A DNA stretch of 46,654 nt from Candidatus Limnocylindria bacterium (GCA_046717345.1 JBKJVN010000093.1:1-46654); one strand, 5' to 3'. Positions 1 to 46,654 are shown, numbered from the stretch's first letter. A program made the numbers and translations. Notes: generated by a model not told the origin, from the sequence alone.

Positions 1-25
1 GGATAGGCCGATCCGTCCTGCGGCC

Positions 26-31
26 TATAAT
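26..31 (+). promoter_or_regulatory. -10 box of tRNA-Asn promoter
   Basis: Perfect TATAAT about 40 nt upstream of the tRNA in a very GC-rich context. Confidence 0.65.
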
Positions 32-70
32 CCGCGCCGTTCCCCGGCCGCCGCCGCGGCCGGCATCCGT

Positions 71-145
71 TCCGGCGTAGCTCAGTGGTAGAGCGGGCGG
101 CTGTTAACCGCTTGGTCGTAGGTTCGAGTCCTACCGCCGGAGCCA
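71..145 (+). tRNA. tRNA-Asn (GTT)
   Basis: Cloverleaf with TCCGGCG/CGCCGGA acceptor, AGCTCAGTGGTAGAGC D-arm, CT-GTT-AA anticodon loop, GGTTCGAGTCC T-arm and encoded CCA. Confidence 0.97.
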
Positions 146-247
146 CTCCCCCGCGCTCCTGGTCCCCGACCGACCGAGCCTCGCGCACGAGCGCCATCAG
201 CTCGTCGTCGATCTCGCTGTAGCGCGCCCGAGTACCATCGCGGCCCG

Positions 248-1168
248 ATGCGCCGATTCCTTCTGTGGTGTGCCCGGAACCCGTGGATGCGGACCCACGT
301 CCCGCGTCTGCCGGGCATGCGTCGCGCCGTACGGCGCTTCATGCCGGGGGAGACGATGGCCGAAGCGCTGACTGCCGCCGAAGCGCTGGAGGCTCGAGAC
401 ATCCCGGCCCTCTACACCCGGCTGGGCGAGAACCTGACCCAGATGGCGCAGGCCGATGCGGTGGCCGCCCACTATCACGCTCTCATCGAGGAGATCGCCC
501 GCCGTCAGATGGCTGGGCACATCTCGCCCAAGCTCACCCAGCTGGGCCTGGACCTCGATCCGGAGGCGACCTATCGGCACTGCGAGTCGCTGGCGCGGCA
601 TGCGGCCCAAACCGGCAGCCGGTTTTGGATCGACATGGAGGACAGCTCGTACGTCGACCGCACGCTGGACCTGTACGTGAGGCTCCTGGGCGCACAGCCA
701 GGGGTGGGCGTCTGCCTCCAGGCCTACCTGCACCGGACGCCCGCCGACGTCGAGCGCCTCCAGCCCTTGGGTCCTGCCATCCGGTTGGTCAAAGGCGCCT
801 ACGACGAGCCCGCCGAGCGCGCGTTGCGCGACAAGCGGGACGTGAATGCGGCCTATCGCCAATTGTCGTTGGCGATGCTCCCCGACGCGGCGGCTGGACG
901 CCTGATCCTGGGCCTGGGGACCCACGACGTGGAGCTGGTGGAGGACATCGCCCGGGCGGGTGCCGATGCCGGTCATGGCCGGGACGCGTTTGAGGTCCAG
1001 ATGCTGTACGGGATCCGGGCCGACCAGCAGCGTCGGCTGCGGGCTGACGGATACCGGGTCAGGGTCCTCATCGCATATGGCGAGTATTGGTACCCGTGGT
1101 ACATCCGGCGCCTCGCCGAGCGGCCCGCCAACGTCTGGTTCGCCCTGCGCCAGCTCCTGCCGTGGTAA
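248..1168 (+). CDS. Monofunctional proline dehydrogenase
   Basis: Motifs RF.PGET, KLTQLG, IDMEDS, RLVKGAY, GTHD, FEVQMLYGIR, YG..W.PW..RRLAERPAN. Confidence 0.93.
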   Translation: MRRFLLWCARNPWMRTHVPRLPGMRRAVRRFMPGETMAEALTAAEALEARDIPALYTRLGENLTQMAQADAVAAHYHALIEEIARRQMAGHISPKLTQLGLDLDPEATYRHCESLARHAAQTGSRFWIDMEDSSYVDRTLDLYVRLLGAQPGVGVCLQAYLHRTPADVERLQPLGPAIRLVKGAYDEPAERALRDKRDVNAAYRQLSLAMLPDAAAGRLILGLGTHDVELVEDIARAGADAGHGRDAFEVQMLYGIRADQQRRLRADGYRVRVLIAYGEYWYPWYIRRLAERPANVWFALRQLLPW

Positions 1169-1208
1169 GGATGCGGAACCCCCGTCCTCGGGCGAGCGTC
1201 CTTCGATC

Positions 1209-1868
1209 ATGAGACAGCTGTCTGCAGTTCTGGCCCTTGCCCTGACCGCGGCACTGGCCGCAGCAGCCTGCATGCCGGCACCGTCGGTAACGCCGCTGAC
1301 CTCCGCGGAGGCGGTGGACCTGGTCCTGGACCAGAACGAGCTGTTCGCCGGGCTCGCCCCTCGCGACTCCGAGCTCATCGGTCAGGCCGCGTGGTATGAG
1401 GTCCGTGAGACCGACGACGGTTGGCGGGTGGAGGTCCGAATGGGGTGGGGCGACTGCCCGGCAGGCTGCATCAGCGAGCATCGCTGGACCTACGCCGTCT
1501 CGGGCACTGGGGACGTGGATCTGGTTGAGGAGTCGGGAGATCCGCTTCCTGCCGAATCAGGCGTGTCGGGGACGGTCACTGCCGGCCCGACCTGCCCGGT
1601 GGTCACCGACCCGCCGGACCCCTCATGCGCCGATCGGCCCGTGGAAGGGGCCGTCCTGGTGGTGACGACCCTGGCCGGGGTGGAGGTGGATCGGACAACC
1701 AGCGATGCCGAGGGTCGGTTCGCGCTGAGCCTCGCACCGGGTACCTACCGTCTCGAGCCGCAGCCGGTGGAAGGGCTGATGGGCACGGCCGCGCCGGTGG
1801 AGTTCACCGTCGACCCCGGGGCTCCAGCCCTCGACCTGGTGATCGGCTACGACACCGGGATTCGCTGA
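1209..1868 (+). CDS. Putative lipoprotein with C-terminal carboxypeptidase-regulatory-like beta-sandwich domain
   Basis: Hydrophobic signal peptide ending LAAAAC; GWGDCPAGC and GPTCPV motifs; C-terminal TSDAEGRF.L.L.PGTYRL pattern. Start moved to ATG 1209 within ORF 960..1868. Confidence 0.7.
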   Translation: MRQLSAVLALALTAALAAAACMPAPSVTPLTSAEAVDLVLDQNELFAGLAPRDSELIGQAAWYEVRETDDGWRVEVRMGWGDCPAGCISEHRWTYAVSGTGDVDLVEESGDPLPAESGVSGTVTAGPTCPVVTDPPDPSCADRPVEGAVLVVTTLAGVEVDRTTSDAEGRFALSLAPGTYRLEPQPVEGLMGTAAPVEFTVDPGAPALDLVIGYDTGIR

Positions 1869-1870
1869 GG

Positions 1871-2086
1871 CTAGCGGTCGGGCTCCGGGAAGTCGGGGTC
1901 GATGGGAGCCGTGTTGCCCTCATGGTCGACGGTTGGAACCAGGACCCACATGAAGAAGGTCGCCGCGGCGCCGAAGGCGAGCAGCATGGTCGCGCCGGCC
2001 AACTCCGGCGGTTGGCTGAACAGCAGGTAGAAGACGCCGACCGCCACGATCAGGGCCGGGAGGAAGAGGTAGCGGCTCGCGGTCAT
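1871..2086 (-). CDS. Small two-TM membrane protein, weakly resembling the N-terminal half of actinobacterial cytochrome c oxidase subunit IV
   Basis: 71 aa, two hydrophobic helices with ELAGATMLL between them, acidic tail; TATGAT -10 box 9 nt upstream. Confidence 0.6.
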   Translation of the reverse strand: MTASRYLFLPALIVAVGVFYLLFSQPPELAGATMLLAFGAAATFFMWVLVPTVDHEGNTAPIDPDFPEPDR

Positions 2087-2116
2087 CTCGGGCGCATCAT
2101 AGCCGCCGGCCGAGGG

Positions 2117-2671
2117 TCAGACGATCCAGCCGCAATCCGTGCGGCGGAGTGCCACTGAGCCAGGCGGTCGGGTGCCGGCATCCGGGTCGGCGGCGCGCAC
2201 CAGGGCTCGGGCGCTGACCGCGTCATCGGCCCGCTCCAGGGTCGATCGGCGCACCGCGGGATCGACCACCGGGGGGCCGGTCTCGGCGGCCTCCGGCAGC
2301 GCCGACGCCGATGGGGCCGAGGCTCGGACGCGACCCTCGCGCCCGGTGACGACGGTCTGGTCCGGGAAGGCCAGCCACAGGCCCCGCATGCGTGCCACGA
2401 AGTGCTCGGCCATTCCCGGCACGAGCATGTCCACCTGGCCCTGGCGGCTCCGGCGGTAGCCGCGCGGCCGCTCGTCGGCACGGACGCGGTCCATGAACGG
2501 GCTGGCCAGGAGCTCCTCGAGGGCGGCGCTCACGTTGTCCGGGGCGCTGACCTGCCACCGGCCGCCCTGGAATGTTGCGGAGCCGACCACCGCCGCCCCC
2601 TGCGGCCCGGATTGGACCAGGTCGTAGGTGATGACGTCCTCGGTGCGGGGGTCGCTGCTGCGAGACAGCAC
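2117..2671 (-). CDS. Hypothetical protein
   Basis: Fills the gap between neighbours; GTG at 2671 is 6 nt after an extended -10 (TGcTATCCT); globular-looking N-terminal half. Confidence 0.6.
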   Translation of the reverse strand: MLSRSSDPRTEDVITYDLVQSGPQGAAVVGSATFQGGRWQVSAPDNVSAALEELLASPFMDRVRADERPRGYRRSRQGQVDMLVPGMAEHFVARMRGLWLAFPDQTVVTGREGRVRASAPSASALPEAAETGPPVVDPAVRRSTLERADDAVSARALVRAADPDAGTRPPGSVALRRTDCGWIV

Positions 2672-2765
2672 GGTCCGAGGATAGCAGTGGCGTCTGGCCG
2701 GCCCGGGGTCGATTCGGCGCCGATCGGCTCGGCTAGAATCGCCCAGGCTCGAGCGAGGAGAGCGC

Positions 2766-3122
2766 GTGAATCTGACCGAGGCACAGCCGTACCGGGAGAT
2801 GGTTGCCGCCCAAAGCGACGAGCAGATCGACACCTGGGCGGCCGATCTGTTCATGGACTTCGCCAAGCGGCGCGGGGTGGGAACGGCGATCGCCGCCTTC
2901 AGCCGGGCGGCCGGGCTCGACGCGCGCGGCTTCCAGCGCGCCTTCCTGGTCGGTGGCGGCCCTGACCACGTGGTCGGCATCGACACCGCCGGGGCCCTGG
3001 CGGCGCCGATCTTCGAGCTCCCAAAGGCCGTCGCGGGCCTGCGCCAGACCGACCCGGACGCGCGAGCCAAGCTCGTCGACTTCCTCGTTGAGCACCGCGA
3101 GGTGATGTCCTACACCCCCTGA
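2766..3122 (+). CDS. Hypothetical protein (118 aa)
   Basis: GAGGAG RBS and TAGAAT upstream of GTG; protein-like composition with GC-rich third codon positions. Confidence 0.8.
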   Translation: MNLTEAQPYREMVAAQSDEQIDTWAADLFMDFAKRRGVGTAIAAFSRAAGLDARGFQRAFLVGGGPDHVVGIDTAGALAAPIFELPKAVAGLRQTDPDARAKLVDFLVEHREVMSYTP

Positions 3123-3128
3123 GCGGGG

Positions 3129-4091
3129 TTACTCCTCGCGCGTGGCGCGGACGATGGCGATCGCGTTCTCGATCTTGAGCTTGGTGATGGTCAGGTACTT
3201 GGCCAGGTTGTCGCGGTTGGTGGCGGGGATCTGGTTGATCACCTCGTGCTGGCGGAGCAGGTCGGCCAGCTCGTCGACGACCGAGGCCAGCCGGCCTTTG
3301 ACGTCCAGCAGCGCGTCGTCCGCGTTGCGGGCGGCCACGGCCACCCCGGCCGCGGTGCGGGCCCGGCGCTTCGGCCGATCCGAAGGCGCCTTTGGCTCGC
3401 GGGCCCCGGTCAGGCGCCGGAGCTTGGCCAGCGTCAGCTCGCCGGCCGCCACCCGTGTCGCCAGCTTGCGCCGGGTCTTCTCATCGGTCACCTTCATCAG
3501 CTCGTAGGCGTGGCTGATGGTGTCCCTGCGGGCCGCCACCAGCTCGCGGATCTCGGGCGGGGCGTCGGCCAGCCGGAGCCGGTTCTCGACGTAGCCCTTG
3601 TCCTTGCCGATCTTGCCTGCCAGCTGCCGGACGGAGTAGCCCAGGGCCAGCATCTTGCGATACATGCCCGCTTCCTCCAGCGGCGACACGTCCTCGCGCT
3701 GCAGGTTCTCGATGATGGAGACCTCGAGCGCGGTCTCTTCGTCGAAGTCGAGGACGATCGCCGGGACGGTGTCGAGGCCAGCCGTCCGCGCCGCTCGCCA
3801 GCGGCGTTCGCCGGCGATGAGCTCGAACTGGGACCCGGCGGGCCGGACCAGGATCGGCTGCAGGACCCCATGCGCGCGGATCGAATCGGCCAGCTCGGCC
3901 AGCGAGTCCTCCTCGTACGATAGGCGTGGCTGAGCCGGGTTGGGGAGAACCCGATTGGTGGGCACGTCGCGGATCTGGACCCGGGTCGACCGGGAGTCGA
4001 TCAGCGAGACGATGCCCGCCGTCAGCTCGGTCGCGGCTGCCTCGTCGAAGAGACGGGCGATGTTGTCCTTGAAGACCGGCGGCCTAGCCAA
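3129..4091 (-). CDS. parB: ParB/Spo0J-family CTP-binding partition protein with divergent HTH
   Basis: NP.QPR, GVLQPILVRP, IAGERRWRA, IENLQRED.S motifs and HTH; overlaps the parA stop. Confidence 0.93.
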   Translation of the reverse strand: MARPPVFKDNIARLFDEAAATELTAGIVSLIDSRSTRVQIRDVPTNRVLPNPAQPRLSYEEDSLAELADSIRAHGVLQPILVRPAGSQFELIAGERRWRAARTAGLDTVPAIVLDFDEETALEVSIIENLQREDVSPLEEAGMYRKMLALGYSVRQLAGKIGKDKGYVENRLRLADAPPEIRELVAARRDTISHAYELMKVTDEKTRRKLATRVAAGELTLAKLRRLTGAREPKAPSDRPKRRARTAAGVAVAARNADDALLDVKGRLASVVDELADLLRQHEVINQIPATNRDNLAKYLTITKLKIENAIAIVRATREE

Positions 4092-4851
4092 GTTCGATCA
4101 CCTCCCGCGCCAGGTCCCGGAAGGCATGTGCGGCCGCCGAGCTGGGCGCGTATTCGGTAACGGGGCGGCCGGTCAGCGGCGCCTCCCCGAGCTTCACTGT
4201 GTTCTTGATCATCGTGTTGAAGACACGCTGGTCACCCAGCTCGCGGAGGTTCTCCAGCATCTCGCGGGCGAGGATCGTGCGGCCGTCATAGAACGTCGGC
4301 AGCAGGCCGAGGATCACCAGGTCGTGATTCAGCTTGACCCGGATGGTGTTGATAACTTTGATCAGCGCGGTCAGGCCCTTGATGGCGTAGAACTGGGTCT
4401 GGACCGGGATGATGACGCGCGAGGACGCGACCAACGCGTTGATCGTCAGCAGGCCCAGGGTCGGGGGACTGTCGATCAGGATCACGTCGAACTGCCGATC
4501 GGCAGAACCGGAGATCGCATCTCCCAGCACCATTTCGCGGCCGATGGCGGTGAACAGCTCTACCTCGGTCGAGGCCAGCTCCAGCGTCGCCGGGGCGACG
4601 GACAGGCCGGCCACCGCCGTTGCGCGAATGACCTCGTCCAGCCCTACTCGATCCTCGTTGAGCACATCGGCCATGGATCGGTGAACATCGGCTAACGAGA
4701 TCCCGAGGCCGACGGTCAGGTTGGCCTGGGGGTCCATGTCGATGCAGAGGACCCGATAACCCAGCTCCGCCAGAGCGCCTCCGAGATTGATGGTGCATGT
4801 CGTCTTACCCACACCACCCTTCTGATTGGCCAACGAGATGACTTTGGTCAA
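4084..4851 (-). CDS. parA: ParA/Soj-family ATPase
   Basis: Deviant Walker A NQKGGVGKTT, IDMDPQAN, IDSPP.LG.LT.NAL, V.LGEAP..G.PV. Confidence 0.95.
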   Translation of the reverse strand: MTKVISLANQKGGVGKTTCTINLGGALAELGYRVLCIDMDPQANLTVGLGISLADVHRSMADVLNEDRVGLDEVIRATAVAGLSVAPATLELASTEVELFTAIGREMVLGDAISGSADRQFDVILIDSPPTLGLLTINALVASSRVIIPVQTQFYAIKGLTALIKVINTIRVKLNHDLVILGLLPTFYDGRTILAREMLENLRELGDQRVFNTMIKNTVKLGEAPLTGRPVTEYAPSSAAAHAFRDLAREVIELG

Positions 4852-4945
4852 GGCGACACCTTCCGCGGTCTGAATTCGGGCTGCTGAATCGCCGATGCGA
4901 TCTGGTATGGATCATAGGCAGCCGCACCATCCAAGGTCATCGGGG

Positions 4946-4954
4946 TTATCCACA
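4946..4954 (+). promoter_or_regulatory. DnaA box (perfect TTATCCACA); second degenerate box TTGTCCACC at 5007-5015
   Basis: Exact match to the DnaA-box consensus in the parA/tRNA divergent intergenic region. Confidence 0.65.
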
Positions 4955-4972
4955 ACGTCGGGGACTGTCGAT

Positions 4973-4988
4973 GTCTTTGTGCAAAGAC
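4973..4988. repeat. 16-bp palindrome GTCTTTGTGCAAAGAC (candidate parS-like site 1)
   Basis: Perfect 7-bp arms with 2-bp centre; near-identical copy at 6691-6706. Confidence 0.75.
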
Positions 4989-5027
4989 GAGCCTCTATAC
5001 TCGGAGTTGTCCACCGCCAGCCCTGTC

Positions 5028-5103
5028 GGGCCCATAGCTCAGTGGTTAGAGCATCCGGCTCATAACCGGCTGGTCGCAGGTTCGATCCCTGCTGGGCCCA
5101 CCA
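5028..5103 (+). tRNA. tRNA-Ile2 (CAT, lysidine type); tRNA-Met less likely
   Basis: Cloverleaf with CT-CAT-AA loop and CCA end; paired 1-72 and no three-GC anticodon stem argue against initiator; overall pattern resembles bacterial Ile2 tRNAs; TATACT at 4996-5001. Confidence 0.9.
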
Positions 5104-5119
5104 TCTCCTTGGAGGACCG

Positions 5120-6670
5120 GTGTCGACATCGGACAAGCTCGACCACCTGGCCGAACAACGACGCGCCGCGCAACGCGGCGGCGGCGAAGAGCGGATTGCC
5201 CAGCAGCATGCGCGCGGCAAGCTGACGGCACGCGAGCGCCTGGAGATCCTCCTCGATGACGGGTCGTTCGCGGAGCTAGACGCCTTCGTCACGCACCGGA
5301 CAACCGAGTTCGGGCTGGAAGACGAGCGCTACCTGGGCGACGGTGTGGTCACCGGCTGGGGAACCATCGATGAACGCATCGTATTCGTATACGCCCAGGA
5401 CTTCACCGTCTTCGGTGGCTCCCTGTCGGAGGCGCACGCGCAGAAGATCTGCAAGGTGATGGATCTGGCGGTCGCCAGTGGGGCGCCGATCATCGGCCTC
5501 GCGGACTCGGGTGGCGCGCGGATTCAGGAAGGCGTGGACTCGTTGGGTGGCTACGCCGAGATTTTCCTGCGTAACACCCTGGCGTCGGGGGTCGTCCCCC
5601 AGCTGTCACTGGTGCTCGGGCCATGCGCCGGCGGCGCCGTGTACTCGCCGGCCATCACCGATCTCACGATCATGGTCGACGGGTTGAGCTACATGTTCGT
5701 GACCGGACCCAACGTCGTGAAAACGGTGACCCATGAAGAGATCGACTTCGAGGGACTGGGTGGCGCGCGGATCCACAACGAAGTCAGCGGAGTGGCGCAC
5801 TTCCTCGCGCCGTCTGAACCGGCGGCCCTGCTGCTTGCACGGCAGATCCTGGGATATCTGCCTCAGAACAATGTCGATCCGGTCATCACGCGGTCCGAAT
5901 GGGCACCACCTCCCGGAGACGCGGACGAACTGGATGCCGTGATTCCCGATTCGCCCCAGCAGGCATACGACATGCACGACGTCATTCGCGGGATCGTGGA
6001 CGCCGAATCGTTTCTCGAGGTCCACGCCGGGTTCGCGCGCAACATCATCTGTGGCTTCGCGCGCATCGAAGGTCGGTCGATCGGGGTCGTGGCCCAACAA
6101 CCCAACGTGCTGGCAGGTGTTCTCGACATCGACGCCTCCGACAAAGCGGCGCGCTTCGTGCGGACGTGCGACTGCTTCAACGTTCCGCTGCTCACCCTGG
6201 TCGACGTGCCCGGATTCCTGCCCGGCGTCGATCAAGAGCATCGCGGCATCATCCGCCACGGCGCGAAATTGCTGTACGCGTTCGCGGAAGCCACCGTGCC
6301 GAAAGTCACGGTGATCACCCGCAAGGCATACGGCGGCGCCTACGACGTCATGAGCAGCAAGCACATCCGCGGCGACCTGAACTTTGCCTGGCCGACGGCG
6401 GAGATCGCGGTGATGGGCGTCGAGGGCGCAGTGAACATCGTGTTCCGGGAGCGCCTCGCGCAGGCCGCCGACCCAGAGGCGGAGCGGCAGCAGCTGGTAG
6501 CGGAGTACGAAGAGCGATTCGCGAATCCGTACGTCGCCGCATCGCGCGGCTACATCGATGAGGTCATCCGTCCCTCCGAAACGCGGGGTCGGGTGGCTGG
6601 GGCCTTCGCCGTCCTAGACGGGAAGCGTCAGCCGGGCCCGCGGCGGAAGCACGGCAACATTCCGCTTTGA
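5120..6670 (+). CDS. pccB: Acyl-CoA (propionyl-CoA) carboxylase carboxyltransferase beta subunit
   Basis: GKLTARER, QDFTVFGGSL, DSGGARIQEG, GPCAGGAVY, RKAYGGAY, C-terminal KHGNIPL; GGAGG RBS. Confidence 0.93.
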   Translation: MSTSDKLDHLAEQRRAAQRGGGEERIAQQHARGKLTARERLEILLDDGSFAELDAFVTHRTTEFGLEDERYLGDGVVTGWGTIDERIVFVYAQDFTVFGGSLSEAHAQKICKVMDLAVASGAPIIGLADSGGARIQEGVDSLGGYAEIFLRNTLASGVVPQLSLVLGPCAGGAVYSPAITDLTIMVDGLSYMFVTGPNVVKTVTHEEIDFEGLGGARIHNEVSGVAHFLAPSEPAALLLARQILGYLPQNNVDPVITRSEWAPPPGDADELDAVIPDSPQQAYDMHDVIRGIVDAESFLEVHAGFARNIICGFARIEGRSIGVVAQQPNVLAGVLDIDASDKAARFVRTCDCFNVPLLTLVDVPGFLPGVDQEHRGIIRHGAKLLYAFAEATVPKVTVITRKAYGGAYDVMSSKHIRGDLNFAWPTAEIAVMGVEGAVNIVFRERLAQAADPEAERQQLVAEYEERFANPYVAASRGYIDEVIRPSETRGRVAGAFAVLDGKRQPGPRRKHGNIPL

Positions 6671-6690
6671 CGCGCCGGCAGCCCTTGCCC

Positions 6691-6706
6691 GTCTTTCCGC
6701 AAAGAC
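6691..6706. repeat. 16-bp palindrome GTCTTTCCGCAAAGAC (candidate parS-like site 2)
   Basis: Intergenic; reverse complement of 6690-6707 matches 4972-4989 at 16/18 positions. Confidence 0.75.
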
Positions 6707-6707
6707 A

Positions 6708-8219
6708 GTGACGCCGCCGTTTCGCCGAGTCCTGGTCGCGAACCGGGGCGAGATCGCGATTCGGATCATCCGGGCCTGCCGCGAGTTGGGGATCGAGGCG
6801 GTCGCCGTCTACTCGGACGTCGACCGCGACGCACCCCACGTCCGCGCCGCCGACCGAGCGGAGCACATTGGTCCGGCCGCCGCCGCGGCATACCTGTCGA
6901 TCGATGCGCTGCTCGACGCAGCTCGACGCTCGGACGCCGAGGCGGTGCATCCCGGGTATGGCTTCCTCAGCGAGAGCGCCACGTTCGCCCGCGCGGTGAC
7001 GGCCGCGGGTCTCGTGTTCGTCGGCCCGCCGCCCGAAACGATGCAGGCGCTGGGCGACAAGCTGGCCGCCCGCCGCACCGCGGTGGATGCCGGCGTGCCC
7101 GTTACCCCGGGTCTGATGGTGGCGGTCGACACGGCGCGCCTGGTCGAACTGGACGATCTCGGGTATCCGTTGCTCGTCAAGGCGGCGGCCGGTGGCGGCG
7201 GTCGCGGCGTGCGAAGGGTCGATCGGCCGGCCGACATGCCCGAGGCGCTGGACAGTGCACGGCGCGAGGCGACGGCCGCATTCGGAGACGGAACGCTGTA
7301 CGTCGAGCGCCTGATCCTCGGTGCGCGCCACGTCGAGGTCCAGCTTCTCGGGGATCGGCATGGGGGATTGGCCGTTCTCGGGGAACGCGACTGCTCGGTC
7401 CAACGCCGCCACCAGAAGCTGGTCGAGGAGGCACCCGCGCCCGGCCTCAGTCATGAGACGCGCGAGCGCATCGCGGCCGACGCGCGCCGTATCGCGGAGG
7501 CGGTGCCGTTCCACAGCGCGGCGACCGTCGAGTTCCTCCTCGACCGTGAGCAGCACCACTGGTTCCTCGAGATGAACACCCGGCTTCAGGTCGAGCATGG
7601 CGTCACCGAGCTGGTGACCGGCGTGGACCTGGTTGCCTGGCAGCTGCGGGTGGCAGCCGGCGAGCGCCTCCCAGGGGAGGTGCTCGAACCGCGGTGGCGC
7701 GGTCACGCGATCCAGGTGCGCCTGTATGCCGAGGATCCGTGGCAGGGCTTCCGCCCCACCACCGGCCGGATCGGCGCCTGGCGCATGCCCGACGGGCCGG
7801 GCGTCCGTGTGGATGCCGGGGTGGAGGCCGACCTCGACCTGCCCACCGAGTACGACCCGTTGCTGGCCAAGCTCATGGTCCATGCGCCGGACCGCCCGGC
7901 GGCGGTGGCACGCCTGCGGCGTGCATTGGACGAAACGCGGATCGGCGGCGTGTCGACGACTCTGGGATTCCATCGCTGGTTGGTGGACCAGCCGGCGTTC
8001 ATCGCGGGCAAGTACGACACCGGGCTGGTTCCCGACCTGTGGGCCGACGGGCCGGGTTTGTCCGACCGCGAGGGCCAGATGGCCGCGACCGCGGTGGCTG
8101 GCGCCCGCGCGACGGGCGTCCCGCCTCGGCCTTCCGCCGCTCCTTCGACCGGCGCCGCGATGACCCGGAGCGAACGCCCGTGGGCCCGGCTGTCGCGCGA
8201 CGAGGCGGTCGAGCCGTGA
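6708..8219 (+). CDS. Biotin carboxylase subunit of acyl-CoA carboxylase
   Basis: LVANRGEIA, HPGYGFLSE, KAAAGGGGRG, RDCSVQRRHQK, EMNTRLQVEH, YDPLLAKL. Confidence 0.93.
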   Translation: MTPPFRRVLVANRGEIAIRIIRACRELGIEAVAVYSDVDRDAPHVRAADRAEHIGPAAAAAYLSIDALLDAARRSDAEAVHPGYGFLSESATFARAVTAAGLVFVGPPPETMQALGDKLAARRTAVDAGVPVTPGLMVAVDTARLVELDDLGYPLLVKAAAGGGGRGVRRVDRPADMPEALDSARREATAAFGDGTLYVERLILGARHVEVQLLGDRHGGLAVLGERDCSVQRRHQKLVEEAPAPGLSHETRERIAADARRIAEAVPFHSAATVEFLLDREQHHWFLEMNTRLQVEHGVTELVTGVDLVAWQLRVAAGERLPGEVLEPRWRGHAIQVRLYAEDPWQGFRPTTGRIGAWRMPDGPGVRVDAGVEADLDLPTEYDPLLAKLMVHAPDRPAAVARLRRALDETRIGGVSTTLGFHRWLVDQPAFIAGKYDTGLVPDLWADGPGLSDREGQMAATAVAGARATGVPPRPSAAPSTGAAMTRSERPWARLSRDEAVEP

Positions 8220-8695
8220 GGGATGAAGCGGAGTTCCTGGTCGAGGGTCAGCCGACGGCCCCAGACCCCGAATGGGAGTTCGGCTGGCTGGCCCGCGGGC
8301 ACGGTGACGCAACTCTGCGCCGCGACGGCGAGCGGGTCCCGGTCCTGGTCGAGGGCGGCCCGGCGGAGTGGGTCGTCACCATCCGCGGACGCCGGATCGC
8401 GGTCACGGTCCGCGGCCATCGGGAGCGGCTGCTGGCCGAGTCGAGCCAACTCGCCGCCCCGCGTCATGGCCCGGCGGAGGTCCGCGCCACCCTGCCGGGG
8501 TTGGTGGTCAAGGTCGCGGTCCGCCCGGGCGACCTGGTGGCGGAGGGGGATGCCCTGGTGACGGTGGAGGCCATGAAGATGGAGAACGAGATCCGTGCGC
8601 CACGCGCGGGGCAGGTGGTGAGCGTCGAGGCGGCGCCGGGCCAGACGATCGTCAGCGGCGCCCTCCTTGTTCGGCTGGCCGACCCCGAACCGTAG
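8216..8695 (+). CDS. Biotin carboxyl carrier protein
   Basis: EAMKMENE biotinylation motif; GTGA overlap with upstream stop. Confidence 0.9.
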
Positions 8696-8705
8696 AATCG
8701 GCGGC

Positions 8706-10315
<1,610 letters not shown>

Positions 10316-10319
<4 letters not shown>

Positions 10320-10738
10320 TCATCGACCACGTCGCGGTGGTCGTGCGCTCCATCGACGAGGCGCTGCCGCGATACCGGGAACTATTCGGCCTGGAGTCGT
10401 CTGACGGGGTGCGGCCGGTCGCCGCGCAGGGGGTTCGGATCTGCTTCCTGCCGACCGGCCCGGCTCCCGCCGCTCGCCTGGAGCTGATCGAGCCCACCGA
10501 CCTGGACAGCGGCGTGGCCCGCTTCCTCGACTCGCGGGGCGAGGGGCTCCACCACGTCTGCTTCGGGACGACGACCCTGGTCCAGGAGCTGGCCCGCCTG
10601 GAATCCGCCGGGGCCGAGCTGGTGGACCACGTCCCGCGTCCCGGCGCCGAGGGGCCAGTGGCCTTCATCCACCCGCGAACCCTCAACGGGGTCCTGTGGG
10701 AGCTCCTCGAGCGCGGGACAGCGGAGGACGGCGGCTAG
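10316..10738 (+). CDS. Methylmalonyl-CoA epimerase (VOC fold)
   Basis: IDHVAV, LELIEP, RGEGLHH, FIHPR..NGVL.EL; GTGA overlap with the mutase. Confidence 0.9.
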
Positions 10739-11613
10739 GCCACCCCGGCTTCGCGGAGGAGTGCCGGGATCTGGAGCGGGGAGTCGGCAACCCGTACCCC
10801 CGCGTCGCGCAGGGCGGTCCGCTTCGACTCCGCGGTCCCGGTCCCGCCCGAGATGATCGCCCCGGCGTGACCCATGCGCCGTCCCGGCGGCGCCGTGCGC
10901 CCGGCCACGAAAGCGGCCACCGGCTTGGACATCGTCTTTGCGATGTGCTCGGCCGCCCGTTCCTCCTCGTCGCCACCGATCTCGCCAATGAGCACGACCG
11001 CATCGGTCAGGGGGTCTGCCTCGAACATGGTCAGGATCTCGATGAAGCTGGTGCCCACGATCGGGTCGCCGCCGATCCCGACGCAGGTCGATTGACCGAT
11101 CCCTTCATCGGTCAAGGCCTCGACCACTTCGTAGGTCAAGGTGCCGGATCGGCTCACCAGACCCACCCGTCCCCGCCGATGAATGTTGCCGGGGATGATC
11201 CCGACCTTGGCCTCGCCGGGAGTCGTGGCGCCGGGGCAATTGGGACCGATGAGGCGGACGCCCTGGGCGCGCAGGACGTGGTACACGCGCAGCATGTCAA
11301 GCGCCGGGATGCCCTCGGTGATGCAGAAGATGAGGCCGATCCCGCTCGACGCGGCCTCGAAGATCGCGTCCGGAGCGAAGGCCGCCGGGACGTAGATGAC
11401 GCTCGTGTTGGCCCCCGTCCGGCCGACCGCCTCGGCGACCGTGTCGAAGATGGGGACCCGGCCGTTGAACGTCTCCTGGCCGCCCTTGCCGGGGGTGACT
11501 CCCGCCACCACCTGCGTTCCGTAGTTGAGCATGGCCTGGCCGTGGAACTGACCCTCGCGGCCGGTGACGCCCTGGATCAGGAGTCGCGTGTCGCGATCGA
11601 CGAGGATGCTCAT
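10735..11613 (-). CDS. sucD: Succinyl-CoA synthetase alpha subunit
   Basis: [40 protein letters not shown] phospho-His motif. Confidence 0.97.
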
Positions 11614-12752
11614 CGGCCCTCGCCGGCCGTGGCCGCGGCGACGGCCATGGCTGCCGCCTCGTCCAGGGTGTAGGCCGTCTGCAGGTCCGCCGATTCGAGG
11701 ATGAACGCCGCCTCGTCGGCGTTGGTGCCCACGATTCGGACCACCATCGGCACCTGGCGCTCCAACCCCGCCCGGGCCTCGACGATGCCCTGCGCCACCT
11801 CGTCGCCCCGCGTGATGCCGCCGAAGATGTTGATCAGGACGGCGCGGACGTTGGGGTCGGCGAGGATGATCCGGAACGCGGCCGCCACCCGCTCGTGTCG
11901 TGCCCCGCCGCCGATGTCCAGGAAGTTCGCGGGCTCGCCTCCGGCCAACTTGACCAGGTCCATGGTGGCCATGGCCAACCCGGCGCCGTTGACCATGCAG
12001 CCGATGGTGCCGTCGAGCTTGATGTAGCTGATGCCGGCCTCGCGGGCTGCGGCCTCGGCCGGCTCCTCCTCGGCCGGGTCGCGCAGCTGCTCGAGGTCGG
12101 GATGCCGGGCCAATCCGGAGTCGTCCAGGACCATCTTGGCGTCCAGCGCCACCAGCCCGTCGGAGGTGAGCGCCAGCGGGTTGATCTCGGCCAGCTCCGC
12201 ATCGGTCTGCACGAAGGCCCCCACCAGGCCGGTCAGGGTGGTGGCGAAGGTCGCCCGATGTGCCTCGGGAATGGCCAGGAAGAAGCTGACCGCGCGGACG
12301 TTGTGGGGCTGGAGCCCGATGAGCGGGTGCAGCGGCAGGCGCAGGACCGCCGCCGGATCGGTCTGCGCCACATCCTCGATGTCGATCCCACCCTCGGCGC
12401 TGGCAATGACGGTCACGGCCCTGGCGGCTCGGTCCAGGATGACGGCGAGGTAGTACTCGTGGGCGATGACGACGGATGGCGTCACGAGGACCGTGTGGAC
12501 CGGCGCCCCGGCGATCCGCAGCTCCAGGATCTCGGCCGCCCGCGCCTCGGCCTCGGCCGGGTCGGCCGCCAGCTTGACGCCGCCGGCCTTGCCCCGTCCG
12601 CCGGCGAGTACCTGCGCCTTGACGACCACCGGCACCCCGAGCCGCTCAGCCGCCGCGCGGGCTGCGGCCGGCGTGGTCGCGATCTCGCCGGGGAGCGTGG
12701 GGATGCCGTGGCGGGCGAGGATCTCCTTGCTGCGGAACTCCTGGAGCTTCAC
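11610..12752 (-). CDS. sucC: Succinyl-CoA synthetase beta subunit
   Basis: [44 protein letters not shown]; start set at GTG 12752. Confidence 0.96.
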
Positions 12753-12826
12753 GGCCCGGAGCGTACCCGACCCGCCGCGCGGTCGACCGGCCACCGGACG
12801 CGAGCCGGGCTGCCTACACTTGGGAC

Positions 12827-13849
12827 GTGACCTACCAGGTGACCCTCATCCCCGGTGACGGGATCGGGCCCGAGATCTCGGCCGCCGCCCGCGAGGTGCT
12901 CGAGGCCACGGGAGTGGCCTTCGAGTGGGACGAACAGACCGCCGGAGAGGCCACCCTGGCCAGCGAGGGCAATCCGCTGCCGGATCGCGTCATCGACAGC
13001 GTGCGACGCACCAAGGTCGCCCTCAAAGGGCCGATCACGACCCCGGTGGGAATGGGATTCCGCAGCGTCAACGTCGCCCTGCGCCAGGCATTGGCCCTGT
13101 ACGCCAACGTGCGACCCGCCCGCAGCTTCATCGGCGTCGCGTCCCGCTATTCCGACGTCGACCTGGTCATCGTCCGCGAGAACACCGAGGACCTGTACGC
13201 GGGTATCGAGCGTGCGGTCAGCGCCGACCACGCGGAGAGCACCAAGATCATCACCCGTGGCGCGTCCGAGCGGATCGCCCGCTACGCGTTCGAGTACGCA
13301 GTGCGGAACGGGCGGAAGGTCGTCACCGCCGTCCACAAGGCGAACATCATGAAGCTCACCGACGGCCTGTTCCTGGACAGCTGCCGGCGGGTGGCGGCGG
13401 ACTACGAGGGGCGGATCGGGTTCCAGGATCGGATCGTGGACAACATGTGCATGCAGCTGGTCCAGAAGCCCGAAGCGTATGACGTCCTGGTGGCCCCCAA
13501 CCTGTACGGGGACATCATCAGCGACCTGACCGCGGGCCTGGTCGGTGGGCTGGGCCTCGCCCCGGGCGCGAACATCGGGGAGGAGGCGGCCGTCTTCGAG
13601 GCGGTCCATGGGTCGGCCCCGAAGTACGCCGGCCAGGACCGGGCAAACCCGACCGCGCTCATCCTGTCCGGCGCGCTCCTCCTCCGCCACATCGGCGAGA
13701 CGGCGGCCGGCGCGGCGGTCGAGGAGGCCGTTCGGGCGGTCATCGGTGAGGGAGCCATCCGGACCGCCGACCTGGGTGGGACGTCCGGGACCCGCGCCTA
13801 CGGCCAGGCGGTGGCGGCCCGGGTCCAGGCCCTGAGATCCGCCGCATGA
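12827..13849 (+). CDS. icd: Isocitrate dehydrogenase (isocitrate/isopropylmalate DH family)
   Basis: IPGDGIGPE, KGPITTP.G.GFRSVN isocitrate loop, RENTE, HKANIMK, NLYGDIISD, FEAVHGSAP; TCA gene context. Confidence 0.88.
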   Translation: MTYQVTLIPGDGIGPEISAAAREVLEATGVAFEWDEQTAGEATLASEGNPLPDRVIDSVRRTKVALKGPITTPVGMGFRSVNVALRQALALYANVRPARSFIGVASRYSDVDLVIVRENTEDLYAGIERAVSADHAESTKIITRGASERIARYAFEYAVRNGRKVVTAVHKANIMKLTDGLFLDSCRRVAADYEGRIGFQDRIVDNMCMQLVQKPEAYDVLVAPNLYGDIISDLTAGLVGGLGLAPGANIGEEAAVFEAVHGSAPKYAGQDRANPTALILSGALLLRHIGETAAGAAVEEAVRAVIGEGAIRTADLGGTSGTRAYGQAVAARVQALRSAA

Positions 13850-14247
13850 CGTTCGCGTCGCGGCTGGCCCGGGCCCAGGCCCGCGTGGTCAGCTACCGGG
13901 TCTCCTGGGCCCAGCTGGCCTGGTTCGGCCATCGGATGTCGGGGATCGGTATCCTCGTCTACCTGTTCATCCATATCGTCGAGACGTCGACGGTGACCCT
14001 CGGTCCCGACGTGTACGACGCCACGCTGGGCCTGTTCCGCAACCTCCCCGTCCGTCTCGGCGAGATCGTGCTCATGGCGGCCCTCGTGTACCACTCTCTC
14101 AACGGGCTGAAGGTCATCCTCCTGGACTTCTTCCCGGCCACGACGACGTGGTACCGCCCGCTGACCTACGGGGTGGTCATCGCCACCCTGACGGCCATGA
14201 TCCCGCTGTCCATCCTGATGTTGGCCCCATACGCGCCGTGGTGGTGA
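13846..14247 (+). CDS. sdhC: Succinate dehydrogenase cytochrome b subunit
   Basis: HRMSG, three TM helices, YHSLNGLKVIL.D. Confidence 0.9.
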   Translation: MTFASRLARAQARVVSYRVSWAQLAWFGHRMSGIGILVYLFIHIVETSTVTLGPDVYDATLGLFRNLPVRLGEIVLMAALVYHSLNGLKVILLDFFPATTTWYRPLTYGVVIATLTAMIPLSILMLAPYAPWW

Positions 14248-14251
14248 TCCG

Positions 14252-14689
14252 ATGAGCGTGGGCCGCACCGTCTGGCTCGGCAACCCGCCGGCCCGCAAGC
14301 CGCGCCCGGTTGGCCCGGGCCGCGAGCGGTTCTGGTGGTGGTTCATGCGGCTCAGCGGCCTGGCCCTCGTCTTCCTGGCCCTGGGCCACATGCTGATCAT
14401 GCATGTCCTGGTCCAGCTGTCCGGCCAGGAGGTCAATTTTGCGTTCGTGACGAGTCGCTGGGGGACCCCGTTCTGGCGCATCTACGACGCGCTGCTGCTG
14501 GTCCTGGCGCTGGTCCACGGCGTGAACGGGGCGCGGGTGGTCATCACCGATCTCGTGCCGCGCGGATCCGTTCGGACCCTGCTCGTGGGCGGCCTGGGGC
14601 TGCTCGCGGTGGCCTGGCTGCTGCTCGGGCTGTTCGTGGTCGTGTTCTTCAACCCGGACCAGGCGCCCGCCGTCGGCCCGTTCTCGTGA
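14252..14689 (+). CDS. sdhD: Succinate dehydrogenase membrane anchor subunit
   Basis: W.FMRLSG, H, RW..P.W..YD, HG.NG motifs. Confidence 0.9.
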   Translation: MSVGRTVWLGNPPARKPRPVGPGRERFWWWFMRLSGLALVFLALGHMLIMHVLVQLSGQEVNFAFVTSRWGTPFWRIYDALLLVLALVHGVNGARVVITDLVPRGSVRTLLVGGLGLLAVAWLLLGLFVVVFFNPDQAPAVGPFS

Positions 14690-14699
14690 GCGGCCGCCC

Positions 14700-16490
<1,791 letters not shown>

Positions 16491-16493
16491 CCG

Positions 16494-17195
16494 ATGGACG
16501 TCCAGCTGCGAATCCGGCGATTCAACCCGGAGGCGGACGCGGAGCCTCACTGGGAGTCCTACGCCCTGCAGGCCGAGCCATCGGACCGCGTGCTCGACCT
16601 GCTGCACCAGGTGAAGTGGTTCCAGGACGGGACGCTGACCTTCCGCCGGTCATGCGCCCACGGGGTGTGCGGATCGGACGCGATGCTGATCAACGGCCGC
16701 AACCAGTTGGCCTGCGCGGTTCTCATCCGTGACGCGGGCACCAGCATCTCGGTCGAGCCGATGCGCGGACTGCCGGTGGTCAAGGACCTGCTGGTTGACC
16801 AGGAGGGGTTCTGGGAGAAGTACCGCGCCGTCATGCCCTATTTGGTCAACGACGAGGTGCCGGAGGACGGAGGGGAACGCCGCCAATCACCCGCCGAACG
16901 GGCCGCGTTCGAGGACACCAGCCGCTGCATCCTGTGTGCGGCGTGCACGACCGCCTGCCCCGTGTTCTGGACCAACCCGGCCTACGTGGGTCCGGCGGCC
17001 ATCGTGAACGCTCATCGGTTCATCTTCGACAGCCGCGACACCGCCCACGCCGAGCGCCTGGAGATCATGGCCGATGCGGATGGCGTATGGCGATGCCGGA
17101 CCGTGTTCAACTGCGTCGAGGCCTGCCCGCGCGGCATTAACGTCACCCGCGCCATCATGGAGGTGACGCGCGCCATCGGGGAGCGGCCTGCATGA
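16494..17195 (+). CDS. sdhB: Succinate dehydrogenase iron-sulfur subunit
   Basis: SCAHGVCGSD, CILCAACTTACP, CRTVFNCVEACP. Confidence 0.97.
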   Translation: MDVQLRIRRFNPEADAEPHWESYALQAEPSDRVLDLLHQVKWFQDGTLTFRRSCAHGVCGSDAMLINGRNQLACAVLIRDAGTSISVEPMRGLPVVKDLLVDQEGFWEKYRAVMPYLVNDEVPEDGGERRQSPAERAAFEDTSRCILCAACTTACPVFWTNPAYVGPAAIVNAHRFIFDSRDTAHAERLEIMADADGVWRCRTVFNCVEACPRGINVTRAIMEVTRAIGERPA

Positions 17196-17599
17196 CCCGC
17201 CTGCTGATACACACCGATGGGGCGGCCCGCGGCAACCCGGGCCCGGCAGGCCTGGGGGCGGTGCTCCAGGATGCCGACACCGGGGAGACGGTTGCCGAGC
17301 TGGCGCGGTACCTTGGGGAGCAGACGAACAACGTGGCTGAGTGGACGGCCGTCCAGGACGCGCTGGAAGAGGCGCTGCGGCGGGGCGCGCGCCAGATCGA
17401 CCTGCGAACCGATTCGCAGCTGGTGGCGCGCCAGATCAGCGGGCGGTACCGGGTCAAGCATCCCAACCTCAAGCCCATCCACGCCCGGGTCATGGGCTTG
17501 CTGGCGCAGTTCGACGCATACACGGTCGGGCACGTGCCGCGTGAGCGCAACCGCGAGGCCGACCGCCTCAGCAACGTCGCCATCGATCGGCGCGTATGA
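17192..17599 (+). CDS. rnhA: Ribonuclease HI
   Basis: TDGAARGNPGPAG, TNNVAE, DSQLV, HVPRE.N..AD.L. Confidence 0.92.
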   Translation: MTRLLIHTDGAARGNPGPAGLGAVLQDADTGETVAELARYLGEQTNNVAEWTAVQDALEEALRRGARQIDLRTDSQLVARQISGRYRVKHPNLKPIHARVMGLLAQFDAYTVGHVPRERNREADRLSNVAIDRRV

Positions 17600-17605
17600 T
17601 GCGGG

Positions 17606-17921
17606 CCCTGGAGGCGGCCGGACGGCCGCGGACGCGATCGTCGAAAGGCGGCGTTCGAGGAAAGTCCGAGCTCCACAGAGCAGGTTCGCGGGTAACACCC
17701 GTCCGCCGCAAGGCGAGGACCAGCGCCACAGTGACGATGCCCGCGCAAGCGGGAGTGAAACGGGCAAGCTCGAGCCGGAGCAAGACCGAATAGGAGGGCG
17801 CAAGGCGGCTCTCGGGCCGCAGCAGGTGGCTCGCTCAGCCCTCGGGTAGGTCGCCCAGATGGATGGCCGTCCCCGGACCTCGGTCCGGGACAGAACTCGG
17901 CTTACAGGCCGCTCTCCAGGG
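17606..17921 (+). ncRNA. rnpB: RNase P RNA
   Basis: GAGGAAAGTCC at 17657, ACAGAACTCGGCTTA at 17890, P1 pairing ccctggag/ctccaggg; TATGAT -10 at 17595-17600. Confidence 0.96.
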
Positions 17922-17923
17922 AT

Positions 17924-18160
17924 TCAGTCCTCGTCCGCGCGCCAGATGCCCTTCGCGGTGCAGGCGTTGCAGATCGGCCTGGCCTCCGCGAACGTGCCCA
18001 GCGGGAGTGGGTGATCCGGCCCACCCAGGAGGCAGCTGACGTCCACGGCGCGGCCGCCCGGGACCGGGGTGATAGCCACGTGACGCACGCTGCAGCGACG
18101 GATCTGTCCGGCGCGAGGGATCGGGATCCGCTGTGGCGCCTCGGTACGTTCGACCGCCAT
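17924..18160 (-). CDS. Small four-Cys protein (78 aa), possibly metal-binding
   Basis: C..C..CNAC pattern, GGAG upstream of ATG, stop abuts the rnpB 3' end. Confidence 0.65.
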   Translation of the reverse strand: MAVERTEAPQRIPIPRAGQIRRCSVRHVAITPVPGGRAVDVSCLLGGPDHPLPLGTFAEARPICNACTAKGIWRADED

Positions 18161-18273
18161 GAGGCTCCGAGCGTGCGCCGCACACAGGGTGGTGCTCAAT
18201 GGCGAGTTCGTACCAGGCGGAAAACTCGCTCGAGCCGTTCGAATCCGGATCGTCGGAGCAGTATCCTCGCATC

Positions 18274-19140
18274 ATGTTCAGGCGGGGCAACACGGCGGCG
18301 CAATCGGCGGCCGAGACCGAGCGTCAGGCGCTGTTCGAGAAACTCGCCTTGCGACCGGAGACCGTGTGCCCCTTCCTGGGGCTGGCCGCCTCCCGGGCGG
18401 ACTACCAGGAAAAGGCGACCGATGACCACCGCTGCTATGCCTTCGGCGACCCTGAGCCGATCTCCGGGGAGCAGCAGCGCAACGTCTGCCTCCAGCGGGG
18501 TTATGCCAACTGCCCACGCTACCTGCGTGGCGTGCTCGTCATCCCGACCGACGAGCTGGAGGCGCTCCGGAGGCCACACCAACGCGTGCCCCCACCGCTG
18601 CCACCCCCTCCCCGGCCGGCATCGGTGCCGGGAGGTGGGGGACGGCGAAGGACCGTCGTAGCTCTGCTCGTCCTGCTCCTGCTGGTCGGCGGAGGCGCCG
18701 GTGCATGGTGGGTGGTGGCCGGCCCCGGAGCGGTGTCGTTGGAGACACCGACTCCCATCCCGTCTCCCACGAGCGCGCCGATCCCGTCTGAGGCCGAGCC
18801 CTCGCCCTCCGTCACTCCATCCACGGCCCCGACGCCGGAACCCGGCGATGAATTCATCGGTTACGAAGTGACCGTCGAGGCGGGCATCAACGATGTCTTC
18901 CGCGTTGGTCAGAACGGGCAGATCCAGGACGAGTCGGAGGCCTTCTTCTCCGCTCGCAGTCAGGGGCCGGTCGACCGCGTGGTGGCCGACAACGGGCTCC
19001 TGCACTGGCGAGAAACTGAAGGGGAACTGGCTGGTTGGTCGTTCATCCGCGACCAGTCGGGCTCGTTCGGGATTCGCGAGGTGTACCGCGGATCCGACGG
19101 TTCGTTGCGCTACCTGGTGCTGCCTGAGGACGAGACCTAG
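18274..19140 (+). CDS. Bitopic membrane protein: N-terminal Cys/His cluster, Pro-rich linker, TM helix, extracytoplasmic domain
   Basis: CPFLG...HRC...VCL...CPRY, RRR followed by a hydrophobic helix, PT/PS linker; TATCCT 6 nt before ATG 18274. Confidence 0.8.
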   Translation: MFRRGNTAAQSAAETERQALFEKLALRPETVCPFLGLAASRADYQEKATDDHRCYAFGDPEPISGEQQRNVCLQRGYANCPRYLRGVLVIPTDELEALRRPHQRVPPPLPPPPRPASVPGGGGRRRTVVALLVLLLLVGGGAGAWWVVAGPGAVSLETPTPIPSPTSAPIPSEAEPSPSVTPSTAPTPEPGDEFIGYEVTVEAGINDVFRVGQNGQIQDESEAFFSARSQGPVDRVVADNGLLHWRETEGELAGWSFIRDQSGSFGIREVYRGSDGSLRYLVLPEDET

Positions 19141-19185
19141 ACCGAACCGATCCAGGTCCGCACCCCGAATTGGCCGAAAAAGTCC

Positions 19186-19260
19186 TTGACGGGGCTTCGT
19201 TGCCCTGTAAGATGGCGCCCTGTGGCTCAATGTGGGGCCAAATGGGGATCAATGGTAGGG
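19186..19260 (+). promoter_or_regulatory. dcw (mraZ) promoter with MraZ operator repeats
   Basis: TTGACG-N16-TAAGAT followed by five (G/A)TGG repeats at exact 10-bp period starting at 19212, 19222, 19232, 19242, 19252. Confidence 0.85.
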
Positions 19261-19267
19261 CCATCGA

Positions 19268-19717
19268 GTGGAGAGGACCCCGTTCCTTACTGGCGAGTAC
19301 CGCCACGCGCTGGACGACCGTGGTCGCATCGCGGTGCCGGTGCGGTTTCGGGCTCGCCTGTCGGAGGGCGCGACGCTCACCCGGTGGCTCGATGCCTGTC
19401 TCGCGGTCTTCCCGCGTGACGCGTGGGCCGAGCTGGCCGAGAAGCTCCGCGGCCTGCCATTGACCAGCACCAAGGCGCGGGAATTCGGCCGGTTCATGTC
19501 GTCGGGAGCGGTGGACGTGGAGCTCGACCGCCAGGGCCGTCTGCTCGTCCCGGGCTACCTCCGGACCTACGCCAGCCTGCAACCAGGCGAGGTGATCGTG
19601 GTCGGCGCTCTGAACCGACTCGAGATCTGGGCGCCGGCGGCCTGGGAGCCGTACCGCGCTCGAATCGAAGACGCCCCCGAGGCCCTGGCGGAGCAACTGC
19701 AGGACCTGGGGATCTAG
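19268..19717 (+). CDS. mraZ: Division/cell wall cluster transcriptional repressor MraZ
   Basis: FLTGEY.H.LDDRGRI.VP, ELDRQGR..VP, G..NRLEIW. Confidence 0.95.
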   Translation: MERTPFLTGEYRHALDDRGRIAVPVRFRARLSEGATLTRWLDACLAVFPRDAWAELAEKLRGLPLTSTKAREFGRFMSSGAVDVELDRQGRLLVPGYLRTYASLQPGEVIVVGALNRLEIWAPAAWEPYRARIEDAPEALAEQLQDLGI

Positions 19718-19810
19718 GGCCCGTGGCGCCATGACGCACGCCACGACCCGGCCATTCATGCGTCTCCGGGCCGCTCGGCCCGTCAACCGACCGCTAAGGG
19801 ACAGTCGCGC

Positions 19811-20764
19811 ATGGGAGAAGGGCACCTGCCGGTCCTCGTCGACGAGGTTCTCGCCTCGTTGGCTGTCAGTGCCGGCAGCTCCATCGCGGACTGCACGGTC
19901 GGTGGCGGTGGGCACGCCGAGCGACTTCTGGAGGCCGTGTCTCCGGACGGCCGCCTGCTCGGCCTCGATGCCGACCTGGCGGCCGTCCGCGAGGCGTCCC
20001 GCTTCCTGGCGCGCTTCGGGGACCGCGCCGTCATCCGCCACGCCAACTTCAGCAGCCTCGGGGAGGTGGCGCGCGCCGAGGGCATGGTTCCCCTCGACGG
20101 CGTCCTGTTCGACCTGGGCCTCTCGAGCTATCAGCTCGCCGATACGCGGCGCGGGTTCGCCTTCACGGCGGACGCGCCGCCGGACATGAGATTTGATGAA
20201 ACGACTGGTCCTTCGGCTCTGGGTCTCATCGATCGCTCCTCGGAGCGAGAGCTCACCCGAATCATCGCGACGCTTGGTGAAGAGCGCCATGCACGCCGCA
20301 TCGCGAAGGCGATCCTGGCGTCGCGTACGTCGGGCCGCCTCGTGACGGCGGCCGATCTGGCGTCCGTGGTGGCCGCCGCCGTCCCGGCCAGGGGGGCCGA
20401 CGCAGGACGGATCCACGCGGCCACCCGGACGTTCCAGGCCTTGCGGATAGCCGTCAACCAGGAGCTCGAGTCGCTGGAGGCGGGCCTCGCCGCGGCGCTC
20501 GAAGTTCTGCGGCCGGGCGGCCGAATGGCCGTCATCAGCTACCACTCGCTCGAGGACCGGGTCGTCAAGCGCTTCATGGCTCGCGAGGCGCGCGACTGCC
20601 TCGAGGTTCCGCTGCCCCCGGTCTGCACATGCGGACATGGGGCCCAGCTGCGAGCCGTGACGCGACGGGTCATCCGCCCGTCGCCGGAGGAGATCGACCG
20701 CAATCGCCGAGCGCGAAGCGCGCGGCTGCGTGCTGCCGAGAAGCTCGCGTCCGCGAGCGTCTAA
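19811..20764 (+). CDS. rsmH: 16S rRNA m4C1402 methyltransferase
   Basis: HLPVL, DCT.G.GGH, DLGLSS.QL, TFQALRIAVN.EL, ISYHSLEDR.VK, RARSA.LR. Confidence 0.96.
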   Translation: MGEGHLPVLVDEVLASLAVSAGSSIADCTVGGGGHAERLLEAVSPDGRLLGLDADLAAVREASRFLARFGDRAVIRHANFSSLGEVARAEGMVPLDGVLFDLGLSSYQLADTRRGFAFTADAPPDMRFDETTGPSALGLIDRSSERELTRIIATLGEERHARRIAKAILASRTSGRLVTAADLASVVAAAVPARGADAGRIHAATRTFQALRIAVNQELESLEAGLAAALEVLRPGGRMAVISYHSLEDRVVKRFMAREARDCLEVPLPPVCTCGHGAQLRAVTRRVIRPSPEEIDRNRRARSARLRAAEKLASASV

Positions 20765-20790
20765 CCGGGTTCACACGAAGGAGGGTGCAC

Positions 20791-21000
20791 ATGAGCCGAG
20801 GTCGTCCCCGACACCAAGGGAGTCGGCGCCGCGCCTACAGCGTGCGGCAGCGGGAGGTGCGCGAGCGTCGCGTGCGACTGGCGCACGACGACGGGGAGTG
20901 GATGATCGATGGGCTCAGCGTCACCGACGCCGAGCCTCCGGCTGAGACCCAGGAACCATCCTGGACCATCCGGCTTCACGGCACCGCATCGGCCGCCTGA
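20791..21000 (+). CDS. Small hypothetical protein (69 aa) with Arg-rich N-terminus and acidic C-terminus
   Basis: AAGGAGG RBS before ATG 20791; fills the rsmH-ftsL gap. Confidence 0.7.
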   Translation: MSRGRPRHQGSRRRAYSVRQREVRERRVRLAHDDGEWMIDGLSVTDAEPPAETQEPSWTIRLHGTASAA

Positions 21001-21015
21001 GTCGCATTCCGCAGC

Positions 21016-21432
21016 ATGGCAGTCATCGGCGCCCGCCCGGCCAGCGTCCTCGGCGACCTCCGCTGGGGCATCCGTCGAGCGCCACGTCCCCGGCCCGGAC
21101 CCACCACCGGGCGCTATCGGCTGCGCAGGACCGCCCTGCGCCGGCGTCGGGCGGCGGGGCTGTCGCTGGCATTGGTCGTCATCGGCGTGGCTGTTCTGCT
21201 GTCGTCGTTGTACTTGACCCAGTCGAGCCGGATCGCCAGCACTGGTTACGAGATCACCACCCTGGAGGCACGACTCGAGATCCTCCAGGCCGAGCGCCAG
21301 GAACTGCTGCTCCAGATCGGACGGGCGCAGTCGCCGGCCACCATTGAGGCCCGGGCCACGGAGCTTGGTCTGACCACGTTGTCCGGGGCATCGGTCCACT
21401 TCGCCAGCCCATTGTCTGATCGCCACCCGTAA
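21016..21432 (+). CDS. ftsL: FtsL-like cell division protein
   Basis: Basic N-tail, single TM, heptad coiled coil, SP..IE.RA.ELGL; directly before ftsI. Confidence 0.75.
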   Translation: MAVIGARPASVLGDLRWGIRRAPRPRPGPTTGRYRLRRTALRRRRAAGLSLALVVIGVAVLLSSLYLTQSSRIASTGYEITTLEARLEILQAERQELLLQIGRAQSPATIEARATELGLTTLSGASVHFASPLSDRHP

Positions 21433-21467
21433 CCGTCGCACGCCTCGGCGCGCGACCCGGAGACGCC

Positions 21468-23282
21468 ATGCTCGCCAGAACCGACAGTCGAATCCGGGCC
21501 GTGGTCATGCTCGTCGTGGCGTCCATCGTGGCTGGCGTGATCGGGTATCGCCTGGTCTGGTGGCAGGTCATCGACCGCGAGCGGCTGGCCGACATGGGCC
21601 TGGCCCAGCTGGCGCACGCCCAACAGATCCCGGCCGCTCGCGGGCTGATCCTCGACCGCGCGGGCCTGATCCTGGCGACCTCGATTGCTGCCGAGTCGGT
21701 CTTTGCCACGCCACCCACGGTCGAGGATCCCGCGCTGTCGGCGCTCTTGCTGGCCGGCATCCTGGATGCGGACGCCGAGGAGCTCGAGGCGACGCTGAGC
21801 AGCGACGAGGCCTGGACCTGGCTGCGCCGACGGGTTGACGTCGAGACCGCGACCCGCGTCCGCGCGCTGCACCTGCCCGGCATCGGCCTGGTCGCGGAGT
21901 CGCGCCGCGTCTACACCATGGGCGGCGCCGCGGACGGTACGAGCCTGGCGGCCCAGGTCCTGGGCTTCGTGAACGTGGATGGCATCGGCCAATACGGCGT
22001 CGAGGCGGCCGAGGATGCTCGGCTGGCCGGCTCGCCGGGGTCCGTGGTGGCCCAGGAGGACGTGGCCGGTCGGTTGATCGCCGGTTCGGTCCACGAACTC
22101 GAGGCGCCCGTCAACGGCGCCGACCTGACGCTCACCCTGGACGTCGGGCTGCAGCACATCCTGGAGGAGCAGATGCTCGACACCTTCACCAGGAACCGTG
22201 CCCGGGGCGTGACCGGCCTGGTGATGGACGTCAACACGGGAGCCATCCTCGGCCTGGCCTCATACCCGACCTTCGACGCCAACCAGTACTCGGTCACCGA
22301 TCCGGTCTTGTTCGGGAATTCCGCGGTCAGCCGCCAGTACGAGCCGGGATCGGTACTCAAGGCCGTCACAGTGGCGGCCGCGCTGGACGCCGGCGCCATC
22401 ACACCGGCCGACCTGTTCCTCGACGACAACGACCTGCACATCTACGACGCCGTCATCCACAACGCCGACCGGACGTGGTATCCGGAGGGACATGGCCTGC
22501 TCACGCCGGCCCAGGTCCTGGCCCTCTCCAACAACGTCGGCGCGGCCACCATCGGCCTGACCCTGGGAGGGCAAGGTCTGTACGACGCCCTGCGACGCTT
22601 CGGCTTCGGTACACCGACCGGCGTCGAGATGTCCGGGGAGGCGGCAGGGGTCGTCCTCCACCCCGATGACGAGGGCGCGTCGAAGGAGCTGACCACGGCC
22701 CAGAACGCCTTCGGCCAGGGGATCACGGTCACGGTCGTCCAGCTGGCCGCGGCCTACGCCGCCCTGGCCAACGGCGGGCGGCTGGTGATGCCGCACATCG
22801 TGGCGGGCTGGACGGACGGGGACGGGACCTTCCGGCCGCGCGAGATTCCGACCCCAACCCAGGTCATCACGCCCGAGACATCGGACACGATCCTCGAGAT
22901 GTTGACCGGCGCCATCGACGACGGCATCGCCAACGGCGCAGCGGTGGCCGGCTACTCGATCGCCGGCAAGACCGGGACCGCCGAGATCGCGGGCCCGGTC
23001 AACGTCCGTGTCCAAACCGGCTGGGATGCCAATGGGCAGCCGATCTACGTCGACACCACCCGGCAGGCGTACATCGAAGGCTGGATCGACTCCAGTTTCG
23101 TGGGGATCGCTCCCGCCTCCAGCCCGCGGTTCGTCACGATCATCCTCATTCACCGGCCGGTGGTGGGCGGCGGTGGCATCGGGGAGCGGCCGGAGGACGC
23201 CTTCGCGCAGCTGGCGCCGCTGGTCTTCGACTACTACGGCATCCCGCCCGACCGACCCATCCCCGGGGTTGCCACCCAATGA
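21468..23282 (+). CDS. ftsI: Class B penicillin-binding protein (FtsI-like)
   Basis: RG.I.DR, EPGSVLK (SxxK), SNN (SxN), GKTGTA. Confidence 0.93.
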   Translation: MLARTDSRIRAVVMLVVASIVAGVIGYRLVWWQVIDRERLADMGLAQLAHAQQIPAARGLILDRAGLILATSIAAESVFATPPTVEDPALSALLLAGILDADAEELEATLSSDEAWTWLRRRVDVETATRVRALHLPGIGLVAESRRVYTMGGAADGTSLAAQVLGFVNVDGIGQYGVEAAEDARLAGSPGSVVAQEDVAGRLIAGSVHELEAPVNGADLTLTLDVGLQHILEEQMLDTFTRNRARGVTGLVMDVNTGAILGLASYPTFDANQYSVTDPVLFGNSAVSRQYEPGSVLKAVTVAAALDAGAITPADLFLDDNDLHIYDAVIHNADRTWYPEGHGLLTPAQVLALSNNVGAATIGLTLGGQGLYDALRRFGFGTPTGVEMSGEAAGVVLHPDDEGASKELTTAQNAFGQGITVTVVQLAAAYAALANGGRLVMPHIVAGWTDGDGTFRPREIPTPTQVITPETSDTILEMLTGAIDDGIANGAAVAGYSIAGKTGTAEIAGPVNVRVQTGWDANGQPIYVDTTRQAYIEGWIDSSFVGIAPASSPRFVTIILIHRPVVGGGGIGERPEDAFAQLAPLVFDYYGIPPDRPIPGVATQ

Positions 23283-24727
23283 GGCTGGTAGACTCCCGGC
23301 CGAAAGCCGCAGGAAACCGCGTGCCCGCGCCGATTCGAATCGACGACCTCCTGGCCGCCACCGGTGGCCGACTCCTGGCCCCCACCCCCGTCCGGTCCTT
23401 CCGGCTCGCCGTCGTCGACTCTCGTCGCGTCGTCCCGGGGTGCCTGTTCGTGGCCATGCGCGGGGAGCGCGACGACGGCCACCGGTACGTCGCCAACGCC
23501 ATCGCCGCGGGCGCCGTGGCGGCGCTCGTCGAGCGTGAGGTCACGCTTCCCTCAACAACGCGGGCGGCCCTGGTCCGGGTCCCGGACAGCCTGATCGCCC
23601 TCCAGGAGCTCGCGGCGTGGTGGCGGGACCGATTCGCGGTGCGCGTGGTGGGGATCACCGGGTCGACGGGCAAGACGCTGGCCAAGGAGGTCACCGCGGA
23701 CGTCCTGGCCCGCACGCTGAGCGTCCTGCGCAACGAAGGCAACCTGAACTCCGAGACCGGTCTGCCCATGACCCTCCTGGGCCTTGAGCCGGGCCACCAG
23801 GTCGCGGTCCTGGAGATGGGGATGTACACGGTGGGGGAGATCAGCCGGCTGGTGGAGATCAGCCGGCCCGAGGTCGGGGTCGTGCTGGCGGTGCACCCCA
23901 CGCACCTGGAGCGGGCGGGAAGCCTGGAGCGCATCGCCCAGGCCAAGGCGGAACTGCCCCGCGGCCTGCCGGCGGACGGGCTCGCGGTCCTGAACGCGGA
24001 TGACCCGCGCGTGGCCTCCATGGCCGCCCAGACGCGCGCGCCGGTCCGCACCTTCGGCCTGGGCCCATCGGCCGACGTGCGGGCGATCGACGTCGCATCC
24101 GACGGGCTGCGTGGCATGACATTCACCCTGCATGCCCCATGGGGACAGCTCCGGGTCCGGAGTGCGTCGCCCGGACGACACCTCGTTCCGCACGCCTTGG
24201 CGGCGGCCGCGGTAGCGGAGCATTTCGGCGTGCCGCTGGTCGACGTGGCGGCCGCGCTGGAGGCCGGCAGCTCGGCCCCGCACCGGATGGCCATCGAGGA
24301 GATGCCGAACGGGTCGATCCTGGTCGACGACACGTACAACGCCTCGCCGGAATCGGTGTCGGCCGCGCTCGAGTTCGTAGCCCAGACCCCCGTCGGGCGC
24401 GGGCGCCGGCTGGCGGTCCTGGGCGACATGCTCGAGCTGGGTCCCGATGAGCGGACACTTCACGAGCGGATCGGCGCCCAGGCCGCCGCGATCCTCGACG
24501 GCCTGGTGGGGGTCGGAGAGCGCGGTCGCTGGATCGCGGACGCGGCGCAGGCGGCGGGACTCCAGCGGGTGGCGACGGCGCCCGACGCGGAGCAGGCCCT
24601 GGCGGTCGTCGAGCAGACGCTCAACCCTGGCGCGCATGACCTGCTGCTGGTCAAGGCGTCGCGCGGGATCGCCCTCGACCGCCTGGTGGCCGCTCTGCTG
24701 GGCCGACCACCGGACCCGGAGAGCTAG
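23279..24727 (+). CDS. murF: UDP-MurNAc-tripeptide:D-Ala-D-Ala ligase
   Basis: DSR, GITGSTGKT, VLEMG, DDTYNA.P.S, VLGDMLELG, VKASRG; alternative GTG start at 23321. Confidence 0.92.
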   Translation: MRLVDSRPKAAGNRVPAPIRIDDLLAATGGRLLAPTPVRSFRLAVVDSRRVVPGCLFVAMRGERDDGHRYVANAIAAGAVAALVEREVTLPSTTRAALVRVPDSLIALQELAAWWRDRFAVRVVGITGSTGKTLAKEVTADVLARTLSVLRNEGNLNSETGLPMTLLGLEPGHQVAVLEMGMYTVGEISRLVEISRPEVGVVLAVHPTHLERAGSLERIAQAKAELPRGLPADGLAVLNADDPRVASMAAQTRAPVRTFGLGPSADVRAIDVASDGLRGMTFTLHAPWGQLRVRSASPGRHLVPHALAAAAVAEHFGVPLVDVAAALEAGSSAPHRMAIEEMPNGSILVDDTYNASPESVSAALEFVAQTPVGRGRRLAVLGDMLELGPDERTLHERIGAQAAAILDGLVGVGERGRWIADAAQAAGLQRVATAPDAEQALAVVEQTLNPGAHDLLLVKASRGIALDRLVAALLGRPPDPES

Positions 24728-24729
24728 CC

Positions 24730-25710
24730 GTGCTGCCTCTCCTGCTGGCGGTCGTGCTCGCGTTCGGCGGGGTCGTCCTGCTGGGCCCCATCTACATCCG
24801 GCTCCTCCAGCGGCTGGGCTTCGGAAAGCAGATCCGGATCGAGGGACCCCAGGCCCACGCGGTCAAGGCCGGCACGCCGACCATGGGCGGGATGCTGATC
24901 GTGGTGGTCGTCATGTTCCTGGCCATGGCCATGCGGCTCGAGGACGAAAGCACCCTGACCCCCATGCTGACCCTGGTCGGGGTGGGCATCCTGGGTGCGA
25001 TCGATGACTTCGTGAACACGCGGACCGGGTTCGGCGTGCGCGGTCGCTACAAGTTGGTCTGGCAGACGGTCGTCGCGATCCTGGCCGCCATCTACATTCA
25101 ACGCCACTTCGACCTGACCGCCATCAACGTCCCGCTGGTCGGCCAGTTCGAGATCCCGATCCTGCTCCTCGTCCTGTTCATCGCGTTCGCGATCGTCGCC
25201 GCCTCAAACGCGGTCAACCTGACCGACGGGCTGGACGGGCTGGCGTCGGGGGTCCTGGTCTTCAGCTTCGTCGCCTACCTGCTGATCGCCCTGGTCGCGG
25301 TTCCCGGCCTGAAGCTCAGCCAGCCCGAACTGGCGGTCTTCTGCGCGCTGCTGATCGGCGCCCTGATGGGTTTCCTGTGGTTCAACGTCCACCCGGCCCA
25401 GATCTTCATGGGCGACGCCGGGGCGCTGGCGCTGGGTGCGACCCTGGCCGTGGTGGCGGTGGTCACCGGCCAGCTCCTGCTGCTCGTCATCATCGGCCTC
25501 GTGTTCGTGGCCGAGACGGTATCGGTCATTCTCCAGATCGGGTCGTACCAGCTTCGCGGCAAGCGGATCTTTCGGATGGCCCCCTTGCACCACCACTTCG
25601 AGCTCCTCGGCTGGGCCGAGGAAAAGATCACGCTCCGCTTCTGGATCGTGTCGGCCCTGGCCGGGCTGCTCGGCTTCAGCCTCTTCCTGGCCACCACCGG
25701 GCTGTCGTGA
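24730..25710 (+). CDS. mraY: Phospho-N-acetylmuramoyl-pentapeptide transferase
   Basis: GTPTMGG, NAVNLTDGLDGL, PAQIFMGD.G, MAPLHHHFE. Confidence 0.96.
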   Translation: MLPLLLAVVLAFGGVVLLGPIYIRLLQRLGFGKQIRIEGPQAHAVKAGTPTMGGMLIVVVVMFLAMAMRLEDESTLTPMLTLVGVGILGAIDDFVNTRTGFGVRGRYKLVWQTVVAILAAIYIQRHFDLTAINVPLVGQFEIPILLLVLFIAFAIVAASNAVNLTDGLDGLASGVLVFSFVAYLLIALVAVPGLKLSQPELAVFCALLIGALMGFLWFNVHPAQIFMGDAGALALGATLAVVAVVTGQLLLLVIIGLVFVAETVSVILQIGSYQLRGKRIFRMAPLHHHFELLGWAEEKITLRFWIVSALAGLLGFSLFLATTGLS

Positions 25711-27149
25711 TGCCGATGCCGATGCCTCCCCTCAGCTCTACCCTCCCCAGCCGCCGATCCGACCTGGCCGGGCGCCGGGTCCTGGTGCTCGGTCTGGCAC
25801 GGTCGGGGGTGGCGGCGGCCCGCTTCCTGGCCGATGCCGGAGCCCAGGTGACGGCCTACGACCGTCAACCCGCCGAGGCCCTGGCCCAGTCCGTCGCCGC
25901 GCTCGGGGGTCGTCCGGTGAACCTGGCCCTGGGGGCGAGTCCGGAGGCGGTCATCGGCCTGCTGGGCGATGCCGACCTGGTGGTCACCAGCCCGTCCATC
26001 TCGAGCCGCTTCCCGACCACCGAGCCATGGCTGCGCGAGGCCCTGGCGGAGGCCGAGCTGGGGGGCGCCGCCGTGGTCAGCGAGGTGGACCTCTTCCTGC
26101 GCCTGACCCGCGCCCGTGTGCTGGCCGTGACCGGGACCAAGGGCAAGACAACGACCGCGTCGCTGGTCGCCGCCATCCTGGCCGCCGCCGACCTGCCGCA
26201 CGTGCTGGGTGGCAACATCGGGACGCCGCTCATCGAGGAGGCCGACCGCCTGGAGTCCGCCACGTGGGCCGTGCTCGAGCTGTCCGAGCTCCAGCTCCCC
26301 ACGCTCAGCCGCGGGGCCGATATCGCGGTCTACACCAATATCCTGGCCGACCACCTGGATCGCCACGCCAGCGTGGAGGCGTACCGGGCGGTCAAGGGCC
26401 GCCTGGCCGAACTGTCGGCACCGGGGGGAGAGCTCGTCCTCAACCGGGAGGATCCGGGGTGCGTGGAGCTCGGCGCGCGGCTGCCGGGTGCCCGCGTGCA
26501 CTGGTACGGCCTCGAGCCACGCCCCGGCGCGGACGCCTGGGTCGAGGATGGCTGGGTCGTGGTCGGCGGCCAGCGGGTGCTGCAGACCGTCGACGTGCCG
26601 CTCCGCGGCGAGCACATGCGCCGCAACGTCCTGGCCGCCGCGGTGGGCGCCCGGCTGGCAGGCGCCGACACGACAGCCGTGGCCAACGGGGTCCAAGCGT
26701 TCGGGGGCGTTCCGCACCGGCTCGAGGACCTCGGGGTCCGGGCCGGGGTCGCGTACGTCAATGACTCGCAAGCCACCATCCCGGTGGCCGCCATCGCCGG
26801 CATCATGGCCTTCGACGAGGGCCGGGTGGTGGTCATAGCAGGCGGCCAGGGCAAGGGCCTGGACTACGCCGCGTTCGCGGAGGCCATCGTGGGGCGCTGC
26901 CGGGCCGCGGTCCTGATCGGGGACACGGCGCCCGAGCTGGAGCGCCTGATCGGCGGGCGGGTGCCGGTCCGCCGGGCCTCGTCGATGGCCGACGCGGTGG
27001 CCGCCGCCAGCGCTGAGGCGCGGCCCGGCGACGCGGTCCTGCTCGCGCCTGCGGCCGCCAGCTTCGACATGTTCGCCGACTACGCCGCGCGCGGCGACGC
27101 GTTCCGGGCGGCGGTGGCCGGCCTGCCAGATCCGCGAGGCGACCGATGA
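25710..27149 (+). CDS. murD: UDP-MurNAc-L-Ala:D-Glu ligase
   Basis: GLARSG, TGTKGKTTT, GGNIG.P, DHLDRH, HRLE, NDS, LLAPAAASFDMF..Y..RG. Confidence 0.94.
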   Translation: MPMPMPPLSSTLPSRRSDLAGRRVLVLGLARSGVAAARFLADAGAQVTAYDRQPAEALAQSVAALGGRPVNLALGASPEAVIGLLGDADLVVTSPSISSRFPTTEPWLREALAEAELGGAAVVSEVDLFLRLTRARVLAVTGTKGKTTTASLVAAILAAADLPHVLGGNIGTPLIEEADRLESATWAVLELSELQLPTLSRGADIAVYTNILADHLDRHASVEAYRAVKGRLAELSAPGGELVLNREDPGCVELGARLPGARVHWYGLEPRPGADAWVEDGWVVVGGQRVLQTVDVPLRGEHMRRNVLAAAVGARLAGADTTAVANGVQAFGGVPHRLEDLGVRAGVAYVNDSQATIPVAAIAGIMAFDEGRVVVIAGGQGKGLDYAAFAEAIVGRCRAAVLIGDTAPELERLIGGRVPVRRASSMADAVAAASAEARPGDAVLLAPAAASFDMFADYAARGDAFRAAVAGLPDPRGDR

Positions 27150-28411
27150 CCGCGGCCGTCGGCGTCGCGGCCGCGCACCCGCGTGCGGTCCGCCCCCGCG
27201 GCGTGGAACGGGGGCGACGCCGGGTCGCAATGCCCCTGCTGGTCGCCGTGCTGGCGCTGGTCGCAATCGGGGTCGTGATGGTCTACTCGGCCTCGAGCGT
27301 CCGGGCCCTGCTGAGCAGCAACGACCCGGCGCGGTATGGGATCGCGCAGGCCGTGTTCGCCGCCATCGGCCTGAGCGCGATGGTCGTCCTGAGCCGGATT
27401 GACTTTCGGGTCTATCGGTACTTCGCGATACCGGCCTACGTGGGGGCGCTGGTCCTCCTGGCGCTGGTCCTGGTGCCGAGCATCGGGTTCGAGGTCGGCG
27501 GATCGCGACGCTGGCTCCAGCTTCCGGTGATCGGGAACTTCCAGCCGGCCGAGGTCGCCAAGCTGGCGATCATCCTGTACCTGGCCCACTGGCTCGACCG
27601 CCGGGGGCGCGCGGCGCATGGCCTGCGGGGAGGCCTGATTCCGTTCGCGCTCCTCGTCGCTCCCGGGTTCCTGCTCATCGCCTTGGAGCCCGACCTCGGC
27701 ACGGCCGGCATCTATGTCGTGGCCGCGATGTCGGTGTTCTTCATGTCGGGCGCCAGCCTGGTCGGCTTCGTCGCCATGGCCGGCGCCGTGGCGGCCGCGG
27801 CCGTGGTCTTCGTGAGCCGGACGCCGTACCAGCTGGCGCGGGTTACGACCTTTCTCGATCCCGAGCGCGACCCGCTGGGGGCCGGCTACAACGCCATGCA
27901 GGCGCTGATGGCGCTCGCCATGGGCGGGCTGGCTGGCGTGGGGCTTGGCGCCTCGCGCCAGAAGTACCTGTACCTGCCCGCGCCCTCGACCGACTTCATC
28001 TACGCCATCATCGGCGAGGAATGGGGCCTCATCGGGACGCTCATCGTCCTGGTCCTGTTCCTCGTCATTGCCTGGCAGGGCTACCGCATCGCGGTCCATG
28101 CCCCCGATACGTTCTCCGGCCTTCTGGCGGCCGGGATCACGACCTGGCTCGTGGTCCAGGCAGTCATCAACATGATGGTGGTGACCGCCCTGTGGCCGGT
28201 CACCGGCGTCCCACTGCCGTTCATCAGCTACGGCGGAACGGCACTCATCATCAACCTCGTGGCGGTCGGCATCCTCCTGTCGATCAGCCGCGAGGCGCAG
28301 ACAGGATCGGTGTTCGATGCGCTTCGTGATCTCAGGCGGCGGGACCGGCGGGCACATCTACCCCGCGTTGGCCGTCGCACAAGCCCTGCGCGAGCTGCGT
28401 CCCGAGGTTGA
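27146..28411 (+). CDS. ftsW: SEDS peptidoglycan polymerase FtsW
   Basis: MVYSAS, FQPAE.AK, EPDLGT, TDFI.AIIGEE.G, TGVPLPFISYGG. Confidence 0.95.
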   Translation: MTAAVGVAAAHPRAVRPRGVERGRRRVAMPLLVAVLALVAIGVVMVYSASSVRALLSSNDPARYGIAQAVFAAIGLSAMVVLSRIDFRVYRYFAIPAYVGALVLLALVLVPSIGFEVGGSRRWLQLPVIGNFQPAEVAKLAIILYLAHWLDRRGRAAHGLRGGLIPFALLVAPGFLLIALEPDLGTAGIYVVAAMSVFFMSGASLVGFVAMAGAVAAAAVVFVSRTPYQLARVTTFLDPERDPLGAGYNAMQALMALAMGGLAGVGLGASRQKYLYLPAPSTDFIYAIIGEEWGLIGTLIVLVLFLVIAWQGYRIAVHAPDTFSGLLAAGITTWLVVQAVINMMVVTALWPVTGVPLPFISYGGTALIINLVAVGILLSISREAQTGSVFDALRDLRRRDRRAHLPRVGRRTSPARAASRG

Positions 28412-29420
28412 GCTCGCGTACGTGGGCGGCGTCCGCGGCTTCGAGCGCCGGCTGGTGGGCGAGGCCGGCGAGATGCCGTATCACCAGCTGGCCGTCCGCT
28501 CCCTGCGCTCCGCCGGGCGCGACGCCCACCTGGTCCTGGACCCGATGCGCCTTGTCGCCGCGGCCCCGCAAGCGTGGCGGCTCCTGGGCCGCCTTCGACC
28601 GGCGGCGGTCTTCACCACCGGCGGGTACCTCGCCATTCCGCTCCTGGCGGCGGCCCGGGTCCGCGGCATCCCGAGCATCGTGTGGGAGGGCAACGTGATC
28701 CCCGGTCGGGCGACGCGCGCCGTCGGACGGCTGGCCACCAGGGTCGCCGTCGCCTTCCCGCCGACCGGGGAGGCGTTCGGGAAGCGTGCGTTCGAGTCCG
28801 GCACCCCGATTCGCTCCCTGGCCGGGATCGACCGCGCCGCGGCTCGCGCCGAGATGCGGGTCGGCCCCGACGACCGAGTGCTGCTGGTCTTCGGCGGTTC
28901 GCAGGCCGTGGCCCGCATCACGGCCGCCCTGGACGAGGCCCTGCCTGCGCTCGTCGCCGACTGGGTGGTGCTGCACCTGGCGGGCGAGGCGGGGATGGCC
29001 GCCGCCCTGGCCAGCCGCGACCAGCTGCCGGAGTCCCAGCGCGACCGGTACCGCCCCGAGCCGTACCTGACCGATCGCATGGCGGCCGCGCTGGTGGCGG
29101 CCGACCTGGTGCTCGGGCGGGCCGGATCCTCGACCTGTGCCGAGGTCGCCGCCGCTGGAGTCGCCTCCATCCTGGTCCCGTATCCCCACGCCCGCGGGCA
29201 CCAGGCGGCGAACGCGGCCTGGCTGGCCCAGCACGGGGCAGCCGTGGTCGTGCCCGACGAGGCATTGACCGGGGAACGGCTGCGGGCGGAGGCGGCGGCG
29301 CTTCGCGATGACGCCCGTCGGACGCCCATCGCGGCCGCGGCGCGGCAGCTGGGCCGTCCCCAGGCAGGCCACGAGATCGCGGCCGCCCTCCTGGCGCTGG
29401 CCGAGGCCCCGCCCGCGTGA
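28317..29420 (+). CDS. murG: Lipid II GlcNAc transferase MurG
   Basis: GGGTGGHIYPA, GGY, FGGSQ, RAG.ST, LVPYP...HQ..NA. Confidence 0.94.
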   Translation: MRFVISGGGTGGHIYPALAVAQALRELRPEVELAYVGGVRGFERRLVGEAGEMPYHQLAVRSLRSAGRDAHLVLDPMRLVAAAPQAWRLLGRLRPAAVFTTGGYLAIPLLAAARVRGIPSIVWEGNVIPGRATRAVGRLATRVAVAFPPTGEAFGKRAFESGTPIRSLAGIDRAAARAEMRVGPDDRVLLVFGGSQAVARITAALDEALPALVADWVVLHLAGEAGMAAALASRDQLPESQRDRYRPEPYLTDRMAAALVAADLVLGRAGSSTCAEVAAAGVASILVPYPHARGHQAANAAWLAQHGAAVVVPDEALTGERLRAEAAALRDDARRTPIAAAARQLGRPQAGHEIAAALLALAEAPPA

Positions 29421-30376
29421 CCGCCTCAGCTGCCGCCGGGCGCAGGCGCGAGCTGGATGCCGGCCTGGACCGCCTCGACCGAATCGCGGACGAGCGGGGG
29501 ATCCGGCTTCGTCCGGACGCGCCCCTGGCTCCGATCACGACCCTGCGGGTCGGGGGTTCAGCCGACCGGCTGGCGGAGCCTCGCACGCGCGACGAGCTGC
29601 AGGCGGTCCTGGACGCGGCCCGCGAGGCCGGGGTGGCGTGGCTGGTCGTGGGCAACGGCAGCAACCTGGTCGTCGCCGACCGGGGCGTTCGAGGGCTCGT
29701 CATCCGGAACCGGGCCCGCGCGGTCCGCGTGGATGGCAGCGTCCTGTCCGCGGATGCCGGTGCGCCGATGGCGCTGCTCGTGAAGCGCGCGACCGCCGCG
29801 GGATTGACCGGAGTGGAGTGGGGGATCGCGGTTCCCGGCACCCTGGGGGGCGCCGTGTGGGCCAACGCGGGCGCCCACGGTGGCGAGATGCAGCAGCGCG
29901 TGGCGCAGGTCGACGCCTGGGACTCCGAATCCGGCCGTCTCCAACGCCTGACCAACGCGGCCTGCCGCTTCGACTACCGCGAGTCGCGCTTCAAGCACGA
30001 ACGCCTGGTGGTGGTGGAAGTCAGTCTCGAGCTGGCCCCAGACGCGCCGCAGGCGGTGGCGGCGCGGGTCGCCGAGCACCAGGCCCAGCGGGCCGCCACC
30101 CAGCCGCTGGCCGAGCAGAACGCGGGGAGCGTCTTTCGGAACCCGCCCGGGGACTTCGCCGGACGCCTGATCGAGGCCGTGGGGCTGAAGGGGGCACGGG
30201 AAGGCAGCGCATCGGTCAGTGAGCGGCACGCGAACTTCATCGTCACCCAGCGCACCGGACGCGCCGCCGACGTGCGACGCCTGGCCGACCGGGTCCGATC
30301 GACCGTGTTCGAGGCGAGCGGCGTGTCGCTGACATACGAGATCGAGTTCGTCGGCGATTGGGAGCTGGACCGATGA
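29417..30376 (+). CDS. murB: UDP-N-acetylenolpyruvoylglucosamine reductase
   Basis: RVGG.AD, GNGSNL, PGTLGGA..NAGA, YRESRFK, AGSVFRNP, HANF. Confidence 0.95.
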   Translation: MTASAAAGRRRELDAGLDRLDRIADERGIRLRPDAPLAPITTLRVGGSADRLAEPRTRDELQAVLDAAREAGVAWLVVGNGSNLVVADRGVRGLVIRNRARAVRVDGSVLSADAGAPMALLVKRATAAGLTGVEWGIAVPGTLGGAVWANAGAHGGEMQQRVAQVDAWDSESGRLQRLTNAACRFDYRESRFKHERLVVVEVSLELAPDAPQAVAARVAEHQAQRAATQPLAEQNAGSVFRNPPGDFAGRLIEAVGLKGAREGSASVSERHANFIVTQRTGRAADVRRLADRVRSTVFEASGVSLTYEIEFVGDWELDR

Positions 30377-31488
30377 CCCGCCGGCTCAGGGTCGGGATCT
30401 TTGCCGGTGGCCGCTCAGCCGAGCACGAGGTGAGCATTGCGTCGGCCGAGTCGGTCCTGCGCGAGATCGACCGGGATCGGTATGAGCCATACCTCATCTA
30501 TATCGATGCCGCCGGTGGTTGGCATCTGCCCGCCGGCCCCGCGCCAGAGCTGGGACCCGGCGAGAGCCTGGCCTTGCGCCTGGGTGCCGAGACGATCCCC
30601 GAGCACAGCGCGCGACTCGAATCGGGGGACGCGAGCCTGCCCGTGGTGGCCGACGCCCCGTCCGCGGTTCCTGCCCGCGCCGCGGTCCGGAACTTGGCCG
30701 AGGCCATCGACGTTGCCTTCCTGGCGGTCCATGGCCCGTTCGGCGAGGACGGGACGCTCCAGGGCTTCCTCGAGCTGGCCGGAATCCCGTATACCGGCGC
30801 CGGCGTGCTGGCCAGCGCGGTGGCCATGGACAAGGTCGTTTTCAAGGACCTCATGCGCGGCCACCAGCTGCCGGTGCTGGACTACACGTGGTTCTCGCTC
30901 CCCGCATGGCGCCGCGCGCCGCAGCAGGTCGTGGATGAGATCGTGGCCCGGATCGGCTCCCGCGCGGTGGTCAAGCCCGCTCGCCTGGGCAGCAGCGTGG
31001 GCATGAGCCTGGCGCATGACCCCGACGAGCTGCCGGCCGCCCTCGAGGAGGCATTCGGCTGGGATTCGAAGGTCATCGTCGAGGCCTACCTGCCCGGAGC
31101 CCGTGAGTTCGAGTGCGGCGTGCTGGGCAACGAGGACCCGATCGTCTTCGAGCCCGGCGAGGTCGTCAGCCACCATGAGCTGTACGACTACGAGGCCAAG
31201 TACATCCCCGGCCTGGCCGATGTCGTCCCTCGCGCCGATGTCGCGCCGGAGCTGGCGGAACGGCTGCGCGGGCTGGCGCTTGCCGCCTACCGCGCGGTCG
31301 ACGCGCGCGGCATGGCGCGCGTCGACTTCCTGGCCGTACCCGACGCGGTCTTCCTGTCCGAGATGAACACCATCCCCGGCTTCACGACCACCAGCATGTT
31401 CCCCAAGCAGGCCGAGCTGGCGGGGATCAGCTTCGCCGACCTCGTGGCGCGGCTCCTCGATCTGGCCCAGGAGGGCTCGGGCGAATGA
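30373..31488 (+). CDS. ddl: D-alanine--D-alanine ligase
   Basis: GGRSAEHEVS, HGPFGEDG, GSSVG, YDYEAKY, EMNTIPGFT.TS. Confidence 0.95.
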   Translation: MTRRLRVGIFAGGRSAEHEVSIASAESVLREIDRDRYEPYLIYIDAAGGWHLPAGPAPELGPGESLALRLGAETIPEHSARLESGDASLPVVADAPSAVPARAAVRNLAEAIDVAFLAVHGPFGEDGTLQGFLELAGIPYTGAGVLASAVAMDKVVFKDLMRGHQLPVLDYTWFSLPAWRRAPQQVVDEIVARIGSRAVVKPARLGSSVGMSLAHDPDELPAALEEAFGWDSKVIVEAYLPGAREFECGVLGNEDPIVFEPGEVVSHHELYDYEAKYIPGLADVVPRADVAPELAERLRGLALAAYRAVDARGMARVDFLAVPDAVFLSEMNTIPGFTTTSMFPKQAELAGISFADLVARLLDLAQEGSGE

Positions 31489-32456
31489 GGTGGCAGCGTC
31501 TGTTCGAGCCCACCCGTCCGGTCGACCGGCGCCGCCGTGGGCCGACCAGCCAGGCGGCGACCAGCGCGACCCCCAGCCGCACGAAGAGCCGGACGATGGG
31601 GCACAAGAACCCTGGGCGCGGGCGGCCGGATCGCGGAGCCCGGACCCCGAAGTCCGTCCCGGCTCCGCGGCGGCGGCGACGCCGCATCAACTGGACCCGG
31701 ATCACCGCGCTGGCGCTGTCCCTGACCATGGTCGCGACCCTGGCGTGGCTGGCCGGCGGTCCGTTGCTCCGCGTTCGGTCGGTCAGCTACCACGGCGCCG
31801 GGTGGACATCGGACAGCGACCTGGACGCGCTGATGGCCCCCGTCATCGGTCGCAGCGCCCTGATGGTCGACGCGGCCGGCCTGGCCCTCGATCTGAGCGC
31901 GCTCCCCGGGGTCCAAGGGGCGAGCGTCGAAGTCGGCGTGCTGGGGTCGGCCCAGGTGACATTGGTCGAGGGCGGCGCCGTGGCGCTGTGGCGGACGAGC
32001 GCGGCGCAGCTCCTGCTGGCCGAGGACGGCACCGTGGTCGGCGTCCAGTCCCGGGAGGCGGTCCCCCGGGGCAGCCTCGTCGGCCTGCCCGTCATCGACG
32101 ACCTGCGGGACGCCTCGCATGACCTCACGGTCGGTGACGAGCTGCCTTCCGGCGAGCTGGACGCGGCGCTGGCCCTGGCGGCGCTGACCGGTAGCCGCCT
32201 TGGTTCTCAGACCGCAGTCCTGACCCTGGCACTGGATCCGACCTACGGGTTCGTCCTGTCGTCGCCTCAGGCCGGCTGGCGGGCAGCGTTCGGCTACTAC
32301 GGGCTCGATCCGCTCGAGACGCCTGACCGCATGGCCGCCCGGATCGCGTCCCAGGCCAGCGCCGTCCGGACCCTGTTCGCGGCGCACCCCGAGGCCGGCG
32401 TGGCGTGGGTCGATGCCCGCAACCCGGGAAAGGTATATTTCCGTGCCCGGGGCTGA
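31485..32456 (+). CDS. ftsQ: FtsQ/DivIB-family division protein
   Basis: Basic tail, TM, POTRA-like region, C-terminal WVDAR; position between ddl and ftsA. Confidence 0.75.
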   Translation: MRWQRLFEPTRPVDRRRRGPTSQAATSATPSRTKSRTMGHKNPGRGRPDRGARTPKSVPAPRRRRRRINWTRITALALSLTMVATLAWLAGGPLLRVRSVSYHGAGWTSDSDLDALMAPVIGRSALMVDAAGLALDLSALPGVQGASVEVGVLGSAQVTLVEGGAVALWRTSAAQLLLAEDGTVVGVQSREAVPRGSLVGLPVIDDLRDASHDLTVGDELPSGELDAALALAALTGSRLGSQTAVLTLALDPTYGFVLSSPQAGWRAAFGYYGLDPLETPDRMAARIASQASAVRTLFAAHPEAGVAWVDARNPGKVYFRARG

Positions 32457-32520
32457 GACTGCCGGCCGGACGGCGGCGGCACCCGAGCCCCGTCCAAGTA
32501 TGGGGTCCTTGAACGTCCGG

Positions 32521-32844
32521 ATGTGGCTCCCCCTGATCGGGCTCGGGCTCGGCATTCTGCTCGGACTCACCCTCAACGTGAGCGTCAGCCCGGAACTGGC
32601 CCGCTACAGCGCCGTCGCCATCCTGGCCGGGCTGGACTCGATCCTGGGCGCGGTGCGCGCGGAGCTGGATGGCCAGTACGACAACCGGATCTTCCTGAGC
32701 GGGTTCGTGGCCAACACGGCCGTCGCGGTGGTGCTGACCTTCGTCGGTGATCGGCTCGGGATCGACCTGTACCTCGTGGCCCTGATCGCCTTCGGCCTCC
32801 GCATCTTCCAGAACGTGGCGCTCATTCGGCGCCACTTCCTGTAA
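32521..32844 (+). CDS. sbp: Small basic protein (Sbp/DUF1290 family)
   Basis: MWLP..GL, ARY..VAILA.LDS, F.SGF..N, GDRLG.DLY, FG.RIFQN.A.IRR. Confidence 0.88.
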   Translation: MWLPLIGLGLGILLGLTLNVSVSPELARYSAVAILAGLDSILGAVRAELDGQYDNRIFLSGFVANTAVAVVLTFVGDRLGIDLYLVALIAFGLRIFQNVALIRRHFL

Positions 32845-32872
32845 GGTCGGCCGGCGTCCGAGCGGAGATTTC

Positions 32873-34111
32873 GTGGACAGAGAGACCGTCCTGGTCGGCA
32901 TCGACCCTGGCAGCACCAAGGTGACAACCCTCATTGGCGAGGTCACCCCGGCCGGCGACGTGAACGTCGTTGGCTATGGGATCGCCCCCTCGATTGGCAT
33001 CAAGAAGGGGATGGTCGCCAATATCGAGCAGACGGTGCAGTCCATTGCCACATCGGTCGAGAAGGCCGAGCGGCTGTCGGGCTACAAGATCGGTTCGGCC
33101 TTCGTGGGGGTCGGGGGTGGCCATATCTCGTCCCAGAACAGCCGGGGCGTGGTGGCGGTCAGCGGACATCGGCGCGAGGTCAGCAAGGAGGACGTCGCCC
33201 GGGCCACCGAGGCCGCCCGCGCGGTTCAGGTCCCGTCCAACCGGGAGATCCTGCATGTCATCCCGCGCGGCTACATCGTGGACGGACAGGAGGGCATCAA
33301 GGACCCGCTTGGGATGAGCGCGGTCCGGCTGGAGGTCGAGACCCACATCGTGGCCGGGGCCAGCACCTCGTTGCAGAACCTCACCAAGTGCGTGAGCTCG
33401 GCCGGGGTCCAGATTGACGAGCTGGTGATCGCCTCGTTGGCCGCCGCCGAGGCGACGCTGAGCGACACCGAGAAGGAGCTGGGGGTCATCATCGCCGACG
33501 TCGGCGGCGGGACGACCGACATGGCCGTTTTCGTGGACGGGGCCGTCCACCATTCGGCGGTGATCCCGGTGGGCGGGATCCATGTCACCAACGACGTGGC
33601 GATCGGGCTGCGAACCAGTCTCAACCTGGCCGAGGACGTGAAGATCCGGCATGGCACCTCGAACGTGGCCGAGGTTCAGCCCGAGGAACTGATCAACGTT
33701 GCGGTGATGGGCGACGGCGGGGGACAGACCCTCCAGCGTCGCAAGCTGAGCGAGATCATCGAGGCCCGCATGCGGGAGCTGTACGAGCTCATCCGGGAGG
33801 AGGTCGCACGGTCGGGACATGGCACCCCGCTTCCGGCGGGCCTGGTCCTGACTGGCGGCGGCGCGCGGCTGGCCGGCGTGGCCGAGCTGGCGCGCGACGT
33901 GCTCGAGATGCCGGTCCGGGTCGCGACCCCGCAGGGCGTGGGCGGCCTGATGGATCAGCTCGCGAACCCGGCCTTTTCGACCTCGCTGGGACTCTTGCTG
34001 TGGGGCGCCCGCAACGTGGGTGCCGAGCCGATCGGCTACACCACTCGCACGCCGATGAGCGCCGGTTTGAGCCGCGCCGGGACCTGGATCCGGAACCTGT
34101 TCCCCGGCTGA
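32873..34111 (+). CDS. ftsA: Cell division protein FtsA
   Basis: GID.GSTK, GIKKG, DVGGGTTD, IIEAR, VLTGGG. Confidence 0.96.
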   Translation: MDRETVLVGIDPGSTKVTTLIGEVTPAGDVNVVGYGIAPSIGIKKGMVANIEQTVQSIATSVEKAERLSGYKIGSAFVGVGGGHISSQNSRGVVAVSGHRREVSKEDVARATEAARAVQVPSNREILHVIPRGYIVDGQEGIKDPLGMSAVRLEVETHIVAGASTSLQNLTKCVSSAGVQIDELVIASLAAAEATLSDTEKELGVIIADVGGGTTDMAVFVDGAVHHSAVIPVGGIHVTNDVAIGLRTSLNLAEDVKIRHGTSNVAEVQPEELINVAVMGDGGGQTLQRRKLSEIIEARMRELYELIREEVARSGHGTPLPAGLVLTGGGARLAGVAELARDVLEMPVRVATPQGVGGLMDQLANPAFSTSLGLLLWGARNVGAEPIGYTTRTPMSAGLSRAGTWIRNLFPG

Positions 34112-34169
34112 GCCCTTCCGTGTTGCGGCACGGCGATGTGGAGGGCGGAGGGCGTCATCCACTGCCCAA

Positions 34170-34207
34170 CGCGAGGTTGTGGACAACTCGCCGCGAGGTT
34201 GTGGACA
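34170..34207. repeat. Two 16-bp direct repeats (CGCGAGGTTGTGGACA) with DnaA-box-like cores upstream of ftsZ
   Basis: Copies at 34170 and 34192 (22-bp period); minus strand reads TTGTCCACA and CTGTCCACA; TAGAAT -10 at 34238-34243. Confidence 0.75.
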
Positions 34208-34318
34208 GATCGACTCTCCCTCGCATGGGACGGTCGGTAGAATCGGCCCAGGCCCGTTAACTCTGGGTTCGGACCCTTCCCGTGCCCGGCCATACCGCCT
34301 GCACCCAGGAGGATTCGC

Positions 34319-35575
34319 ATGCCGCTCAGGTCCGACGCAGAGAACTTCGCCCTGATCAAGGTCATCGGCATCGGTGGCGGAGGCAGCAACGCCGTCAACC
34401 GCATGATCCGCGCCGAGATGATGGGCGTCGAGTTCATCGCCGTGAACACCGATGCCCAGGCGCTGCTCCAGAGCGACGCGCCGCACAAGATCCGGATCGG
34501 CGACAAGATCACCCGCGGCCTGGGGGCCGGCGCAGACCCGGCCATCGGCCAGCGCGCGGCGGAAGAGGACTCGGAGAAGATCTACGAGGCGCTCAAAGAC
34601 GCCGACATGATCTTCATCACCGCCGGCATGGGCGGGGGCACGGGCTCGGGCGCCGCGCCGGTGGTGGCCGAGATCGCCAAGGACCTCGGCGCGCTCACCG
34701 TGGCGGTCGTGACCAAGCCGTTCAGCTTCGAGGGCGTGCGCCGCAAGCTGGTGGCCGAGCAGTTCACCGAGGCCCTCAAGGACAAGGTCGACACCCTGAT
34801 CACGATCCCCAACGACCGGCTGCGCGAGGTCGTGGACAAGAAGACCTCGATCCTCGACGCGTTCCGGGTGGTGGACGACGTCCTGCGCCAGGGCGTGCAG
34901 GGCATCAGCGACCTGATCATGGTGCCGGGCCTCATCAACCTCGACTTCGCCGACGTGAAGACGATCATGCGTGAGGCGGGGAGCAGCATGATGGGGATCG
35001 GCGTCGGAAGCGGCGAGAACCGCGCCGTGGAGGCGGCTCGGGCGGCGGTCATGAGCCCGCTGCTGGAGATCAACATCCAGGGCGCCCGCGGCATCCTGTT
35101 CAACGTCACCGGCGGCAGCGACCTCGGCCTGTTCGAGGTCAACGAGGCGGCCGAGGTGATCAAGGAGGCCGCCGATCCGGAGGCCAACATCATCTTCGGC
35201 ACGGTCATCGACGACCGGATGCGGGACGAGGTCAAGGTGACGGTCATCGCCACCGGCTTCGATGGGACCCGCAAGCCGAAGCCCGGCCCGCGAGCCGCGG
35301 TCAGTGAGACGGCCGTCGGTCTTGAATCGTCACTCGACGAGAAGAGCCGCGAGCTGCTGGCCGAGATCGAGCGCGAACGGGCCGAGCGATCGCCATTCGC
35401 GGTGACGCCGGCGTCCGATCCGCTGCCCGTCGGGCCCGAGCCGGCGGAGGTCATCCGGTCGCGTGACCGTGAGCCGGTCCCGTCGCGTCGGACGTCACTC
35501 GAACGACCCGCGTACGGCGACACCGACCTCGACATCCCGAGCTTCCTGCGCCAGCCGAACCGCGAACGCGAGTAA
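34319..35575 (+). CDS. ftsZ: Cell division protein FtsZ
   Basis: [25 protein letters not shown]-terminal LDIPSFLR; AGGAGG RBS. Confidence 0.98.
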
Positions 35576-35596
35576 GGCGGCTCGGCATGGACCGAT

Positions 35597-35620
35597 GAGC
35601 CCCGGCTGCGGCCGGGGCTC
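35597..35620 (+). terminator. GC-rich hairpin after ftsZ (possible terminator or stability element)
   Basis: GAGCCCCGG/CCGGGGCTC stem; weak U tract. Confidence 0.5.
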
Positions 35621-35635
35621 GTTGCGTACCGGGAC

Positions 35636-36367
35636 ATGACCGATACCGATCCTCTGGTCGCCGCCATCGCCGAGCGCTGGGCCCGCGTTCAGGCCCGAAT
35701 CGATGCCGCCGCCGCGGCCGCGGGCCGCGATCCAGCCCGCGTTCGGGTGGTGGCGGTCAGCAAGGGCTTCGGGATCGACGTCGTCCGCGCCGCGCGCCGT
35801 GCCGGACTGGAGCGGTTTGGGGAGAACCGAGTCCAGGAAGCCGAGGCCAAGGTCGTCTCAGTGCCAGACGTGGAGTGGCATCTCGTCGGGCACCTGCAGT
35901 CGAACAAGGCGCGCCGGGCGGTGGTCATGTTCCCGTGGCTCGGGGCCATCGACTCGGTGGCCCTGCTGGAACGCGTCGACGCCCTCGCCGACGAGCTCGG
36001 CCTGCGGCCGCGGGTCCTGCTCCAGGTCAACCTGACCGGATCGGCGTCCCAGCACGGTTTCGGGTTGAGCACGCTGGGATCCGGCGGCAGCGACCGCACC
36101 GACCTCGCCCGGTCGCTGGCCTCCATCCGTGCCGCGCGAGTTGAGGGCCTGATGGGGATCGGTCCTCTGACGAGCCGGGCCGACGCCTCTCGTGCGGCCT
36201 TCGCGCGGCTCCGCCAGCTCCGCGATGAGCTGGAGCACGAGACGGGCCAACCGCTGCCCGAGCTCTCGATGGGCATGAGTGCCGACCTTGAGTCCGCGGT
36301 GGCGGAGGAAGCGACCCTGATCCGGGTCGGGACAGCGCTGTTCGGAGAGCGGCCGATCACCGACTAA
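35636..36367 (+). CDS. yggS: PLP homeostasis protein (YggS family)
   Basis: VAVSK, FGENRVQE, WH.VGHLQSNK, LSMGMS.D, RVGTALFG. Confidence 0.93.
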   Translation: MTDTDPLVAAIAERWARVQARIDAAAAAAGRDPARVRVVAVSKGFGIDVVRAARRAGLERFGENRVQEAEAKVVSVPDVEWHLVGHLQSNKARRAVVMFPWLGAIDSVALLERVDALADELGLRPRVLLQVNLTGSASQHGFGLSTLGSGGSDRTDLARSLASIRAARVEGLMGIGPLTSRADASRAAFARLRQLRDELEHETGQPLPELSMGMSADLESAVAEEATLIRVGTALFGERPITD

Positions 36368-36409
36368 CCGCAACTCCGGGCGCGTTCAGGGCGCTGCTAT
36401 TGTGGCCCG

Positions 36410-36661
36410 GTGGCAGTGGTCCTCATCACCTTCATCAAGCTGCTCAGCACTCTGCTCTGGGTGCTGATCCTGGCCCGGGTCCTCATCAGCTGGACCAATC
36501 CGCGGGGCGGCGGCCCGGTGACGGCGTTCGTCTACCAGTTCACGGAGCCGATCCTGGCGCCGATCCGCCGTTTGATCCCACCGACATCGGGGATCGACTG
36601 GTCGCCGCTGATCGCGATGTTGATCCTGTCCGTCGTCTCGCGCGTCGTCTACTCCCTCTGA
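36410..36661 (+). CDS. yggT: YggT/YlmG membrane protein
   Basis: R.L.SW, TEPIL.PIRR.IP..GIDWSP. Confidence 0.92.
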   Translation: MAVVLITFIKLLSTLLWVLILARVLISWTNPRGGGPVTAFVYQFTEPILAPIRRLIPPTSGIDWSPLIAMLILSVVSRVVYSL

Positions 36662-36713
36662 GACGCGCGTTTGGGAGCCGATCAGGGCGTCGCTATACTG
36701 GCCGTCCCCCGAT

Positions 36714-36790
36714 GGGCGATTAGCTCAGCTGGTTAGAGTGCACGGTTCACATCCGTGAGGTCACTGGTTCGAATCCAGTATCGCCCACCA
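36714..36790 (+). tRNA. tRNA-Val (CAC)
   Basis: Cloverleaf with TT-CAC-AT loop, GGTTCGAATCC, CCA end; TATACT at 36694-36699. Confidence 0.96.
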
Positions 36791-36860
36791 CCCCAACGCT
36801 GAGCCGCTGAGACTCGACCTATGCGGTCACTCCTCGCTCGTCTGCGCCGGGATCCCTGAG

Positions 36861-38057
36861 ATGCGGGTCGCCATCTTCGGTGAGTCCTACCTGCCCCATC
36901 TGTCCGGGGTGACGGTCTCGACCGAGACGCTGGCCCGAGGCCTGGGCGCCCTGGGCCACCAGGTCCTGCTGGTCGTGCCGGATCCGGGGTCAGGATCCGA
37001 TCCGGGGACCGCGGGCGCGCCCGGGCCCGACCCCGAGACCGCATGGCTGCCGTCCTACCACCTGCCCCCGGCCCCGCCGGGCTACCGGATGCCGGTGCCG
37101 CTGCCCTCCGCCGCGCTGCGACGGGCGGTGGCGTTCGCGCCCGACGTCGTCCACGCCAACTCGCCGTTCACCTCGGGGATCATGGCCCGCGCGGTGGCCC
37201 GGCGTGCCGGCGCCCCGCTGGTGTTCACGCATCACACCCGCTTCGCCGACTACGGCCACTACCTGGGGCCCCTGGCCGGCGTCTCGAGCCGGGTGACCGA
37301 TGCCTGGCTGGAGGCCTGGTGGGCCGGCTGTGCGGCGGTCGTGGCTCCGTCGGAAGATCTGGCTGTCGAGATCCGCGCCGCGCTCGGGTCTCGTCGACGC
37401 CCGCTGGTGCGGATGATCCCCACCGGCGTCGACGTGGCGGGCATCGCGGCATTGCCGGAGGGCCATCCGCGCCGGCTGGCCGGGTGGCCCCACGACAGCA
37501 TCGTCCTGGTCAGCCTGGGGCGCGTGGCGCGGGAGAAGAGTCCCGAGGTGCTGGTCGACGCGTTTGTCCGAGCCGCCCGCCGGCGGCCGAGGCTCCGGTT
37601 GCTGTTCGTCGGCGGGGGACCCGCCGAGGACGCGGTGCGGGCCCGCGCGGCCGAGGCAGTGGTGTTAGGGCGGGTCCACGTCACAGGCCGGCTGCCGCGG
37701 GACGAGGCGCTGGCCCTGGTGAAGGCCAGCGACCTGTTCGTGTTTGCCTCGCAGACCGAGACCCAGGGCCTGGTCCTGGCCGAGGCTCTCGCGGCCGGTC
37801 TGCCGGTGGTGGCCGTCGCGGGACCGGGGCTCGCGTCGACCATCCGGCCCGGCATCGATGGCGAATTGGTGCCTGCCGAACCCGCCGCCACCCGCGCTGA
37901 GCGCCTGGGGGTCGTCGCCGGCGCCCTGGCCGGGGATCGGCGGCGACAAGAACGCATGGCCGCCCAGGCCCGAGAAGGCGCGGCACGCTTTGACGCTCGC
38001 ACCCGGGTGGCCGAGGTCGCCGGGCTCTATCTCGAGCTCCTGGCGGGCCGCCGATGA
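36861..38057 (+). CDS. GT4 glycosyltransferase, probably glycolipid (diacylglycerol glycosyl) synthase type
   Basis: ESYLP..SGV, HT, IPTGVD, GR...EK, SQTETQGLV..EA.A.G. Confidence 0.88.
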   Translation: MRVAIFGESYLPHLSGVTVSTETLARGLGALGHQVLLVVPDPGSGSDPGTAGAPGPDPETAWLPSYHLPPAPPGYRMPVPLPSAALRRAVAFAPDVVHANSPFTSGIMARAVARRAGAPLVFTHHTRFADYGHYLGPLAGVSSRVTDAWLEAWWAGCAAVVAPSEDLAVEIRAALGSRRRPLVRMIPTGVDVAGIAALPEGHPRRLAGWPHDSIVLVSLGRVAREKSPEVLVDAFVRAARRRPRLRLLFVGGGPAEDAVRARAAEAVVLGRVHVTGRLPRDEALALVKASDLFVFASQTETQGLVLAEALAAGLPVVAVAGPGLASTIRPGIDGELVPAEPAATRAERLGVVAGALAGDRRRQERMAAQAREGAARFDARTRVAEVAGLYLELLAGRR

Positions 38058-38099
38058 CCGGGCTTGCGGCCGGGGAGGCGCCGACTACAATGCCGTGAC

Positions 38100-38360
38100 A
38101 TGCGTGCCCGCCTGTTCGGCCTGCAAGCCGTCATCCAATTCGAACCCTCCCGGCCGGCAGCGCGCCGCGACCGATTCGGTCTGACCCGCGCGACCACTGT
38201 CTACCACCGCCCACTCCGCGACCGGCGGACGACCGCCACCGTGCACGCGCTGCGCTGCCAGACCAGCCGGTACCGCTTCCCGGATCTTGGCCGCCTGGCC
38301 GCTCATCGGGCTCGCCGGTCTCCGCTCCCGCTCGGCCTTCCCCGCGCGCACCGCGCCTAG
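38100..38360 (+). CDS. Small basic hypothetical protein (86 aa)
   Basis: TACAAT 8 nt before ATG; fills the gap and stops 8 nt before the Nudix start. Confidence 0.5.
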   Translation: MRARLFGLQAVIQFEPSRPAARRDRFGLTRATTVYHRPLRDRRTTATVHALRCQTSRYRFPDLGRLAAHRARRSPLPLGLPRAHRA

Positions 38361-38368
38361 CACCGCGC

Positions 38369-38827
38369 GTGGCCGTCAAGCGCAACGCGCGCGCCACCTC
38401 GGCTGGTGGCGTGGTCTATCGGCGCACGCCGGCCGGACCCGAGATCGTCCTGGCCCATCGCCGTTCCCCGGCCCTGTGGGCGCTGCCCAAGGGCACGCCG
38501 GCGCGCGGCGAGTCGCTCGAAGAGACGGCCCTGCGCGAGACGGCGGAGGAGTCCGGCCTGGCGGGGGAGATCGAGGAGCCGCTGGGCGCCATCAGCTACG
38601 TCTTTGTCCGTGGGTCGACCCGCTACTTCAAGACCGTCCACTTCTTTCTCATGCGCCCCATCGGCGGTGACCTCGCCGATCACGACCACGAGTTCGACGA
38701 CGTGCGCTGGGTCCCGTTGCCGGAGGCGCTGCGACTGATGAATTACCCGACCGAGCGGAGCGTGGTCGAGCTGGCCGAGCGGGCGCTGGCCGCAGCCCCG
38801 GAATCGACCGCCCAGCCCGCCCGATGA
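38369..38827 (+). CDS. Nudix hydrolase (Ap4A-hydrolase-like)
   Basis: SAGGVV, LPKG, Nudix box G.....GE..EETALRE..EESG. Confidence 0.9.
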   Translation: MAVKRNARATSAGGVVYRRTPAGPEIVLAHRRSPALWALPKGTPARGESLEETALRETAEESGLAGEIEEPLGAISYVFVRGSTRYFKTVHFFLMRPIGGDLADHDHEFDDVRWVPLPEALRLMNYPTERSVVELAERALAAAPESTAQPAR

Positions 38828-39966
38828 CCGCCGCCGATCTGCGGCGGACCCCGCTCGACGCGGCGCACCGAGCCCTGGGAGCCCGGATGGTTGCCTTCGC
38901 CGGCTATGAGATGCCGATCCGCTACACCTCCGAGCTCGAGGAGCACCGCACGGTCCGCTCGGCAGTCGGCCTGTTCGACCTGTCCCACATGGGCGAGATC
39001 GGGCTGACCGGGCCCGACGCGCTGGCATTCGCCCGCTTCGCGCTGGTCAATGACCCCGGGACGTTGGAGCCGGGTCAGGCCCAGTACTCCATGCTGTGCG
39101 CCCCCGATGGCGGCGTCATCGACGACGTGATCGTGTACCGCACCGACCCCGGCTACCTGGTGGTCTGCAACGCGGCCAACCGCGACGCCGTGGTGAGCCA
39201 TCTCGCGGCACTCCGCGCCGCCGCGGAGCTCGACGTCGGAGTGGAGGATCGGTCCGACCGGACCGCGCTGATCGCCCCCCAGGGCCCACGGGCCGCCGAG
39301 CTGCTGGCAGGCCTGACCGATGTCGACCTGGATACCATCGGGACGTATCGGTCCGCGCTCGGGCAGGTGGCGGACGTGCCGTGCCTGGTGGCCCGCACCG
39401 GCTACACCGGCGAGGACGGCTTCGAATTGTTCTGCGCGGCGCAGGACGCCCAACGGGTGTGGGAGGCCCTATTCCAGGCCGGTGGCCGCTTCGGCCTGCT
39501 GCCGTGCGGACTGGCCAGTCGAGACACGCTGCGCCTGGAGGCTGGCATGCCGCTGTACGGCAACGAGCTCGGTCGCGACGTGAACCCGTACGAAGCCAAC
39601 CTGGGCCGCGTGGTCAAGCTCGACAAGGGCGATTTCGTCGGCCGGGCGGCGCTGGCGGACATCCAGCGCCAGGGACCCCGCCGCCGCCTGGTGGGACTGG
39701 TCATGCAGGACGAGGGGATCGCTCGACACGGGTATCCGGTGGTCGACGCGGCGGGCACGCGCCCACCGACCGACATCGGGGTGGTCACCAGCGGCAGCAT
39801 CTCGCCCACCCTCGGCCAGCGCATCGCCATGGCGCTGATCCGCAGCGACGCGGCCGAGATCGGCGGTGGCGTGGCGGTGATGATCCGCGAGCGACCCTGC
39901 CGGGCCGAGCAGGTAAAGTTGCCGTTCTATCGACGCCCGCGCCCCACTGAGGAACGGACCACTTGA
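38824..39966 (+). CDS. gcvT: Glycine cleavage T protein
   Basis: F.GYEMP, FDLSHMGE, RTGYTGEDGFE, RDTLRLEAG.PLYG. Confidence 0.96.
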   Translation: MTAADLRRTPLDAAHRALGARMVAFAGYEMPIRYTSELEEHRTVRSAVGLFDLSHMGEIGLTGPDALAFARFALVNDPGTLEPGQAQYSMLCAPDGGVIDDVIVYRTDPGYLVVCNAANRDAVVSHLAALRAAAELDVGVEDRSDRTALIAPQGPRAAELLAGLTDVDLDTIGTYRSALGQVADVPCLVARTGYTGEDGFELFCAAQDAQRVWEALFQAGGRFGLLPCGLASRDTLRLEAGMPLYGNELGRDVNPYEANLGRVVKLDKGDFVGRAALADIQRQGPRRRLVGLVMQDEGIARHGYPVVDAAGTRPPTDIGVVTSGSISPTLGQRIAMALIRSDAAEIGGGVAVMIRERPCRAEQVKLPFYRRPRPTEERTT

Positions 39967-40346
39967 CGCTGCCCGACGACCGACGGTACTCGCGCGAGCA
40001 CGAGTGGATCCGGCTCGAAGATGGCGAAGGCGTGATCGGGCTGACCCGGTTCGCGGCCGATGAGCTGGGCGACATCGTCTACGTCGAGCTGCCGGCCGCG
40101 GGCGCGACCCTCACCCAGTTCGCGAGCTTCGGCGTGGTCGAGTCAGTCAAGGCGGTGAGTGACCTGTTCGCGCCGGCCAGCGGCGCGGTCGTCGCCGTCA
40201 ACGAGGAGCTTCGAACCCGACCCGAGCTGTTGAACAGCGACCCCCACGACGCGGGTTGGATCTGCCGGATCAAGGTCGCCGACCCAGCCGAGCTCGACGC
40301 CCTGCTGGAAGCGTCCGCCTACGCGGAGCTGGTCGGGAGCGAATGA
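39963..40346 (+). CDS. gcvH: Glycine cleavage H protein
   Basis: HEW, LGDIVYVELP, VESVKAVSD lipoyl Lys; TTG start. Confidence 0.95.
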   Translation: MTLPDDRRYSREHEWIRLEDGEGVIGLTRFAADELGDIVYVELPAAGATLTQFASFGVVESVKAVSDLFAPASGAVVAVNEELRTRPELLNSDPHDAGWICRIKVADPAELDALLEASAYAELVGSE

Positions 40347-41686
40347 CCTACTCCCCGCACACGGACGCCGACCGAGTGGCCATGCTGGAGGCCATTGGGG
40401 TGGCGTCGGTGGACGACCTGTTCGCCGACATTCCCGAATCCGTGCGGGCCACCCGCTTCGACCTTCCGTCGCCCCTGAGCGAGCAGGAGGTGCGGGCCGA
40501 GCTGTCGCGCCTGGCGGGACGGAACCGGATCCCGGAGGTGTCATTCCTCGGTGCGGGCGCGTATCGCCGCCTCATCCCGGCCGTCGTGGACGAGGTCGTG
40601 GGACGGGCCGAGTTCGCCACAGCCTACACGCCGTACCAGCCGGAGGTCAGCCAGGGGACGCTCCAGAGCATCTACGAATTCCAGTCGCTCGTCTGCGAGC
40701 TGACCGGGATGGAGGTCGCCAGCGCGAGCCACTACGACGGGGCGACGGCGACGGCCGAGGGGGCGCTGATGGCATGCCGGCTCACCGGCCGGCATCGGGT
40801 GGCTGTCTCGCGGACGGTCCATCCCCAGGTGCGCCGGGTACTGGAGACGTACTGCTCGGGCCCCGGCGTGGAGGTGGTGGAAGTTCCGGCCGACCTGTCC
40901 GAGGCCGGCTCCGGGCTCACCGACCTGTCCGCCGTCGGCAGCCTGGTTGGCGACGACGTCGCGTGTCTGATCGTCCAGGAACCGAACTTCTTCGGCCTGC
41001 TCGAACCGATGCCCGAGCTGGCTGCGGCGGCCCATGCGGCCGGGGCACTGGTCGTGACTCTGGTCGATCCGGTGAGCCTCGCCCTGCTCGAGGCTCCCGG
41101 CCGCTACGGCGCCGACATCGTGACCGCCGAGGGACAGCAACTGGGCATCCCGCTCGCCTTCGGCGGACCGTATCTGGGGCTCATGGCGGCCCGGATGAGC
41201 GCGGTCCGCCAGCTGCCCGGACGGCTGGTGGGCGCCACCCGGGACGCGGCCGGGCGCCGGGGATACGTGCTCACCCTGCAGGCCCGCGAGCAGCACATCC
41301 GTCGCGAAAAAGCCGCCAGCAACATCTGCACCAACCAGGCGCTGTGCGCCCTGGCCGCCACCGCGTACCTGTCGGCGGTCGGTCCCGAGGGCCTGCGGGA
41401 AGCCGCCGAGCGCTCGACGATCCAGGCCCGCCACCTGGTGGCCACGCTCGAGACGGCCGGCATCGCCGCCCGCCGATTCACGGCGCCGTATTTCAGCGAG
41501 GTTGCGCTGCGCCTCGCCGATGCCGGCGCGCGACATGCCGAGCTCGTCGAGCAGGGCATTCTGGCCGGGCTGGTCATCGAGCCCGACTACCCCGAGCTGC
41601 CCGACACGCTGCTCCTGGCCACGACCGAGCTGACGACCGACGAGGACATCCGGCGGCTGGCCGCCGCCCTGGGAGCCGCGTCGTGA
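40343..41686 (+). CDS. gcvPA: Glycine dehydrogenase subunit 1
   Basis: FLGAG.Y, YTPYQPE.SQG, FGGP, REQHIRREKA.SNICTNQ. Confidence 0.96.
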   Translation: MTYSPHTDADRVAMLEAIGVASVDDLFADIPESVRATRFDLPSPLSEQEVRAELSRLAGRNRIPEVSFLGAGAYRRLIPAVVDEVVGRAEFATAYTPYQPEVSQGTLQSIYEFQSLVCELTGMEVASASHYDGATATAEGALMACRLTGRHRVAVSRTVHPQVRRVLETYCSGPGVEVVEVPADLSEAGSGLTDLSAVGSLVGDDVACLIVQEPNFFGLLEPMPELAAAAHAAGALVVTLVDPVSLALLEAPGRYGADIVTAEGQQLGIPLAFGGPYLGLMAARMSAVRQLPGRLVGATRDAAGRRGYVLTLQAREQHIRREKAASNICTNQALCALAATAYLSAVGPEGLREAAERSTIQARHLVATLETAGIAARRFTAPYFSEVALRLADAGARHAELVEQGILAGLVIEPDYPELPDTLLLATTELTTDEDIRRLAAALGAAS

Positions 41687-43329
41687 GCGCCGTGGGAGAG
41701 CGGTCCACGACCGACGCCTCCGGCCGAGGAGCGGCGTTTCACTCCCCGCCGGCAGGGGAGGGGCTCCGGGTCGTGGAACCGACCCTGTTCGAGCGGTCCC
41801 GGCCCGGGCGGCGCGCCGTTCGATTCCCCGCTCCGTCTGACGCGGCTCGCACAGCGGCCGCCAGCCAGCCGCCGATCCCCGATGCCGCGCGCCGCACCGC
41901 ACCCCTTCGCCTGCCGGAGGTCAGCGAGCTCGAGCTGGTTCGCCACTTCAACCGCCTGAGCCGGCTGAACCACGCCATCGACATTGACTTCTACCCGCTC
42001 GGGTCGTGCACCATGAAGTACAACCCCAAGCTGAACGAATGGGCGGCCCGCCTGCCGGGGCTGGCCGGCTCGCATCCGCTCGATCCCGGCCCACTCAGCC
42101 AGGGCAGCCTGGAGCTCCAGTGGCTCCTGGCCGAGCTGCTGCGCGAGATCGGGGGCTTCGCCGCCGTCAGCCTCCAGCCCGCGGCCGGTGCCCACGGCGA
42201 GCTGACCGGGATGCTCATGACCCGGGCGTTCCACCGGTCGCGCGGCGAGGGCGACCAGCGGCGGGTCGTCCTCGTGCCCGACAGCGCCCATGGCACCAAT
42301 CCGGCCACCGCCAGCATGGTGGGCTTCACGACCCGAACCGTCCCGTCCAACGCCCGGGGCGGCATCGACCTCGACGCGCTGCGGGGTGCACTGGGGCCCG
42401 ACACCGCGGCGCTCATGATCACCAATCCGAGCACGCTGGGGATCTTCGAGGACCAGATCGAAGACGTTCTGAGCGCGGTTCAGGCGGCGGGCGCCATCGC
42501 CTATATGGACGGGGCCAACCTGAACGCGATCCTCGGTCGCTTCCGCGCCGGCGAGGCGGGATTCGACGTCATGCACTTCAACCTGCACAAGACGTTCAGC
42601 ACGCCGCACGGAGGCGGGGGACCGGGAGCCGGACCCATCGGGGTCAGCCCGCGCCTGGCGCCCTTCCTGCCGGCGCCCCTCCCCCAGCTGGTCGAGGGGG
42701 ACCCGGCCACGGTGCTGGCCAATGCGTGGTCCGGCCGCTCGACGCCGGACGCCCGATTCGCACTCGAGGCTCCCGGCGCGCGGCCCACCGCCATCGGGCA
42801 GGTCCGGACGTTCAGTGGCAACTTTGGCATGCACCTGCGTGCGTACGCGTACATCCGCGCCAACGGCGCGGCCGGCCTGCGCCAGGTCACCGACGACGCG
42901 GTGCTGGCCGCCAACTACGTCCGGGTCCGGCTGGGGGACGCCTACGAGCTGCCGTTCGACCGCATCTGCAAGCACGAGGTGGTCTTCAGCGCGCGGCGCC
43001 AGAAGCGCGAGCATGGTGTGAGCGCGCTCGACATCGCCAAGGCCATCCTTGACGAGGGCATCCACCCGCCGACCATCTACTTCCCCCTCATCGTCGAGGA
43101 GGCGCTCATGATCGAGCCCACCGAAACGGAGACGCGCGAGACGCTGGACCGATTCGTCACGATCATGCGGGACATCGCCGAGCGATCAGCGCGCGATCCG
43201 GAAGCGGTTCGACAGTCGCCGCGCACCACGCCGGTGGGCCGCCTGGACGAGGCCGCCGCGGCCCGCCAGCCCGACCTGGCGTGGCCCTTTCCGGAGGCCG
43301 ATCGAACCGGGGCCACGCTCAGCGGGTAG
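41683..43329 (+). CDS. gcvPB: Glycine dehydrogenase subunit 2
   Basis: YPLGSCTMKYNP, SAHGTNPA, NLHKTFSTPHGGGGPG PLP Lys, IEPTETE. Confidence 0.96.
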   Translation: MSAVGERSTTDASGRGAAFHSPPAGEGLRVVEPTLFERSRPGRRAVRFPAPSDAARTAAASQPPIPDAARRTAPLRLPEVSELELVRHFNRLSRLNHAIDIDFYPLGSCTMKYNPKLNEWAARLPGLAGSHPLDPGPLSQGSLELQWLLAELLREIGGFAAVSLQPAAGAHGELTGMLMTRAFHRSRGEGDQRRVVLVPDSAHGTNPATASMVGFTTRTVPSNARGGIDLDALRGALGPDTAALMITNPSTLGIFEDQIEDVLSAVQAAGAIAYMDGANLNAILGRFRAGEAGFDVMHFNLHKTFSTPHGGGGPGAGPIGVSPRLAPFLPAPLPQLVEGDPATVLANAWSGRSTPDARFALEAPGARPTAIGQVRTFSGNFGMHLRAYAYIRANGAAGLRQVTDDAVLAANYVRVRLGDAYELPFDRICKHEVVFSARRQKREHGVSALDIAKAILDEGIHPPTIYFPLIVEEALMIEPTETETRETLDRFVTIMRDIAERSARDPEAVRQSPRTTPVGRLDEAAAARQPDLAWPFPEADRTGATLSG

Positions 43330-43330
43330 T
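43304..43330 (+). promoter_or_regulatory. Putative ECF-sigma autoregulatory promoter GAACC-N16-GGTAGT
   Basis: About 40 nt upstream of the ECF gene; same motif and spacing recur at 44576-44602. Confidence 0.65.
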
Positions 43331-43369
43331 ATCTTCACCGATCCGGCCACTGAGCAGCACGGAGAGCGA

Positions 43370-43966
43370 GTGGTCGACCCACAGGTAATAGGTCTCGTCG
43401 AGCGGATGCAGTCGGGCGACCTGCAGGCGTTCGAGGAGTTCTTTCAGACCTACCAACGTCCTGTCTACCTGACCGCGCTGGCGATCACGCGCGATCCGTT
43501 CCTGGCCGAGGAGATCCTTCAGGACTGCTTCGTCAAGGCCTATCGCGTCCGCCACCGCCTGCGGACCGATGTATCGCCGCTCCCCTGGCTGCAGCGTGTG
43601 TGCACGAACCTGTGCTACAGCCGGCTCTCGCGGCGTCGCGCGCCGCTCGAGCCGCTGACGGACCTCATCGGCAACCTCGCGCCGGACCTGTCCGCCCGCC
43701 CCGACCAGGTCGTCGAGTCGCGGGAGATCGTGGACGTCCTGCAGCGCGGCATTGATGCCCTTCCCCCGAAACAGCAGACCGCGATCATCCTGTACTACCT
43801 GCATGGCTACAGCCTGGCGGAGGCGGCCGAGATCGCCGGCTGCCAGGTGGGCACCATGAAGTCCCGCATCCATTACGCCCTGCGCGCGCTGCGCGTGCTG
43901 CTGCCGGTCGAGCGCCGCGCCCCCCTGCCGCGCCGCGCCCGGCTGGCGGACGAGCGGAGGACCTGA
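43370..43966 (+). CDS. ECF RNA polymerase sigma factor
   Basis: GD..AFE, AEEILQD.F, WL.RV..N, L....GYS..E.A....C.VGT.KSR. Confidence 0.92.
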   Translation: MVDPQVIGLVERMQSGDLQAFEEFFQTYQRPVYLTALAITRDPFLAEEILQDCFVKAYRVRHRLRTDVSPLPWLQRVCTNLCYSRLSRRRAPLEPLTDLIGNLAPDLSARPDQVVESREIVDVLQRGIDALPPKQQTAIILYYLHGYSLAEAAEIAGCQVGTMKSRIHYALRALRVLLPVERRAPLPRRARLADERRT

Positions 43967-43968
43967 GC

Positions 43969-44526
43969 GTGGACTGCCGGCGTGCTGCCCGCGAGCTGAT
44001 CGAGTTCTTCCGCTTCGGCGAGCTCGATGCTCGCTCCGCGCCGCATCTCGAGCACCTCGAGGTGTGCCTGGCCTGCCGCCGGGAAGTCGGCCTAGACCGC
44101 GAACTGGTCATCCAGCTGCACCGCGCCCTGGCGGCGCGGGTCGACGGTCACGCCCCCTCGCCCGGCGCGTGGCTCGAGATCCGCCGCCGCGCCCTCGAGG
44201 ACGAGCGTCCGCGCTGGCGCCTGCGCCTGCAGCCCCTGTCTCGCCTCGCCCTCGTGGGAGGGACCGCAATCGTCCTGCTCGCTCTCGTGGCGCCGGCCGG
44301 CCTGTCGCCGTTCCACGTCCAGCCCGAGCTCGTGTATCGCGAGCCGACCTGGCAGAACTTCGAGGAAGCGGCCTCTGGCGAGCTGGTGGATCCGTACGCT
44401 GGGCGCTGGTGGCTCCGGTATGCGACGCTGGCACCCTCTGCATTGGCCAGCGGATCGCTGGCCACGGTGGACCCCTGGGAGCAGTTGGCGACGCCGTCGC
44501 GACGATCAAGCGGGCCCGTCCATTGA
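43969..44526 (+). CDS. Zinc-binding anti-sigma factor (HxxxCxxC) with single TM
   Basis: N-terminal DC, HLEVCLAC motif, TM helix; directly after the ECF sigma. Confidence 0.85.
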   Translation: MDCRRAARELIEFFRFGELDARSAPHLEHLEVCLACRREVGLDRELVIQLHRALAARVDGHAPSPGAWLEIRRRALEDERPRWRLRLQPLSRLALVGGTAIVLLALVAPAGLSPFHVQPELVYREPTWQNFEEAASGELVDPYAGRWWLRYATLAPSALASGSLATVDPWEQLATPSRRSSGPVH

Positions 44527-44575
44527 ACCTCTCCCGGCCCAGGGCGCCGGGAGCGAACGGCATGGGGAGCGGGCT

Positions 44576-44602
44576 GAACTTCGGGACCCCGGCATGGGTA
44601 GT
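44576..44602 (+). promoter_or_regulatory. Putative ECF target promoter GAACT-N16-GGTAGT
   Basis: Same architecture as 43304-43330. Confidence 0.6.
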
Positions 44603-44889
44603 CAAAGTGGTACCGGGTGTCCGGAAGTCGCCGTGCGCGTCGTGCACAATTCCTTGACGACGACCGTCGCCGCGGGCCATGATTGGTGGGCTTGCCGCGG
44701 GCGCTGTCCAACGGCGTGACGCCGGTGCGCCCCGGTCTTGCTATGCACGATTAGGGAGAGGAGGGCCAGCCGAGCGACGATCGCTGAACGTCGTCATGGC
44801 TTGAATGCTTCGAGCACATGGCGATCGAACCGAACGCCGCTATCCCGCGGCAAATTCCAATAGTCGCCGAAAGGCGAAAGGACATGTGT

Positions 44890-46542
44890 ATGTGGTTTAA
44901 GAAGACCATGGGCGTCGCGATGGCGCTCATGCTTCTGCTGGCAGCTTGCCAGGCGAGCGCTTCGGTGTCGCCGGGCGAGAGCGCGCCAGCCAGTGAGGCG
45001 CCGGCAGTCCCGCAGGTTTTGCGGACCGCTCTCGGCACCGAACCGCCGTCGCTCGATCCCAACGTGGCGACCGACAGCGAGTCGATCCAGGTGCTGCGAT
45101 CAATCACCTATCCACTGGTCTACTTCGACGTGGAACTGAACGTCGTTGACGGCATGGCGTCGTACGAGATCAGCGAAGACGGCCAGACCATCACCTTCAC
45201 CCTGAAGGATGGCTACGCCTACAGCGATGGCCAGCCCATCGTTGCCGGCGATTTCGTCTACAGCTGGCGGCGGCTCATGGACCCCCGTACGGCATCGGAG
45301 TACGCGTACGTCCTCGACTACGTCGTGGGGGGCGTCGAGCTGCGCAACGCCGATCCCGAGGTCGATGACATCGACGCCATGATCGAGGCATTCGGCGTCG
45401 AAGCACCGGACGACAGTACGTTCATCGTTCACCTCGCCCAGCCGGCTGCCTTCTTCGTCTACGTCGCCACCATGTGGCTGACGGTCCCGCTTCGCGAGGA
45501 CATGGTGTTCACCGAGGCCGAAGGCTACATTTCTTCGGGCCCGATGATGCTCACCGAGTGGAACCACAACGCGAACGTCGTCTTGGAGCCGAATCCGAAC
45601 TGGGGAGGCGAGCCCGTGAATCTCGAGCGCATCGAGATGGCGGTCATCGCTGACCAGGCGGCGGCACTCGCGGCGTATGAAGCGGGTGACATCGACATCA
45701 CTGCTCCTCCTGCGGCGGAGATCGCCCGCATCGAGGACGATCCCGAGCTGGCCCCGGATGTGTTCCGCGGCAACAACCTGGGGGTCGAGTACTACGCCTT
45801 CGACCTCAAGGATCCGAACGGGCCATTCGCGCGCTCGGCTCTGTTGCGGCGGGCGTTCCATGAGGCCATCGACAAGGACTCCATGCTCCAGGTGGCGTTC
45901 GGAGGCGTCGGGCTCGTCGCGAATAGCGTCGTGCCGCCCGGCATGCCGGGCCACCAGGATGAGGTGTTCCTGCCGTTCGACCTCAAGCAGGCCCAGGCCG
46001 ACTTCCAAGCCGGCCTGGACGAGCTCGGCCTCGCGTCGGCAGCCGACCTGCAGCTGCAGATCGGTTACAACACCGGAAGCACTCACGAGGGCCGGGTCGA
46101 GTACCTGCAGGAGACGTGGCGCGAAGCCTTCGGGGTCGAGATTGAGCCCGTGGGCATGGAGTTCGGGACCTACCTCGACCGGCTGAGCAGCGATCCGTTC
46201 GACATCTTCCGGCTTGGGTGGAGCGCGGACTTCCCGCACCCCCAGAACTTCCTCAACGACCTGTTGGGCTGCGGAAGCGGCAACAACAACTCCGGGTACT
46301 GCAACGAGGAAGCTCAGGCACTCATGGCCGAGGCGGCTGTGAGCCCCGCGCTGGAGGATCAAGTGGCCCTGTACAACCAGGCCCAGGAGATCATGATGGC
46401 GGACTCGCCGATGATGATGCTCCGCTGGGGCTCGTTCTTCACCCTCGTCAAGCCGTGGATCCAGAACCTGGGTATCACCCCGCTGGACTCCGATGCTGGA
46501 GAGCACTTCTATGCGTGGACGGTCATCGCGCCGCACGAGTAG
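44890..46542 (+). CDS. Peptide ABC transporter substrate-binding lipoprotein (OppA family)
   Basis: Lipobox LLAAC, EPPSLDP, TFTL..G..YSDG.P..A.DF.YSW.R, GW.AD.P.P.NFL; AAAGGA RBS. Confidence 0.92.
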   Translation: MWFKKTMGVAMALMLLLAACQASASVSPGESAPASEAPAVPQVLRTALGTEPPSLDPNVATDSESIQVLRSITYPLVYFDVELNVVDGMASYEISEDGQTITFTLKDGYAYSDGQPIVAGDFVYSWRRLMDPRTASEYAYVLDYVVGGVELRNADPEVDDIDAMIEAFGVEAPDDSTFIVHLAQPAAFFVYVATMWLTVPLREDMVFTEAEGYISSGPMMLTEWNHNANVVLEPNPNWGGEPVNLERIEMAVIADQAAALAAYEAGDIDITAPPAAEIARIEDDPELAPDVFRGNNLGVEYYAFDLKDPNGPFARSALLRRAFHEAIDKDSMLQVAFGGVGLVANSVVPPGMPGHQDEVFLPFDLKQAQADFQAGLDELGLASAADLQLQIGYNTGSTHEGRVEYLQETWREAFGVEIEPVGMEFGTYLDRLSSDPFDIFRLGWSADFPHPQNFLNDLLGCGSGNNNSGYCNEEAQALMAEAAVSPALEDQVALYNQAQEIMMADSPMMMLRWGSFFTLVKPWIQNLGITPLDSDAGEHFYAWTVIAPHE

Positions 46543-46654
46543 AGCAACGCTCCGTTGAGCTGAACTGAACGTCGGGCGGGCCCGCCCCCCGCCCGCCCCA
46601 CCGCCCCGGCGGCCGAGGATTATTCTTAGGGTGGCCTGGCCGGCGAAAGACACA

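What the first reader, a model, noticed from the sequence alone, without database searches (positions are those of the whole stretch)
3129..6707. Candidate non-canonical ParABS system: re-coded ParB next to two copies of a new 16-bp palindrome
Seen: GTCTTTGTGCAAAGAC (4973-4988, upstream of parA) and GTCTTTCCGCAAAGAC (6691-6706, in the 37-bp pccB/biotin carboxylase gap). Both are intergenic and AT-rich for this genome, and they are 16/18 identical in inverted orientation (idealised TGTCTTTGCGCAAAGACA). I saw no other full copy and no canonical parS (TGTTTCACGTGAAACA). Known: chromosomal parS and Noc NBS are 16-bp palindromes read by four ParB residues (Caulobacter R173/T179/A184/G201; QKKR in Noc). 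Aligned by eye without gaps, this ParB (GKDKGYVENRLRLADAPPEIRELVAARRDTISHA) has K/R/D/S at those positions and keeps the GERRWRA CTP motif. The pair lacks the usual dnaA/gidB neighbours here. Inference: a ParB clamp with a new specificity loads on this palindrome, as an alternative centromere or a Noc-like or regulatory factor.
Basis: partly seen in the sequence, partly recalled or inferred. Interest (0 to 1): 0.85.

Follow-up and report, generated by a model that had tools for sequence, protein, structure and literature searches.

The report
Second chromosomal ParABS with new centromere-like palindrome
An uncultured soil and freshwater bacterial class (Candidatus Limnocylindria) carries, besides its normal chromosome-partition genes, a second ParA/ParB pair that always sits next to 1-3 copies of a 16-base palindrome found nowhere else in the genome, most likely a new kind of centromere-like ParB loading site.

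Summary
GTCTTT-N4-AAAGAC occurs at 4973-4988 and 6691-6706, against 0 expected, and these are the only two copies in the 1.93-Mb genome.

The genome is a Ca. Limnocylindria MAG. It also holds a canonical parAB with a perfect TGTTTCACGTGAAACA beside gyrBA on another contig, so the window's pair is a paralogous second system, here called parAB2.

ParB2 orthologs were found only within the class. The palindrome has 1-3 copies per genome and the reversed control has 0 in 201 genomes. It always lies in the parAB2/pcc-mcm cluster: upstream of parA2, in operon gaps, and in most genera inside parB2, where it is kept by rare codons.

ParB2 keeps the CTP-clamp motifs but differs at five canonical parS-contact positions. 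Families whose ParB2 recognition helix changed further lack the motif.

Binding itself is inferred, not shown. parAB2 and the propionate genes are syntenic wherever the motif exists, so a separate regulator cannot be excluded.

Verdict: a probable new parS with an orthogonal ParB on the main chromosome, about 35-43% of the chromosome from dnaA. This is a new variant of a known kind, of moderate-to-high interest.

The parts
3129..4091 (-). parB2: a 320-aa ParB-family CTPase and HTH protein, paralogous to the canonical ParB1 on contig C153
   Evidence: Pfam ParB_N scores 114.6 bits and HTH_ParB 59.2 bits; there is no ParB_C hit. NCBIfam parB_part scores 151 against a cut-off of 58. GERRWRA is at 94-100 and ENLQRED at 128-134. 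Identity to ParB1 is 43% over 164 aa. The AF2 model has pLDDT 78.7, and its top folds are ParB-CDP, Noc, Spo0J and Caulobacter ParB-parS.
4084..4851 (-). parA2: a 255-aa ParA ATPase with the deviant Walker A motif KGGVGKT; it overlaps the parB2 start by 8 nt
   Evidence: Pfam AAA_31 at 5.4e-55 and CbiA. Sequence. Identity to ParA1 on C153 is 43%.
4973..4988 (.). Site A (candidate parS2): GTCTTTGTGCAAAGAC, in the divergent parA2 / tRNA-Met-pccB intergenic region
   Evidence: An exact or 1-mismatch copy lies at the same place in nearly all f1 and f3 loci that have upstream sequence.
6691..6706 (.). Site B (candidate parS2): GTCTTTCCGCAAAGAC, in the pccB/biotin carboxylase gap
   Evidence: There are 23 exact copies in the AccC/PccB gap among 51 metagenome loci that carry the cluster. 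It is exact in about half of the genome loci.
3522..3537 (-). Decayed equivalent of site C (codons 185-190 of parB2). It has 6 of 12 mismatches in this genus but is a real motif copy in other genera.
   Evidence: Read. Other f1 genera and f3 have 0-2 mismatches here, coding V-S-L/V-R-K-D with rare codons.
4911..4940 (-). Promoter-like site for parA2 (ATGACC, 18-nt spacer, TATGAT), downstream of site A
   Evidence: This is a consensus match only.
5028..5103 (+). tRNA-Met (CAT), lying between site A and pccB
5120..6670 (+). Propionyl-CoA carboxylase-type carboxyltransferase (pccB-like), flanked by the two sites
   Evidence: Pfam Carboxyl_trans at 1.9e-192; closest NCBIfam model is mmdA, 766.6 bits against a cut-off of 998.8.
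6708..8219 (+). Biotin carboxylase (accC-like); its start codon lies 1 nt after site B
2766..3122 (+). Conserved 118-aa ORF of unknown family, convergent with parB2
   Evidence: tblastn hits in 89 of 97 related loci. No Pfam, NCBIfam or Atlas hit.

Best explanation
The region is a complete second partition cassette (parA2-parB2 plus a new centromere-like site, parS2) embedded in the main chromosome of Ca. Limnocylindria.

Proposed mechanism, all inferred:
1. A ParB2 dimer is held together by a helical C-terminal domain.
2. It recognises the 16-bp palindrome GTCTTTGC|GCAAAGAC through a re-tuned helix-turn-helix.
3. It binds CTP through its intact GERRWRA and ENLQRE motifs and closes into a sliding clamp.
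4. It spreads over the few kilobases that hold the 2-3 sites.
5. Through a conserved N-terminal peptide (FRxxxxRxF) it stimulates ParA2, so this mid-arm chromosomal region is positioned or segregated separately from the origin-proximal ParB1/parS1 complex.

Shown here:
- gene content, motifs and fold;
- exclusivity and conservation of the palindrome;
- its placement upstream of parA2 and inside parB2;
- codon-level selection on the internal copy;
- location on the same replicon as dnaA.

My odds that ParB2 is the protein that binds the palindrome are about 0.7. My odds that the pair then works as a ParA-driven centromere, rather than mainly as a regulator, are about 0.45-0.5.
For: 1. Exclusivity. 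There are 2 copies in G000 and no 1-mismatch copies. In 201 class genomes there are 0-3 exact copies per genome and 0 matches to the reversed control. All listed copies that I mapped lie in the parAB2 cluster.

2. Conservation with ParB2. ParB2 orthologs were found in 41 of 41 relatives. Identity falls with rank: 84-99% in the genus, 68-77% in the family and 45-59% in the class. In a phylum sample, strong orthologs were found only in the class: f1 15/15, f3 15/15, f4 2/2. Two of 268 other genomes gave weak hits of about 45% identity.

3. Classical parS placement. A copy lies 120-300 bp upstream of parA2. A copy also lies inside parB2 at codons 185-190: 8 exact and 12 one-mismatch copies among 51 metagenome loci, and 0-2 mismatches in all non-g1 f1 and f3 loci.

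4. DNA-level selection on the internal copy. In the cluster genes Lys AAA is 6.8% of 3,880 Lys codons, Ser TCT is 2.0% and Leu TTG/TTA is 4.2%. At site C, AAA is used in 61 of 72 Lys codons, TCT in 21 of 75 Ser codons and TTG in 26 of 37 Leu codons.

5. Re-tuned reading head. In Caulobacter numbering ParB2 has V162, D172, K173, S201 and Y204, where ParB/Noc have conserved Q162, S172 and R204 and ParB has R173 and G201 (passages of PMC7383237). ParB1 in the same genome keeps S172, R173, G201 and R204 (H at 162) and has its own perfect parS.

6. Protein-site covariation. Families with K or R at ParB2 residue 189 and H194 (f1, f3) have the motif, in 45/66 and 55/60 genomes. Families with Y189/A194 (f2), H189/A194 (f5) or S189 (f4) lack it: 2/66, 0/1 and 0/7.

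7. ParA coupling. In f4, ParA2 was not found and the N-terminal FRxxxxRxF peptide of ParB2 is also gone.

8. Dimer. The C-terminal 245-320 homodimer scored ipSAE 0.55 against a best control of 0.00. That mark was reached by 20 of 30 solved homodimers and 1 of 23 solved monomers. Runs agreed in at least 87% of contacts and pLDDT was at least 72. The model supports dimerisation but does not show it.

9. Same replicon as dnaA in 5 genomes, including a closed 2,086,592-bp chromosome.

10. The site has the form described for replicon-specific parS sites: a 16-bp palindrome with a T-rich 5' arm and a central CG (passages of PMC5450999).
Against: - No binding data exist.
- In every lineage with the motif, parAB2 is next to propionate-pathway genes (pccB/accC or MCM/epimerase). 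Many copies sit in short gaps inside that operon, just before the accC, MCM or epimerase starts.
- The lineages where parAB2 is away from these genes (f2, f5) have no motif. The covariation in point 6 is therefore confounded, and it rests on only 2-3 independent events.
- I could not find a replacement palindrome for f2/f5 ParB2.
- In f4, ParB2 persists next to MCM with neither ParA2 nor the motif. This hints at a ParA-independent role.
- Nearly the same palindrome occurs in multiple copies in phage contigs that encode no ParB_N domain. A 116-kb complete phage has about 9 copies, and two related contigs have 2 copies 230 bp apart. Other proteins can therefore use such a site.
- The Pfam ParB_C dimerisation domain is not detected.
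- Site C in most f1 genera has 2 mismatches in one arm.
- Kin are not independent, so the counts overstate the support.
Confidence: 0.55

Rival explanations
1. ParB2 does bind the palindrome, but it acts mainly as a CTP-switch regulator or organiser of the neighbouring tRNA-Met/pcc/mcm genes. It would be KorB-like, loading at the sites and sliding to modulate transcription, rather than acting as a centromere.
For: The sites lie in the divergent promoter region and in gaps just before the accC, MCM and epimerase starts. ParB2 adjacency to MCM-epimerase is kept even in f4, where ParA2 was not found. The ParB2 model aligns with KorB clamp structures, with 8qa9 at TMt 0.67.
Against: A cognate ParA2 with an intact Walker A motif is conserved in f1, f2, f3 and f5. 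The ParA-side N-terminal peptide of ParB2 is conserved wherever ParA2 exists. f4 has no motif, so its ParB2 cannot work through this site. The Pfam KorB domain is below its cut-off, 20.1 against 22.3 bits. Site A lies upstream of the predicted parA2 promoter and does not overlap it.
Confidence: 0.2
2. The palindrome is the operator of a separate transcription factor that controls the propionyl-CoA/methylmalonyl-CoA genes. ParB2 is only a syntenic bystander that binds some other site.
For: The motif is always inside the pcc/mcm cluster. It is absent where parAB2 is not next to these genes (f2, f5). From my recall, not from any call, the TTTGC..GCAAA core resembles the TTTGCAAA operators of ScfR-family regulators (PccR, RamB). 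The same palindrome is used in phage contigs without ParB.
Against: No ScfR-family protein (PF09856) was found in the 93.5%-complete genome. A copy lies inside parB2, 1.5-3 kb from the propionate genes, and is kept by rare codons. The copies lie in intra-operon gaps rather than at promoters. No copy was found at any other metabolic locus in G000. f4 has the MCM cluster but no motif.
Confidence: 0.17
3. The palindrome acts as an RNA hairpin (mRNA processing, stability or translational control), or it is a chance or selfish repeat.
For: It can form a 6-bp stem with a 4-nt loop. Several copies sit immediately upstream of start codons, both here and in phage contig L362.
Against: The hairpin is no more stable than shuffled sequence: -4.7 and -4.5 kcal/mol, z -0.2 and -0.1. 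The arms never covary, and single mismatches are not compensated. There is no Rfam hit apart from the tRNA-Met gene (tRNA on +, Plastid-ycf2 below gathering on its opposite strand) and a weak sub-threshold sRNA match inside pccB. Chance is excluded by 0 expected in the window and 0 control matches in 201 genomes.
Confidence: 0.04

Closest known systems
Replicon-specific ParABS systems of secondary chromosomes and large plasmids, such as the Bsr systems of Burkholderia cenocepacia c2, c3 and pBC, including one on a plasmid integrated in the Ralstonia pickettii 12J chromosome (passages of PMC5450999)
   Same: It is a type-I ParA/ParB operon with its own 16-bp palindromic parS that has a T-rich 5' arm and a central CG. 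There are a few copies clustered next to parAB. It is orthogonal to the canonical chromosomal parS in the same cell.
   Different: Here the cassette lies on the main chromosome with dnaA, 35-43% of the chromosome away. It is inherited vertically across a whole class and is embedded among housekeeping metabolic genes, with no plasmid or integrase genes nearby. The palindrome sequence was not found in the paper library. The best plasmid ParB hit is only 44% identical.
Canonical chromosomal ParB/Spo0J-parS (TGTTNCACGTGAAACA)
   Same: It has the same N-terminal CTPase domain, HTH fold and short ParA partner. A site copy lies inside the parB gene and another upstream of parA. The closest solved structures are Spo0J at E 4e-43 and Caulobacter ParB-parS at TMt 0.71.
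   Different: It has a different palindrome and five changed DNA-contact positions (V162, D172, K173, S201, Y204). It has no Pfam ParB_C domain but a two-helix C-terminal domain instead. It is not origin-proximal. The genome has its own canonical ParB1/parS1.
Noc-NBS
   Same: It is a ParB paralog with a diverged 16-bp palindrome specified by changes at positions 173, 179, 184 and 201. NCBIfam Noc is the top-scoring model.
   Different: The Noc score is far below its cut-off, 185 against 315 bits. The residues are K/R/D/S, not Q/K/K/R. It has a cognate ParA. It has 2-3 clustered sites rather than many dispersed ones.
KorB-OB of plasmid RK2
   Same: It is a ParB-family CTP clamp that loads on palindromic operators and affects nearby genes. 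There is structural similarity.
   Different: The KorB domain is below its cut-off. No KorA-like partner was looked for or seen. The sites are few and are not at many promoters.

Membership tests
ParB/Spo0J CTPase-clamp family | ParB_N domain with the GERRxRA motif and the ENLQRE box | tested here: met
   PF02195 scores 114.6 bits against a cut-off of 26.3. G94-E95-R96-R97-R99-A100 and E128-D134 are invariant in 27 orthologs.
ParB/Spo0J CTPase-clamp family | Helix-turn-helix DNA-binding domain of the ParB type | tested here: met
   PF17762 scores 59.2 bits. The model superposes on Caulobacter ParB-parS 6t1f (TMt 0.71, rmsd 3.9) and on the Noc-NBS DNA-binding domain 6y93 (TMt 0.79).
ParB/Spo0J CTPase-clamp family | C-terminal dimerisation domain | tested here: inconclusive
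   There is no Pfam ParB_C hit, whereas ParB1 has one. Residues 247-318 are modelled as two long helices. They are predicted to homodimerise: ipSAE 0.55 against a best control of 0.00, a mark reached by 20 of 30 solved homodimers and 1 of 23 solved monomers.
ParB/Spo0J CTPase-clamp family | Adjacent cognate ParA with the deviant Walker A motif | tested here: met
   parA2 overlaps parB2 and carries KGGVGKT. It is conserved next to parB2 in 96 of 97 loci.
ParB/Spo0J CTPase-clamp family | Specific nucleation on a cognate palindromic parS, with CTP-dependent spreading | not testable with these tools
   Only co-occurrence, placement and codon evidence are available.
Canonical chromosomal ParB-parS | parS-contact residues Q162, S172, R173, G201 and R204 (Caulobacter numbering) | tested here: not met
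   ParB2 has V, D, K, S and Y at these positions. The residue list comes from passages of PMC7383237. The mapping is by alignment and motif spacing, not by a direct alignment to the Caulobacter sequence.
Canonical chromosomal ParB-parS | Canonical parS next to the operon, near oriC | tested here: not met
   The only canonical site is on C153 next to parAB1. parB2 is 803 kb from dnaA on a closed 2.087-Mb chromosome.
Noc | Q173/K179/K184/R201, no ParA partner, many dispersed NBS sites, equivalog score | tested here: not met
   The residues are K/R/D/S. ParA2 is adjacent. There are 2 clustered sites. TIGR04285 scores 185 against a cut-off of 315. The membrane-targeting helix was not tested.
Secondary-replicon (Bsr-like) ParABS | 16-bp palindrome with a T-rich 5' arm and central CG, clustered beside parAB | tested here: met
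   The consensus GTCTTTGCGCAAAGAC has 1-3 copies within about 5 kb of parAB2. The definition comes from passages of PMC5450999. No phylogenetic membership in Bsr was tested.
Secondary-replicon (Bsr-like) ParABS | Carried on a secondary replicon or plasmid | tested here: not met
   It lies on the same contig as dnaA in G012, G022, G062, G281 and G313.
ScfR (PccR/RamB) operator | A ScfR-family regulator encoded in the genome | tested here: not met
   PF09856 gave 0 matches in G000. The control search detected Caulobacter and Corynebacterium.

The most novel reading that the evidence does not exclude
Limnocylindria chromosomes carry two orthogonal centromeres. One is the origin-proximal ParB1/parS1. 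The other is a mid-arm ParB2/parS2, about 125-150 degrees from dnaA, kept by selection across the whole class. The chromosome would then be segregated or organised at two independent handles. This could be a fossil of an ancient chromid fusion that became indispensable. ParB2 would also be a natural example of ParB specificity re-tuned through K173, S201 and Y204 to a palindrome not held in the paper library searched here.
Probability: 0.35. Interest if true: 0.8.

Novelty: new variant of a known kind. Interest (0 to 1): 0.62.

Why it matters
If ParB2 binds this palindrome, three things follow.

1. It adds a natural, orthogonal ParB/parS pair with a defined 16-bp site. Such pairs are the raw material for multicolour DNA-locus labelling tools; I saw these papers only as listings.

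2. It gives a natural test of how ParB specificity evolves. The deep-mutational work found R173 invariable among parS binders (passage of PMC7383237), whereas ParB2 has K173 together with S201 and Y204.

3. It would show a class of bacteria with small single chromosomes keeping two ParABS systems on one replicon, one of them far from the origin. Current models of ParABS-driven origin segregation do not predict this.

The tight link to the propionyl-CoA/methylmalonyl-CoA genes also raises the possibility of a ParB-type clamp acting on a metabolic operon.

Tried and rejected
- GC-skew sampling of the closed chromosome G012 used 20 stretches of 20 kb. It was too noisy to place the terminus, so I give only the position relative to dnaA and parS1.

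- I searched for a replacement palindrome in f2/f5 loci four ways: upstream regions read by eye, 8+8 palindromes, shared palindromic arms, and k-mers shared between the parA2 upstream region and parB2. Nothing convincing came out. The hits were coding coincidences (IYKKMT, NLAKFL) or GC-rich noise. One search printed far too much and was of little use.

- ScfR/PccR-type regulator: not found. The Peptidase_M78 search gave only a sub-threshold hit.

- G040's second motif copy on contig C26, between a pccB-like fragment and MCM, looked at first like a case of the motif following the propionate genes away from parAB2. However, contig C10 ends about 0.3 kb beyond an IS110-type transposase gene that lies 0.9-1.8 kb upstream of the site-A copy before parA2. 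The two contigs may be adjacent, so the case decides nothing.

- The lone motif in the f2 genus g15, between an addA-like gene and rmuC, has unknown meaning and is not linked to parAB2.

- I tested phage contig L362 against 200 class genomes for a host link and found only noise-level matches.

- Plasmid origin: the best plasmid ParB hit is 44% identical, no closer than ParB1. No match was found for the L221 repeat region in plasmids.

- The Atlas search for the conserved 118-aa neighbour gave no usable hit.

- No tree of ParB2 against ParB1 and plasmid ParBs was built, so the origin of ParB2 is open.

- Supplements and figures were not seen: the residue maps in the figures of PMC7383237 and the probe table S1 of PMC5450999. 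I read passages only of those two papers. All other papers were seen only as search listings.

- Counts include the unpublished genomes G015 and G021. Counts include G385 and G442. One search touched G378, G381 and G442.

Full report
OBSERVATION

The pattern GTCTTT-N4-AAAGAC has 2 matches in the window, against a mean of 0.00 in 100 shuffles. These are the only two matches in the whole assembly, which is 1.93 Mb in 183 contigs and 93.5% complete; the window is the whole of contig C93. A mismatch-tolerant scan of the genome found 2 exact, 0 one-mismatch and 1 two-mismatch sites. The reversed control pattern gave 0, 0 and 6.

- parB2 at 3129-4091 on the minus strand;
- parA2 at 4084-4851 on the minus strand;
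- tRNA-Met at 5028-5103;
- a pccB-type carboxyltransferase at 5120-6670;
- a biotin carboxylase at 6708-8219;
- then methylmalonyl-CoA mutase and an epimerase-type glyoxalase.

WHAT THE GENOME ADDS

The organism is an uncultured Candidatus Limnocylindria (Chloroflexota), going by the titles of near-identical public contigs. The genome has a second ParB_N gene on contig C153. That locus is a canonical parA-parB with the Pfam ParB_C domain. A perfect TGTTTCACGTGAAACA lies just upstream of its parA, and gyrB and gyrA follow it.

The window's pair is therefore a paralogous second system. ParB2 is 43% identical to ParB1 over the N-terminal and HTH domains. ParA2 is 43% identical to ParA1.

Both systems lie on one replicon. 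In the closed 2,086,592-bp chromosome G012 the positions are:
- canonical parS at 252,458;
- parB1 at 253,338;
- dnaA at 274,952;
- parB2 at 1,076,166;
- the two palindromes at 1,078,014 and 1,079,722.

That puts parB2 38.5% of the circle from dnaA. dnaA and parB2 also share a contig in G022, G062, G281 and G313. The distances there are 772, 756, 1,783 and 1,431 kb, in genomes of roughly 2.2, 2.1, 3.1 and 3.8 Mb. Genome sizes are rounded and these assemblies are not closed. GC skew was too weak to place the terminus.

CONSERVATION OF THE PROTEIN

Every one of 41 relatives has a ParB2 ortholog as well as a ParB1-like paralog. ParB2 identity follows taxonomy: 84-99% within the genus, 68-77% within the family and 45-59% within the class. 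This fits vertical descent.

In a sample of 301 Chloroflexota genomes, strong matches were confined to the class: f1 15/15, f3 15/15 and f4 2/2. Two genomes outside the class gave weaker hits of about 45% identity. The closest plasmid-borne ParB is 44% identical. In the protein database the family is named only as a generic ParB/RepB/Spo0J partition protein.

CONSERVATION OF THE PALINDROME

In 201 genomes of the class, the exact pattern was found as follows:
- f1: 45 of 66 genomes;
- f3: 55 of 60;
- f2: 2 of 66;
- f4: 0 of 7;
- f5: 0 of 1.

There are never more than 3 copies per genome, and the reversed control matched in none of the 201. The f1 genus g2 scores 0 of 18 for the exact pattern but has 1-2-mismatch copies at the same places (locus L162).

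I mapped copies in 97 loci around ParB2 (80 public contigs and 17 class-level stretches) and in 51 metagenome contigs that carry the cluster. Recurrent positions:
- Site A, 120-300 bp upstream of parA2. It is nearly universal in f1 and f3, and sometimes present as two tandem copies.
- Site B, in the pccB/accC gap.
- Site C, inside parB2 at codons 185-190.
- Rarer copies between accC and MCM, and between MCM and the epimerase.

The other 29 metagenome loci are mostly of lower G+C. At the size of that collection, single matches there are expected by chance.

The arms GTCTTT and AAAGAC do not covary, and single mismatches are not compensated. The RNA hairpin is no more stable than shuffled sequence (z about -0.2 and -0.1). 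Apart from the tRNA-Met gene and a weak sub-threshold sRNA match inside pccB, no Rfam family matches. The element is therefore read as double-stranded DNA.

THE COPY INSIDE parB2

Site C encodes V-S-L/V-R-K-D in the recognition-helix region of ParB2. The codons that make the palindrome are rare in these genomes:

| Codon | Share in the cluster genes | Use at site C |
|---|---|---|
| Lys AAA | 6.8% of 3,880 Lys codons | 61 of 72 Lys codons |
| Ser TCT | 2.0% | 21 of 75 Ser codons |
| Leu TTG/TTA | 4.2% | 26 of 37 Leu codons |

Lineages are not independent, but the bias is large. It argues for selection on the DNA sequence itself, at least on the GCGCAAAGAC half-site. In the window's own genus the residues changed to A-A-R-R and the site has decayed to 6 of 12 mismatches at 3522-3537.

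A site inside parB and one upstream of parA are classical places for parS. An operator for a metabolic regulator would not be expected inside parB2.

THE READING HEAD

HMMER alignments to solved Spo0J and Noc chains and the alignment to ParB1 place ParB2 residues on the Caulobacter numbering used in PMC7383237. The relevant passages say that:
- Q162, G170, K171, S172, N178 and R204 are conserved in both ParB and Noc;
- R173 and G201 are specific to ParB;
- positions 179 and 184 are permissive;
- R173 is invariable among parS-specific variants.

ParB2 has V162, G170, K171, D172, K173, N178, R179, D184, S201 and Y204. ParB1 of the same genome keeps S172, R173, G201 and R204; it has H at 162.

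The CTP motifs GERRWRA and ENLQRED are invariant in 27 orthologs. The AF2 model (pLDDT 78.7) matches ParB-CDP clamps, Noc, Spo0J and the Caulobacter ParB-parS complex.

The C-terminus gives no Pfam ParB_C hit. It is modelled as two long helices and is predicted to homodimerise: ipSAE 0.55 against a best control of 0.00. That mark was reached by 20 of 30 solved homodimers and 1 of 23 solved monomers. The runs agreed in at least 87% of contacts and pLDDT was at least 72. This supports dimerisation but does not show it.

COVARIATION AND ITS CONFOUND

Families that have the motif have K or R at ParB2 residue 189 and H at 194. f2 has Y189/A194, f5 has H189/A194 and f4 has S189, and these families lack the motif. 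In f4 (genomes of 1.1-1.2 Mb) ParA2 was not found and the conserved N-terminal FRxxxxRxF peptide of ParB2 is missing as well. That fits the peptide being the ParA2-contact motif.

There is a confound. In f1 and f3, parAB2 is always next to pccB/accC or MCM/epimerase. In f2 and f5 it is not. The data therefore cannot separate "motif goes with the ParB2 type" from "motif goes with the propionate genes". I found no genome that breaks the synteny cleanly. G040 looked like one, but its contig ends about 0.3 kb beyond an IS110 transposase gene upstream of parA2. I also failed to find the site that f2-type ParB2 would bind.

OTHER CAUTIONS

No ScfR-type (PccR/RamB) regulator was found in the genome. 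This weakens the most obvious transcription-factor rival, whose operator similarity I only recall.

Almost the same palindrome occurs about nine times in a complete 116-kb phage contig of 53% G+C. It also occurs twice, 230 bp apart, in two related contigs of 64% G+C. None of these records has a ParB_N gene. Either other proteins can read such a site, or these elements borrow a host factor. A host link to Limnocylindria was not found.

COMPARISON AND VERDICT

The system works like the replicon-specific ParABS systems of secondary chromosomes and large plasmids. Their parS sites are also 16-bp palindromes with a T-rich arm and a central CG, clustered beside parAB (passages of PMC5450999).

It differs from them in three ways. 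It lies on the main chromosome, far from the origin. It is inherited across a whole class. It sits among metabolic genes.

It is not a canonical ParB/parS pair, because the contact residues, the site and the location all fail. It is not Noc, because the residues, the ParA partner, the site number and the equivalog score all fail.

The palindrome and its variants occur in no paper of the searched library. No paper links Limnocylindria with ParB beyond one incidental mention.

I rate it a new variant of a known kind. The odds are about 0.7 that ParB2 reads the palindrome, and about even that the pair acts as a ParA-driven second centromere rather than mainly as a regulator of the neighbouring operon.

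Noticed in passing
window 5028-5120; loci L146-L153: tRNA-Met ends 17 bp before the pccB start. The tRNA-Met/parA2 adjacency is kept in f1, f2 and f5, even where the propionate genes are elsewhere. No tRNA was found near parA2 in the f3 loci L158 and L160.
   Followed up: partly
L146-L153, about 40-90 bp upstream of parA2 (f2 and f5 families): A hairpin with covarying GC-rich stems and a conserved GCTTCC loop (for example CACGTGC-CGCTTCC-GCACGTG) follows a TATGCT/TATAGT box. It could be a 5'-leader RNA element of parA2 in the families that lack the palindrome.
   Followed up: no
L154 (G032) 5932-7014; also G297: In the small-genome family f4, ParB2 is an orphan. It lies divergent from MCM-epimerase, ParA2 was not found, the N-terminal FRxxxxRxF peptide is missing and there is no palindrome.
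   Followed up: partly
L221 2900-3240 (metagenome contig MWVW01000590.1): A contig of 67% G+C encodes an NrS-1-type primase-polymerase. Next to it is an iteron-like array of four repeats of about 27 nt, interleaved with palindromes. One of these is ATTGTCTTTGCGCAAAGACAAT. It looks like a replication or partition region of a mobile element.
   Followed up: partly
IMG/VR contigs behind L323, L329, L357, L358, L382 (116 kb, complete with terminal repeats) and L324, L328, L335, L374; also L383 and L384: A family of 53% G+C phage contigs carries about nine dispersed copies of AGTCTTTGCRCAAAGACT. No ParB_N gene was found in the two records searched (G329 and G330).
   Followed up: partly
L362 5437-5682 and L360 4050-4295: Two related viral contigs of 63-64% G+C have two exact copies of TGTCTTTGCGCAAAGACA 230 bp apart. 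In L362, the one read, they flank a small ORF whose last residues...VLSLRKDSQP, are coded by the second copy in the same frame as site C of parB2. No host link to the class was found.
   Followed up: partly
window 2766-3122 (+): A 118-aa ORF convergent with parB2 is conserved in 89 of 97 related loci, including f4. It has no Pfam, NCBIfam or Atlas match.
   Followed up: partly
L161 (G040:C10) 8861-9778: An IS110-family transposase gene lies upstream of parA2, about 0.3 kb before the contig end.
   Followed up: yes
G031:C10:13413 and G461:C2:46502 (f2 genus g15); L044: These are the only f2 genomes with the pattern. In G031 the single copy lies between an AddA-like helicase-nuclease gene and rmuC, away from parAB2; the G461 context was not read.
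   Followed up: partly
G000:C153:40859-42614 (L006): The canonical system has a single parS in this genus, with at most 1-2 in the relatives checked. It is followed by gyrB-gyrA, and the 188-aa ORF upstream of parA1 has no Pfam hit, so no rsmG was seen there. dnaA lies about 22 kb away in G012.
   Followed up: partly
L147 and other f2 loci, upstream of tRNA-Met: The gene beyond tRNA-Met in f2 codes ...ENLQRTGSFK... From recall, this looks like the PLP-lysine motif of threonine dehydratase. It is a source of a spurious ENLQR match to parB2.
   Followed up: no
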